This document shows, one piece after another, positions 1 through 64,000 of a stretch of 64,000 nucleotides of DNA; positions within the stretch are counted from its first letter, which is position 1; every line of letters begins with the position of its first letter. This DNA is from Stegostoma tigrinum (Eukaryota): NCBI RefSeq assembly GCF_030684315.1, contig NC_081400.1, positions 8,499,464 to 8,563,463 on the forward strand, given 5' to 3'. The translations under genes and the position numbers were made by a program. Under the pieces are notes generated by a model. The model saw nothing but the letters and a program-made list of their open reading frames with translations, ran no database searches and was not told the origin of the DNA.

Positions 1-1007
1 GCCTTCCTCTCCTCCGGGGGGGCTCGCCCCGCATTGCCCCTGCCAGCAACCTGGGCGTAGGTGGTCCCCCGCTGCAGGCATGCCCAAAGAGGTGGCCCGC
101 TTCCCCGCAAAGGTTGCAGCTTTTCTCTTGTGGGCAATCTTTTGCAAGGTGTTCCTCCTCGCTGCAGTTCTTGCAGATGGTGACTTTGCAGTCGGCCGCC
201 ACGTGGCCTGACCTATCACAGGCATGGCAGACTTTAGGTTGCCCTGCATAGGTCAGGTAGCCCTTGCTCCCGCCAATCGCGAAGCTGGACGGTGGGTGTA
301 CAATGTTCCTGTCCGCGCCCATCCTCAGCGTCACCTTGACCTGCCTCTTACTGGTCCAGATGCCAAAGGGGTCCATGATGTCAGTTAGGTCCCCTTCCAC
401 CTTCACGTACCTCCCAAGGAAGGTCACGACATCAACTGCTGGCACATGCGGGTTGTACATGTGTACAGTCACCATACGGCTCCTCTGCTCTGGCGTCACA
501 AACAACGGGACAGTGGTCAATACAGAGAGTGGGCCCTCACTTCCTTTCTCCTTGAAAACCTCCAGGAAGCGCTCGCAAAGCTTGGCACTCCTGAAGGTCA
601 TGTCGTAAAAACCTCCTCCTGGGAAATCCTGCAGGCAGTAAATGTCCGCAGCAGTGAACCCACAACAGTCCAACAGGACCCTCTTCATGAAGAAGGTGCG
701 GTCCACAGGTGCACCTTCATCCACTTTCTTCACGGAAACACGGATGGTGTTCCGGACCCCCTGACCTGGGGCACGAGCACTTGCCGCAGCCATCGTTGCA
801 GGTTGGCTGCTCCCCTGAACCAGCGTTAGGCCGAAGCCAGCATTAAGATCCACCGGTTGCAAGGGTGCACAGCCAACCCGACATCCTCCTTTCACCTCCA
901 ACACAGCACTCTCCTCCTCTCGGTCCACAAGAGAGTGGGTCTTTATTTTGTTCCAGATGTAAGCTGGTTCACCGAGCTTGAAGGTTTGTTCCCAGATGTT
1001 TTGTCAC
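1..1007 (-). mobile_element. Tx1-clade non-LTR retrotransposon, 5' portion (leader and start of ORF1); runs off the left edge
   Basis: Near-copy of about 6120-7128. Minus-strand ORF1 starts at ATG 793 (MAAASARAPGQGVRNTIRV...) and has CCHC knuckles (ICKNCSEEEHLAKDC). Confidence 0.9.
992..1007 (-). repeat. 16-bp target-site sequence GTGACAAAACATCTGG (copy 1)
   Basis: ccagatgttttgtcac on +, abutting the poly(T) tail at 1008. Identical at 1761-1776 and one mismatch at 7113-7128. Confidence 0.9.
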
Positions 1008-1760
1008 TTTTTTTTATTTGAAAAAATATACTTTATTCGTGAGATGTACAAAAAAAAACATATTTATAGACCTACCCAGTCATGCAAGCCGCTCCGGGTT
1101 ACCCAGGGGGTACGTTCACCAACTAAAGGAAAAAAACAAAACAAAGAAGAAAAAAAACAAAGCAAAGAAAATACCCCGGCAGTCGTCACCCCGCACAGTC
1201 CCCGTTGGCCCCCTGACCAGTTGGGGACGGCGCCAGCTGGGCCCAGTTACCAGATAGGGTTCTTTTTTCCTATTCTGGACGAGGGGTTTCATACCGTGGT
1301 CTTTCCCCACCGCGCCTTGGCGGCGGCTGCCCCAAGCTTTAGCGCATCCCTCAGCACGTAGTCCTGGACCTTGGAGTGCGCCAGTCTGCAACACTCGGTC
1401 AGGGTCAGTTCTTTCAGCTGGCAGACCAGCAAGTTGCGGGCATGCCAAAGAGCGTCTTTCACCGCATTGATGGTCCTCCAGGCGCAGTTGATGTTGGTCG
1501 CGGTGTGCGTCCCGGGAAACAGCCCGTAGAGCACGGAGTCCCGCGTCACGGAGCTGCTCAGGACGAACCTCGACAAATACCACTGCATCCCCCTCCAGAC
1601 CTCGTGCACGTAGGCACACTCCAGAAGGAGGTGATCAACAGTCTCGTCCCCCCCGCCCCCCCCGCAGCCACCTCGAGGGCAGCGTGCGGTGGCGCAGAGA
1701 TTCCGGGCATGCATAAAGGATCTCACTGGCAGAGCCCCTCTCACCGCCAGCCAAGCAATG
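1008..1760 (-). mobile_element. 5'-truncated Tx1-clade copy (ORF2 C-terminal zinc finger, 3' UTR, poly A)
   Basis: ORF 1289-1744 has CPRGGC...ETVDHLLLEC. AATAAA and poly(A) on the minus strand. Duplicates about 1777-2529. Bracketed by identical 16-mers. Confidence 0.92.
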
Positions 1761-1776
1761 CCAGATGTTTTGTCAC
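1761..1776 (-). repeat. 16-bp target-site sequence (copy 2), TSD of the truncated copy
   Basis: ccagatgttttgtcac lies between the truncation point (caagcaatg|) and the poly(T) of the full-length copy. Confidence 0.9.
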
Positions 1777-2064
1777 TTTTTTTTTATTTGAAAAAATATA
1801 CTTTATTCATAGAATGTACAAAAAATAAAACATTTATACACCTGCCCGGTCATGCAAGCCATTCCGGGTTACCCAGGGGTACGTACACCAACTAAAGGAA
1901 AAAAAAACAAAACAGAGAAAACAAAACAAAAACACAAAGCAAAGAAACCGCCCCGGCAGTCGTCACCCCGCACAGTCCCAGTTGGCCCCCTGACCCGTTG
2001 GGGAAGGCGCCAGCTGGGCCCAGTTACCAGATAGGATTCTTTTCCCTTTTCTGGACGAGGGGGC

Positions 2065-5000
2065 TCATACGGTGGTCTTTCCCCACCGCGCCTTGGCGGC
2101 GGCTGCCCCAAGCTTTAGCGCGTCCCTCAGCACATCGCCCTGGACCTTGGAGTGCGCCAGTCTGCAACACTCGGTCGGGGTCAGTTCTTTCAGCTGGCAG
2201 ACCAGCAAGTTGCGGGCAGACCAAAGAGCGTCTTTCACCGCATTGATAGTCCTCCAGGCGCAGTTGATGTTGGTCTCGGTGTGCGTCCCCGGAAACAGCC
2301 CGTAGAGCACGGAGTCCCGCGTCACGGAGCTGCTCGGGACGAACCTCGACAAATACCACTGCATCCCCCTCCAGACCTCCTGCGCATAGGCACACTCCAG
2401 AAGGAGGTGATCAACAGTCTCGTCCCCCCCCCGCAGCCACCTCGAGGGCAGCGTGCGGTGGTGCAGAGATTCTGGGCATGCATAAAGGATCTCACTGGCA
2501 GAGCCCCTCTCACCGCCAGCCAAGCAATGTCCTTGTGCTTGTTTGAAAGTTCTGGCAATGAGGCATTCTGCCAAACGACTTTGGCAGTCTGCGTGGGGAA
2601 CCACACGACGGGATCCACCCTCTCCTTTTCCCGAAGGGTCTCGAGAATACTACGTGCTGACCACTGCCTGACGGCCTTGTGGTCAAAGGTGTTTCCTTTC
2701 AAAAATTTCTCCACGAAGGACAGGTGGTACGGAATGGTCCAACTACTCGGAGCGTTCCGCGGCAACGAGGCCAGGCCCATCCTTCGCAACAGAACCTCAG
2801 TAAGTAGTGACACTTGGTGTTTGCGTACTGAGGATCTACGCACAGCTTGATGCAGCCACACACAAAGGTAGCCGTCAGGGCGAGGGTGGCGTTCGGTACG
2901 CCCTTTCCCCCATTTCCCAGGTCTTTGTACATGGTATCTCTGCGGACCCAGTCCATCCTCGACCCCCAAATGAAGTGGAAGATGGCCCGGGTGACCGCAG
3001 CGGCGCAGGTCCAGGGGATAGGCCAGGCCTGCGCCACATACAACAGTACCGAAAGCCCCTCGCACCTGACAACCAGGTTCTTACCCACGATGGAGAGCGA
3101 CCGGAGCGTCCACCTGCCCAGCTTCTGCTTAAATTTGGCGATACGCTCCTCCCAAGTCTTAGTGCATGCCCCAGCTCCACCAAACCAAACACCCAGCACC
3201 TTCAGGTAGTCTGTCCTGACGGTGAAGGGGATGAAGGAGCGGTCGTCCCAGTTCCCGAAGAACATGACCTCGCTCTTACCCCTAATGACTTTGGCACCCG
3301 AGGCCAGTTCAAACTGGCCGCAGATGTCCAACAGCCTACGCACCGACCGACGATCGGTGCAGAAGACGGCGACATCATCCATGTACAGGGAGGTCTTGAC
3401 CTGAAGGCCTCCGCTGCCTTGGATAGTCACGCCCTTCAGGCTCACGTCCTTCCTGATGGAGGCGGCGAAGGGCTCCACGCAGCACATGAACAAGGCAGGA
3501 GAGAGCGGGCAGCCCTGCCTGACTCCAGATCTAACAGGAAAACTGTCTGATTCCCACCCGTTGATCGAGACTGCGCTAACGATGTTGGCGTAGAGCAGCC
3601 GGATCCAATTACGGATGCCCTCCCCGAACCCCAATTTGGAGAGGACGTCCCTCATGTAAGCATGAGAGACCCTGTCGAAGGCCTTCTCCTGGTCCAGGCT
3701 GACGAGGCAGGTGTCCACCCGCCTGTCCTGTACGTAGGCGATCATATCCCTGATGAGCGCGAGGCTCTCAGCGATCTTCCTGCCCGGCACAGCACAGGTT
3801 TGGTCAGGGTGAATCACTGACTCCAGGACAGACCTGACCCGGTTGGCAATGACCTTGGCCAGGATTTTGTACTCCACATTCAAAAGTGAAATGGGACGCC
3901 AATTCTTAATTTCTTCCCTCTCCCCCTTCCTCTTGTAAATGAGGGTGATGATGCCCTTCCTCATGGACTTGCACATTTCCCCTGCCCGAAGCGCACTATC
4001 GTACACCTCCAGCAGGTCCTGGCCGACCAGGCCCCACAGAGCAGAATACAGCTCGACCGGTAAGCCGTCACTTCCAGGAGTCCTATTCCTCTGCAAGGAC
4101 TTGAGGGCTCTGGCCAGCTCGTCCAGGGATATCGGCCGGTCCAGCCACTCCCTTGTGCCGTCGTCTAAGACCTCCGTGATAGACGACAGGAACAACTCGG
4201 AGGCCGTGCTGTCCGTGGGCTTCGTGTCGTACAGTCCAGCATAGAAGGATCTGCTGATCCTCAAAACGTCAGGCCGAGACAACATCACCGAGCCGTCGTC
4301 CTCCTTCAGCCGGCTAAGCACAGAGCTCTCTTTGTGCACCTTCTGAAAGAAGAAACGCGAGCACGTCTCGTCCTGCCCCATGGAGCGAACCCTGGACCGG
4401 AAGATTATCCTGGAGGCCTCCGCGGCGAAGAGCGAGGCTTGCTGGCCCCTCACCTCGCGGAGGTCCTCCGTGACATCGACCCCCATCAACTGCAGAAGGA
4501 GCAGCTTCTGCACCCTTTTCTGGAGTCGCGACAGCTTTCCCCGCCTCTCTCTTGCCTTCTGAACACCCTTGAGGACAAAGAACCTCTTGATGTTCTCCTT
4601 CACCGTCTCCCACCAGTCGCCTGGAGACTCAAAGAGGGGTTTAACGGTTCTCCAACCGGCGTACTCCCTCTTAAGCTCCTCAACGTTCTCTGGGGTCAAC
4701 AGAGTCGTGTTGAGCTTCCACGTCCCCTTGCCGGCCGGCTGGTCGTCCTGTAAGTGACAGTCGGCCAACAGGAGGCAGTGGTCAGAGAAGAACACCGGCT
4801 CGACACCGGTGGATCTGACCGAGAACGTCCGTGACACAAACAGGAAGTCTATCCTTGAGCGGATAGACCCGTCTGGCCGCGACCAGGTGTACCTCCGCTG
4901 CGCTCCGTCTGCAGGGGTGCTGAAGACGTCGAGCAGCTCGGCGTCCTTCACCGTGCCCATCAGGAATCTGGACGTGACGTCCAGTTGAATCCCCCCACCC

Positions 5001-5476
5001 GCTGTCCCCACGCCGGATCTTCCATCTGCATCAATGATGCAGTTGAAGTCTCCGCCTAGGATGACCGGCCTGGACGTAGCCAGCAGGGATGGAAGCCGCT
5101 GCAGGACGGCCAACCGCTCACTCCGTACCGCTGGGGCGTACACGTTGATCAGCCTCAGGGGAGCATTCCTGTAGGTGATGTCAGCCACTAGGAGGCGCCC
5201 CCCCACCACCTCCTGAACTTGAGAGATGGTGAAGCTGTGCCCCCGCAGCAGAATAGCCAGGCCCGAGGAGCGACAGTCGTTCCCCCCCGACCAGATCGAA
5301 GGCCCACAGGTCCAGGCGCCGGACCATTTCCCGTAACTGCCGAGGTGCGGTATCCCGCACTCCTGCAGAAACAGGAGGTCCGCCTTGATGGTGGTCAGGT
5401 AGGCCAACGTGGACACACATCTCGCGGTTGACTTCTTGACGCTGCGCACATTAATGCTCGCAATTCGTACCCCCAT
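2065..5476 (-). pseudogene. Tx1 ORF2: APE endonuclease, reverse transcriptase and C-terminal zinc finger; frameshifts near 2790 and 2425
   Basis: IASINVR, LFLQE, GGDFN, SRIDF and SDHC (APE). WRPISLLN, DQEKAFD, GVRQGCPLSP and YMDD (RT). The C-terminus continues in ORFs 2322-3065 and 2065-2604. Confidence 0.93.
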
Positions 5477-6914
5477 TGTGGGCAGTGACCACAGTACCCT
5501 CCCCAAGTCCAAGGTCCAGCCCCTCCATCTGTCCCTTCATGCCCATTGCCCGGGCTAACTGCTGGACGCTCTCTGGGCTCAGGAAACCATCTGTGCTGCC
5601 TTCCGGGTGGCATCCCCCCGTCAGGGGTGCGGAGGCAGGAGGGTCCGGCTCCGGATCAGGCTGGGGACGTTCTGTTTCCTCCTTCCCGCCTGGAAGTTCC
5701 GGGGGGCCCTCCAGTGCTCCAGCAGCACTTGACTGGGTGTCGGAGTGAGCCTCAGGAAGCCTCCCGTCACCTGGAAGCGGGGCGCTGCTTTCCTTCCCCC
5801 TCGAGACCTTTAACTTCTGCTTCGGGGGGGCCCTCTCCGAATCCTCCTCGTCAGAGGAGCTCTTATAGCCCCCCTGTAGCTGCCTCTTCCCGCCTGATTG
5901 TTGCGGTTCCTGGGCCTGTCGACGCACCTTCCTCCTCGCTTTCCGGACTGTTGTCCACTCCCCTGGGTCGCCTGTCGCCGCCTCCATTGGCTCCAGGTTG
6001 TCGGGGGGGATTGGAGCCTGCAGGGGTGCTTTGCTGGCCTCGGGCCCATCCTGCAGGGCTGGGCCCTCCTGCACGGCCTGGCCCTCCTGCACATTAGTGG
6101 GGTCCTTGCTGGGCCCTGGTGCCTTCCTCTCCTCCGGGGGGGCTGGCCCCGCATTTCCCCTGCCGGCGACCTGGGCGTAGGTGGTACCCCGCCGCGGGCA
6201 TGCCCTACAGAAGTGGCCCGCTTCCCCACAAAGGTTGCAGCTTCTCTCTCGTGGGCAATCCTTTACAAGGTGTCCCTCCTCCCTGCACTACCTGCAGATG
6301 GTGGCTTTGCAGTCGGCCGCCATGTGACCTGACCTACCACAGGCATGGCAGACTTTAGGTTGCCCTGCATAGGTCAGGTAGCCCCTGCTCCCGCCGATCG
6401 CGAAGCTGGACGGTGGGTGTGCGACATTCCCGTCTGCGCCCATCCTCAGCGTCACCTTGACCTGCCTCTTACTCGTCCAGATGCCAAAGGGGTCCACGAT
6501 GTCAGTTAGGTCCCCTTCCACCTTCACGTACCTTCCGAGGAAGGTCAGGACATCAACTGCTGGCACATGCGGGTTGTACATGTGTACAGTCACCATACGG
6601 CTCCTCTGTGCTGGCATCACAAACAGTGGGACAGCGGTCAATACAGAGAGTGGGCCCTCACTTCCTTTCTCCTTGAAAACCTCCAGGAAGCGCTCGCAAA
6701 GCTTGGCACTCCGGAAGGTCACATCGTAAAAACCTCCTCCGGGGAAATCCTGCAGGCAGTAAATGTCCGCAGCAGCAAACCCACAACAGTCCAACAGGAC
6801 CCTCTTCACGAAGAAGGTGCGGTCCACAGGTGCACCTTCATCCACCTTCTTTACAGAAACACGGATGGTGTTCCGGACCTCCTGACCTGGGGCACGAGCA
6901 CTCGCTGCAGCCAT
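5451..6914 (-). pseudogene. Tx1 ORF1: gag-like protein with three CCHC knuckles; premature TAG at 6288-6290
   Basis: CHACGRSGHMAADC, CR*CREEGHLVKDC, CNLCGEAGHFCRAC. ORFs 6288-7049 and 5451-6092 share a frame. The copy at 1-793 has AAC (N) at the stop position. Confidence 0.85.
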
Positions 6915-7128
6915 CGTTGCAGGTTGGCTGCTCCCCTGAACCAGCATTAGGCCGAAGCCAGCATTAAGATCCACTGGTCGCAAGGGTGCACAGCCAACCC
7001 GACGTCCTCTTTTCACCTCCAAGACAGCACTCTCGTCCTCTCGGTCCACAAGAGAGTGGGTCTTTATTGTGTTCGAGATGTAAGCTGGTTCACTGAGCTG
7101 TAAGGTTTGTCCCCAGATGTTTTGACAC

Positions 7129-9005
7129 CATTCTAGGTAACAGCATCAGTCAGCCTCCGACGAAACACTGGTGTTATGTCCTGCTTTCTATTTATCTGGT
7201 TAGGTTTCCTTGGGTTGGTGATGTCATTTCCTGCGTTGGTGATGTCATTTCCTGTTCCTTTTCTCAGAGGGTGGCAGATTGATTTGGAGCCAATGTGTTT
7301 GTTGATGGAGTTCCGGTTGGAATGCCATGCTTCTCGGAATTCTCGTGCGTGTCTCTGTTTGGCTTGTCCTAGGATGGATGTGTTGTCCCAATCAAAGTGG
7401 TGTCCTTCCTCATCTGTATGTAAGGATCCTAGTGATGGTGGTCATGTTGTTTTGTGTCTAGTTGATGTTCATGTATCCTGGTGGCTAGCTTCCTGCCAGT
7501 TTGTCCAATGTAGTGTTTGTCACAGTTCTTGCAAGGTATTTTGTAGATGACGTTCGTTTTGTCTGTTGTCTGTATAGGGTCTTTTAAGTTCATTAGCTGT
7601 TGTTTTAGTGTGTTGGTGGGTTTGTGGGCTACCCTGATGCCAAGAGGTCCGAGTAGTCTGGCAGTCATTTCGCAAATGTCTTTGATGTAGGGGAGAGTGG
7701 ATATGGTTTCTGAGCCCGTTTAGTCTGTTTGTTTGGGTTTATTGCCGAGGAATCGGTGAACTGTGTTCATAGGGTACCCATTCTTTTGGATACGCTGTAT
7801 CGGTGATTTTCCTCTGCTCTGCGTAGTTCCTCCGTGCTGCAGTGTGTGGTGGCTCATTGGAATAATGTTCTAATGCAGCTTCGTTTGTGGGTGTTGGGAT
7901 GGTTGCTCCTGTAGTTCAGTGTTTGGTCCGTATGTGTTGTTTTCCTGTAGACGCTGGTTTGAAGTTCCCCATTGGCTGTTCGCTCTACTGTGACATCTAG
8001 GAATGGCAGTTTGTTGTTGTTTTCCTCCTCTTTTGTGAATGTTATGCCAGTAAAGGGTATTATTGATGGTCTTGAAGGTTTCCTCTAATTTGTTTTGTTT
8101 AGTGATGACAAAGGTATCATCCACATAGCGGACCCAAAGTTTGGGTTGGATGATTGGCAGAGCTGTTTGTTGGAGTCTCTGCATTACTGCCTCTGCTAAG
8201 AACCCTGATATCGGAGATCCCATGGGTGTACCGTTGGTTTGTCTGTAGGTTTTGTTATTGAAAATGAAGTGGGTGGTGAGGCATAGGTCCACTAGCTTGA
8301 TGATGTTGTCCTTGCTGATGAGGTTGGTGGTGTCTGGTGTATGTGTCTTCGGTTCTTCTAATAGTGTAGTCAGTGTTTCTTTGGCCAGGTTGATGTTGAT
8401 GGATGTGAACAGGGCTGTTACGTCAAAGGAGACCATTATTTCATCCTCTTCTATCTTGGTGTCTTTGGTGTTCAGGAATTCTTGGGTGGAGCGAATGGAG
8501 TGGCGGGAGTCTTCTACTAGGTGTTTTAGTCTTTGGTGTAGTTCCTTGGCTAATCTGTAGGTTGGTGTTCCAGGTAGCGACACTATGGGCCTGAGGGGGG
8601 TTTCTGGTTTGTGAATTTTTGGTAGTCCATAGCAGCGTGGTGTGTTGGATCCATCTGGTTTCATTTTTTGGAAGCCTCTCTTGTTTAATTCTCCAGATGT
8701 TTGAAGTTTTTTGAGTAAGGCTGTGATTCGGTTCTCTAGTTGTGGGGTTGGCTCTATCGCCACCTGTTGGTAAGTGTTGGTATCTGCAAGCAGAGCGTTC
8801 GCTTTCTCAATGTAGTCTGTTCGGTTTCAGATGACTGTCAAGCGTCCTTTGTCTGCAGGTAGGATAACGATGTTTTTATCTTTTTTGAGTCCTTTTAGGG
8901 CTTTCCTTTCTTGTGTATTGAGTGGGTTTTCTTCCTTTTTCCTGCTTAGTGTTGGTGCGACTGTCTGTCTGATGGTTTGCTGGGTTTCTTCTGTGAGTTT
9001 GTTTA
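7129..9005 (-). mobile_element. Penelope-like element (RT and GIY-YIG), left arm of an inverted structure
   Basis: ORF 7870-8763: YGLPKIHK, SFDVTALFTSI, GTPMGSPISGFLA, RYVDDTF. ORF 7429-7668: NVIYKIPCKNCDKHYIGQTGRKLATRIHEH. Confidence 0.93.
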
Positions 9006-9667
9006 TTTCCTCAGCAATAAACCCAAACAAACAGGCAAAACGGGCTCAGAAACCATATCCACTCTCCCCTACATCAAAGACATTTCCGAAATAACTGCCA
9101 GACTACTCAGACCTCTTGGCATCAGGGTAGCCCACAAACCCACCAACACACTAAAACAGCAGCTAATGAACTTAAAAGACCCTATACAGACAACAAATAA
9201 AACGAACGTCATCTACAAAATACCTTGCAAGAACTGTGACAAACACTACATTGGACAAACTGGCAGGAAGCTAGCCACCAGGATACATGAACATCAACTA
9301 GACACAAAACAACATGACCCACTATCATTCGTATCCTTACATACAGATGAGGAAGGACACCACTTTGATTGGGACAACACATCCATCCAAGGACAAGCCA
9401 AACAGAGACACGCATGAGAATTCCTAGAAGGATGGTATTCCAACCGGAACTCCATCAACAAACACATTGGCTCCAAATCAATCTACCACCCTCTGAGAAA
9501 AGGAACAGGAAATGACATCACCAACCCAAGGAAACCTAACCAGATAAATAGAAAGCGGGACATAACACCAGTGTTTCGTCGGAGGCTGACTGATGCTGTT
9601 ACCTAGAATGGTGACGAAACGTCTGAAAACGAACCTTCCAGCTCAGCGAGCAAACTCACGTCCAGAA
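9006..9667 (+). mobile_element. Penelope-like element, inverted right arm (GIY-YIG region and 3' terminus)
   Basis: Near-identical inverted copy of about 7129-7752. ORF 8977-9417 has the GIY-YIG motifs. Confidence 0.92.
9581..9640 (+). ncRNA. Minimal hammerhead-ribozyme-like motif in the Penelope terminus
   Basis: CTGATGC (9590-9596; consensus CUGAnGA), stem II gttacc/ggtgac, GAAAC (9616-9620), then GTC. ggagg/ccttcc could form stem I. Minimal hammerheads in Penelope termini are established. Confidence 0.7.
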
Positions 9668-10399
9668 GACTGTTAGTGTCTTAACTGTTTTTGCCAAATC
9701 GATTCATGGATATAATTCTGGGAATGCAAAATTGTTCTATGACAATGTAGTCACTTGAATAGACATATCTTCCTGTTGAGCTAAAAGATTGAAACAAGGT
9801 ATCATTGAAACATGCACAATTTTGAAGATGCTGATCATCGGTTATGCTAGGAGAATGTTTCCCCAGACAAAGTCGCAATCTCAGAACAATAAAACATCAA
9901 AAACTGAGATCAGGGCCTATTTCTTGGCTTGGTTTTTGAGGATAAATGGTATTCTGCACTTCAGAAGTTGGGATCTTAGCCAATTAATTATATGTTAAGG
10001 GCCATTTAGTTATCTGTACAGAGTGAATTATTAAAATTTTGGTCATGTCTTTATTTGAAATATGTCTATAAATAGCATATCTATTCCTATTCTTCAGAAA
10101 TACATCCTTCTTGTAATTGTAAAGGGGTCAGGCAAAAGAGAGGTTTGAGAATCAGCATGAGAACGTTAAACACTAGATATTGTTCAAAAAAACTGGCTCA
10201 ACAGATTCAAGAACAGCTTCTTCCAGCAGTTATCACACTTATGAACGGACTTCTCATATATTAAATTTGATAATTCTCTAAACTTTCTCTGTAGCTGCAA
10301 TGCTAAAGTCTGCATTCTGTGCTCATACCCTGATGTAATTGTGCCAGTGTGACTTATCTGGGACAAAACAAATGTCTCTAGTGTGCAAAAATAAATGTA

Positions 10400-11220
10400 T
10401 CCTTGCACCCTGTTTCTCGTAAAGACGCCACTACATACTCTCATTTCCTCTCTCTCCATTCCATTTATTCTGATGAGGCTGACTTTGACAAGGGAGCCTC
10501 CAAAATATCCATGTTCTTGATCAACCAAACATTCCCAGCACCATTGCCAGCAGGGCCCTCAACCAGGTCTGACCCACCTCATGCACTTCTGTCTTCATTC
10601 TGTCTCTTCCCTCCTGCAACAGCAATAAGGTTCCCCTTGTCCTTACATACAACCCCACCAGCATCGATATCCAGAAGATCATCAGCCATTGTTTCCACCA
10701 CCTCCAGCAAGATGCCAGCACAAGATGTATATTCCCCTCCCCTCTCTTGTCCACCTTCCGCAGGGACATTTCTCACCTAGACATTTCTCACCTAGACATA
10801 CTTGTCTACTCTTGCTTCACTTCCACAACCCACCACCCCACCCCCAACAGCCCCATGGCACCTGCCCCTCAACTGCTGAAGGTGTAAGGCCTGCCAGTTT
10901 ACCTCCCTCCCCACGCCACCCCGCCCCATATTCCAGTACCGAAACACGCTTTATCTGCACTTCTCACAATCAACTCTACTGTGATCTTTTCTGCACTGGT
11001 GAAATGCAGCATAGACTGGGTCTCTGTTTTGCAGAGCATCTCTGTTCTGCCTGCAAAATCAGGACGCTGAACTTCCAGTTGTCTGCCACTTTGAAACATT
11101 ACCCTGGTCTCTGGCTCAGCAGAGCTCAGTATAAACTGGACGAACAACACTTCATTTACCACTTGGGACCCTGCGGTGCTCTGGGTTCAATATTGAGTTA
11201 AATAATTTTAGGCTCTGAAT
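10400..11220 (+). mobile_element. Decayed fragment of a second Penelope-like family
   Basis: Resembles the 3' part of 24000-26960 (PLVLTY.P, FAEHL motifs). Confidence 0.6.
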
Positions 11221-11262
11221 GTTCCCTTGTCCTCCCTCCCTTCCCCACAGGCATTATATAGG

Positions 11263-11543
11263 GTCACTATAGTGTGGGAATAAGCCATTAGGTCTAATAG
11301 GTCCACACCAACTCTCCGAAGAGCATTCCACCCAGACCCCCTCCTTATCCCTAAAGCACATCCCTGAACATTATGACAATTCCACTTAACGTGCCTGTCT
11401 TTGACTGTGGGAGGAAACCATAGGAATAATGCACAGGTATATAGAGAAACTACCACACACAGAGACACCTGAGTTTGGAATTGAACCGGGGTCCCAGGCA
11501 TTGTGAGGCAGGAGTGCTAACTACTGACACACCATGTTGCCCT
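11263..11543 (-). mobile_element. HE1-like tRNA-derived SINE
   Basis: Minus strand ggtggtgtcagtagttagcactcctgcctcaca...ggttcaattcc (A/B-box-like) with a LINE-like 3' tail. Confidence 0.75.
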
Positions 11544-11816
11544 TGTTATCATATAGCCTGCCATTACACACTACCTACTGTTAACTGCTAACAGTCTGCA
11601 TTAACAGCTAGTGCCCCTCCTAGTCAGATCATTATCAACTCAGAGTCATAGAGTTCTACAGCATGGAAATAGCCAGTATAGCCCAAGCTGGTTCCTGTTG
11701 ACCAAAATGTCCATCTAACCTAAGCTGATTTCCTTGCACTTGGCCCATATCCTTCTAAACATTTCCTGTTCATGTATTTGTCCAAATGTCGTTAATGTAC
11801 CCACCTCAACTCGAAA

Positions 11817-12012
11817 TCATAGAATACCGACAGTATGGAAACAGGCCCTGTGGCCCAACAAGTCCACACTGACTCTCAGACCTTCCCACCCAAACCCGTT
11901 CCCCGACATTATGGGTAATTTAGCTTGGCCAATACACATAGCCTGCACATCTTTGGATTGTGGGAGGAAACCCATGCAGACACGGGAAGGTTGTGCAAAC
12001 TCCACACAGACA
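11817..12012 (-). mobile_element. HE1-like SINE, 3' part; its 5' part lies inverted at about 12375-12460
   Basis: gtctgtgtggagtttgcac...ttccatactgtcggtattctatg on the minus strand. The tRNA head on + ends in gtctgtgtgga at 12460. Confidence 0.7.
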
Positions 12013-12950
12013 TACTGGAGTATTGTGTTCACTTTGGATCACCTTGCTAGAGGAACAATGCTATTAAACTGGAAAGAGTGCAGAAGAAATTTACAAGAAT
12101 TTTGTCAGGACTCAAGATCTGAATTATAGAGAGATGTTGGACCAGCTAGGACATTTTTCTTTAGTGGGTCGGAGACATAATGGGGATCTGAGAGAAGTGA
12201 TTAAGATCATAAGAGGCATGGATAAGGTGAAATGCACTCAGTCTTTATACCAGGGTTGGGGAAGTGAGGAATAGAGAACATCAGTTTAAGGAAAGAGGGG
12301 AAAGAATACATGGGAACCTGAGTGGGAACTTTTGGATGGTATGCTTATGGAATGAGCTGTCAGCGGATGGGGGTGGGGTGAGTGATGACGTTTGCTCAAT
12401 GGTTAGCATTGCTGCCTCAGACCAGGGTTCAATTCCACGCTTGGGCAACTGTCTGTGTGGACTTCCCCAACCCTGGTATTAAGACTGAATGCATTTCACC
12501 TTATCCATGCCTCTTATGATCTTAATCACTTCTCTCAGATCCCCATTATGTCTCCTACCCACTAAAGAAAAATGTCCTAGCTGGTCCAACATCTCTCTAT
12601 AATTCAGATCTTGAGTCCTGACAAAATTCTTGTAAACTTCTTCTGCACTCTTTCCAGTTTAATAGCATTGTTCCTCTAGCAAGGTGAACAAAAGTGAACA
12701 CAATACTACAGTGAGGTCTTACCAACTTCAGGTATAAATGCATCATAACTTCCAAACTTCTACTCTCAGTATCATGAGCAATAAAGGCCAGTGTGACAAA
12801 GGCTGCCTTATCCACTTGTGACTCCACTTTCAGACAGCCATGCACCTGAACTCCAAGTTCACTCTCTTACAACACACTCCTGAAGGCCCTCCCATTTACC
12901 ATGAAACTCCTACTTGGATTTGACTTTCCAAAATGCACCACCTCACAGTT
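12013..12950. mobile_element. CR1 3' fragments: + at 12013-12362 and - at 12461-12950, sharing an inverted duplication of about 250 bp
   Basis: Both translate to LARGTMLLNWKECRR.LQEFCQDSRSEL (ORFs 11734-12129 + and 12597-12845 -). Confidence 0.8.
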
Positions 12951-12987
12951 ATCTATATGTATATATTTCTCTATATACTTATATATA

Positions 12988-13107
12988 TTTCTCCAGCAAG
13001 CTCGAGAAACTCCAGTCAAACTTCAAAATAGATAGCTTCGTGACTTGTGAATTCAACACTGAGTTCAAAGGAGAAACAATATTACACAATCTGCCCTTCA
13101 TTCGGGC
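12988..13107 (+). pseudogene. Possible Ig C1-domain 3' remnant (E-F-G strands), 5' part lost to CR1
   Basis: FSSKLEKLQSNFKIDSFVTCEFNTEFKGETILHNLPF resembles the end of the C1 at 35102-35405 (WKHGAV-TCSVHVNATKILVSENLPL). Confidence 0.4.
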
Positions 13108-13490
13108 ATTTCTTTTTTAAAAACTATTCTTGTTTCTAAAATTTTGGCCAGGGCTATTTATTGTGGTGGTATTTAAATTCACATCGGAGTAATGCATTCT
13201 TTTTCATTACAACCATACAACTCTTTTTGTCTATTTGCCCATGTCATATTTATAATGTCACATCCACTCTACCCAACATCAGAAACTGGATTTTGTTATT
13301 TCTCCAGCCACGTAGCAAATCATCTGTAATTCATGACATTTCTACATGCATAAGTTCTTACGAACAATCAAGTTAGATTTTAAATATGGACTTCGTCCTT
13401 TTGACAATGTTTACGGACACACCAAGTATTTCTCGCACTTTCGGAAATGCTGAGTGATGTTGCATATCACGTCACCTCTGCATTATCCAG

Positions 13491-13624
13491 GTTGTGGCAG
13501 AAGCACAACTGTCCCCTCTTCTCTCACTCTTTACTTCGTTGTGTCTTGTCTGTGAGTTTTGACATTACCGATCGAGTTCGTGGCAATGAAAGCCAATAAT
13601 AATATCGAACAGTAGCCAGTCTGA
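13491..13624 (+). pseudogene. Possible connecting-peptide/TM exon remnant, TCR alpha/delta-like
   Basis: Acceptor cattatccag|, phase 1: GCGRSTTVPSSLTLYFVVSCL*VLTLPIEFVAMK. The TGA at 13553 could be a decayed CGA (Arg). Donor gtaagc at 13625. Confidence 0.4.
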
Positions 13625-13920
13625 GTAAGCTATTTGTGGGACACAATGCATGATGGTGTCTTGGATCACAGCATGTACCCAAGCATTTCTTTTCAGATTT
13701 GGTAAACTATAGTTAAGAGAAGACTTGACAACAGCAATTTGCTTAAATATGAATGTTTATTAAGTAAAAATAATGATTACAATGGCAATTATAAATGATT
13801 GTAGTGGTAACAGTAAATAGAAAAGAAAAGAGGAAAAAAAAGTCTCATGCCATTCTAGACAAAGCAACAAGCCTCATGTTCTTCTGCCTGTTCTTCTGTT
13901 GCCTCAATCAATGGCTGTTC

Positions 13921-14157
13921 TCAAGGCTCAGGTTCATTCCTGGCACTGTTCACGATTCTGAGCTGAAGTGAAGTCATGCAACTTGGAATGAGATTCTCTC
14001 TCTCTTTCTCTCTCTGACATAGTATGACAAACAGCCAGCACAAAGAAAGCAGATACAGAAGACAAAACACAGCGACAGGAAAATAAGCTGCAAGTGCCAC
14101 CTTTGGCTGTCTCACAAACTTTGATTTTTTTTATGGTGATGTGAGGTTCCTGCTCCA
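13921..14157 (-). pseudogene. TM exon with antigen-receptor-like Y-x9-Y spacing
   Basis: KVALAAYFPVAVFCLLYLLSLCWLFVILCQREK. Removing one A from the A8 run near 14125-14132 joins it to a phase-1 start at 14157 (VEQEPHITIKKSKF...). Confidence 0.5.
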
Positions 14158-14699
14158 CTACTATCTCAGACAGTACATTTCAGATCCCACTAACTTCTGA
14201 TGAAAGAAAATCTGAAATCTTGCCAAGACTTAAACACTTCAGCTTAAAATTATGCCCCTAACCGCTCATTATGGGCAATTCAACTAAGGAGAAAAGGTGC
14301 TTCTCTTCCATCCTGTCCATGGTCGTTGCAATCTTATGCACATTGATGCGCTCCTCTCTCATCTTTCCCTGCTCCACAGAAATCAACACAGACTATCCAT
14401 CCTCTCTTCATAGCTAAGTTGCTCCTACCCTGGCAACATTGTGCATGGAAAAGATCTGCACAGGAAATGGCCCTTTAGCTCCCAGTGTCAGTGCTGACCA
14501 TGATGCCATGAGGAACGAAGTCTAACTGACTGTGCATGGTTCGTATCTCTGACTGTTCAGTTGTCAGTGTAAATGCTTTGTACCTCGATCTGTCACCACT
14601 GTGGCAGTGCTTCCAGGCACTGCGCACCCTGTGTGTCTCACACATTTACTTAAACACTCCCACTTCTCAAATTAAACCTACAGCCTCTAGTATTTGTCA

Positions 14700-16200
14700 T
14701 TTTGATACTGACAAAGAGAATCTGAATATCCATAGAAGTTACATCAGCAACTTTAGCACTGATGTGAATAGTGCATTCGATAGAATACAACATTCTCAAA
14801 ATCATATATATTATTTTTATCTGTTTAAGTCTCAGGGAAGAAATGACAACGCAACACAATAGTAATCTAATAAAAATGATCTGGTTCGGTTGCAATTCAT
14901 GTTAATTGACATTTAGTATTTTCTTTGTTGCACTTTCTTTAGTAAATGGCTCTACTTTGGCTGCAGTGAGTATTTGAACTGTAGATAGAACAAGACACAT
15001 TTCACTTGCCCAGGTAAAACATGAAGCAGCATTACTGAATAGGCACCATTAACCCAACCCTAATTACCCACAGGGCAGTTGAGAGTCAAACAAATTTCCA
15101 TGGATCTGTAGACACACGTAGACCAGCTTCCTTCCCTAGAGGGCATTAGTAAACCAGATCAGTTTTTTTCCTGATAATCGACATGGTAATCATAATTCCA
15201 GATTTTATTGAATTCTAATTCCACCATTTGCTCTGGGAGGATCCGAACTTGGTTCCTCGGGACGTTATCTGGGTCCCTGGATTAAAAATCCAGTGATAAC
15301 ACTACCAGACCATGTAGCTTATATTATAGACAAACACTGAGCACTGTCCTATTACATATCCTTGAATCACTTTTAACTTCATATTTGTAGGATGTGGGCG
15401 TCACACTATTGGCCGTCCCTTGTTGCATGAGAAGTTGTTAGTGAGCTGCCTTGTTGAACTGTTGCAGTTCACTAATGAAGCTTAGTAGCTGTTTCAATAC
15501 CCCGAAGGACTCTGTAGAAATGAAATCCTCCAAAGAGACACAATCGATACCTGAACGATGATGTAACCTATCAATGTCCAACTGTGACGAAGTCCCCTTT
15601 TCTACATCAACATCAACTGATATTTCTTCCAAATCCCATCCCAGCTCCTGCTATTCCAACATATTACAGACGCAGCATGTGTATTCATTAAATACAAAAT
15701 TGCCATCTTTTGGAAAAATCTTGCCTTTCCCTCACTTTATTCCATTTTCATACGCTCAAATCCTTCAGGAAATCAGACTAGGACAAGAAAAACTTTCTGC
15801 ATTGGCTCTTTTAAATTTCTGAGATACCATTCACCTTTCTCCAGATTTATTTCTACTTTGGTAACCATGGCACCTGCATCCCTTTTCCACAGCATCGCCA
15901 TTTCCTCTGCCGTCTCTAAGCATACAATTTTTCGGTCTTGTGTCAGCTTCTGCCATTTTACACTTTCAGGTCATGCCATCCAGCATCAATTTGTTGATGT
16001 CCCTCCCATATATCTAGGTCCTCATTTTGCAGTGATCTTTTCTGGATAATGTGAAACTTGCTCCAATCAAAAGCAGTAAACTATGAGTCTCTAAAATCCA
16101 ACATAAGAAATTGCAAATCATTTCCACCATTCCAACCCTCTCTCTGCTATCTCAGGACAAAAATATGTGCTAATTTGGAAATTTACTTCTGCCTGTTCTC
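14700..16200 (-). pseudogene. Highly decayed Ig-superfamily-like block A, paralogous to 54930-56130 and interrupted by SINE sequence at about 15048-15465
   Basis: Colinear shared words with block B (gaaatgaaatc, catttcacttg, gccatccagcatcaatttg, ttaaatttctg). Remnant translations LE*QELG and LFSNAASCFTWASEMCLVL. Confidence 0.4.
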
Positions 16201-16389
16201 TGCACAAATTGAGTCTTAAATCTGTGTAGATCATAAAAAGAGGAATTTTACCAACACATTGTGGGAGAGTTCTTGGAGTTAATCACCAAGTCACTCGGTT
16301 GGTTACAGTTCACAATATTTCTGCATTTTTATGTCACAATGATTACATACAAACATTGGTATAAAGCAATGCTTTACTGCAAAAGAAGG

Positions 16390-17310
16390 ATGCACCTTCT
16401 TGTGATGTTTATTCTGAAGAGACATATTAAAGGCAGAAGTGGAGACCGAGCTACTGAAGACAGCTTAAGTAAAGAACTTTCAGACCTCTCGGTTTTTTTA
16501 TAAAGTTAGGATAATAGAAGCAGCTGGAATCAAATGGCCAGCTCTCAAAGACCTGACCATCTCTTGGAAGAGTTGAAGATTCAGTGACTGATTCCTGGCT
16601 TTCTCTAGAATTTCTCTTGCTTTTTTTTTCTCGCGCTCTCCTAGATCAGAGAACTGCATGTAAGGATCTGAATTTGCCTTTTTGACAAAGGGGTGTTTCT
16701 GGGGCATTGCTAAACTGGAACAGTTAATTAGTAATGGGCGCTGTATCTATTGTTCAATGAAGTCTTCTAATATTTAAGTTATTTGAAATTAATCTTTCTT
16801 TTGTTTGTATTTTGACGATAATATTTAAATAAATTGTGTTTTGCTTAAGTTAGGGTATGGGCTACCTGTTGAAAATATCTGGAGAGGGTCTGATCTGGTC
16901 CATAACAAAGTGTGTGCTCTTGTCTGACTTAAAAATCTACACTTCCAATTTGATTGTTCGACTCAGAGGTAACAAATGGTAGGTGTTAGTGTCTTGTCTC
17001 TCATGTTGAGTTTGGTTGGTATAAACAGGGTGAGCCTTTTGTAGTGACTGTTCTTTTAGGGACTAACAGTTTTCTGAGTGGGGAAGAAGTTACAAAAAGT
17101 GAGCAAGGCAAAGATGTTGGAAATAGCAGGCAAGCTGGAGTTGTTGTCGCCTGGGTCTGAAGGAAAAAGGGAGATAATTGCAGCAATAGCTCAACACTTG
17201 AAATTGCTGGGAATACCATCAGAATCTTTGGAGATGACTGGAAATCAGTTGCAGATGGAGCTGCTGGATCATGAAAAGGAAATGAATGAAAAGGAAGTGG
17301 ATGTATGAAG
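16390..17310 (+). mobile_element. Gypsy-type LTR element remnant (LTR-like region and gag N-terminus)
   Basis: ORF 17078-17308 LQKVSKAKMLEIAGKLEL...KREIIAAIAQHLKL resembles Gypsy gag N-termini. Confidence 0.55.
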
Positions 17311-17504
17311 CCAATCTTCTAGGTTGTGTTCATGAGTGGGACCAAATAGCTTCTATTGTTTTCTCATTGACTTTCTACCATTTCAAGATCAGAGATGGGG
17401 AAGTTCACTGATAGTTGCACAATGTCCATATCAGTGAAAACTCCTCAGGGTTTGATGCTGGTCATGCCAATTCACAGCAAACCATCCACAAAATTCCCCA
17501 ATAA

Positions 17505-17840
17505 CAGAGTGTGGAGCTGGATGTACACAGCAGGCCAAGCAGCATCTTAGGAGCACAAAAGTTGACCTTTCAGGCCTAGACCTTTCAACAGAAAAGGGGG
17601 ATGGGGAGTGGGTTCTGATACTCTCCTCTCCACCTATCTTCTTTATCCATCTTTGATCTGCCTCCCCCTCTCTCCCAATTTATTTCAGAACCCCCTCCCC
17701 ATCCCCATTTTCTGATGAAGGGTCTGGGCTCGAAACATCAGCTTTTGTGCTCCTGAGATGCTGCTTGGCCTGCTGTGTTCATCCAGCCCCACACTTTGTT
17801 GTCTCAAATTCTTCAGCATCTGCAGTCGCCATTATCTCTG
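17505..17840. mobile_element. Short inverted pair of Penelope-derived termini with a hammerhead-like core
   Basis: ctgatgaagggtctgggctcgaaacatc at about 17712-17739. Same terminus as 26830-26960. Confidence 0.7.
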
Positions 17841-20800
17841 AGGAAAATTCCCAGGTTTGGATTGATAATGCCAAAAACCACTCAAGCTACAAAAGCAAAA
17901 GGAATCAGCATCACCAGCAAAACAGACTGAATCCATCTCCCTTTGACAGGCAATAACATTAACTGTTGTTGTAAGAAAATCATCTGTAACTGATAATGCT
18001 GCGGGGCGATTTAACCTGAGTTTCAGTCAATCTTCTTGTGCATAACAGTTAAACAGTAGCTGTGGCATTCAAGTGCAAAATTGAAACCTCGAATTTGATG
18101 CTATTTTCATTAATACTGACAGTGAAATTATCAACATTTTTGAGGATAAAATCAAAACTGATTCACTCACATTCCTTGGGGAAGGCAATATTCCAAAGCT
18201 ACAATTGCTGGAGAATGTGGTAATCTAAAGACGTAAAAATGTGTTTGATTCTTACCTGATCTCAAGAATGGCTGAGAAGTCTACCCATTGCAATGATAAT
18301 CTCAGATCATGGGCAGGAGAAAATGGTTTGTCACTGATGCCATTATCCATTATAAGAATAAAAAAAAGTTAATAAATCCAAAATGATTGTCATTTTGGGG
18401 GTGATTAGGAAATGATCAAGGGCAAACTTAAAAATATTGTGGCATGTCATGAGCAAGTGCATAGTAATGAAATCTGAAAAGTAACACTTCCTTTAACCCC
18501 CCAAATCCATTTCCACATCCACAAAGCATAAGTCCGAATAGTGATTGAACATTTTTCTTTTCCCTGAATGAAAGCAGTTTCATAAGGCACAAGATGTTCC
18601 ATATTATCCAAGACAAAACAGCTTGATTGCTACCCAGTCTGACATTTTTACATTTTCAACCATATCTCACAATAATAGCAGTGCTGTGTAAGAGGCACTA
18701 TGACAATTTCCCAAAGATGTCTTGGTGGCTTCCGCTAAATCATGCATCTTTACCATCTTGTACAAAAATATCAGTGATTGAATAGGTATACAGTCATCTG
18801 CACAATGCCGTCTAAATTACCAACCAATTTGACTTCTAAAATTATCCCTATTTCTTCATCATTACTGTAAAAACAGAAGTATGATCTTTCTTCCATGCAG
18901 TGGTGCAGGTGTACATATTGTCAACATTTAAGAAGTAAGTTTAGGAAGTAAGCCCAACACTGTCTTCACAGTAAAAAGTGGGTAATTGGTGATAAACTCA
19001 TGCATATACAGATTAAACAAAAAGCACAACCCAGAACTCCGTATATGACCAACATTTACTCACCAAATGTTAACTCCAAAAAAAAGGAATGGAAATATTT
19101 GGAACAAAATAAAGTTGCTGGAAAGGCTCAGCAGGTCTGGCAGCATCTGTGAAGGAAAAACTAAAGTTAACAAATATTTGGAACTGAGATAAGTGAGCAA
19201 GCAAAAACCTTTCTAGCGCAATCTCAAGGATCATCATTGATTCCCAGGCTGTGTTCAAAGGGAAATGGGCACTGTTTGAGAGAAGGAGAATGAGCTGACC
19301 CCCAAAATGCTGGTATATGGGCAGGGCCAGGGGATGCATGACACTCATGACACAATAAGATAAGTAGAAAACAGCTATTTGAAACTCCTGGTGAGAAAAC
19401 AAGTGAAACTTTCAAATAGCAACAGTGTTGTCTCTCTTTCTTATACTGAAATCAAATATCGTCACAGCTAGCAAGACTGGCTTTGCCTCCATTCCTGGTT
19501 GTTCTACGATCCTTAGGCATTCACAAAGTAAGTGATTAAATGAAGTGTGTTGGTCATCTAGAAAGGTAGAATGGACTGTTAGCAAAGCAATAATAGATGA
19601 TACAAACAGATTCAGCCATTACTGCAGTGGACACAATTAACATTTCAATAAGTTGGAAATGACATTGGAACTTTTTAACCATGCAAACATTAGGGTTATG
19701 GGAATAAACAATTGATAGAACTGTGGACTGACAAGTGTCCGAGGGACTTCATATTTTCATCTTTGCAGGGGTTTCAAATGAGGTAATGAATACTATTAGA
19801 ACTTTCGCTGATTTTTCATGCTTTCTTTTCTTTTCACTAATTTTGGATAGGCCTTGTGAGCTGAGATCTGTGAGATGAAGATCACATTTGGATTGTGAGC
19901 AGCAATTTATGCTTTTATGAAGATCAAACAAGCTGTTGGATGTTTGTCAGACTAGGCCTAATTTAAAATTACTTCTTAATCAGAACGTTCTAAGGATTAT
20001 TCTGCATGAGAGAAAGAAAGTATATTTACTCAGATGGATGAGACTGGCCATGAAAGAGATCAGTGCCTGGAATATTTTTCCAGCTTGTCTAGGAGAGACG
20101 TTATGCTGAACAGATGATAGGTGTTGAACGAAAACTGGAACCTTGTGGGGAGGTGGTCTTTCCGTCAGCAAGAAACCAGAGTTTGAATTGTGAATTCAAC
20201 TGTGTTTTCTACGAGGAGTTTGATTGTTGATTCGACAGCATGAAGGTCTGAAAGCTACTTTCCTAAATATCAGATGTTGGAAGTTAAGAGATTAGAAAAC
20301 TAATGCATACTTATCACTGACTTTCTCAGAGTGGACTGGAAAAGCTGGACCTGATTGAACGTTCAGAAAACCATCAATGAAACTATCATCTGCTCCTATA
20401 GCCTACACATTATGAAAACTGCAGAAATCATCTGGTTACATTTTTTAATTTCATTTCATTTTTAAGTTTTATTTTATTTATCCATTTGATGTGCTTATTT
20501 TTCTGTCTTTTCTGTGAATGGGGCAAAGAAAGCAAAGACCCGTTCTGAGGAAGGATCACTGGATCTTAAATGTTAACTCTGTTTTTTCCTTCACAGATGC
20601 TGCCAGACCTACTCAGCTTTTTGAGCAACTTTGTTTTTGTTCCTGATTTACAGCATCTGCAGTTCTTTTGGTTTATTTTTAAAACAAAGATTACTGGTTT
20701 TAAATCTTTGACATCAGTTAGATTAATTTGCTGCTTAATTTTGTTTTGCTAAAATTACTGTATTGTTTATAGATTGTTAAGGTTTTTTTCTGTTTAAACT

Positions 20801-23049
20801 ACAGACCCAGAGCCTAGAATTAGTTCTTTACAGACTCTAGAATTTGTTATCTAAAAGCCTGGAGACAAAGTACTGGGGTTAATTTTGAGGATATTTAAAG
20901 GTTTTAATTTTATTGCGTTGTGAATCCAGAGGCAGTAGCAAGATTTTGATCAGACCCGTCAAATCTTCCATAAGTCACTAAAATGAATAAATTGAACAAG
21001 CTGGTAAATAGCAAACATAACTCTGTTCAAGAGGGAGACAGATACATAATATGGATTCAGGTAAGGTAGCTTATATCACGGTGAAGGCAGTGGGATTAGC
21101 CATTAAAGAGGTTACAGCTGCACACCTGGTCGGTGTAGTGACATTCGGCAAGAGAGACCATGGGGTAGAGAAGAAGAAATCATGTTTAACCCTTGAATTA
21201 GATTGTTTTTGAAGAATTAACATTAGACAATAGAGACAGAAATGTGTTGCAGCCTGCAATTTATTTATTTTTGTTTTCATTTCTGCCAGTTCTCTACTTT
21301 TTAAATTGGTCAATGCCATTAATGGTAAACTGTACAAAATTTAGTTTGAGAGTTCTCTAATGAGGCCTAAGAATGGATTAAATGTATCCAGGCTAAAGTT
21401 ACAAATAGTTCAAGAAACAAAAGCAATTTATTTCCATTCTTTATTGAACGTGCAAACAGTATTCAGAAGGGTAGCAAAGATAATTAAAATTACATTTTTA
21501 TTCCACTGGAGTATACACAAGCACACAACAAAATTTAAAAGATCAATTAATGAATTTATAAGTACAAAAATATAGAAAGGATTTTTTATTATTAAATACA
21601 AGGGACGTGGGCATCACAAGCTAGGCCAGCACTCATTGCTCATCCTTAATTGACAGGAGGGTTTTTGAGAGTGAACTGCATGTGGGTCTGGTTTCACAGG
21701 TAGGCAGACCAGGTGAGGATAGCAGATCTCCTTCCATTATTTAGGCAGATGGGATTTTCTGACAATTGACATTACTTTTGTGGTCATCAGTAGTTTCTTA
21801 ATTCCAGAATATTGTTTTAAATTAAATTCAGTTTCAACTATGGCATGCATTCAAACCAAGGTCCCCAGAACATTAGCTATGTTTCTGAATTAAAAGTCTA
21901 GTGAAAATGCCAATAGGCATTGCTTTCCCTGATGTGCTTGTTTGTGGCAAAATCAGAAGTTCTACCCATCAATTAACTGCCACTGGTAACGAGCTGCTGT
22001 ACAGCTCCCTGAATTGTTAATGGAAACACGGTGTCCATTGGCAAAAAAAAAATTTTGTTAGGCGCTCGTAAGAATTTCTACTGCTGGTGTTAGAGATAAC
22101 AAATGAGCAGCTGAAGGAACACAATAGGCCAGGCAACATCAGAGGAGCTGGAAAGCTGAATGAGGATTTCTGCAGAAGGGTCCCAAACCGAAATGTCAGC
22201 TTTCCGGCTCCTCTGATGCTGCTGTGTTCCTTTAGCTCCATACTGTGTTTTTTTTGTTACATGTTAGTTGGAAGATAAGTCAACCTTTTATGTCACTTGA
22301 ACAAAATTTGATATTTCAGCAATCTGAATGAAAAAAAATAATGTCACTTCAACAAAGTTTGATATTTCAGCAATGAATGAAAAAAATGAATGAATGAACA
22401 ACCTGAGCATTGATAATAGTGCTTAAAAACCAATAGAACTGTGGATACTGTAAACCAGAAACAAAAATAGAGATTGCTGGAAAAGCTCAACAGGTCTGGT
22501 AACATCTGTGAATGGAAATCAGAGTTAACTTTTCAGGTCCATTGACCATTCCTTAGTTCTCTTCATTGATAATAAAGCATTTATTTCCGTTCCAGGGAAA
22601 GTTTAATTCAGGAAAGTTTGTAACTGCATGTGTGAATCTCTCTTCATTTCTTAAGGCAAGAGATACCTTCGTGAACTGAATTGAGTCTTTTGAAAGAGTG
22701 CTGTTTTAAAAAAAATAGTATGTGGGAAAACAATTTGATAGTTTCATTTGGAGGATTCGTCAAAATAGAAGCAACATAACGTGATATAATCCAAGAGATT
22801 ATGGCATTTTAGAGTCAGTTGGAGGAAGCAATCGATATTTGTCAATGCAGCGTTTTTTTCTCGACCTTCAGAGCTTGATGCTAGTTGTGATCAGTTGGGT
22901 TCGGCTCCCCATCGCTTGCTTTTTGAAATTGATGTTAATTATATAGATTCAATGTTGGGCAGTGCTGAAGATATTTTCAGATGTAGTAATAGACAATAAA
23001 ACTATGGAGTTCACTGTCGGCTGGATGCTGTAGGCAAATGTTATAACGT

Positions 23050-26000
23050 AGATAACACAGTGTCTAGCTGGATGAACACAGGAGGCCAAGCAGCATCAGA
23101 GGAGCAGGAAAGTTTGACATTTCAGGTCGAGACCCTTCTTCAGAAATGGGGGAGGGGAAGGGGATTCTGAAATAAATAGAGAGTCGGCGGGAGGCGGATA
23201 GAAGATGGATAAAGGGTGAGAGGAGACAGATAGATCGAAGAGGTGGGGTTAGAGCCAATGAAGATGAATGTAGGTGGGGAGTTAGGGAGCGGATAGGTCC
23301 GTCCAGGGAGGATGGACAGGTCAAGGGGACGGGATAAAGTTAATGGGTAGGAGATGGGAATGGGGCTTGAGGTGAGAGGAATGGTTAGGGAGGCAGGGAC
23401 TAGCTGGGCTGGTTTTGGGATGTGGTCAGGGGAGGGGAGATTTTGAAGCTTGTGAAGCCCACATTGTTACCTTTGGGCTGCAGGGCCCGCAAGCGAAATC
23501 TGAGATGCTGTTCCTGCATCTTTCAGGAGGCAGCATCGTGGCATTGCAGGAGGCCCAGGATGGACGCGTCATCCAAGGAGTTTGCGGGGTGGGGGGGGGA
23601 GTTGAAATGGTTCGTGACTGGGAGGTGTAGTCGTTTGTTGTGAACAGAGTGTACGTGTTCCGCAGAGCTGCCCCCAAGCCTTTCCCCAGTTTAGAGGAGG
23701 CCACAACGGGAACAGCAGATACAGTATATCACACTAACAGATGTGCAGGTGTTTGATGTGAAAAGTCTTCTTAGGGCCTGGGGAGGTATAGGGGCAGGTG
23801 TAGCATTTGCTTCGTTTGCAAGGAATAGTGCCGGGTGTGGTGGGGCTGGAGGGGAGTGTGGAGTGGACAAGGGCATCACGGAGAGAGTAGTCCCTCTGGA
23901 AAGCACATAAGGGTGGGGAGGGAAAAATATCTTTGCTAGTGGGGTCAGATTGCAGTTGGCGGAAATGTCGGAGGATGATGCGTTGGATTTGGACGTCCGT
24001 CGCTCCGCTCATCAGCAATGTCCCTCTGCCCACCACCTTCACAGCCAGCATCTCGAGACAAGACAATGACACCCAGCCCTGCCCAGCCTTCACCATCCCC
24101 CAAGACCTCCCCCTTACTGTGGACGAACGGTCAGTTCTCAATAAAGGACTCACCTTTGTTCCCCCTTCACCACATCGATGAATATAACTCTTGTTTGGAC
24201 ATTGAGCAGTTTTTCTGCCGCCTCCGCCTCCGCATCTATTTCTTTAACCATGAGCCAAACCCTTCCTCTACTGACCTCTTCTCCTGCCTCCAATGCACCC
24301 ACTCCTCCTGGACACCACCCCAAGGCCTCCTACCCTCCCTTGACCTCTTCATCTTTAATTGTCTTTGAGGCAGCGATCGCCTCAAACTCTCCACCCCTTT
24401 CACCCACTCCAACCTCTCCCCCACAGAACCTGCAGCCTTCCACTCCCTCCGCTACAATCCCAAACTCACCATAAAACCCGCAGACAAGGGAGGTGCAGTT
24501 GTAGCATGGCGCACTGACCTCTACATCGCTGAGGCCAGGCGCCAACTCTCCGACACCACCTCCTACCGCCCCCTGGATCGTGACCCCGCCCCAAGCACCA
24601 AACCATGATCTCTCAAATCATCCACAACCTCATCACCTCAGGTGACCTCCCACCCACAGCCTCCAACCTCATCATTCCCCAGCCCTGCACCGCCCGCTTC
24701 TAACTTCTTCCCAAAATCCACAAACCTGCCTGCCCTGGTTGACCCATTGTCTCCACCTTCTCCTGCCCCACCCAACTTATCTCCACCTATCTGGGCTCCA
24801 TTTTCTCCCCCTTGGTCCAGGAACTCCCTACCTACCTCCGTGACACCATCCATGCTCTCCACCTCCTCCAGAACTTCCAATTCCCCAGTCCCCATTACCT
24901 CATTTTTACTATGGATGTCCAGTCCCTGTACACCTGCATTCCACATGCAGATGGCTCAAAGGGCCTCCGCTTCTTCCTATCCCACAGGCCTGACCAGTCC
25001 CACTCCACCGACACCTCATCCACTTGTCTGAACTCATCCTCACCCTCAACAACTTCTCCTTTAATTCCTATCACTTCCTACAGACAAAGGGGGTGACCAT
25101 GGGTAGCTGCTTGGGCCCAAGCTATGCCTGCCCCTTTGTAGGGTACGTGGAACAGTCCCTCTTCCAAAGCGACACTGGCCCCAAACCCCATCTCTTCCTC
25201 CGCTACATTGATGACTGTCTTGGTGCCGCCTCATGTTCCTACGAGGAGCTCGAACAGTTCATCCACATCACTAACACCTTCCACCCCAACCTTAAGTTTA
25301 CCCAGATCATCTCTGACACCTCCCTCTCCTTCCTGGGCCTCTCTGTCTCCATCTCTGGCATCCACCTGGAAACCAATATTCATTTTAAGCCTACTGACTC
25401 CCACAACTACCTAGAATATTCCTCCTCTCACCCACCTTCCTGTAAAAAGGCCATCCCCTATTCCCAATTCCTTAGCCTCCACTACAGTTGTTCCCTAGAT
25501 GAGGCATTCCACCACTGAACATGCCAGATGCCCTCTTTTTTCAAGTACTGCAACTTCCCCTCCACAGTGATCGAAAATGCCCTCGTCCATGTCTCCTGCA
25601 TTTCCCGCAACTCATCCGTCACACTCACTATCTGCAATAATAACCAGCAGAATCTCCCTCATCCTCACGTACCACCCCACCCATATGTGCTTTCCAGAGG
25701 GACCTCTCTCTGGGACTCACTTGTCCGCTCCACATTCCCCTCCAGCCCCACAACCCCCAGTTCTTTTCCCTGCAACTGAAGCAAATGCTACACCTCCCCC
25801 TATACCTCCCTCCTCAGCCCCATCCCAGGCCCTAAGAAGACTTTTCGCATCAAACAGATGTTCACCTGTACGTCTGTTAATGTGATATACTGTATCCGCT
25901 GTTCCCGTTGTGGCGGCCTCTACATGAGGGAAACCAGGTGGAGGCTTGGGGGTAGCTTTGCAGAACACCTCTACTCAGTTCACAACAAACAACTGCACCT

Positions 26001-26960
26001 CCCAGCCCTGAACCATTTCAACTTCCCCCACCACCCCGCCACTCCTCGGATGACATGTCCAACCTGGGCTTCCTACATTGCCACAATGACATCACCCAAA
26101 AGATGCAGGAACAGCAACTCATATTTCACTTGGGAACCCTACAGCCTGAGGATATCAATGTGGATTTCATAGAACATAGAACATAGAACATTACAGCACA
26201 ATAGAGGCCCTTCGGCCCTTGATGTTGTGCGGACCTGTCATATCGATCTGAAGCCCATCTAACCTACGCTATTCCATGTACATCCATATGCTTGTCCAAC
26301 GATGACTTAAGTGTACTTAAAGTTGGCGAATCTACTACCGTTGCAGGCAAAGCATTCCATTCCCTTACTGCTCTCTGAGTAAAGAAACTACCTCTGACAT
26401 CTGTCCTATATCTTTCACCCCTCAATTTAAAGCTATGCCCCCTCATGCTCGCTGTCACCATCCTAGGAAAAAGGGTCTCCCTATCCACCGTATCTAACTC
26501 TCTGATTATTTTACAATCTTCAAAATCTCCCCTCCCCCGATGATATGCCAAAACCGGCCCAGCTAGTCCCTGCCTCCCTAACCACTCCTCCCACCTCAAG
26601 CCCCACCCATCTCCTACCCACTAACCTCATCCCCCCTCTTTGACCTATCCACCCTCCCTGGACTGACCTATCCCCTCCCTACCTCCCCAGCTACACTCAT
26701 CTTAACTGGCTCTGACCCCGCCTCTTTGAACTGTCTGTCTCCTCTCACCCTATGTTCTCTTTTATCCATCTTCTATCCGCCTCCCTCTGTCTCCCTATTT
26801 GTTTCAGAATCCCCTTTTCCTCCCCCATTTCTGAGGAAGGCTCTCGACCTTAAATGTCAAACTTTACAGCTCCTCTGATGCTGCTTGGCCTGATGTGTTC
26901 ATCCAGCTCCACACCATGTCATCTCAGATTCTCCAGCGTCTGCAGTTTCTACTATCTCCG
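23050..26960. mobile_element. Second-family Penelope-like element in inverted configuration: - arm 23050-23995, + arm 23996-26960
   Basis: KPADKGGAVV, TMDVQSLYTCIPH, GVTMGSCLGPSYA, RYIDD, NVIYCIRCSRCGGLY...FAEHL. Many stops and frameshifts. Confidence 0.85.
26169..26512 (-). mobile_element. CR1 3' end nested in the Penelope element
   Basis: RGHSFKLRGERYRTDVRGSFFTQRAVREWNALP with a (GTTCTAT)n tail. Confidence 0.88.
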
Positions 26961-29900
26961 TAAAAATGTTATAATGTGCCTGGTTACAGTGTGTTATGGA
27001 TTAGGCTAGGCCCCTTAAAATATTTTAAGGTAGCATGCAATCTAACTTTGTCTTATATTTAAGGGAAATGTGAAGTGCCTTGGTCTGCAGGCATGGCAGC
27101 TGGTCAAACAATTCGACATCAAGAGAAACACAATTTATTCAAACATCATAGTTAAAATACAAACAAAATTTAGAATAGTTTAATTTCATCGGAAAACTTA
27201 ACTGAACAAAAGATACAGCAGTTATTCTGAATTAATTGCTCTTTTCATGCCATCCCATAAATACACCCCTCAGCAAAAAGGTAAATTCAGAAAAATAGAT
27301 TTGTCTCACACATAACCCAGCAGCAGAGATAAAACACAGCCTCTAAATATAGCTGAGAGAAGGAAAGGATGGCTTCTACTTCTTTAAGACCACAGGAGCA
27401 ATGGTTTATAGCTAAAACTGAAAGCTGGAAAACGTACTGCAAAACCTGGTCTGAGACAGTTGGCCGCACCCATCCAGGTTGCCTCCATTGTTCCAATTTT
27501 TGTTTAAAAAAACAAGGCCTCACAAGTTGTTTACTGTAATGGTTTTGGTAGACTGCTCGGTACCTCTCCCTGACAATATCCTTCAGAATAACCATAACAA
27601 AATAATCTCTCAAAGCCACAGCATCATCATGTGACAGAAAGGATATATTTTGCGTCATTCTTTAAATTTCACAAAGCACTTTGAAAGGGAAGACAAGTTA
27701 GGAAAATTTATATTTCGGATCAGTAGTCTATTGGCAGAGTTTTATTAGTGTGAAACGTAACGAATGTTTGAAAGCAGTAGGGCCAATCGATAAAGTAGAT
27801 AAGAAACCAAGCTCCTGAGATGCTGCTTGGCCTGCTGTGTTCATCCAGCCTCACATTTTATTATCTAAGAAACCAAACTGCCATGTTTCTAATACTAAGA
27901 GAAACATTGAATTACAAAGTGGAGAAGTTACATTACAGCATTGTACAATGCTTGATCAAAAAGAACTTGAACAATTCTAGCCATCTGAATGAGAATTTGA
28001 GGTTGGCTCATTCGAGGTATTAAAGGGTAATTTAGAAAGAATGTTGAGCAATAAAAAAGACATGTATTGTGGACAACATGCCGAGCCGCTGGTTCAGCAA
28101 TTGTGATGTGCCAAATTGCCCCTCCATCCCCATTATGCTCCAAATTACCTTCTGCTTATTATGTTGTCAATTCAAAGTGAAAAGCAAACATGATTGCACT
28201 AGGAGCTCTAGTCACTGCAGTTTCAGAGGAACAGGGAATATGAATAGGCAGAAACGTGAAAAAAATTCTGATCAATTTTACTGGAACTGACGAGCCTAAA
28301 GTTTCTGTTAAATTACATGGAGGCAATTATGAAATAGAGTGAATGAAGAAAAGATTGTCAAAATACATGAAAAACATATTGAAAAAAATGATCATATACT
28401 TAATGATAAGTCGCAAACTGCTTGGAAGGTGTTAAGGAAACATATTGACCCAAAGCGTGGTAGATATCTGGACCTCACTGCCAGAAAGGGTGCTGGAGGC
28501 AGAAATTATCACAAGATTTTAAAAGTAGTTTGAGGTCATGTTGCTGAATGATACTCTTCAGGGCTATCTGTTTAACAAAGGAAGTTAGGGTGAGGCAATG
28601 AAATTCTTTACCATCCAACACATAAAGGTAAAGTCCAATGGACTGCATCAATCTCATTAATGTTTATGATTCCAAGTTTGAAGTTAAACGAATTTTGAAT
28701 AACTTCCTCAATAAATTCAAGTGCTGCTTTGGAAACTGCACATAAAATTGAGTCACAAACATTGAATGTTTGGAAAAAACTCTGGAGTGAGAAAAGACAT
28801 AGAAAATGCTCTGGTTGAGGGAATGTAATAGCTGTCATCAGGCAAGTTTTTACGACCAGAATTAAGTGATCTGCTTAATTTTGAAGGCTCTAACTTCAAG
28901 AGTCGATTGTGACACATATGTTACTGACATCAGCACCAAAAGCTAAGTGCTCCATAAAGGAAACAGAAATGGAGATGATAACAACCTTGAATTGGTTTGA
29001 ACCAACCTAGCTGTCACAGTAACATCTATCCATGACAGTAAGTGTAGGAGAAATTATAACTGAGAACATCTCATTATGCTCTTAATATCAACATCAGTTT
29101 AATGATGATAAATTAAGGTAAAAACTGTTGGTTAAACATTGGATGCATGCCAATGAGCTTTTTTTTTGCCACAGTGTCAGATTTAATTAAACCACAAGTC
29201 ATCTCCTTGGATATTCCTCAGTCTACCATTCTCATCTAGCAAACAGTTCATTGGTTATTTAATGCAGAACCGAAGATTATACCATAGGAACACCAGGTAG
29301 TATGTCCTTGCTTAGAAATCTTTTTTAAAAATGTGGCATGCATGTAATAAAACTAGGTAAATGACTTTTATGCTAGAGGATATAGTGCGCTTTTTTTAGT
29401 TCACAGTCTGTAACTTTATAAGACGTTGATGAGATGACATTTAAAGTGCTGCTTACTGTTTTAATCAATGTGTTTATGAAAGAATATGTTAAAATGGGAA
29501 AAGAACTTGTGGCAATCAACTGGAAGGCTGAGAACTTTCTTACAGGCCAAAATAGTTGCATCTTGTTTGTATCTTTTTGTCTTTGCTTATCATAAACAGA
29601 ACCCATTTTCTCATTTTCACACCTTATTAATACTGAATGTTCATCTCTATGCCCACTTCACTATCACTGACATGCCTTTATCTTTTGCTCTAAAAATCTG
29701 TTCATGCCCCTCCTCTTCTCCCTTTGTCAACAGTATAAAATATTAATTAATCCCTACCAGTTGTGAAAAAAGACTCATATTTGACTCGATTAATTCATTT
29801 TGCTTCATTCTTCACAGATGCTGCTGGACGTTGAGTTTATGCACAAAAATGTCATTTCATTATAGTGGAATCGAATATTTTAAGTACAGTCCCTCTCCAT

Positions 29901-31242
29901 CACCATGATAAAGGCAGGAGTATATCTAAGGCATGCACAGAAGAATATTGCCAAGATAATTTCAAAGAAATGTCCAAAATTGCAGTTACTACCCACAAGC
30001 AGAATAAACGTTAGCAGGCTCTATCAGCACAAGAAATTAAGCAGTCCAGTCCAAATTACCGACTGCATTAATTTGGAAATATACTGTTATTCTTCCCACT
30101 ACCATCAACTTAATATTCAATGCATTCAACATACTCTTTAATGGCACTTTGACAATACCTTCTCTGCAAAATCTACAGCGCATACATAGGAAACTTGGAC
30201 TCACTTTCTGAATAAGTACTTAGGATACTTAGTAAGTAATGGCCTTGTCTGCAAAATTGAAAAAAGAATAATAGCACAAAACAAAACAGCCCTCAGTAGT
30301 GGTTGAATCCTTTCTATTTCAGCCATTCCTACTTCAGAGTGGTAAATCATTGATGATAATTGGGTATTATATTGGGCAGAGGTAATAAAATCTTTATCTG
30401 AGGCAGCATCAGTCGCTCTTCTAAATTAACATTCCATTTCCATACAAATGGATTTTGATATACAGACACAGCACAGATTCAAGGAAGAGCACCTTCAATT
30501 ATTACTGTTTCTAACTGACTTCGCAATGATAGAAATCATTGGGCATGTTCTTTAATTCAGTAATGCTGGGCACATCAAAGTATTGGATCTTCAGTCAAGG
30601 CCAAGTGAGCATAGAGAGTCTGGGGAGTAAATCAAAAATCATTATTACCATAGAAACCGAGGAGCAATGAGCAGCAATTCAATAATTGTACCTGATGCCC
30701 TATTCATTTGGAAGTTAACTATCTCTATGTCCATGTACCTATTAAAATGTCCAATTAACATCAACAAATAAGAAGAAAATTTGAGTAGTTTCCCAATATC
30801 CATCCTCATTTATGTTTCACCTCTGAACTGCTTATTTTAAGGTTTTTGTCCCCTTGGCACACACTGAGAATAAAGGAAATGATTCTCACTTTCCATTCAA
30901 CGACATGTCTTAAACAAACTAGTCATTTCAGCTAGATCATGTTTTTGTCTTCCTTTTGTCCTGGAATGATCTAGATATTTTTATCTTCTGTTCGCAAAAC
31001 ACAATTTGTTTTTCATCCAGCCATCATTGCATACATTATTCATAATGCAATTATATATAACTGCTGATTACATGTCCAAATCTCCATTTTCAGTTGCTTT
31101 GACTTCTTGCAAAGGGATAAACAGTGCCATCTCACATTGATTACAATTCTATCACCATAGTCATCCCTTATAGACATTTCGAAAAACAGGTGTAAGGAAA
31201 CTACACATTTTGATGTGAAAAAAGTCAGTTTTATGCACTCAC

Positions 31243-31301
31243 CTCTTTCTTTGGAACATGTTGTTGAAATTCTGCTGATTTTTCACTGGTGTTCCAGTTG
31301 C
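31243..31301 (-). pseudogene. Cytoplasmic exon of the VJ-C1-TM gene
   Basis: Acceptor tttcctttacattag| and donor |gtgagt. 59 bp, phase 1 to 0, GNWNTSEKSAEFQQHVPKKE. In frame with the TM exon. Confidence 0.65.
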
Positions 31302-31432
31302 CTAATGTAAAGGAAATAGTCAACATCTTAAAAAAATTAAGCTTATTAAGTTCAAGAACATAAAGAATGGAAGAATGCAACAACTCAGAAATAGAGCACA
31401 ATGAATTTATAGCACCCACAGACACGTCCTAC

Positions 31433-31564
31433 CCAAGTCACAACTCCTGTAGCAATATCCCGCGAAGACAGTAAATGTCACAACAAGGATAAGCATCACC
31501 AATATACTCCCATAAAACATCAAAAGGCAAGGGATGTGCAATGGCTCTAAAGAGGACAGAGATA
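31433..31564 (-). pseudogene. Transmembrane exon, probably of the VJ-C1 gene
   Basis: Acceptor ttttaacag| and donor |gtagga. 132 bp, phase 1-1, open: VSLSSLEPLHIPCLLMFYGSILVMLILVVTFTVFAGYCYRSCDL. Confidence 0.7.
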
Positions 31565-31759
31565 CTGTTAAAATGCACATTAACCAACTGATGTTCACAG
31601 GTAACTCATCAAAACAAAAATAGTTGGCAATTCTGACTTGAATATGCAACTCACAACTGCACCAAATGAAATTAAATGAGATTGATGAATTCGCACAAAG
31701 ACACACTGAGACATGGAGAGAGAAAAGGAAGGAGAGGCATACCTGAAAATAAATGTTTA

Positions 31760-33430
31760 TAGAGTCATATAGTGTGTAAACAGACTTTTTGGTCCAACTC
31801 GTCCACGCCGTTCAGATATCCTACATTAATCTAGTCCTATTTGCCAGGATGCGGCCCATATCCCTCCAAATTCTTCTTAATCATTTATACCTCATGATGG
31901 GTTTCAAATGTTGCAACTGTATCAGCCTCCACCACTTCATCTTGTAGCTTATGCTATACGCCCACAACTGTCTACATGAAAAAGTTGCTCCTTAGTCAAT
32001 ATTATAATGTTCCCCTCTCACGTTAAACCTTTCCCATCCAGCGTTGGACTCCCCCTACCCTGGAGAAATGACCTTGGCTATGCACTCTGTCCATGCTCCT
32101 CATGATTTTATACATTTCTATAAGATCATCTCTATACCTCTGACACTCCAGGCAACATAGCCCAAGCCTGTTCAGCCTCTCCCAATAGCTCAAACTCTCC
32201 AACACAGCAATGTCCTTGTAAATCTTTTCCGAAACTTTTCAAGTTTCACAACATCTTTCCTGTGGCAGCAGAACCAGATGAAATCAATATTTTAAAAGTG
32301 GCTTACTCAGCTGCAACATGACTTCCAACTTGTAAACTCAATTTACCAACTAACAAAGGCAAGCAATGCCTTTTTCACTATTTTATCTACCAGCGGCTTC
32401 ACTGTTAAGAAAATATGAACATATGTGCCAAGGTCTCTTTGTCCGCCAACACTCCCCAGGATCTTACCGTTAAGTCCATAAGTCCTGGCCTGGTTTTCCT
32501 GAACAAAATGCACCACCTCATGTTGATATAGATTAAACTCCACCTGCCACTCCTGAGCCCATCTGACCAAGGTCCCATTGTACTCTGAGTTAACCTTCTG
32601 GGCTGTTGACCAAAACCACCAATTTTAGTATCACCTGCAAACTTACGAATCATGCCTCCTATATTCACATCCAAATCAGTTGCCTAAGTGAAAGAGAAGC
32701 AGTGGACAGAGTATTCATCCTTGTGTCATACCGCGGGTCACAGGCCTCCAGTCTGAAAAGCAACCCTTCACCACCACCCTCTGTCTCCTACACTGGAGCC
32801 AGGTATATTTCCAAATGGTGAGCTCTTCCTGTAAGACCATAAGGCCATAAAGCCATAAGACATACGAGTGGAAGTAAGGCCATTCGGCCCATCAAGTCCA
32901 CTCCACCATTTAAATCATGGCTGATGGGCATTTCAATTCCACTTCCCTGCACTCTCCCCGTAGCCCTTGCTTCCTTCTGAGATCAAGAATTTGTTGATCT
33001 CTGCCTTGAAGGCATCCAACGTCCCGGCCTCCACTGCACTCCGTGGCAATGTGATCATACTTTGTGAACCAATCTACCATAAGGTCCCTTGCTGAACATC
33101 TTACTGAAGTCTATAAAGACCACATCCACTAATTTGCTTTCATCAATCCTTTTCATCACTTCTTCAAAAATAGCAATCAAGTTAGTGAGATACAACTTTC
33201 CCAGCACAAAGCCATGTTGACTATCCCTAATCAGTCCCCCTGTGTTTTTTTTCCAAATACATGTAAATCCTGCCCTTCAGTATCCCCCCCCACCCCCCCA
33301 CCCAAACAACTTGCTCACCACTGATATTAAGCTCACGGATCTATAGTTCCTAAAATTTTCCATACCACTTTCTTTTTAAATAATGGCACCACGTGAGCTA
33401 ACTTCAGTCTTCCAGCACCTCACCTGTTGC
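31760..33430 (-). mobile_element. Decayed CR1 ORF2/3' end with a nested younger 3' fragment at about 32830-33050
   Basis: KFAGDTKIGG, WAQEWQVEFN, LSYWERLNRLGL motifs. Confidence 0.85.
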
Positions 33431-35101
33431 TTGTTTGTAGAAAACTATAACTTTGCAAATATTATTCTGTTGAGCAGAATATAATGTTGTAAAGTTCTCC
33501 AAATTTTGCTAGTTTCTTGTTGTATTAATGCAAAATGAAAATGGCTATTTGGATTTAGCTGCATCTGTTTAGCTATCCAAATCAACAGCTACTTCCTGGT
33601 GCCTGTCACATAACTTCCCATCGATATTGTCAGTTGTATATTTCTTGCAGCATTCAACAATTTGTGTTTATTCAGAAACGTGAAGATAATGAAGTGTCAA
33701 GATGTTGAAGTGTGAATCACAAATTTATTGAATTGCTTACACGATATATCTCCATTCAGCATTTATCGAAGTAAGAGTTTTTTTTAGAAATACTTCCTTA
33801 AATACTTGCGATACCGGTTCCATAAATCGTTACTCCCCTTATTAACTAGCCGTCGACCCAATTTTCACCACCTGCATGCCGATTTAGAATTTTTTTAATC
33901 CAAAACCAATTACATTTTACACCACTATATTCATCTTTGCATCTCCTCAATTCTCTGAGCTAGGTGAAATGTTTTATGGGTTTTTTTTCAACAGATTGAG
34001 GCATGCAATCTTCAGAACTTATTATCTATGCAGGCAGAACAACAGGGTGATTGGCGCTACGTGGACAAAATAAAACTAAATATATATAATGTCACACAGG
34101 CTGATAAGGTCATCAAAGGGAAAGGGCAAGCATAAAAACTTACAATAGCAAACACAGATTTGTAAAGCAAAACAAAGAAAAATGATCGATTTACACTACG
34201 GAATATCGATTACTCAAAATTTGGGCCATGATAAATTGATCTTCTGTTGGTGTATCAAATGGATATATATGCAATGGACAGCATTTGAGAAAACGATTTA
34301 CTATAATGAGACTGGAAGTTAATGTTTGAACCGAAGAAAAGAATTGAAAAGCGTATTTTTGTTGCTGCTCTGAAAGAGGAATTCTGCTTGTGAAAGTTTT
34401 CTATTGGATAGAATTTGACAACATTTTTCGACTTCTGAGGCAGTCTGAATCGATAAGAGATCAATATTGGAACCATTCTGAAATCCTGGAGGAATTTGAA
34501 GAGAATGCCTTTTTTAAAAAAATCATTTGGTACTTATACATGTAGATGTCTATTAAAGAGAAATGGGGCAGGGTGACGGGAGGGCACTGACGTGGGTACA
34601 GAGCATTCAGATTTCTTAAATATGCACGGGAGAAAGGGATATAAAAGCAGGTGAATATTATGATAGTTTTATCAAAATAAATATTTTGCGACATCCTTAA
34701 GTGAAACAGGAATGCTCCTTTTAATTTTGTTTTAATCACTGATTGTGTTAAACTAAATTATGCTTGTCTGGGATGTGAATGCTATGAAACAGAGAGAACA
34801 ATCCAGAGGCAATATCAGAGAATTTAATGAACTGGAATTAGATTTTTTTTCATTCTGATTAGCAGAAGTTCAGACTCGTACGTCATTCCCTGCTGTATGA
34901 AAATGGTCTGGTTCAACAGATTCTAATAAGAAATCAGAAAGTTAAATTGTGCTTGAGTAATCTGAAAGAGGTCAATGTTTCAACAGTTAGATGTTGATGC
35001 AAAGAAAAAGAGCAATTTTAAACATGAAAGGTTGAATTATTAGTAATAAAGCCTAATACTCGCATTAAACATTAAGAATCAACCGTTGCAGGCAAATTTA
35101 C

Positions 35102-35405
35102 CTTTCTGAAGTGGAAGATTTTCACTGACAAGAATTTTAGTTGCGTTGACATGAACTGAACAAGTACGGAACCGCACCATGTTTCCATGCTTCTACTGGG
35201 ACTCTGATGTGATTTATGGAAATGTGTGCCATGGCAGAGTCCATTGTCACAGAATCTGTCCAAGCCTCACCATTCCAAGAGGAAATATTCCAGTTAATGG
35301 GAAAGGAATCAGAAATAACATTACTCACTAAACACATCAATGGGTTAGTTTCCAAGGAAAACATTTCATCCAACAGCGGAGATAAAAGAATTACGTTGGG
35401 TGGCC
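35102..35405 (-). pseudogene. Ig C1-set constant exon with a +1 frameshift near 35169
   Basis: Acceptor ttcttatcag| and donor |gtaaat. GPPNVILLSPLLDEMFSLETNPLMCLVSNVISDSFPINWNIS...IRVPVEAWKHGAV / RTCSVHVNATKILVSENLPLQK. The length of 304 bp (3n+1) fits one extra base in a phase 1-1 exon. Confidence 0.85.
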
Positions 35406-35497
35406 CTGATAAGAATGGAGGGGGGGGGGAACATAAAATTATTATTCAACGTTGTTGATTATTGATAGTGAAATCTGTAAATCTATCTTACTCTTAC

Positions 35498-35818
35498 CTA
35501 TTATGAGCGCTTGTGATCCATTTCCGAATACAAAGGAGTCAAAGTATGAATTCCTGCTGGCACAGTAGTATAGACCAGAATCATTCCTTTGCAAATCACA
35601 AGCGTATAACGAGTTGATTTGTTGTTCACTTCTCCAAAAAATCTTACAATACTTGCTTACAGTGTAAACGTGTTGCACACGTTCTCGCAGCTGCTGTTTA
35701 TACCAGTAAAAAGTATCGTACGCCAACCAACCCATGTGACAAAGCAACTTGACAGTGTTTCCAATGGGGACCGTCTGAAGTGCTGGCGTCTGCAGGACTA
35801 ATGTCTGAAGAACAGTAA
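35498..35818 (-). pseudogene. Germline-joined VJ exon (V-set domain with FGxG J motif)
   Basis: Acceptor ttttcatag| and donor |gtaaga. VLQTP...GNTVKLLC...FYWYKQ...QRNDSGLYYCASRNSYFDSFVFGNGSQALII. No RSS between YYC and FGNG. 92-bp intron to C1. Confidence 0.9.
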
Positions 35819-37674
35819 CTATGAAAACAGAGCATGTCACAGGCAATTCTGCTTTAGCATCGAAAATGTGCCCGCTTAGCACAGGGTTAAGAGTGTAAGT
35901 GTGGAAAGCACCCTGCTTTTCTGTCATGACCATCAATCCAAACAACGAATTAGACAAATTAGTACAGGAAACAAATGAAAGAAAGAAAGAATCTATGCAA
36001 ACAATGAAATTATTTGTAATTATAGTCACACATTATAATCTTGGGAGAAAATGAATTTTGCACAAAGGAAGATCTGGCAATTAGCAATTCCATAATGATC
36101 GCCAATGCTGTTTTCACCACTTTGGTGGAAGAGTGAATGCTGACCCCAAGCTGTAAGTTGATTCCTCAGCTAGTTTCCCAATACAATGCGCGACATGTGC
36201 AAAAAAAATTTTAATTTACAGACCTTTGATAATACAGTTCTTCACCACAAAAAAACCTGACATTAGAGAATACAACCTCTTAAGATTTCTCTTGACTAAA
36301 TTTCCTATTTGTCTTTCTGCATAACAACACCATAAAAAAGAAGTAAGTAGATCAAACCTGGCAAAAGCTAGAACAGAGTACAGAGAGGTAAGACATTCAC
36401 TGTTTGTGGGTGAAGTTCAGAGTGTGACATTTAGAATGGCTTATCCTGTTTGTGGAGCACAGTCTAGAGGCAATGCAAAGTAAAACTCACAGCTGTAGAA
36501 ATTATCTTCAGCATTTAAAAGTAGCTGAATGGAAAGTACAGAATCATTTATATGGTCACTGTGGGTTTCCTGTTTACCCGTTAAGCATCCCCATTTGCAA
36601 AGGTCATTTGCTCACCAAGCAGTTTGCAAAAAAAGAAATATCTTTTCTGCCTGTGACATCACCATCAATCAGCATCCTGCTTGTTTCATTCCCTTTTGGG
36701 TCTGCCCCTATTCCTCATCAAGTGTCTTTTATCAGGAAGCAAGAGAGCATTGTAAGTTCAACCTTCCATAAATTTAAGCACAAAAATCAAAGGCAGTAGC
36801 AGTATCTGTATGACAGGAATACTGTACAACTCAAGGTAGCTTTTCAGCTGAGACGTTAAACCTAGGCACCTTCTATCCTTTCAAGAGATCAGAAATATTA
36901 CCTGGTCTGTCTTGGTCAAATGGTCCATTTGAATTTCGCTGTCAGTCTTGAACAAAACATCTCTACTCGCATCATTACAAGTAAAAAGTCAATTTTCGGT
37001 GCATTTTTTTTGCAAGACTGTTTAATAATAAAGCATTGCCCTATGCACTGCATTAGGACCTAACAACATTTCAAATCTCACGACCTTGTCAGGAAAGTGG
37101 TTTGAGACGTCCTTCCTGCATTAATAGAGATCAGCCTTAACCTTCAACAGTATTTCTCTTCTTACTGTTGTTAAACATTCATACCAACATAACAGACATC
37201 TCAGGTTGATTGATAATCTATAGTCAGATGCTCAAACTCTATTCCAGTTGAACTATTCTTGGTAGTTGTGCATCCAATGCAACAGCAACTGCAAATGCGT
37301 ATCCCTATGTGTGAGGCCGAAAATGCATTGGTGGAGAAGAAGGATTATCCACATCACTCTGTGTAATGTTATTAACAATATTCTACCAATTATATCTAAT
37401 TATATGTCAAACAAAGATATATTATATGTAGATGTGGGATGTATTTACAGTTAATGACTATTAGTAAATTAGGATGCGATAATTAATGCACAAGTGCAGC
37501 TATTTGCAATTAATTGTTCTATTTCAATTGACATCATCAATTGGGAGAATACGTTTACAAGGCATTTTTTGAATTGTTACAATAGATATATGCTTGATAT
37601 GACAAATTACAGCTGAGTGTTAAGAAGGACATATTATCTCATTACGAAAAAGCCAAATCACAATGGATTGTGAG

Positions 37675-39410
37675 GTAGTAGGAACTGCAGATGCTGGAGA
37701 ATCTGAGATAACAAGGTGTGGAGCTGGATGAACACAGCAGAATAGGCAGCATCAGAGGAGCAGGGAAGCTGATGTTTCGGGTCTGAACCCTTCCTCAGAA
37801 ATGTGGGAGGGGAAGGGTACTCTGAAATAAATAGAGACAGGGTAGGCAGTGATAGAAGGTGGATAGTGGAGCAGATAGGTGGAGAGTAGATGACAGGTCA
37901 AGGAGGTGGAGATGAAGCTAGTAGAGGTGAGTGTAGGTAGGATGTGGGGTAGGGGTTGGTCAGTGAGGTGGGGGGGCGGATAGGTAGGAGACAAGACGGA
38001 CAGGTCAAGAGGGCAGGGATGAGAGGGGGTCTGGTCTTGGGATGAGGTCGGGGTGGGGAGATTTTGAAGTTAATAAAGTCCACATTGAAACCATTGAGTT
38101 GTAGGGTTCCAAGGCGGAAGATGAGGTGCTGTTCCTCCAGTTTTTGGGTGACATCGTTGTGACTCTGGAGGAGGTCCAGGATGGACATGTTGTCCAGGAA
38201 GTGGGAGGGGGAGTTGAAATGGTCCGGGACTGGGAGGTGTTGTCATTTGTCACTAACTGAGCATAGGTGTTCCTCAAAGCAATCTCCGAGCCTCCGCTTG
38301 GTCTCCCCGATGTAAAGCAGGCCACATTGGAAATGGCGGACACAATAGACAACATTAATGGATGTGCAGGAGAATATCTGTTTAATGTGGAAGGTTTTGT
38401 CGGGGCCTGGGATGAAGGTGAGAGGGTGTGGGGTGTTACAGAATTCCCTTTGTTCTCATGTATCACACCATGAAACTCTGGATTCAGTGTATCATTCTCT
38501 GCCACTTCTGCCACCTGCAATCTGACCCCACTACAAAGGATATATTCCCTTCTCCACCCTTATCTGCATTCCAGACGGACCGCTCTCTCCGTGACTCACT
38601 TGTCTGCTCCACACTTTGCACTAGTACCATCACCCGAGGCACCTTATCCTGCAACCGCGGGAGGTGCTATGCCTGCCCCTATACTTCTCTCATCATTTAC
38701 ATCCCAGGCCCCAAGAAAACCTTCCACATTAAGCATATGTTCTCCTGCACATCTGCTTATGTGGTCTATTGTATCCACTGTTCCCAATGAGGCCTCCTCT
38801 ACATCAGGGAGACCCAACGGTGGCTCACAGACCACTTTGTGGAGCACCTACACTCAGTTTGTGACAAACGACAACTCCTCCCAGTTGTGAACCACTTCAA
38901 TTCCCACTCCCACTCCCAGCACAACATGTCCATCCTAGGCCTCATCCAGTGTCACAATGATGCCACCTGAAAACTGGAGGAACAGCAGCTCATATTCTTG
39001 GAACCCTACAACCCAATGTTCTTAACGTGGACTTTATGAACTTCAAATTGTCCCCAGCCCTGACCTCATCCCAAGACCAGTACCCCCTGTCATCCCTGCC
39101 CCCTTGACCTGTCCATCCTCTATCTCACATATCCGTTCCTCCCACCTCACTGACCAACTCCTACCCCCACTTCCTACCTACATTCATCTCTACTGGCTTC
39201 ATCCCCGCCCCCAAGATGTGACCGTCTTCTTTCCACCTATCTGCTCCATTATCCATCTTCTATCACCGCCTCCCCCTGTCTCTGTTTATTTCAGACCCCT
39301 CTTCACCTCCCTCATTTCTGAAAGAGGGTCTAGACCCGAAAGGTCAACCTTCCTGCTCCAGTGATGCTGCCTGGCCTGCTGTATTCATCCAGCTCCAAAC
39401 CTTGTTACAA
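37675..39410. mobile_element. Inverted pair of second-family Penelope 3' regions (- 37675-38430, + 38430-39410)
   Basis: GIY-YIG remnants (VVYCIHCSQ, KLEEQHLIFRLGTLQ.NG.NVDF). Hammerhead core ctgaggaagggttcagacccgaaacatc on minus at 37771-37798. Confidence 0.85.
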
Positions 39411-40239
39411 TTGATTGTGTGTTGGAATATAATTATTATGTGAAGAAAATGTCATTTATTTTATATCTCGTGTTGAAAATGTCGGAAAAAGCTTCACTTA
39501 AGCTCAGCAAATAAATCTCGGAGGGAAGGCTATAAATATTGTTGAACAATGCATGAAAAAATGGTAAGCACAGACTAACCCTACAAACATACACTTCATA
39601 GATCAATTCAATATTGACAATAAATGGACATGATGCACATTTCTTTGTTCATGAGCACTCGGGTATTGACCTCACTGATGTGACAAATTCAAAATTAACC
39701 AGATAATTGGGTACATAGTTCAAGAATTCTTCAGTGAATGCTCAAGTGAATCATCCAAAGCAATAAAAAGGAAAGTTAGATTGAATGTATTATCTCACAG
39801 TACATTCTTAGGTTGAGCCAAAACAAATGCTCAGGGAAATTGTGTATCAGCTATCCTGCTATAAGTGTTAAAAATGAGTTATTTTAATAAACTCATAATA
39901 ATACAATATGTTAATGGTCCTGCACTCCTTGCTAATGATCTGAAGGATTATGTTTCATACACCACTGTGAGGACTGCTGGAAATGAAAACATAATGTACA
40001 CTGTTATTACCAAAAATAAACTTAAAGGCAAAAACAGTGCAGCAGAGCTTATGAGAAGTTAAAAATTTCTCGATAACAGTCCACACAACAGGGCCTCAGG
40101 TTATTGGAAAGTGACGAGCATGGAGGAAGTTGTTCAAATTCTGAAATGATTATTTTAAATGTAGAGCCTGGAAGTTTGTAAAATACCTAGCTGCGAGATA
40201 ATATGCTATTCCTTCAGTTTACTTTCATCCTATCCGGAG

Positions 40240-41270
40240 AACTGCAACAAGCCTAAGATTGAAATGTTGGCATGGAAATATGGTGGTGTATTGAAGTAGT
40301 TGGCAACTGAAAGCTTGGGATCACTTTTACAGAAAGAGCAAAGGTGTTCACAAATCAATCATCCAATCTTCTACCCAGTGTAGCGGAGAAGGTACTGTGA
40401 GCAATGAATGCTGATTGATTGAGGTTGAGATAAATCACTGCTTCAATTGGAAAGTGTGCCTGGGGTCTTGAATCATGTGAAGGGAGGAGGTAAATGCACA
40501 AGTCTTGCACTATTTGCAGATGAATGTGAAAATGCTGAGGTGATAGTTTACGATTGGAGCAGGGTGTCCTAGAGAAAACGTTTCCTGTGAATACTGTTCA
40601 GTGACACAAGGGGGGAAAGAATCTGACAGTGGCTTCCTGCTGCAGGATCCTTTGGATGTGGAAGCTGCTAGGGCAGAAACAAAGGACTGGGGGACCCTGT
40701 CTTTGTGAGGTGTGTGAATGGAGTAAGGGCAGAAGTACAGGAAATAGGTTTAATATGGCTTGGGGCACTCTCAGCCATGGTGACAAGGAATCCTCTGTTG
40801 AGGAAAATGATGAACATTTTTGAGACTTCCTTTCAGAAGGTAGCATCAACAGAACAGATGTGATGTACATGGAGAAACTGGGATAATGTGAGGCTTGTCC
40901 TTACAGGAAGCAGCGTATGAGGATATATAGTCATGGTATCTCTGGGGTTAAGTTGGTTTGTTACAGAGCTCAGTGGCTGCATTATCCCTACAATCAAAAA
41001 CAAACTTGGGAAGTGAGCAGTCAGAGATGGATTAGGAGAAGCTGTGAGAAGGATAGAAATTGGAAACAAAATGTACAATGCTTTTTCAATCCTGGGTGAG
41101 ATGCAGTAGTGATAATGTCATCGATGGCTGCAGGAAGGGTTACTGGGAGTATCCTGAGTAGGACTGAGGTCACAGAGTTTTTCAGGTAACGCACAAAAGA
41201 CACTGATGTGGTCATGCAGTTAATCCTATCCACTCCTTTGTGCTGCATAAATGAGAGGAATTAAAGGTGA
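40240..41270 (-). mobile_element. Old Penelope-like fragment
   Basis: Weak similarity to the 24000-26960 family (SQFL, FHIQRI motifs). Confidence 0.5.
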
Positions 41271-42034
41271 AGACATTCAAATGAGCTCAGCCACTTGGAG
41301 AAGCACGGTGATGGATGGGTCAGTTCTCTCCATGAAGATACAAAGAGCCCTCAGACCGTCTTCCCACCACACTCCAGGTGAAAGAAACTCCTGAAACCTA
41401 TATCTCAGGTCTTTCACCTTTAAATTATACGCCATCACCTTGCTACTGATCCGACAACTAAGGAGAAAAGCTGCTTCATATCCTGTCAATGACTCTTGTA
41501 TTCTTATGCACCTCAATCAAGGCCCTTCTTTCCTTCTCTGCTTCAAAGAAAGCAATGCGAGCCTATTCAGCCTCTCTTTATACCCAAACTGCTCCAATCC
41601 TGACAACGTCCTGATTAATCAACTCTGCACCCCGTCTTGTTCAATAAAACCCTCCCTGTGGTAATACAATCAGAGAGTCACACTATGCTCCAGCTGTGGT
41701 CTCACCAAAGACTTGTAAACCTCCAACATATCCTCACTGTTCTTATGCTTTGGGAAAGGTGATGTGCAGCTGCTCTGTTACATTCGCTTATGGATATGAA
41801 CTGGAGTTGGTGCAAACTGAGAGCACATGTGGCGATGTGGTGGACAGTAGATTATGGAGAACAAACATTTACAAAAGGGAATTATTGCAATTGTAAGGGA
41901 GGCAAATGAAATTTTATGATGGGCCTTGTCGTGTTCGGAACCAAGTAGATATCATTGACCACGAGGTTGTCAATTGGCTTTGTTAACCTGGGCCAATCAG
42001 GAAGCCCTGGCTAACCAATATAAACAGGGGATGC

Positions 42035-42600
42035 CGTCTGTTTGTTTTTTGGACCATGTATGTGTTGGTTGTGGGGGCTAGCACTCCCTCTTCAGTTCAC
42101 AGAAAGACCTCCTTTTGTGTTTTTAGCTGCACTTCAGCCCCATGATCCTGATATTTAGGCACGCAGTGCAGAGGGGAGCAGGAAGATCTGTGGGTCTCCT
42201 CGCAGGTCTGCTCCTGGGTCTGGCAAAGCTGACCATTAATAGGTCCAGGCAACGGGCTGTTGAGGGCCTCATTATGGCCAACTGCCTGCTCTTTTTTCCA
42301 TGGCTATGTTTGTGCTCGTGTGTCCCTGGAGAAGGAGCGTGCAGTGTCCACCAATATTCTCAATATCTTTCAGGTGACGTGGGCACCACGGGGTGTGGAG
42401 CGCCTTATCTCCCCGTCCAATTCCATTTTGATTCAATCCCTACCCTCCCCCTCACTTTTTCTTTCATGTAGGCTTTGCCCCTAGGGGCTCTGCTTGATAC
42501 TCATTCTTTGATCACATGATGTTTTTTTTCCCCAGGTGGTGGTATGCTATTAAAGTTATTTGCACATCTGGTTTTTTTTTACTGTGTCTCACAACTGCAC
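42035..42600 (+). mobile_element. 3' fragment of a different Tx1-like LINE inside the LTR
   Basis: LIFRH...LLLGLAKLTINRSRQRAVEG...RVSLEKE resembles Tx1-type ORF2 C-termini. Confidence 0.6.
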
Positions 42601-43917
42601 ATGCCCAACAAGTGTGCTGAGGCAAATAAGCACTGCTGTATGGCAGTAGTGTAGGGGCTTTTAAGAAGAAAAATATGTAACCAGGAGATTAGAACCTCCT
42701 CAGTTGACTATGTGTTTGTGGCCACTACAATGTTTCCTGTTAAGGGAGAAGGAGAAGCTTCAGAAAAAAAAAAGTATAAACAGCGAATGTGGAATCTCCT
42801 CAGTTCATGGGATTTATTCCGAAGTGGCTGGCTACAGCCAGTGCATAGCGCACAAATAAATAAAGAATGAGCAGCTGGACAAGCACAGCAGGTCAATCAG
42901 TATCAAAGGAGCAGGAAAGTCAATGTTTCAGCCCAAAAGATTGCTTTCCCTGCTCCTCTGATGCTGTTTGACTTGCTGCATTTTTCCAGCATTACACCTA
43001 TAGACGCCGGCTTTCGGCATCTGCAATCCTTTTTGTCTCCAAGTAAATAAAAAGTGCCTTGGTAATGGGTTACCTACCTCAGTACAGTTATTTCAGTGGC
43101 AATGGGAGAAAGCAGTACGTGCCTGAAGAACATTCACTCACAACGGTCATCTTGGTGTGTGGTATGCATTCCTGGCATCATACCTTTATTTAGGAAGTTT
43201 GACTCATTTGATCCTGCCATCGAAGTTTTGGCTCAGTATGTGGAAAGAATATTTCTTTTTCCCCGGGTTAATGACTTTGATGCAGAAAGAAAGCAATGAG
43301 TAATCTTTCTGACTGCTTTCCGACCTGCAGCATTTTCAGTTATTAAGAGGTTCAATTTTTCCAGATGCACCAGACACCAAAACCATCCAACTGTTGACAG
43401 AGTTGCTTAAGGGAAAATAAACCCCACTTCGTCTAATTATGAGATGCAATCAATTTTGTTAGTCTGTTAGAGAACCTGGAGAGTTCGTGTAGGGAATTTT
43501 GATGAATTTAGGACAACAGGCATGTGATTTAGGGTTAACCCTGAATTAGATGTTGAGAGACCTTTTAGTATGTTGGATTAATAATGTAACCATGCAGAGG
43601 TCCAACTGCACTAAACATAGTCATGACAAATTGCTTTGACATTAAAACATGTGGCAAGTGGGACATGGGAACGACAAGGCATCCCAATGGAAGTGGATAA
43701 CCTTACCTCTCCAAATGAGCTTGGGGTACACCACCTCTGCAGTTATATGCAGAGCCTCATGCAGGACATATCCTGACCAGAAGGTTAGCCCATAGCAGAG
43801 CCTCACAACAAAACTGAGCCTTGGCCATGGGGCTAAAATGTTCTTCAGAATCTGGACCGGCCCGCCATTGTCGTTGCTGTCGTATGCAGACAGCAAAAGA
43901 GTCTTCCCACAAGATCT

Positions 43918-45506
43918 GACATGAGTAAGAAAAGGTTAGATGGACTTGAGATTGGTATGACAGGTCGCACAACATCGAGGGCCGAAGGGCCTGTACTGTG
44001 CTGTAATGTTCTATGTTCTATGTTCTATACTTTCCAACAACCAGCTTAAAACTATGACCCCTCGTGCTAGCCATTTCTGCCCTGGGAAATAGTCTCTGGC
44101 TATCAACTCTATCTATGCCTCTCATTATCTTGTATACTTCAATTAGGTCCCCTCTCCTCCTCCTTTTCTCCAATGAAAAGAGACCGAGCTCAGTCAACCT
44201 CTCTTCATAAGATAAGCCGTCCAGTCCAGGCAGCATCCTGGTAAACCTCCTCTGAACCCTCTCCAAAGCATCCACATCTTTCCTATAATACGTCGACCAG
44301 AACTGGACGCAGTATTCCAAGTGCAGTCTAACCAAAGTTTTATAGAGCTGCAACAAGATCTCACGACTCTTAAACTCAATCCCCCTGTTAATGAAAGCCA
44401 AAACACCATATGCTTTCTTAACAACCCTGTCCAATTGGGTGGCCATTTTAAGGGATCTATGTATCTGCACACCAAGATCCCTCTGTTCCTCCACACTGCC
44501 AAGAATCCTATCCTTAATCCTGTACTCAGCTTTCAAATTCGACCTTCCAAAATGCATCACCTCACATTTATCCAGGTTGAACTCCATCTGCCACCTCTCA
44601 GCCCATCTCTGCATCCTGTCAATGTCCCGCTGCAGCCTACAACAGCCCTCTATACTGTCAACGACAACTCCAAACTTTGTGTCGTCTGCAAACTTGCTGA
44701 CCCATCCTTCAATCCCCTCATCCAAGTCATTAATAAAAATTACAAACAGTAGAGGCCCAAGGACACAGCCCTGTGGAACCCCACTCACCACTAACTTCCA
44801 GGCAGAATATTTTCCTTCTACTACCACTCGCTGTCTTCCGTTGGCCAGCCAATTCTGTATCCAAACAGCTAAGTTCCCCTGTATCCCATTCCTCCTGACC
44901 TTCTGAATGAGCCTACCATGGGGTACCTTATCAAATGCCTTACTGAAGTCCATATACACCACATCCACAGCTCGACCCTCATTAACCTTTCTAGTCACAT
45001 CCTCAAAGAACTCGATAAGGTTTGTGAGGCATGACCTGCCCCTCACAAAGCCGTGTTGACTGTATTTGATCAAGCCATGCTCTTCCAGATGGTCATAAAT
45101 CCTAACCCTCAGAATCCTTTCTAACACCTTGCAGACGACAGACGTGAGACTTACTGGTCTGTAATTGCCGGGGATTTCCCTATTTCCTTTCTTGAAGAGA
45201 GGAATTACATTTGCCTCTCTCCAGTCCTCAGGTACGACTCCAGTGGAGAGCGAGGATGCAAAGATCTTCGCAAGTGGCGAAGCAATTGCATTTCTCGCTT
45301 CCCAAAGCAGCCGAGGACAAATCTGCTCCGGGCCTGGTGACTTGTCAATCTTAATGTTTGACAAAATATTCAGCACATCAGCTTCCTCTATCTCTATCCA
45401 TTCCAGCATGCACACCTGCTCTTCAAAGGTTTCATTCACTACAAAGTTCGTTTCTTTCGTAAAGACAGAAGCAAAACACTCATTTAGGGCTTCCCCTACC
45501 TCCTCA
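43918..45506 (-). mobile_element. Young CR1 insertion with an open RT region (ORF 44018-45532) and an inverted 3'-terminal piece (about 43918-44020, +)
   Basis: NYRPVSLTSV, DFSKAFDKVPH, GVPQGCVLGPLLF and KFADDTK in a 504-aa ORF without stops. Confidence 0.93.
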
Positions 45507-46919
45507 GAAGCCTGTGAAGCCTGATAGCTCAATTTGCTTTTGTGGAGATTTTAAGCAAACAGTAAACCACTTCTCACAGCTGGAACAATACACAATCCCT
45601 CCCTTACAGGACTTGTACACAAAGTTAGGTGGGGGGGGGGGGGTGAGTGGGGTGAGGCGGGGGAATTCCTGTAAATTATGGAGCTGTACATGAACCATGC
45701 CTGCTTGCAATTGGGGCTGGATGAGGAGCCCTAGAAGTAAGCAACAATTAACATCTATATGGGTTTGTATTAATATACAAGACTACCAGTTAGAGCATTA
45801 TTAGGCTGCGTCCTTTTCCATTGCACTATGTAGAACATTTTACAGGCTACCCCAGTTGCCATTTATCTGGGTAATGTGCTAATAACCAAGAAGACCAATT
45901 CGGGGTTCTTGGAGAATTTGAATATAGTGCTTAAACATTTCTCCCAGGTGAGATTAAGCCTTAGAAAGGAAAATTATGTGGTCCAAACACCCAACGTCCT
46001 CTACTTAGGGTATAGAGTAAGCAAGACCGGGTTACACTCATTGGAGGTTAAAGTGAGGGTAGTCAAAAGAGCCCCGCTCCCACGTCTGTACCAGAACTTA
46101 GGTCTTTCCTCGGGTTAGTGAATTATTATAGAAAAGTCATGCATAATTTGGCCTCCATCTTGGCTTACACTTGCTATTGATAAAAGATCACCCTTTGAAG
46201 TGGTCGCAAAGCCAAGTAGTAGCCTTGAGGGGAGTAAAGAAACAGCTATCATCGTCTAAGATGTTGACCAACAATGATCCGAAGCAAGAGGTAGCATTGA
46301 CATATGGTGCCTCCCTATACGGTATTGGGTTAGTATTGGCTCACTGTTGGCCCAATGGAAAGGAACGCCTAATAACGTATGCTTCGCAAGCTTTGGTTGA
46401 TGGTGAACGCAAATCTGCGCATATAGAGAAGGAAGATTTGGCACTTATCTTTGATGTGAGGATGCTCCACCAGTATATTTTCGGTCAAGAATTTGTCATA
46501 GTAACAGATCACAAACTCCTGTTAGGGCTACTGAAGGACAAAAAGGCACTGCCACCCATATTTTCCGTTAGAATTCAGTGGAGGGCCCTTATTCTCAACG
46601 CGTACAAGTACAAGCTAGAATACTGTCCAGGAAGACAAGTAACTAATGTGGATGCCCTGGGCCGCCTCCCATTGGTAGATACCGGACCAGCAGTGCTTCC
46701 CCTGGAACAGTTGTTCTGTATTTAAACTTCCTGACACTCTTCTGGTCCCCGCTGACAATATCTGACTGTGGACACAAAATGATCTTATCCTCACAAAACT
46801 AAAACAGTTGGTGGCAATGAGGGAGGAAGAAGATCCACAACAAACAGGACTGAAACCTTTATGGACCCTGCAAGAGCAGATGATCGTACAGGATACTTGC
46901 CAAAAGCATAAAGAAAAGC

Positions 46920-48834
46920 AGTCCCGGCATATACCAGAGAGAAGAGAATTCCCTCTCTGTATCATAGAGAACATCTGTCCCTGCCTATAGAATCATGAAC
47001 AGCAGTATCTGCCTATGGCATAGACAACCTCAGTTCCTGCCTATATTATGGTAAACAGCAGTTTGTTTGTATACTGAAGAGAACAGCGCCCTTACCTATA
47101 TCATAGAGAACAGCAGTCATTTTCTGTATCATAGACAACAGCAGCCCCTGCCTAAATTATACAGAACAGTAGTCCTTGTCTATATCATAGAAAACAGTGA
47201 TCCCTATCTATATCATAGAGAATGGCAGTCCCTGCCTATATCGCAGCGGACAGCAGTCCCTGTCTGTATTTTTGAGAACAGCAGTCCCTGTGGATATTAA
47301 AGAGAATGGCAGTCACTGTGTATATCACTGGGAAAAGCAGTCCTTGTCTTTCTGATAAGGAATGGCAGTCCCTGTCTACAGCATAGAGAACAGCAGCCAC
47401 TGTGTACATCACAAAGAAGAGCAGATTCTGTTCAGAACATCTATCTCTGCCTATATCACAGAGAAAAGCAGCCCCTGCCTATTTCATAGAGAACAGCAGT
47501 CCCTGCCAATATCATAGAGGACAGCAGTCTACGTGATATCATGGAGGACATCAGTCCCTGTCTGGTGAACAGTATGACCAGTGTATATTACAGAGAACAG
47601 CCTTCCTGTCTATATCATGAAAAATAGCAGCCACTGCCTATATTATAGAGAACAGCAGTGCTTTCTTATTGCACAGACAACATCAGTCCCTGACTATATC
47701 ACAGAGAAGAGCAGTCCCTGTATCTATTACATGGAATAGCAGTTGCTGTGTGGATGGGAGAGACATCAGTCCTGATCTACATTAGAGAGAACCACAGTAC
47801 CTGTCTACATAGAATGAACAGCAATCCCTACCGGTATCATAGCAAACAGCAGTCCCTGCCTATATCATAGAGAACAGGAGTCCCTGCCTTTATCATGGAG
47901 AGCAGAAGTTTCTGGCTATATCATAGAGAACAGGAGTCCCTGCTTATATTATCGGCAACAGGAGTCCCTGAGGTTGTAGACATGCTTGCCAAACTGGTGA
48001 GTTTGGTTGCAAACATTTTGTCATACCTACTGGTATCATAGAGAACTGCAGTCACTGCATTTATTATAATGAACAGCAGTCGCTGTCAATATGATAGTGA
48101 ACAGCACTTGCTGTGCATATGACTGAGAACAGCCTTCCCTCTCTATATTATCGAGAACAGCAGTCCTTGTGTATATTACAGAAAATGGCATTCACTGTAC
48201 ACCATAGGAAGAGCAGTCGCTGCATACATCACAGAGAACAGGAGACCCTGTTTAGAATATATATAACTGGAGTCCCTGTCTATTTCATAGACAACTGCAG
48301 TCCCTGTCTATATTATAGAGAACAGCAGTCCTGGCCTGTGTGAGAGGGAACTGTAGTCCCTCTGTATATCATAGAGAACAGCAGTTACTCTGTATATCAT
48401 AGGTAACAACAGTTGCTGAGTATATCAGAGAGAACAGCAGACCATGTATGTACTATACAGAATCGCAATACCTGTCCGTATCATAGCGAACAGCAGACCT
48501 TGAGTATAGCAAAGAGAACAGCAGTGTCTGCCTGTAGCATAGAGAACAGCAGTCCCCACACATATCGTAGCGAACAGCAGTCCCTGCCTATATCATGGAG
48601 AGCAGCAGTCCCTGCCTACATCATAGCAAACAGCAGTCCTGCCTATATCATAGCGAACAGCAGTCCCTGCCTATATCATAGCGAACAGCAGTCCTGCCTA
48701 TATCATAGCGAACCGCAGTCCCTGCCTATATCATAGCGAACAGCAGTCCCTGCCTATATCATAGAGAACAGGAGTCCCTGCCTATACCATGGAGAGCAAC
48801 AGTCTCTGCTTATATCAACGGCAACAGGAGTCCC
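46920..48834 (+). repeat. Degenerate 28-bp tandem satellite (TATATCATAGAGAACAGCAGTCCCTGCC)
   Basis: Units are most homogeneous at about 48560-48790 and diverge leftwards. Confidence 0.9.
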
Positions 48835-49600
48835 TGAGGTTGTAGACATGCTCGCCGAACTGGCGAGTTTGGTTGCAAACATTTTGCCACCCTGCCAGGT
48901 AACATCATCAGTGCACCCCTAGTGAAACATCAACATCTGTCCCGCTTGTTATTTTTGTGCCTTGGTTTGCTGGGGTGATTTGCATTACTTCCGGTTTCGT
49001 TTCTCTGTGGTTTGTACACAGGATCAAATTCAATGTGTTTGTTAATGGAGTTGCAGTTGGAATACCAGACCTCCAGGAATTGCCTGCATGTCTCTGTTTG
49101 GCTTATGTGATTATTGATATGCTTTCCCAGTCAAATTTGTGTCCCTCATTGTCCATGACTAGTGAGGCAAGTAAGAATTAGTCATGTCTCTTGGTGGCTA
49201 GTTGATGTTCATGTATCTGCATAGTCAATTTTCTCCCTGTTTGGCATTTGTAATGTTTCCTCACAGTCCTTGCATGGAATTTTGTATAATACCCTAGTTT
49301 TGCCAATTTTTGGTATGGGATCCTTGACGTTAAGCAATAGGTGTCACAAGGTGGTTGCCAGTTTGTAGGCTAAACTGATACTGAGGAGTCTATGTAGTCT
49401 TGTGGCCTTCTCTGAAGACCACAACAGGAAGGCACAACACTACCAAAATGACTTATCACCCTACCATATGTCAAGGACATTTCAGAGATGACCACAAGAC
49501 TCCTTAGGCCCCTAGGTATCAGAATGGCCCACAAACCAACAACCACCTACAACAGCTATTGGCGAATGTAAGGGATCCCAGATCCAAAACAGGCAAAACT
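48835..49600. mobile_element. Older Penelope fragments in inverted arrangement (- to about 49420, then +); terminus resumes at about 50210-50322
   Basis: LPYVKDISEMTTRLLRPLGIRMAHKPT matches ORF 8977-9417. Confidence 0.8.
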
Positions 49601-50209
49601 GTTGTTCCCTGTGCTACAGGCAGGGACTGTTGTTCTCTATGATTTGGAGAGGAAATGCTGTTCTCTGTAATATACACAGGCACTGCTGTTCTCTATAACA
49701 TTCACAGGGAATGTTGTTCTCTATAATATACATAAGGACCATTGTTTTGTACAATATAGACAGGTACTGCCAATTTCTACGATATAGTCAGAGAATCCTG
49801 TTGCCTATGATACAGACAAGGACTCCTGTGATATAGACAAGGACTTCTGCTGCTGATGAGATAGGCAGGGACTACTAGTCTCCACAATGTAGGCAGGGAC
49901 TGCTGTTCTTTATGATACAGATGGGGAGTGCTGTTCCTTACAATATAGACAAGGACTGCTATTCTGTACAATATAGAAAGGGACTATAGTTCAAAAGACT
50001 GTTGTTGTCGATGACTCCTGTTACCTATGATAAGAGCCAGGGATTCTGCTTGCCAATGACATGCGGAGGGACTCCTGTTGCCGATGACATAAGCGGGGAT
50101 TCCTGTTCTCTATGATATAGGCAGGGACTGATGTTCTCAGGAGCACACAAAGTGTCTGCTGTTCTTTATGATATAGACAGGGACTACTGTTCCCTCTGAT
50201 ATAAGCAGC
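49601..50209 (-). repeat. Same 28-bp satellite in the opposite orientation
   Basis: gcagggactgctgttctctatgatata-like units on +. Confidence 0.85.
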
Positions 50210-50469
50210 ACAAGTCAACAACACTTCACAGGAGGCTCCACAGCACTGAGGGTGTCACCTAGTGAGGGGAAAAAAACATCTGCTATCAAACCTCCCGGCT
50301 TGGCAAACACACCAACATCTACAGTCTGTAGAGAGGGGATTTCAAATCTCCTCAGTTCAAAGGAACGACTCAAAGGTGGCTGGCCATAGCCAGTGTACCA
50401 TTACAAGTATGGTGACTTAGTGATGGGATACCAACTTCTGTGCAGTTATTTCAGGTCTAGAGTGCAGAC

Positions 50470-51275
50470 AGGAGAGAATTAGTATGAGCAAGAAGATTTA
50501 CAGCAACAACTAGATGAAGAAATCGAATGGAGATTCAAGTGTGAGGTGTTTATTGCAGGACCCTGAACAGCACTGATATACAGCGGGATGTTGGTGTCCC
50601 AGTCCGTAGCTCGATGAAAGCGACCACATAAGTAGATAAGGTGGTAAAGAGAGCCTTAATTGGTCAGTGCATTGAGTACAAGAGTCAATGTGTGTTTGGA
50701 TAGACCATACTTAAAGTATTACATTCAATTCTGGTCACCACATTACAGGAGGGTGTGAAGGCTCTGGAGAAGGTGAAGATGGGGTTTAACCAGGATACTG
50801 CCTGGTTTAGAAGTTATGAGGTATAAGAAGAGGTTGGATAAGCAAGGGTTGTTTTCTCTAGAGCAGTGGAGGCTGAGGGAACAACTGATAGAAGTTTATA
50901 AAGGTATGAGGAGCATAGATATGGTTAACAGTCAGAATTTCTTTATTTTCACTCCAGAGTTGAAATGTCTTATATTCGGCAGCATGCATTTAAATTAAGA
51001 CGAGAAAACTTCAAACGGTTCAGGTTAATGGGGGATGATGTGAGGGCCAAATATTTGTTTTTCACACAGAGAGTGGTAGGTGCCTGGAAAGCGCTGCCAT
51101 GGTTAGTGGTGGAGGCAGATACGATAGGGGCATTGTTTATGAGTAAACAATGAATAAAAGGATATAGAGCATTGGCACATAAAGGGCTTAATTTAATTTG
51201 GTGTCACGTTCAGCACATCATCTTGGGCCAAAGATTTTGTTCCTGTGCTGTAGTGTTCCGTATTCTATATTCTAC
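50470..51275 (+). mobile_element. Decayed CR1 3' part
   Basis: RYKKRLDKQGLFSLEQWRLREQLIEVYK and FFTQRVVGAWKALP. Confidence 0.85.
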
Positions 51276-51997
51276 GTAATGTACACACCATTGTCAAATT
51301 GATACTGAGAGTCATACAGTGAGAATTCTACAGAGTATTTGAGGAAATCTAATCAAAAGAATCTGGTGTCACAATTCAAGTAACATGTTCAAAAATTAAT
51401 ACTGAGAAATTGTACGAACTGCCAATGTTGGATTCTGAGATAACAAGGTGTAGAGCTAAATGAAAACAGCAGGACAAGCAGCATCAGAGGAACAGGAAAG
51501 TTGACATTTTGGGTTTTCTTTTTCATGTTGGACTGTATTTTGTTGGTTAAAACAAATCAAAAATCATAAAGAAGTGTTGGTATGCAAATTGATCCACACA
51601 TATGACTAAAATGTATACAGCCTGAGAAATATATTCCTCCCAAACTCGTCAGTACTTTCACAGAGATACTGTTGAAAAACAGAAACAATAGCTTATGTGG
51701 ATGAAGTAGAGGGTATTGATTGTTTGGCAAGGATCCTCAGATTGATAGAAGCAATTTTTTTTTCCATTGCTTGTCTATTCTTACTCTTGCTGTGACGAGT
51801 GTCAGATGGTTAAAAAAAACTCCCTCAAAATGTGAATTTATTGCAGAATGCCTAAATTTAAACAATTTCTGGAGGCACTAACTGCAGTATTTAAGTCCTC
51901 AATGAATATATATGTTTATCTGAATGTTTTATGATTCCAGAATTCGCCAATAATTGAGTACAAAGGAACTTTTTCCAAATATAGACTTGTGCATGCA

Positions 51998-52102
51998 TCT
52001 ATCTACCTACCTACCTACCCATCTATCTATTTATCTATCTATCTATATATATACCTATCTATCTACCGACCTACCTATTTATCCATCCATCCAGCCATCC
52101 AT
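51998..52102. repeat. Compound (TATC/TACC/TCCA)n microsatellite
   Basis: Directly visible. Confidence 0.9.
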
Positions 52103-52579
52103 TCAACTTTCTGTCTATGTATGAATTTCACAAATTTCAGTCACGCTGTTTTTGGTGGCTGTTAATACTTAACTCTGGAAATTTGTGTTCTGATTCCCTG
52201 AAATGTCTTGAAGAATAATTAAATACTGTCAACTGTTTCTTATGTTCTCACTGTTGTAAGTTTGCAGCTGCACATTTCCAATAAGTTCTATAAAGGGCAT
52301 AAGACTACAGAAATGCAGTATTAAATTGGTAAATAAAGGTCATTCTAGATATATTCCAGTTCATGTTCGAAAGGGAGGGGACTATTAGGAAGCATTCAAT
52401 CTGTCGACTACTGGGAAAGAACAGTTGGTTTGCCAAAAAGTCAATTAAGAAATGATGCTAAGGTCAGGATTACATAGAAATCATTTCAAGAACAAAGAAC
52501 AGGAACATTTTACCAGGAAATTCAACTGCGTTAACAAAAGGATAGTAAATATGTTGTATGAGATAGATAGATAAATAGA

Positions 52580-54870
52580 GTATAGAACACAGAATGGTAC
52601 AACACAGGAATGGTCACTTCAGCCCACGATGTTGTGCTATCATGAAGCCAAAGTAAACTAATCTCTTCTGCCTAACCCTTGGTCCATATCTCTCCATTCG
52701 TTGCATATTCATGTGCTTATCTAAGAGTCCCTTAAATGTGCCTACCATATCTGCCTCAGTCTCAGCTGTTCCAGGCAAAAACAACCTGAGTTTCTTTTTA
52801 GCCGCTTCTTACAGCTCCTATCCTCTAATCCAGGCAGCATCCTGGTAAACTTCTTCTTCACCTTCTCCAAAGCCTCCACATCCTTCCTGTAATGTGGCAA
52901 TAATGACTGAATGCAATGCTATAAGTGTGGCCTAACAAAAGCCTCAGAAATCTGCAACATAACAAGATTCCAATACTCAATTTCTCGACCATTGAAGGCA
53001 AGCACACCTTACACCTTCTTTACCACCTTATCTACTTGTTTGGCCATTTTCAGGGAGATATTGACTTGGACCCCAAGATCCTTTTGCACTGCTGCTCAAG
53101 GTCCTACCATTAACTGTGCAATTTTTCTTAACTTTTGATCTCCCAAAGCGCAGTAGCTCACACTTACCTGGATTAAACTCTGTCTGCCATTTTTCCATCC
53201 ACACTGTATCCTTGGGCAACCTTCAACACTATCCATAATTCCACCAATGTTTGCATCTTCTGCAAACTTACTAACCTACCCATCAAAGTCATTTATGTGT
53301 ATCACAAACAGCAGAGGCTCCCGTACAGATCGCTGCAGAACACTACTAGTTACAGACCTTCAGCCAGAAAAAAAAAATCATCTGCCTTCTATGGGCAAGC
53401 CAATCTGAATCCAACCTTCAACACTATCCATAATTCCACCAATGTTTGCATCTTCTGCAAACTTACTAACCCACCCATCAAAGTCATTTATGTATATCAT
53501 AAACAGCAGAGGCTCCCATACAGATCCCTGCAGAACACCACTAGTTACAGACCTTCAGCCAGAAAAAAAAAATCATCTGCCTTCTATGGGCAAGCCAATC
53601 TGAATCCAAGTGGCCAAATCATCGTGGATCCCATACAGCTTAATCTTCTTGCTGAGCATACCATGAGGGGCTTTGTAAAAGCCCTTTCTAAAATCCATGT
53701 AGACAACATCCAGTGTGATCAGCTTTATCATTTTCTGGAATATTCGATCATGTTAGTAAGGCATGATATGCTTTTCACAAACTCATGCTGACTGCTCCTT
53801 ATTATTCCATGCTTTTCCAAATGTCCATAAATCCTATCTCTAAAAATTCTCTCTAATAGCTTTCCAACCACCAATGTCAGACTCACCAGCCTATACTTTC
53901 CTGGATTATCCCAGTTTCCCTTCTTGAGCAGACCAACAGCATTAGCTACACACCAGTCCACTGGGACCTCTCCAGTGGTTAGTGAGAATACAAAGATATT
54001 GGTCAAGGCCCCAGCAATCTCCTCTCTTGTCTCTCTCAATAACCTGGGGCAAGTACTATTGAACCCTGGGAACTTATCCACTTTAATGCTCTTCAAGAGA
54101 TCCAACACCTTTTTTTTAATCTGAAAATGCCCCAGCACATTAGTATGTTCCACACAAATCTCACTATTCTCCATATCTTTTTCCTTTGTGAACAGTACTC
54201 ATTTAGGATCTTGCCCGCATCCTTTGATTCCCAGCAGAATATCCCTCCATTATCTTCCCTCCATTATCCTTCCTTCTCTATAGTTATCCTTTTGTTTTTA
54301 ATGTATGTGTAGAATGTCTTGGGATTTTCTTCAAATCTCCTTTGTTGAAATGTCATTTCATGGCTCAATCCTCCTCTCCTAATTCCCTGCTTAAGCTCTT
54401 TCCTGCATTCTTTCTATACCTTACGAGCCCTGTCAGAGATTAGCCTACTAAAGCTTACATAAGCTTCTTTTTCCCCTTTCCATCTAAACTCACGATCTCC
54501 CTCATTGTCAAATTTTTCTCTTCCTTTGCCATCTTTGTCCTTCCTCATTACTGGAATATGCTGGTCCTGAGGTCTGACCCACAATTCTTTAAACAACTTC
54601 CACATATCAAACACAAACAAAAACAGAAGTTGCTGCAGAAGCTCAGTAGGCCTGGCAGCACATGTGAAGGGAAACCAGAGTTAATGTTTCGGGTCCAGTG
54701 ACCCTTCCCCTTGCTCGATAACTGCTCCGCCAAACTAGCATTGTCTAGCTCCAGTTTAATACTGACATTGTATGCCCTCCCCAAAATTAGTACCTTACCA
54801 CAAGGTCCTGACATATCCTTACTCATGGCGACCTTAAAACACAAGGAGTCATGATCGCTGGATATCCCAT
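52580..54870 (-). mobile_element. Decayed CR1 ORF2 with an internal 195-bp tandem duplication (53217-53606) and a nested short insert (about 54610-54710)
   Basis: PRLLRETREEIAGAL, KYRLVSLTLVVGKLLERI, SCLTNMIE motifs. Confidence 0.85.
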
Positions 54871-54929
54871 TTCACTGAGAAGTTGTCCATCTGGTACCAC
54901 TGCCTTTAACACTCTGTTTTTCAGTCATT

Positions 54930-56130
54930 CCTGCTGGCTTTGATCCATACAGAATACAGATTTTCAATGACACAATCAGAGCCACTGCCACTGCTTTGAA
55001 TAAAACACATATGACATCAGTAATTTTGAGAATGACACGAATAATGCTGAGAATGAAAAAATACAGTATTCTACAAGTTACAGGCAATAGTTTACCTGTT
55101 CCTGCCTCAGGAATGAAACTGACGATATGATACAGTATTCATCTAACAACAACGAACTGATTTGTTTGTACATTAATTAAGATTTGACATGTTGTCTCCT
55201 GATCTTTGATTTGCAAATGGCTTTACTTTGACTACTGTGAAATTTCAACCCAAGTAGAAACGAGGAGCCATTTCACTTGACCAGTCAAAAGATGAAACAG
55301 CATTGCAGAAGTGTACTTGAATCTCAGCATTCACGTGTTGTATATTGCAGATGGACATGGAGAACTGTGTCACTGAGAAAATTTGTTGTTTTTTTCTTCA
55401 TCCTTGAGCATTCTGTTGAAATGAAATCACTTTGACTCGCTGAATCTTTTCTTGCAGAAGACTCCCGAATAACAGTAAGGCCTGTCCATGTCCATCCATA
55501 GCAAATCCCCATTTCTATCTCAAATTAAAGACACAAAAATTTCTCTCAAAGCACACACCTCCTCTCCAGCTCACTTTGCTCACCCATGGATATGCACAAA
55601 CAGATATACAGGCATTTAGGCAAACACACACACATTGCATGCATAACTTTCTTTTTACTAATATTCCTCAAATCTTCCGAGAAACTGAATCATGCCAACG
55701 TGATTCCGCTGGAAAGTTCACTTTTTTGTTTAAATTTCTGCAATGCCATTCACCTTCCCCCAGGCTTATTTATATGTTTGAAGCCATGGCTCCTGTGCCA
55801 TTTTTCCACAACATCACTGTTTATTCTGTGCCCTTGAGCGTAGAATTGTTCAATCTTGCCGTCAGATTGTGGCTTTTTCCCTCACCAATTTGAGGTCTTG
55901 CCATCCAGCATCAATTTGACGATCCTCCCAAATATTTGTGTCCTCATATTGTGTCTGCTTTCACTGCATAATGAATGAATCAAACACATTCGAACACAGT
56001 AAACATCAAGACTTTAAATTCTAATGCCATACGAAACTCTCAATCATTTCAGACATTCAATCTTTTTTCTGCTGTCTTGTGCGAAAAATATGTGTATATT
56101 TGTAACTCTACTTATTCCTGATCTGTGCTC
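54930..56130 (-). pseudogene. Highly decayed Ig-superfamily-like block B (V-like and possible C1-like remnants), paralog of block A
   Basis: GEQSELERR...VSLI*DRNGD, TQFSMSICNIQHVNAEIQVHFCNAVSSFDWSSEM, and downstream VAL/CVIENLYSVWIKAS. Truncated by CR1. Confidence 0.4.
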
Positions 56131-58049
56131 TGGTGATCATAACCTGTGAATGATTGCAATTTTGTCATGTTTTGCACAGGTCTTAAAACAGCAGGGCCTA
56201 AACTCCTCCGTGGCTGCTATAGTTCTTCGCTTTCACATTTCTCAACCTGGTCTCTTTCTGGTACTTGCCGCATTTGTCCATATTGTTTCGAATCCAATTG
56301 GAAGCAGGCAATCTCTTTTTTTTTAAAATTCATACACCAGGTTATTCCCCCCATCACCCGACCAGACCAAGTAAGATCACCAGTGAATTGGACAGTTTTG
56401 CCTTTTCCCCTGACAACTGATTCATGGTCTTTGTTTTAATTCCAGATTTCAAACACCACTATCTATTGTGGCAGGATTTGAATCCAGCTCCCCAGGAGAT
56501 CACCTGGATTAACAGACCAGTGATAAAGCCATTAGGCCATTACAATCTTATAAATCACCAAAAGTATATTTTTGTCTTCATTGAAGTTGTTAGCTCTATC
56601 GTATCCACCTTATCCTAGTAATGCTTAATTGTCTTCATTACAAAACTGTTGCTCTGATCTATTAATTGCAATCAACTCTCCAATTTACATGGGTGGCACC
56701 AGCTTTAATTCTTCATGTGCTAATTTGATCTCCCACCCAACTATCTTCCGTTCACTATTATCATTGAAATGGGGGCGTCTCGACTTAAAGCAATCAATGG
56801 TATTCCTAGATAACAAGGTGTAGAGCTGGATGAACACAGCAGGCCAAGCAGCATCAGAGGAGCAGAAAGGCTGACGTTTCAGGCTAGGTGTTCATCCAGC
56901 TCTACATCTTGTTATCTAAGATTCTCCAGCATCTGTCGTTCCTACTATCTCTGAAACAATGGTATTCCTATATTTGAATTCTTGCTGATTAGCCGTGTCA
57001 ACTGGCAACATTCCTTACACCCTGATAGAAACCATGTATACTATCAGAAACAGTCCTCCTGTAATTAGCATGGAACACCAATCTGCTTACAGAAATAGAT
57101 GAACACACATAAGCAACTCTGCCTCCATTAACCTTACACACATGCATGCACTGAAATCAGATTGAAACAAAATTCACAGCTGCCATCTTGTATTCATGAA
57201 CACTGGTCACAGGCTAAACACAGCTCTGAACCAGCGATCAGCAGTATGACCTAAATTTCACTTGTACATGTCAGTTCAGAAAAATGATACCATGTCCACC
57301 ACAGCTAGAAAGGTTGGAGCTCATCACCATAGATGCATCACACAGAAAGTTCACTACAAATTATTATCACAGAAACAAAGCACACTCACACACACAGGCA
57401 TGCAGATATTCACAAAAATCAAACCAACAAAGACAGTTAATACTCTTGACACAAACGCATATTTATGCAATGTACTCACATTCCTCATACACTTCCCATA
57501 TATTCTGATTAGCAAAGAGCAGCAACAGTCAGCGAACTGACAGGTCGGCAGAGGTCATCAACACTCATACAAAGATGTGTGCAGACTCTATATCTCACAT
57601 TGCGGTAAACATATGGAGACAGCAGAATACATCAATAAACACAATGAACCAAAAAACTGTGGCTGCTGAACATTTAAAAGAAAGCAGCAATTTCTAGAGA
57701 AACTCATCATGTTTGGCTACATCTATGAAGATAATGCAGAGATAATGTTTCAACGACCGTGACCCTTCTTCAGAACTGATAGTGCTACAAATGCTGACGA
57801 CAGGGGATGGGGTGGGGTGGAAGAAGTGAGGGGAATACACGGAGTTTGAGCTCAGAGACAGAGAGAACGACAGTTAGACAGACGAAGATATGTTTGATAG
57901 TGTGTCAGGGAAAAAGGAAAATTAACAATAGGGACCATAAGTAGGTGAAAGCAAGTTAGATGTGCTGCAAGCAGCCCATGTAATGAGGGCTTTGGATGCA
58001 GTTGTGAGAAAAGGACATTGGAGTTGGGGACTAAGTGTGGTGTGTCAAA

Positions 58050-58955
58050 TTTTGAGATGGCACTAAGATGAGTGGTAGAGCTAAGTGTGCAGAAGACACT
58101 GGAAGTCTGCAGAGGGATAAAGATAGTCTAAGTGAGTGGGAAAAGGTCTGGCAGATGGAGCACAATGTTGGTAAGTCTGAGGTCATCTATTTTAGTTAGA
58201 ATAACAGCAAAATGGACTATGTTTTAAATGGTAAAAAAAATTGCAGCATGCTGCTGTGCAGAGGGTCTTGGATGTTGTTGTGCATGAATCACTGAAAGTA
58301 GGACCGCAGGTGCAGCAGGTAATTAAAAAGGCAAATGGAACTTTGTCATTGCTAGAGGGGTGAAGTTTAAAAACAGGGAGGCTATGCTGCAGCTTTATAG
58401 GGCCCTGGTGAGGCCACACCTGGGGTACTGTGTGCAGTTTTGGTCTCCTTACTTGAGAATGGATACACTAGCACTGACCGGGGCGCAGAGTTGAAAGGGT
58501 TGGATTATGAGGAGAGACTGAGTAGGCTGGGATTATACTCATTGGCATTCAGAAGAATGAGGGGAGATCTTACAGAAACATATAAGATTATGAAGGGAAT
58601 AGATAAGGTAGAGGCAGGGAGGTTGTTTGCACTAGCAAGTGAAACTGGGACTAAGGGGAGTAACCTCAAAATAAAAGGAAGCAGATGTAGGACTGAGGTC
58701 AGGAGGAACTTCTTCATACAAAAAGTTGTGAATCTGTGGAATTCCCTGCCCAGTGAAGCAGTTGAAGATACCTCGCTAAATTTGCTTAAGGCAAGGCTAG
58801 ACAAATTTTTGAACAGTAAAGGAATTAAGCGTAATGATGTATGGGTGAGGAGCTGAGTCTCAAAAAGATCAGCCATGATCTAATTGAATAGTGGGGCTGG
58901 CTCGAGGGGCCGGATGGCCTACTCCTGCTCCTAGTTCTGATGTTCTTACGTTCTT
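58050..58955 (+). mobile_element. CR1 3' part
   Basis: GLDYEERLSRLGLYSLAFRRMRGDLTETYKIMKG...FFIQKVVNLWNSLP. Confidence 0.88.
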
Positions 58956-60099
58956 ATGAAAGATATGTTCATGTTCTAAAGTTATTGAACTTAATATTGA
59001 GTCCTGCAAGCTGCAGCAGCCCCATGTGGAAAATGAGATGATGTTCCTGCAGCTAGCACTGCCCACACTGAAAATGGCCTACAGGCAGAAATATTAGGCA
59101 TGTGAAGTATCAGGAATCTAGAAGCTCAGAGTCAGTTTTGCAGACAGAATGCATGTGTTCTTTGGAAGACAGTTGGCCAATCAGCATTTCATCTCCCCTA
59201 TTGAAGAAGAGACCATTATTATTAGCTTTAAACAGAGGAGGCTGAAAATCAGAAACAAAAGCAGAAGTTGCTGGAAAAGCTCAGCATCTGTGGAGAGAAA
59301 CCAGAGTTAACATTTTGGGTCTGGTGACCCTTCCTCAGAACATGCTGAGCAAACGTCACTGGATCTGAAACTTTAATGCTGATTTCTCTTCACAGATGTT
59401 GCCAGATGTGCTGTGCTCTTCCAGCAACTTCTGTTTTTGTTTCGAAGATACATTGCTGCTTCACATAAAATCTATATCTGGAGCCTTGGATAGTGAGGAG
59501 GGATGAGATAAACAGGAAATTGTCATAGGGGATATGGATGTGTTCTGAGTAGACAAGAAGTGGAGCAGAGTGTCCTGGCAGGGAGGCCAGGAACGTCCTG
59601 TGAAATGCTGACAAGGGTGGGGGGGTGGAATATGTGCCTGATGGTGACAACCAACTGTAGATGGTAGAGATGGTGGCTTATGAGTTTTGATGATAACACA
59701 TCAATGCAAAATGCAGAATGCTCAGAACAGACGATCAAAACATCTCGTAGAATCATAGATTAATTGATTCATACAGCCCAGAAAAGCTGCTTTATCACAT
59801 TGGACCCAAACCGTAATAATGACTGTTAAAGGTACACTAATCCAAATCTCCTGCACTTGGCCATGTCATGAATATTCCATTCATAACTTTAATGTCATAA
59901 TATTTGTGGTGTTCATCCAAAAGCTTGTAAGGTGTCCAGCCGCCACTACATTCCTAGGCTGAGCATTCCAGATTCCAACATGCCCCTGAGCCTCCTGGCC
60001 CTTATCCTAAAACTACTGGCACCCAGTCTATACCCCTCATAATGCTATACACCTCTATCACCGCCACCCTTCTGCTCTAAAGAAAATCATCTAAGCCCA

Positions 60100-61400
60100 T
60101 GGTCAGTGCATTGAGTTTAGGAATTGAGAGGACACATTGCAGCTGTGCAGGACATTGGTAAGGCCACTTTAGGGATATTATATTCAAGTCAGGTGTCCCT
60201 GCTATAGGAAAGATGTTGTGAAATTTGAAAGCATTCAGAAAACATTTACAAGGATGTTGCCAGCGTAGGAGATGCTGAGCTATAGAGAGAGGTTGAATAG
60301 GTTGGGGCTACTTTCCCTGGATGGTGAGACTGAGGGGTGATTTTATAGAAGTTTATAAAACTATGAGAAGCATGATTAGGGCGAATAGTTGAGGTCTTTT
60401 CCCTAAGGTTCAGGGATTCTGAAACTAGAGGGTATCGGTTTATTGTGAGAGGGGTAAGATTTCAAAGGGACCTGAGGGGCAACATTTTCATGCAGAGGGT
60501 GGTCCATATATGGAATGACCTGGCAGAGGAATTGTTGGAGACTTGTACAATTACAACATTCAGAAGGCATCTGGATGGCTATATGAGCAGGAAGGGTTTA
60601 GAGGGATATGGACCAAATGCTGGTAAATGGGGCTACATTAATTTAGGATATCCAGTCAGCATGGATGAATTGGACTGAAGGATCTGCTTCCGAGCTGTAC
60701 ATTTCTATGGTTCTATGACTCTATCTAGTCTCTCCTTATCACTTAATTTCTCCATCCTATGCAACATCCTGATGAACTAGAGAAAGAGATAACTAGAAAA
60801 AAAGATTGGCCCACTTAAGGACAAAGAAGGAAAGTTGAGTCAGAGAAAATGTGTGACATTCTTAATGAGTACTTTGCATCGGTATTCACCAAGGAGAGGG
60901 ACATGATGGATGTTGAGGTTAGGGATAGATGTTTGATACACTAGGCCAAGTCAGTATAAGGATGGAGGAAGTGTTGGGTATCCTAAAAGGTATTAGGGTG
61001 GACAAGTCCCCAGGGTCCTGACTGAGATCTACAAAATCATGAGGTGTATAGACTAGGTGGATAGCATGAAGCTTTTTTTCCCCCAGAGTGGGGGACTCAA
61101 TTACTAGGGGTCATGAGTTCAAAGTGAGGGGAGGAAAGTTGAAGGGAGATATGCATAGAAAGTTCTTTATGCAGAGTGTGGTGGGTGCCTCGAACGCATT
61201 GCCAGTGGAGGTGGTAGGCGCAGACACGATAGTGTCTTTTAAGATTATCTGGACAGGTGCATGGATGGGCATGGTGCAAAGGGATACAGACACTTAGAAA
61301 GTAGATGACAGGTTTAGGCTGAGGATCTCGATCGGCGCAGGCTTGGAGGGCCGAAGGGCCTGTTCCTGTGCTGTAATTTTCTTTGTTCTTTGTTCTTTGA
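60100..61400 (+). mobile_element. Two successive CR1 fragments (about 60100-60725 and 60775-61400)
   Basis: DLRGNIFMQRVVHIWNDL and TRGHEFKVRGGKLKGD with gttcttt tails. Confidence 0.85.
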
Positions 61401-64000
61401 ACTTCCTCTGTATCCCTTCTAGCTCTATCACATCCTTGAGGTGACCAGAACTGTGCACATTACTCCAGCTATGTTCTGACCAACAGTCAGTACAAGTCCT
61501 CCTCACTCTTACACTCTGTGCCATGACTGGTGAAAGAAATTGCCCCATGTGGCTTCTCAATTATTTTACTCACATTCTCTGCAAACTTTACAGAATTGTG
61601 AATAGTTACTCCAAGATCCCTCTGTCCCTCTAAGCTACCCAATGTCCCACAATTCATTTAATACTCCCTCATCTGGTTTCTTCTTGCAATGTGCATTACC
61701 TCGTACTTATTAGGTTTAAATACCAGTTACCACTATTGTGCTCATCTGATCAACCCATTATTACTATCCTGTAACCTATAACCACCTGCTACATGATTAA
61801 CTACTCTTGGTGCCATCTGCAAATTTTCTTAACATTCCACACACATTTTCACGTATTTCATTTATGTGTATAACAAACACTAACAACCCCAGTATTGATC
61901 CTGGTTGTGTACCACTGGTCACTGGCCTCCAGTCACTCAAATAGTCACTTTTACTACTAACTATTGCAAAGTGCATTTCTGATCCATGTCACCCAGTTTC
62001 CCTCATTTCCATGTGATTTAACCTTCTCAATCAGTCTCCTATGTTGAACTTTGTCAAGTGTCTTGTTAAAATCCATATAAATTACATCAACTGAACTTCC
62101 CTTGTCCAAACACTTGAATATGTTTTCAAAGAATTCCAACAAATTTGTTAGGCATGATCTCCCTCTGGAAAAGCCATGCTGACTATCCCTAAATAGCCAT
62201 TGCCTTTCCAAGTGGGTATTAATTCAATCCTTCAGAATTTTATCCAATAATTTTCCTAACACTGAAGTGGCACTCATCATTTCTGCTAATTACTGGGTCA
62301 TCTCTATCACACTCCTCAAAACACACTTGCCATCCTCCAGTCCTCCGGCACTTCCCCCGTGGCCTGAAAGGAATTAAAAATTGCTCCAGAGTTCGTGCAA
62401 TTTCCTGCCTCCTCTCCCACCATTGTCAAGTCTGCAATTCATCAACACCAAGGGATCTGTTTATTTTTCAGCCTCACAAAACTTCCAGTACTTCCCATTT
62501 TCTATGTCAAACTATGCAATCTCTCACAATCCCTTTTCCTGAATTACTTACTGATGTTATTCTTTTCCAAAGTGAAGACAGAAGAGAATTATTCATTTAA
62601 CACCCTCCCATTATCCTATGGCTTCATGCACAGATTGTTCCTCGGTCCCAAATGGAGCCTACTCCTTGCCTGGTTAACCTCTTCCCTTTAATGTATGTAT
62701 AAATATCTTCATATTCCCCATGATCCTGTTTTCAAGTCCTTTTCATTGTCCCCTTTGGGTCTTCAAATTTCTTTCTCAAGTTCCCTCCTGTGCTTCCTGT
62801 ATTCTTCTAGGGGTGGAGTTGAATTGCTCCCTCTGGCCTTGTAAAATGCCATTCTTTTTTCCTTATCCAGTCCTGAATTGTCCTAGACATCAAGGGTTCT
62901 CTGAAATTATTGTTCCTACATTTCCCTCTGCTGGGCATGCATTGCACCTGTACTCACCCTCGCTCCATTTTGAATGTCCTCTATTGCGCTACTGTAAACT
63001 TACCCACAAGGAACTGTTTTCAGTCTCATGTGGACACATTATGCTTTAAACTAATGAAATCTGCCTTCATCAAATCCAAATCTTCTTTCTTTTTAAGGCT
63101 ATCTTTTTCCACATTCTGAACAATTTAAATGTATTGTGTTCTGGTTGCTATCACTAAAATGGTCCCACACTGCCACATCAAACACTTGTCTGTCTTCTTT
63201 CCCCAGATCCAGCACTATGCCATCCCTTGTGGGCCTTGTATGTATTGATCAAAACACTCCCCTGAATACATTTCAAGAAATCCTCCCCCTCTAAACCCTT
63301 AACACGCTGTATGATTAGAAAATTTATATTGGGAAAGTTCAAATCTCCTGATATATAGACCAGTATATTGCACATTCACACCTCTGTGAATTGTCCATAT
63401 TTTTGCTCCTGTATTTCCAACGGTCTCTTTGAAGGTATATATAGTGTTCAGGGGTGTGTGAGTTGTAGGGGGATGGGTCTGGGTGGGATGCTGCTAGGGT
63501 CAGTGTGGACTTGTTTGGCCAAAGAAACTGCTTCCACACTGTAGGGATTCTATGCCTAAATTCTACCCACAAAGCCTCATTTGAAACCCTTCCAAGGTAT
63601 CATCATTCCTTATTATGGTAGTTGACTCTTTAATTAATAGTGCTGCAGCACCACCCTTTTCATATCCTCCTCTCTGTCACCCAGAATACAGCCCAGAATG
63701 CTGAGTTGAGTCCAGCCCGTCTATCAACCATGTTTTTGTGATGGCAACAATATCATTTTTCATTGTGCTAATCCACCCATGAACTAATCGGTCTTACTTA
63801 CTACACTCCCAGCATTAAAGACCATCAAATCTTACCTTACTCTCTTGACCCTCAACATAATTGAGCTCACTGTGACTACCTTCTTTTGCTTTCGCATGAT
63901 GTGCTTCTGTTTCATTGATATTTTGTGTCCCCTACACCTGTCAGATAGTTTAAACCCCACCCAACATCCCTGGACAACAAGGGGACAATTTATCAAAGCA
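61401..64000 (-). mobile_element. Old CR1 ORF2 including endonuclease-region remnants, with a SINE piece at about 63440-63555
   Basis: SQHGFSRGRSCLTNLLEFF...DVIYMDFNK and GDLNFPNIN...EGEDFLKCIQ. Confidence 0.8.

Follow-up and report, generated by a model that had tools for sequence, protein, structure and literature searches.

The 64,000-nucleotide window of Stegostoma tigrinum DNA analysed here contains copies of a Tx1-type LINE that very probably sits almost only at one position, on the 3' strand of stem II in the minimal hammerhead that a single Penelope-like element (PLE) family carries. Judged from the sequences compared, integration likely occurs by site-specific target-primed reverse transcription, while the 5' end is likely joined through pairing of a PLE-derived leader that is predicted to be dead as a ribozyme.

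In the window, three Tx1 copies on the minus strand (A, B and C) lie inside one arm of an inverted PLE. Their head-to-tail arrangement, which the initial annotation had described, was confirmed when the copies were delimited in the window and the neighbouring DNA. Copy A (7128-1777) is full length, with 5,352 nt and a 9-nt A tail. Copy B (1760-1008) is 5'-truncated at a recurrent point and comprises Tx1 positions 4600-5351 only. Copy C is full length and extends from 1007 past the window edge to -4337, such that its 5' part (head, 5' UTR and ORF1 start; 1-1007) lies in the window and 4.3 kb more off it. With the DNA beyond the edge included in the comparison, copy C matched copy A at 93%. Its 3' end, a short A tail, abuts the PLE remainder GTGACGAAACGTCTGAAAAC, which starts at -4338, directly after copy C and 4.3 kb past the window edge. 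Copy C is the oldest of the three (5.8% from the nearest sampled copy) and copy A the youngest (1.7%). An origin of the array as local duplication of one chance insertion was ruled out by the genome-wide tails on target (see below) together with the remainder behind copy C.

The Tx1/PLE junction lies at 7129/7128. Next to it, the 5' half of the interrupted hammerhead (7129-7149, minus strand) provides a CTGATGC variant core, the 5' strand of stem II and loop 2; most empty copies read CTGATGA. The PLE left arm (7129-9005, minus strand) holds an RT remnant (8826-7870), an endonuclease remnant and the 3' region. The right arm (9006-9668, plus strand) is inverted and 5'-truncated; over roughly the last 90 nt before the junction position the two arms are identical, with divergence beyond. 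It bears an empty minimal hammerhead motif (9590-9623, plus strand; features according to PMC4209133, in part), in which the insertion position corresponds to 9610/9611 and the predicted cleavage site to 9623/9624. The same 16-mer had been reported at every junction of the array. This holds exactly at 992-1007 and 1761-1776, but with one mismatch at 7113-7128 (GTGTC...), and the uninterrupted right arm matches at 9611-9626 with three mismatches. The annotation had missed that PLE-like sequence runs on for 58 nt inside the 5' ends of copies A and C. The head of copy A (7071-7128, minus strand) consists of the hammerhead 3' half, with mutated core letters, and some 45 nt from the PLE tail, which have diverged. 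In the head of copy C (950-1007, minus strand), the first 16 nt double as the downstream duplication of copy B, whose upstream 16-bp target-site duplication occupies 1761-1776 (minus strand). The 58-nt head is a Tx1-owned segment with the 16-mer as its start, and at full-length 5' junctions the 16-mer is mostly element-borne rather than a plain target duplication.

Elements of the Tx1 clade (L1 group) have an ORF1 that combines RNA-binding domains with CCHC knuckles. In copy A, ORF1 (5451-6914, minus strand) encodes two ZCCHC3-like RNA-binding domains and CCHC knuckles (PF23057, PF23058, PF00098) and is interrupted by a single in-frame stop near 6288. ORF2 (2065-5476, minus strand) encodes an APE-type endonuclease and a reverse transcriptase (PF03372, PF00078); it is open for 925 aa to 2699, where a frame break precedes a C-terminal piece (2649-2065). 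Of the Tx1-clade features, N-terminal APE and RT in ORF2, the RNA-binding/CCHC ORF1, and an A-rich tail with a duplication are present. In terms of pairwise similarity only, the RT shares 45% identity (E 8.6e-77) with the zebrafish 'transposon TX1 uncharacterized 149 kDa protein' (P0188), and the APE part is similar to human L1 ORF2p at only E 2e-4. An atlas search with a homologue returned nothing but generic APE-RT clusters, and a literature search pairing ZCCHC3 with Tx1 found nothing. Tails are 3-13 nt long, and 10 of 76 headed copies retain more than 1,000 open codons.

The host has the features of an EN+ PLE: an RT (RVT_1), inverted arms, a GIY-YIG motif and a short outer duplication, with outer matches of 11-16 bp at most of 13 loci examined. 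The GIY-YIG motif (VIY...CxxC...YIG, 9127-9417) was recognised by eye, while the Pfam search gave no match. The inverted arms resemble the described PLE insertion architecture (PMC8557442, PMC11167929, both in part). The hammerhead was identified via its core motifs; an Rfam search of the motif gave no match, and in energy folding stem II formed but no monomeric hammerhead, with non-significant z-scores. We scored CUGANGA, the extra base, the stem II G-C closing pair, GAAA, the palindromic AC/GU and the NUH triplet, and found these features intact at 21 of 28 empty sites. Metazoan PLE minimal hammerheads likewise have the core CUGANGA/GAAA, an extra base before stem II, the G10.1-C11.1 pair and a palindromic 15.2-16.2, without a stem III loop (PMC4209133, partial text).

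Genome-wide, exact-tail matches numbered 2,744, and there are at least 2,700 Tx1 copies. Two sets of tails were picked regardless of flank: the first 100 matches on contig C1, 99 of which were on target, and 30 best tail matches (30 of 40 scored, 272 candidates), with 29 on target. Together, 128 of 130 tails land at the one stem II position. Of the 97 alignable tails, 48 have G at register -1 and 49 have A. Site-specific insertion into a Penelope hammerhead, as originally proposed, was supported, and the refuting outcome that the initial annotation had named, heterogeneous 3' flanks, did not occur in these sets. According to Kojima, a LINE is target-specific if more than 20% of its flanks belong to one sequence type (PMC4494074, in part); here 128 of 130 do, and independent truncated copies occur as well. 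The annotation's view that the conserved ribozyme motif is the landing site was not supported in that wording. Another PLE hammerhead family, which shares the GAAACGTC core and has about seven times more exact 21-mer matches than the targeted one (122,273 vs 16,870), received 0 of the 130 tails, and 20 of its 34 poly(A)-adjacent matches, when examined, contained this Tx1 in no case. Generic targeting of hammerhead cores was thereby ruled out; as read from the flanks, the target is one PLE family and not the conserved ribozyme core.

One or a few chance insertions of Tx1 into the PLE terminal repeat, amplified as composites by the PLE reverse transcriptase, could also yield such flanks without any Tx1 targeting. 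Several observations fit this explanation for a minority of copies. Among 100 tails, 10 belong to fold-backs: the 3' parts of two Tx1 copies face each other head to head, and at either outer end a PLE remainder follows. Another 5 join an inverted PLE body; copies that are inverted and 5'-truncated are characteristic of PLEs (PMC8557442, in part). L187 and L188 differ by 1.3% against a background of 7.5%, rare junction letters are common to L200 and L201 as well as to L179 and its sister, and the headed fraction of 76 in 100 is unusually high for a LINE. Against it, the flanks of young copies show four times the divergence of the copies themselves: in 12 young copies divergence was 1.9% in the body vs 7.6% in the upstream PLE, and 7.3% in the PLE remainder (7 copies). 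On a 94-copy Tx1 tree, star-like and of low support, the head variant clustered (23 changes vs 38.9 when shuffled) and the remainder allele did not (18 vs 18.7). The remainder instead tracks the sister arm, which is present and empty at 20 loci and carries the same allele in 17 of 19 (p 0.002). L197 and L198 have rare remainder letters in common but different Tx1 heads, and bodies 9.9% apart. The young copies in older flanks, the sister-arm alleles and the locus-matched duplications of 10 separately arisen truncated copies (matched in 9 of 9 readable hotspot copies) show that the Tx1 insertions are independent. Composite amplification as the main route is thus largely refuted and we regard it as very unlikely, although a minority of Tx1 copies look PLE-mobilised.

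Tx1 carries core changes of the hammerhead at -18 (CTGTTGA), +5 and +10, the latter two being CpG transitions that arise easily. The -18 change, 18 nt upstream of the nick position, was found in 683 of 1,445 head-type and 113 of 11,903 empty-type sites, i.e. 47% of occupied and 1% of empty sites (odds ratio 94). Compared with the sister arm at 20 loci, -18 read T/A in 8, A/A in 8, T/T in 1 and A/T in none; +10 read A/G in 14 of 20, and -71 was common to both arms in 16 of 20. The -18 allele did not cluster on the Tx1 tree (21 vs 21.1), which is compatible with a variable crossover without being positive support for it. An intact core with GAAACGTC was present at 3 of 95 5' junctions vs 21 of 28 empty sites, a sample biased young because it was chosen by exact 21-mer; GAAACGTC was present in 44 of 87 3' remainders. 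The PLE-derived head is probably an inactive ribozyme copy that would let Tx1 attach by sequence matching.

Two further explanations would account for the head differently. If insertion restored a hammerhead at the 5' junction, PLE read-through RNA could be cleaved within the head, 13 nt from its start, and the Tx1 5' end be defined in this way, as in R2. The predicted cleavage site (+13) does fall just within the 16-bp duplication. However, the fully intact motif is kept at only the 3 junctions mentioned and missing at 92 of 95, so that the R2-like feature, an intact ribozyme at the 5' junction setting the RNA end, is rare here. Furthermore, the letters at -18, +5 and +10 are inherited with Tx1 and lie upstream of the cleavage site, which excludes cleaved RNA as their carrier, and we consider this route highly improbable. 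Alternatively, the Tx1 endonuclease might break the empty site, with gene conversion from an occupied locus and no reverse transcription. This would agree with the co-converted upstream letters and with the great rarity of truncated copies (1 of 8 matches in one search, 10 in another). The co-conversion is one-sided, though, with donor letters upstream at -18 and recipient letters downstream at +20; tails vary between 3 and 13 nt in two registers, and duplications flank truncated copies. We regard this explanation as very unlikely.

Copies truncated at Tx1 position 4600 number 10 genome-wide, chosen by a pattern that demanded the target. They are polyphyletic (9 changes vs 9.7), carry locus-matched duplications of 16-17 bp, and in 9 of 9 readable cases have an identical +15 letter on both sides; membership of copy B in a short non-autonomous subfamily was ruled out on these grounds. 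A hairpin as cause of the hotspot was likewise rejected, the energies of 60-nt windows being average there. L015 is another truncated on-target copy with a duplication. The 100 positional copies divide into 76 headed and 24 headless. None of the 24 headless copies has an on-target duplication, 15 are joined head to head to Tx1 or an inverted PLE body, and 1 is off target with a duplication. Classical truncated insertions are therefore rare. Around headless L155, L166, L168 and L186, which have unrelated flanks, no PLE-type duplications were found, and these may be interrupted copies.

Site choice might also depend on more than the endonuclease: the PLE-like leader would pair with the target and thereby select the site before the nick. 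In favour of this, heads with several changes (GTGACTGATTGTC) are still targeted (L128, L173), the core-sharing second family is ignored, and of 9 hotspot-truncated copies 6 precede a Tx1 head, vs 10.8% occupancy (p 1e-4). Mapping of the upstream end of occupied arms was confounded by indels. A protein reading stem II and flank letters would fit equally, however, and the two off-target copies with duplications, L005 and L213, show nicking without homology. We rate RNA-assisted site choice as unlikely.

In the preferred reading, target-primed reverse transcription with leader pairing, the RNA would have its start inside the PLE arm, 18 nt or more upstream of the nick, and would probably be made from the PLE promoter. 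The changes at -18, +5 and +10 would block self-cleavage such that the leader survives. Its 'dead' state may matter little, since even intact minimal hammerheads cleave poorly in vitro (PMC4209133, in part). Each tail is joined at either of two neighbouring registers, where the APE domain would make the nick, and the 16-17 bp duplication of truncated copies can be read as the second-strand cut. Full-length cDNA would then pair with the upstream target and overwrite a tract of variable length. The head re-creates the target, which leads to tandem arrays such as that of the window with its age order C, B, A. At a later stage the PLE machinery would have copied some PLE::Tx1 composites. In this scheme the nick, the start of the transcript and the lost cleavage are predictions from sequence.

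Transposon-targeting LINEs are known in the Tx1 clade: Xenopus Tx1L inserts into Tx1D, crocodilian Tx1-Mar into Mariner-N4_AMi and Tx1-9_AMi into Harbinger, and Tx1-8_Crp and Tx1-4_AMi target LTR retrotransposons (PMC4494074, in part). With the Tx1L/Tx1-Mar group the present element shares an APE and RT LINE that enters a more abundant mobile element, tandem insertion, and the need for the same kind of exclusion of hitchhiking (same source, in part). It differs in its PLE target ('penelope' occurs 0 times in the main text of PMC4494074), in a single position used at 98% in place of a two-region preference, and in its target-derived head and leader. Keno (U2 snRNA) and Kibi/Koshi (microsatellites) are also specific for multicopy sequences, and Keno's target likewise encodes a structured RNA (PMC4494074, PMC4640811, both in part); unlike it, the target here is the ribozyme of a selfish element, family-specific and short-lived, and not a conserved host gene. 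R2, with its 28S-derived leader, especially in the earwig, provides the precedent for heteroduplex 5' joining and an inherited downstream duplication. The two share co-transcription with the target (predicted for the present element) and a cDNA bearing target sequence, through which the 5' junctions become uniform; in both, junction variants are inherited and the downstream target is duplicated in diverged form (22 bp in the earwig, 58 nt here). R2 has a restriction-like endonuclease and makes its 5' end with its own active HDV-like ribozyme (PMC3774820, in part), whereas here an APE element enters a hammerhead that is not its own and bears a mutated version of it.

The consulted parts of the PLE and minimal-hammerhead papers (PMC4209133, PMC8557442, PMC11167929) mention no LINE targeting, and our literature search found no description of a LINE that targets a Penelope hammerhead; flank figures S3-S6 of PMC4494074 may list such a target. 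In a second organism, B, contigs extend over the tail and over the region of the 5' junction, and one head variant forms a loose end; this is a hint only, since no listed piece bridges a junction by 31 nt on both sides. In organisms C, D and E the PLE part was covered, with little of Tx1.

The element adds a retrotransposon ribozyme to the LINE targets of a group already known for aimed insertion, and offers a near-absolute single-position APE-type system with thousands of natural insertions. Since the leader has diverged from the target, it can be read from each 5' junction where recipient DNA was overwritten by donor RNA. For second-strand cutting and for the heteroduplex model of how LINE 5' ends are joined, arguments have so far come mainly from R2, and the junctions provide a genome-scale readout of both. 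Whether an APE LINE chooses its site by protein alone or with help of RNA becomes testable, which bears on retrotransposon-based gene insertion. A more speculative and rather doubtful picture is a two-way hyperparasitism: the LINE would use the Penelope promoter, choose and seal its site with help of a ribozyme-dead leader, and throttle the Penelope family by overwriting the host ribozyme in about one tenth of sites, while the Penelope machinery would spread the LINE as cargo, and hammerhead-bearing repeats would be a recurring Tx1 niche across animals. That the intact motif has been so largely lost from the leader indirectly suggests that the minimal hammerheads of PLEs do something in vivo.

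On the minus strand of the window, three Tx1 copies (A, B and C) lie head-to-tail, as had been claimed in the initial annotation. The left arm of an inverted Penelope-like element (PLE; 9005-7129) is followed by copy A (7128-1777), a 16-mer, copy B (1760-1008), which comprises only Tx1 positions 4600-5351, and copy C (1007 to -4337), which extends beyond the window start into the neighbouring DNA. Including this DNA, copy C is followed by the PLE remainder GTGACGAAACGTCTGAAAAC, which is 93% like the right, empty sister arm. From this order we conclude that the entire array is nested in a single arm of the inverted PLE. The junction 16-mer, annotated as the same at all three junctions, is exact at 992-1007 and 1761-1776 and has one mismatch at 7113-7128; its match in the empty arm is found at 9611-9626. 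The PLE arms are identical over ~90 nt as far as the junction and diverge beyond it. A stretch of 58 nt of PLE-like sequence, the head, reaches into the starts of copies A and C. The distance to the nearest copy is 5.8% for C, 4.5% for B and 1.7% for A, which, when distances are taken as ages, can be read as every newer copy having been placed in front of the preceding one. As the site entered by copy A had just 16 nt of downstream target, the upstream arm together with 16 nt of target would suffice for Tx1 recognition.

Target positions were counted from the G of GTGAC (position 0). Empty sites contain CTGATGA at -21 to -15, one additional T, stem II (GTTACC/GGTGAC, loop of 6 nt) and then GAAAC GTC, in agreement with the minimal PLE hammerhead described in PMC4209133. 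Tx1 inserts within the stem II 3' strand, at a distance of 12-13 nt ahead of the predicted cleavage site. Within the numbered hammerhead core, A6 and G12 are important positions. An upstream 21-mer of the target has 16,870 exact matches (~3e-6 of strand positions), and Tx1 occupies ~11% of the pattern-matching target sites.

The Tx1 tail 23-mer has 2,744 exact matches, the first 100 of which on contig C1 were taken as positional sample. Here 99 of 100 tails enter the target site, while the remaining one is off target, with a duplication. On-target tails were scored as running into PLE remainder (88), into another Tx1 head (8) or into damaged yet recognisable sequence (3). Two registers are seen at the 3' junction: of the 97 tails that could be aligned, 48 have G and 49 have A at -1. 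A similarity search using only the tail found 29 of 30 loci on target (30 of 40 scored, copy A included). The 3' flanks of Tx1 copies, which the initial annotation had proposed to collect, are on target for 128 of the 130 tails in the two samples. A second PLE hammerhead family shares GAAACGTC, with 122,273 exact 21-mer matches. Its sites are entered by 0 of 130 Tx1 tails, such that the Tx1 target is family-specific; among its 34 poly(A)-adjacent sites, 0 of the 20 examined carry the Tx1 of the array. Site-specific insertion into a Penelope hammerhead is supported, but the idea that the conserved ribozyme motif as such serves as landing site is not. Copies of the second hammerhead-bearing PLE-like family are also present in the window (17503-17800, 23143 and 37798, one being an inverted pair).

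The head was present at the start of 76 of the 100 sampled copies (70 after the PLE 5' half, 6 after a Tx1 tail) and in 30 of 30 loci from a search with the 5' UTR only. None of the 24 headless copies has an on-target duplication, which makes hitchhiking the real rival to repeated insertion: Tx1 copies would arise from PLE-driven copying of PLE::Tx1 composites. The headless copies comprise 10 head-to-head Tx1 fold-backs, 5 copies joined to an inverted PLE body, 1 direct PLE-body join, 3 interrupted or rearranged copies, 4 with unrelated flanks and 1 off target. Since some pairs of loci are single events, clearly so L187/L188 (1.3% apart), such copying, or the collapse of long palindromes, explains a minority of the copies. 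As the main route, hitchhiking is opposed by 12 young copies whose bodies diverge by 1.9% but whose two PLE flanks diverge by 7.3-7.6%. In a tree built with FastTree from 94 copies (the other 6 of 100 being too short), head variants group together (23 changes versus a shuffled mean of 38.9; 0 of 500 shuffles as low), whereas remainder alleles do not (18 changes versus 18.7 shuffled). Of 20 loci whose sister arm is empty, 19 could be scored, and 17 of these have the remainder allele of the sister (p 0.002); L197/L198 have rare remainder letters in common but different Tx1 copies. We are highly confident that Tx1 insertion is real, site-specific and independently repeated.

The fold-backs (L146/L147, L159/L160, L162/L163, L206/L207, L161 and L203) consist of two Tx1 3' parts head to head, each ended by PLE remainder, with a 13-bp outer duplication at L206; this suggests PLE-driven copying of composites or a collapsed long palindrome. 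Both arms of one inverted PLE are occupied at L148, L170, L173/L174, L197/L198 and L215, often with different heads. Such double occupancy (7 of the ~27 loci at which the sister arm can be seen) is above the expectation from 11% occupancy.

The junction of copy B, a truncation at Tx1 position 4600, was found in 10 genomic copies that are spread across the tree (9 changes versus 9.7). These copies carry locus-matched duplications of 16-17 bp, in which the two sides agree at +15 in 9 of 9 readable cases, with G where a head follows and A where empty PLE follows; L251 and L254 have private letters common to both sides of the insertion. As the copies were picked by a target-requiring pattern, they demonstrate that on-target priming with duplication took place repeatedly but give no measure of its frequency. 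Truncations at other points are rare (1 of 8 matches, plus L015). The 10 independent copies (window position 1760; L251-L260) share their start base with one or two letters' play, and 6 of 9 precede a Tx1 head, far above 11% occupancy. No unusual local fold was seen near position 4600; RT pausing, cleavage of the RNA or initiation at an internal position are possible causes of the hotspot.

The Tx1 5' junction is other than a plain duplication. Genome-wide, the hammerhead core variant CTGTTGA (-18) is found at 683 of 1,445 head-type versus 113 of 11,903 empty-type sites (odds ratio 94), with head-type calls inferred from the +15 letter and confirmed in 2 of 2 cases. Comparing occupied with sister arms, -18 is T/A in 8, A/A in 8, T/T in 1, A/T in 0 and other in 3 loci, and +10 is A/G in 14 of 20, while the -71 letter is common to both arms in 16 of 20. 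The change relative to the sister arms is polar. The motif is intact at 3 of 95 5' junctions (70 positional, 25 from the UTR search) versus 21 of 28 empty sites, a sample whose bias towards young sites counts against overwriting by a leader; GAAACGTC is retained in 44 of 87 3' remainders. The -18 allele being unclustered on the tree and CpG transitions making up two of three leader changes also count against it. The template RNA would extend upstream of the presumed nick by 18 nt or more and would therefore not be cut at +13, and the cDNA would overwrite the target over a variable stretch. The full mechanism, an uncleaved PLE leader plus homology joining, appears quite likely to us. Two tiny PLE fold-backs (L100/L101, L116/L117) have arms starting 37-41 nt upstream of the insertion point, a weak hint that PLE RNA, and hence the co-transcript, may start at -37 to -41. 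At the L173 3' junction a head-type 58-mer continues into PLE tail, not Tx1 5' UTR, and is either a recombination-left solo head or a relic of the head's source PLE variant.

Transposon-targeting Tx1 elements include Tx1L, Tx1-Mar, Tx1-9_AMi, Tx1-8_Crp and Tx1-4_AMi (PMC4494074), where the main text makes no mention of Penelope as target. Titles and abstract beginnings in the literature yielded no description of a LINE targeting the Penelope hammerhead. For R2, target-derived leaders yield uniform 5' junctions and inherited duplications (PMC3774820). This Tx1 works alike at its 5' junction, but the evidence there speaks against an active ribozyme such as that of R2.

By domain content and similarity the element is filed as a putative Tx1-type LINE: ORF1 combines zinc knuckles with ZCCHC3-like RNA-binding domains, while ORF2 encodes an APE domain plus an RT, and the RT region shares 45% identity with a zebrafish protein that bears the Tx1 name. 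The host PLE retains an RT remnant as well as a GIY-YIG motif, the latter identified by eye. In a fish, ten near-identical ORF2 relatives (P0015 cluster) are numbered as successive genes of a single contig, a hint that a related Tx1 element forms a long tandem array there. The window further contains a 252-nt inverted repeat (12014-12712, 97%) and an RT-containing frame of 510 aa on the minus strand (44018-45550).

Follow-up and report, generated by a model that had tools for sequence, protein, structure and literature searches.

A 64,000-nucleotide stretch of Stegostoma tigrinum DNA (the window) holds an array of LINE copies in one arm of a Penelope-like element. The first 58 nucleotides of the 5'-complete copy resemble the Penelope end in which the array lies. 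To which of the two elements does this leader belong, how does it come to lie at the junction, and what does it mean for the hammerhead motif at the insertion site? Positions are counted from the nick: +1 is the first G of GTGAC past the nick (window position 7128, copy A, minus strand) and -1 is the preceding base. Hammerhead positions carry their standard names, in part after the available text of PMC4209133.

Table 1. Position of the elements, leaders and promoter-like motifs in the window.
Feature	Position	Strand	Remarks
Tx1 copy C, 5' part	1..1007	-	continues ~4.3-4.35 kb left of the window
Leader of Tx1 copy C	950..1007	-	older subfamily
Tx1 copy B	1008..1760	-	5'-truncated
Target-site duplication before copy B, 15-16 bp	1761..1776	-	copied from the copy C leader
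Tx1 copy A	1777..7128	-	5'-complete, frameshifted; ORF1, ORF2 and poly(A)
Leader of Tx1 copy A (+1..+58)	7071..7128	-	diverged copy of the Penelope end
Penelope-like element, occupied arm	7129..8990	-	RT; GIY-YIG
Penelope -38..-1	7129..7166	-	5' half of the hammerhead (stem I 5' strand, core, stem II); putative 5' arm of the Tx1 RNA
TATA-like ATAAATAG	7188..7195	-	~29 nt ahead of the -38 peak (Penelope 5' ends); putative promoter
Two CAGGAAATGACATCA repeats	7219..7254	-	within the >100 nt retained by occupied sites
Inverted unoccupied Penelope arm	9007..9670	+	GAAACGTC at the empty target, 9611-9625

On the minus strand, the Penelope arm is followed by Tx1 copies A, B and C, a poly(A) and a Penelope end. 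ORF1 of copy A starts at the ATG at 6914 and contains ZCCHC3-type RNA-binding domains and zinc knuckles, while its ORF2 comprises an endonuclease, a reverse transcriptase (RT) and a zf-RVT domain. In the leader of copy A, hammerhead G12 and G16.2 are both A, and +1..+15 takes the place of the 5' target-site duplication. Copy B is of an older type and lies behind copy A. Copy C terminates beyond the window in a poly(A), followed by the remaining Penelope end, which is intact (GACGAAACGTCTGAAAAC / GAAACGTC). Both local Penelope arms have CTGATGC in place of CTGATGA. The CAGGAAATGACATCA repeats are presumably ETS/CRE-like. Elsewhere, the window contains 28-bp minisatellite arrays in opposite orientations (46890-48900 and 49590-50220), an older second Penelope remnant (near 48850-49560) and a further reverse transcriptase ORF on the minus strand (44018-45550).

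Judged by its domains and its target-specific insertion, the LINE fits the Tx1 type. It has the two-ORF layout, with a nucleic-acid-binding ORF1 carrying CCHC knuckles and an ORF2 with APE endonuclease, RT and a C-terminal zinc motif. Insertion is sequence-specific, with a duplication and a poly(A) end (1443 genome matches to poly(A)-plus-target, control 0). The endonuclease region matches amphibian and fish proteins that carry no clade names (best 44-45%); the fugu protein Q76B34 is reportedly a Tx1 of Kojima and Fujiwara. One protein match comes from Heterodontus, in line with a shark-like host. The host element has the RT (E 1.7e-12), pLTR and inverted arms of a Penelope-like element, together with a C-terminal GIY-YIG at E 0.001, which is below Pfam's cut-off. 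About 1,300 natural Tx1 insertions are estimated for the genome, occupying roughly 10% of the Penelope target sites (also an estimate). Most copies are 5'-complete (28/40) and plain 5' truncation is uncommon (1/40). Several incomplete copies are apparently joined to antisense Tx1, i.e. 5' inversions (loci L296, L297, L311, L317 and L319). Three independent 5' truncations (window 1760, L030 and L322) have a truncation point at ~nt 4600 of Tx1 in common. Tx1 is also present in both arms of inverted Penelope pairs, often as different subfamilies (L004, L005, L014, L017, L023, L034, L038, L046, L049 and L058).

The first-pass annotation, made from the window alone, had assigned the leader to the LINE because the leaders of copies A and C seemed closer to each other than to the local Penelope end. 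Both leaders lie where it had placed them and are identical at 52 of 58 nucleotides; compared with the unoccupied local Penelope end (9611-9668), copy A matches at 41/58 and copy C at 42/58. In a genome search with the leader plus 5' UTR, the best 40 of 1630 candidates span the full 189 nt at 97-100%, a set biased toward full matches. Leader and upstream Penelope are also present in 45 of 58 loci chosen solely by their 3' junction. Thus, the leader belongs to Tx1, and a full insertion leaves a target-like 5' junction every time. The replacement of GAAAC/GTC by AAAAC/ATC in the leader, likewise noticed before, is confirmed. Since the Penelope end past the array is intact (GACGAAACGTCTGAAAAC), these changes arrived with the element and are not due to local decay.

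The leader had also been read as a mimic of the Penelope terminus. Against this, +16..+30, the distal strand of stem I, is the fastest-changing portion of the 5' region (changes at 5/15 sites in 4 events, compared with 7/156 in the UTR). A conserved leader hairpin was considered and rejected, as it is present in older leaders only. Read in the ORF1 frame, the leader and 5' UTR of both window copies lack a stop for ~70 codons (7124-6914, minus strand); L144 has one. On the whole, the first-pass interpretation stands as regards the Tx1-owned leader, the target-like junction and array growth there, and falls as regards mimicry, the cause of the array and the use of the ribozyme. It overlooked that the element-borne stretch continues upstream of the nick.

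The nick is fixed between AATG and GTGAC or one base earlier, with a duplication of 15-16 bp. Upstream of it, -18 is the sole marker that is not a CpG. CTGTTGA (-21..-15; A6U of the hammerhead core) has 765 exact matches in the genome, and Tx1 comes next in 29 of the first 30; among 11,346 matches to CTGATGA, it does so in 1 of the first 30 (p 1.5e-14). In 14 unoccupied partner arms beside T-type junctions, counted by eye, -18 is A in 13, deleted in one and T in none. As these empty arms of the same Penelope insertions are without T, the T at -18 comes with the insertion. It is found in all Tx1 subfamilies and is scattered across a tree of 48 copies built from the first 2.2 kb of the body (18 changes, shuffled mean 16.2).

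The 45 loci with leader and upstream Penelope yield 42 in-register junctions. The element-type base is present at -18 in 19, at +6 in 12, at +11 in 35, at +16 in 39 and at +42 in 41 of these; another subset of junctions has T at -18 in 24/51. There is no simple gradient, +6 being element-type less frequently than -18. Among the first 60 loci listed, 42 are full copies whose 3' end borders on Penelope, and in these the two duplications were compared. Their 15-mers are identical in only four, and the mismatches have a direction: at +11, A in the 5' and G in the 3' copy occurs 26 times and the reverse twice, and at +6 the ratio is 15 to 4. These one-directional differences indicate that most of what looks like a duplication comes from the element itself. 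In T-type junctions there is also a weak excess of C-to-T at -39/-34/-31 (59:20 compared with 37:28 in plain ends, p 0.03); -39 is one base outside the RNA start proposed below.

Comparison of these genomic copies indicates that the element-borne stretch includes sequence upstream of the nick, from at least -18 to +58. Read from DNA copies, target variants upstream of the nick that are carried on the element are passed to new junctions, as in R2. At the window locus itself, -18 (position 7146) is the target-type A, and local changes at -15 and -23 match the other arm. The A and these two private changes place the switch in the window junction between -15 and +6; because the changes are common to both arms, -38..-1 was not overwritten here. 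A Penelope reading frame opens at the ATGs at -18/-15 in stem II (window 7143-7090, minus strand). In typical Tx1 junctions, the T at -18 abolishes the first ATG and a C-to-T at +37 makes a stop, leaving an upstream frame of 17 codons. The T does not serve to open the ORF1 frame; this was considered and rejected, as the next stop comes immediately.

The upstream boundary of this stretch may lie at -38. Plain Penelope 5' ends peak there (11 of the first 30 rows, about 9 events), and related Penelope families have TATAAAT 30 nt before this point. A palindrome lies at this peak, where about half of the ends are fold-backs; as a transcription start, the peak is suggestive only. Tiny head-to-head Penelope palindromes centred at -38 are found at L069/L070 and L353-L382, with 188 exact matches. 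According to the available text of PMC3846280, the pLTRs of rotifers have a TATA box plus initiator.

Tx1 is found almost exclusively where Penelope sequence farther upstream is kept. An upstream Penelope flank of at most 100 nt is present in 1 of 122 Tx1 junctions (an internal deletion) and in 24 of 102 plain ends, the latter count including paired arms, which are not independent. None of 45 Penelope arms cut at -38 holds Tx1. Among arms cut at -38, T at -18 is present in 1 of 100 listed, and this is a plain arm. This bias may reflect capture of the promoter by Tx1, with recognition of upstream DNA or protein binding there as an alternative. Two other RNA starts were rejected. Breaks of T-type junctions at -23..-28 suggested a 5' end near -27, yet plain Penelope has hairpin deletions of the same kind (L332). 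A fixed start farther upstream is at odds with breakpoints past -110, which are scattered.

Probably, Tx1 lands at one hammerhead position and brings a mutated copy of its target into the 5' junction, likely by way of an RNA made from the Penelope promoter and R2-like annealing. The RNA would start at a predicted position of about -38 and carry the target from ~-38 to +58. The end of the cDNA would then pair with the target strand upstream of the nick, much as 28S sequence is used in R2. Patchy mismatch repair of the cDNA/target heteroduplex would retain the element's base in about half of the junctions at -18, in under a third at +6 and in over 80% from +11 on. An A:A mismatch at -18 would be resolved about evenly, low transfer at +6 (12/42) would fit repair of a CpG G:T mismatch towards G, and high transfer at +11 (35/42) may reflect trimming near the top-strand end. 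The ribozyme would be kept inactive, since cleavage at +13 would strip the cap and the pairing arm. The +16..+58 part would likely be what is left of a founder junction. It would pass from copy to copy, diverge from the target and occasionally cause loss of the element through recombination.

In the Penelope ends, all parts of a minimal hammerhead are found (CUGAnGA, an extra base, stem II, GAAAC-GUC and stem I). It is complete in 40 of 63 plain ends, with a stem II probability of 0.99. Among 12 rows assigned to other families, nine show the pairing -24/+16 (U-A, G-C, A-U and G-U); one of the 12, L174, belongs to a Tx1 junction. In the version carried by the element, A6U and G16.2A are present, often together with G12A or a change of GAAAC to TGATT/GGATT, the last in a second Tx1 lineage; another lineage retains G16.2. 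CpG transitions account for two of the three core changes, and these could be drift. GG at +16/+17 would extend proximal stem I and not weaken it.

Tentatively, the LINE may be a promoter parasite that is selected for knocking out the Penelope ribozyme. It would land 38 nt behind the start, only where the promoter is intact, and rewrite the core, and copies with a dead core would found the next generation. That T is kept in all subfamilies despite its loss in ~50% of insertions favors such selection; a single long-lived master locus, on the other hand, would retain T unselected. Less probable is the same annealing with a neutral dead hammerhead, which would hitch-hike in one or a few master loci, the RNA being driven by an internal Tx1 promoter that starts upstream in the flank. 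The CpG origin of two core changes and the ladder-like tree with few well-supported forks (9/45 starred) are consistent with neutrality, as is the weakness of minimal hammerheads (PMC4209133 and PMC11167929, available text). The Penelope hammerheads of metazoans cleave poorly in vitro according to the available text of PMC4209133, and among the reads of an anole element none was found to stop at the cut site (PMC11167929); there is possibly little to disarm. Neutrality accounts less well for the presence of T in all subfamilies although about half of new insertions lose it, for a second lineage that breaks GAAAC in its own way (TGATT/GGATT), for the hot spot in the distal strand of stem I (5/15 sites versus 7/156 in the UTR) and for the dependence on upstream sequence (1/122 versus 24/102; 0/45).

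A further reading of the tandem arrays is that the leader is retained as a decoy target that enables stacking. This is unlikely. The leader comes next after 18 of 100 listed Tx1 3' junctions (by eye), more than the estimated target occupancy of roughly 10%, and the arrays indeed grow at the 5' junction, as claimed in the first-pass annotation: in all six array pairs with enough sequence, the youngest subfamily is more similar to the upstream copy than to the other, with L099 nearly tied (93.8 versus 93.6). The annotation had gone on to explain the array by the leader, but 5'-truncated, leaderless copies are re-hit as well (window copy B; L241, L242 and L251 among 30 loci). Truncated copies were re-hit at 3/30 and not re-hit at 2/30 loci, too few to fix a rate. 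Furthermore, divergence of the leader is fastest beside the duplication, which also speaks against a decoy. The upstream flank and the 15-bp duplication suffice for re-insertion.

Copies may be lost again at these sites. The exact chimeric motif of leader followed by Penelope has 29 matches in the genome. Among 20 examined, 11 come after a Tx1 poly(A) and nine lie inside Penelope, more than 1.5 kb from any Tx1 body (two of them with T at -18). From their sequence, the chimeric motifs look like deletions between the leader and the downstream target, akin to solo-LTR formation, with conversion as a less likely origin. Leader patches in Penelope ends with no element behind (L095, L102, L136, L114, L299 and L203-L222) are likely footprints of excision or conversion.

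The first-pass annotation had proposed a working hammerhead that is completed by the leader and releases the Tx1 5' end from a Penelope read-through transcript, in the manner of the R2 ribozyme. This is largely refuted and very improbable. Stem II is intact, stem I can be drawn in some junctions, and the core is intact in 6/51 junctions of one subset. In the unbiased set, though, it is intact in only 3 of 42 Tx1 junctions (6/92 when pooled), compared with the 40 of 63 plain Penelope ends, and in four dead-type junctions that were folded the pairing probability of stem I is at most 0.02. With so few intact cores, the junction hammerhead does not match the active ribozyme that sets the 5' end in R2. 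No Rfam ribozyme, hammerhead included, matches the window at E 1. Cleavage at +13 would in addition remove -18, +6 and +11, yet new insertions inherit all three; because bases upstream of +13 are inherited, a cut there is not the normal route. Hardly credible at all is a T form that represents a Penelope subfamily preferred by Tx1 or owes a later spread to ectopic gene conversion: T does occur in a few plain Penelope ends (L050, L169; 2/80), but none of the 14 partner arms has it, the Penelope polymorphism at -71 is not homogenised in T-type junctions and the 3' duplication copies are ordinary Penelope.

The preferred reading, annealing of a target-derived RNA end, has its closest counterpart in the R2 of the earwig. 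The available text of PMC3774820 describes a target-derived RNA 5' end, uniform junctions formed through a cDNA/target heteroduplex and propagation of junction variants; all junctions there have a 22-bp downstream 28S duplication with three substitutions. R2 targets rDNA and makes use of an active HDV-like ribozyme of its own, whereas the Tx1 described here has an APE-type endonuclease and an ORF1, a retroelement target, a 58-nt duplication and the mostly broken ribozyme of its host in the 5' end. Sequence-specific insertion into mobile elements is shared with the target-specific Tx1 clade, i.e. Tx1L (Tx1D), Keno (U2), Tx1-Mar, Tx1-9_AMi and Tx1-8_Crp (PMC4494074, available text). That text also reports a duplication of about 16 bp and sequential tandem insertion for SINEU-3 and raises flank-driven transcription as a possibility for target-specific Tx1; within it, no Penelope target, target-derived leader or upstream overwriting is described. 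The minimal hammerheads of Penelope pLTRs, as given in the available text of PMC4209133, likewise have a long stem II, an extra base after A9 and a palindromic 15.2-16.2; in contrast to these, the motif is here a landing site and the element-borne version is mutated. No Penelope-targeting Tx1 was found in the literature searched, which did not extend to Repbase and supplements, so that a prior Repbase entry is possible; the available text of PMC5753468 and of bioRxiv 2026.07.22.740005 offers nothing that bears on the question.

Completion of the 5' junction is poorly known for LINEs other than R2. With an estimated ~1,300 insertions that have marked mismatches at known distances from the nick, this element lets one map how the cDNA of an APE-type LINE pairs with its target and how the mismatches are repaired, and its site specificity and mostly 5'-complete copies make it useful for such study. 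If the core is kept dead by selection, this would be indirect evidence that metazoan Penelope hammerheads, as treated in the available text of PMC4209133 and PMC11167929, cut in vivo.
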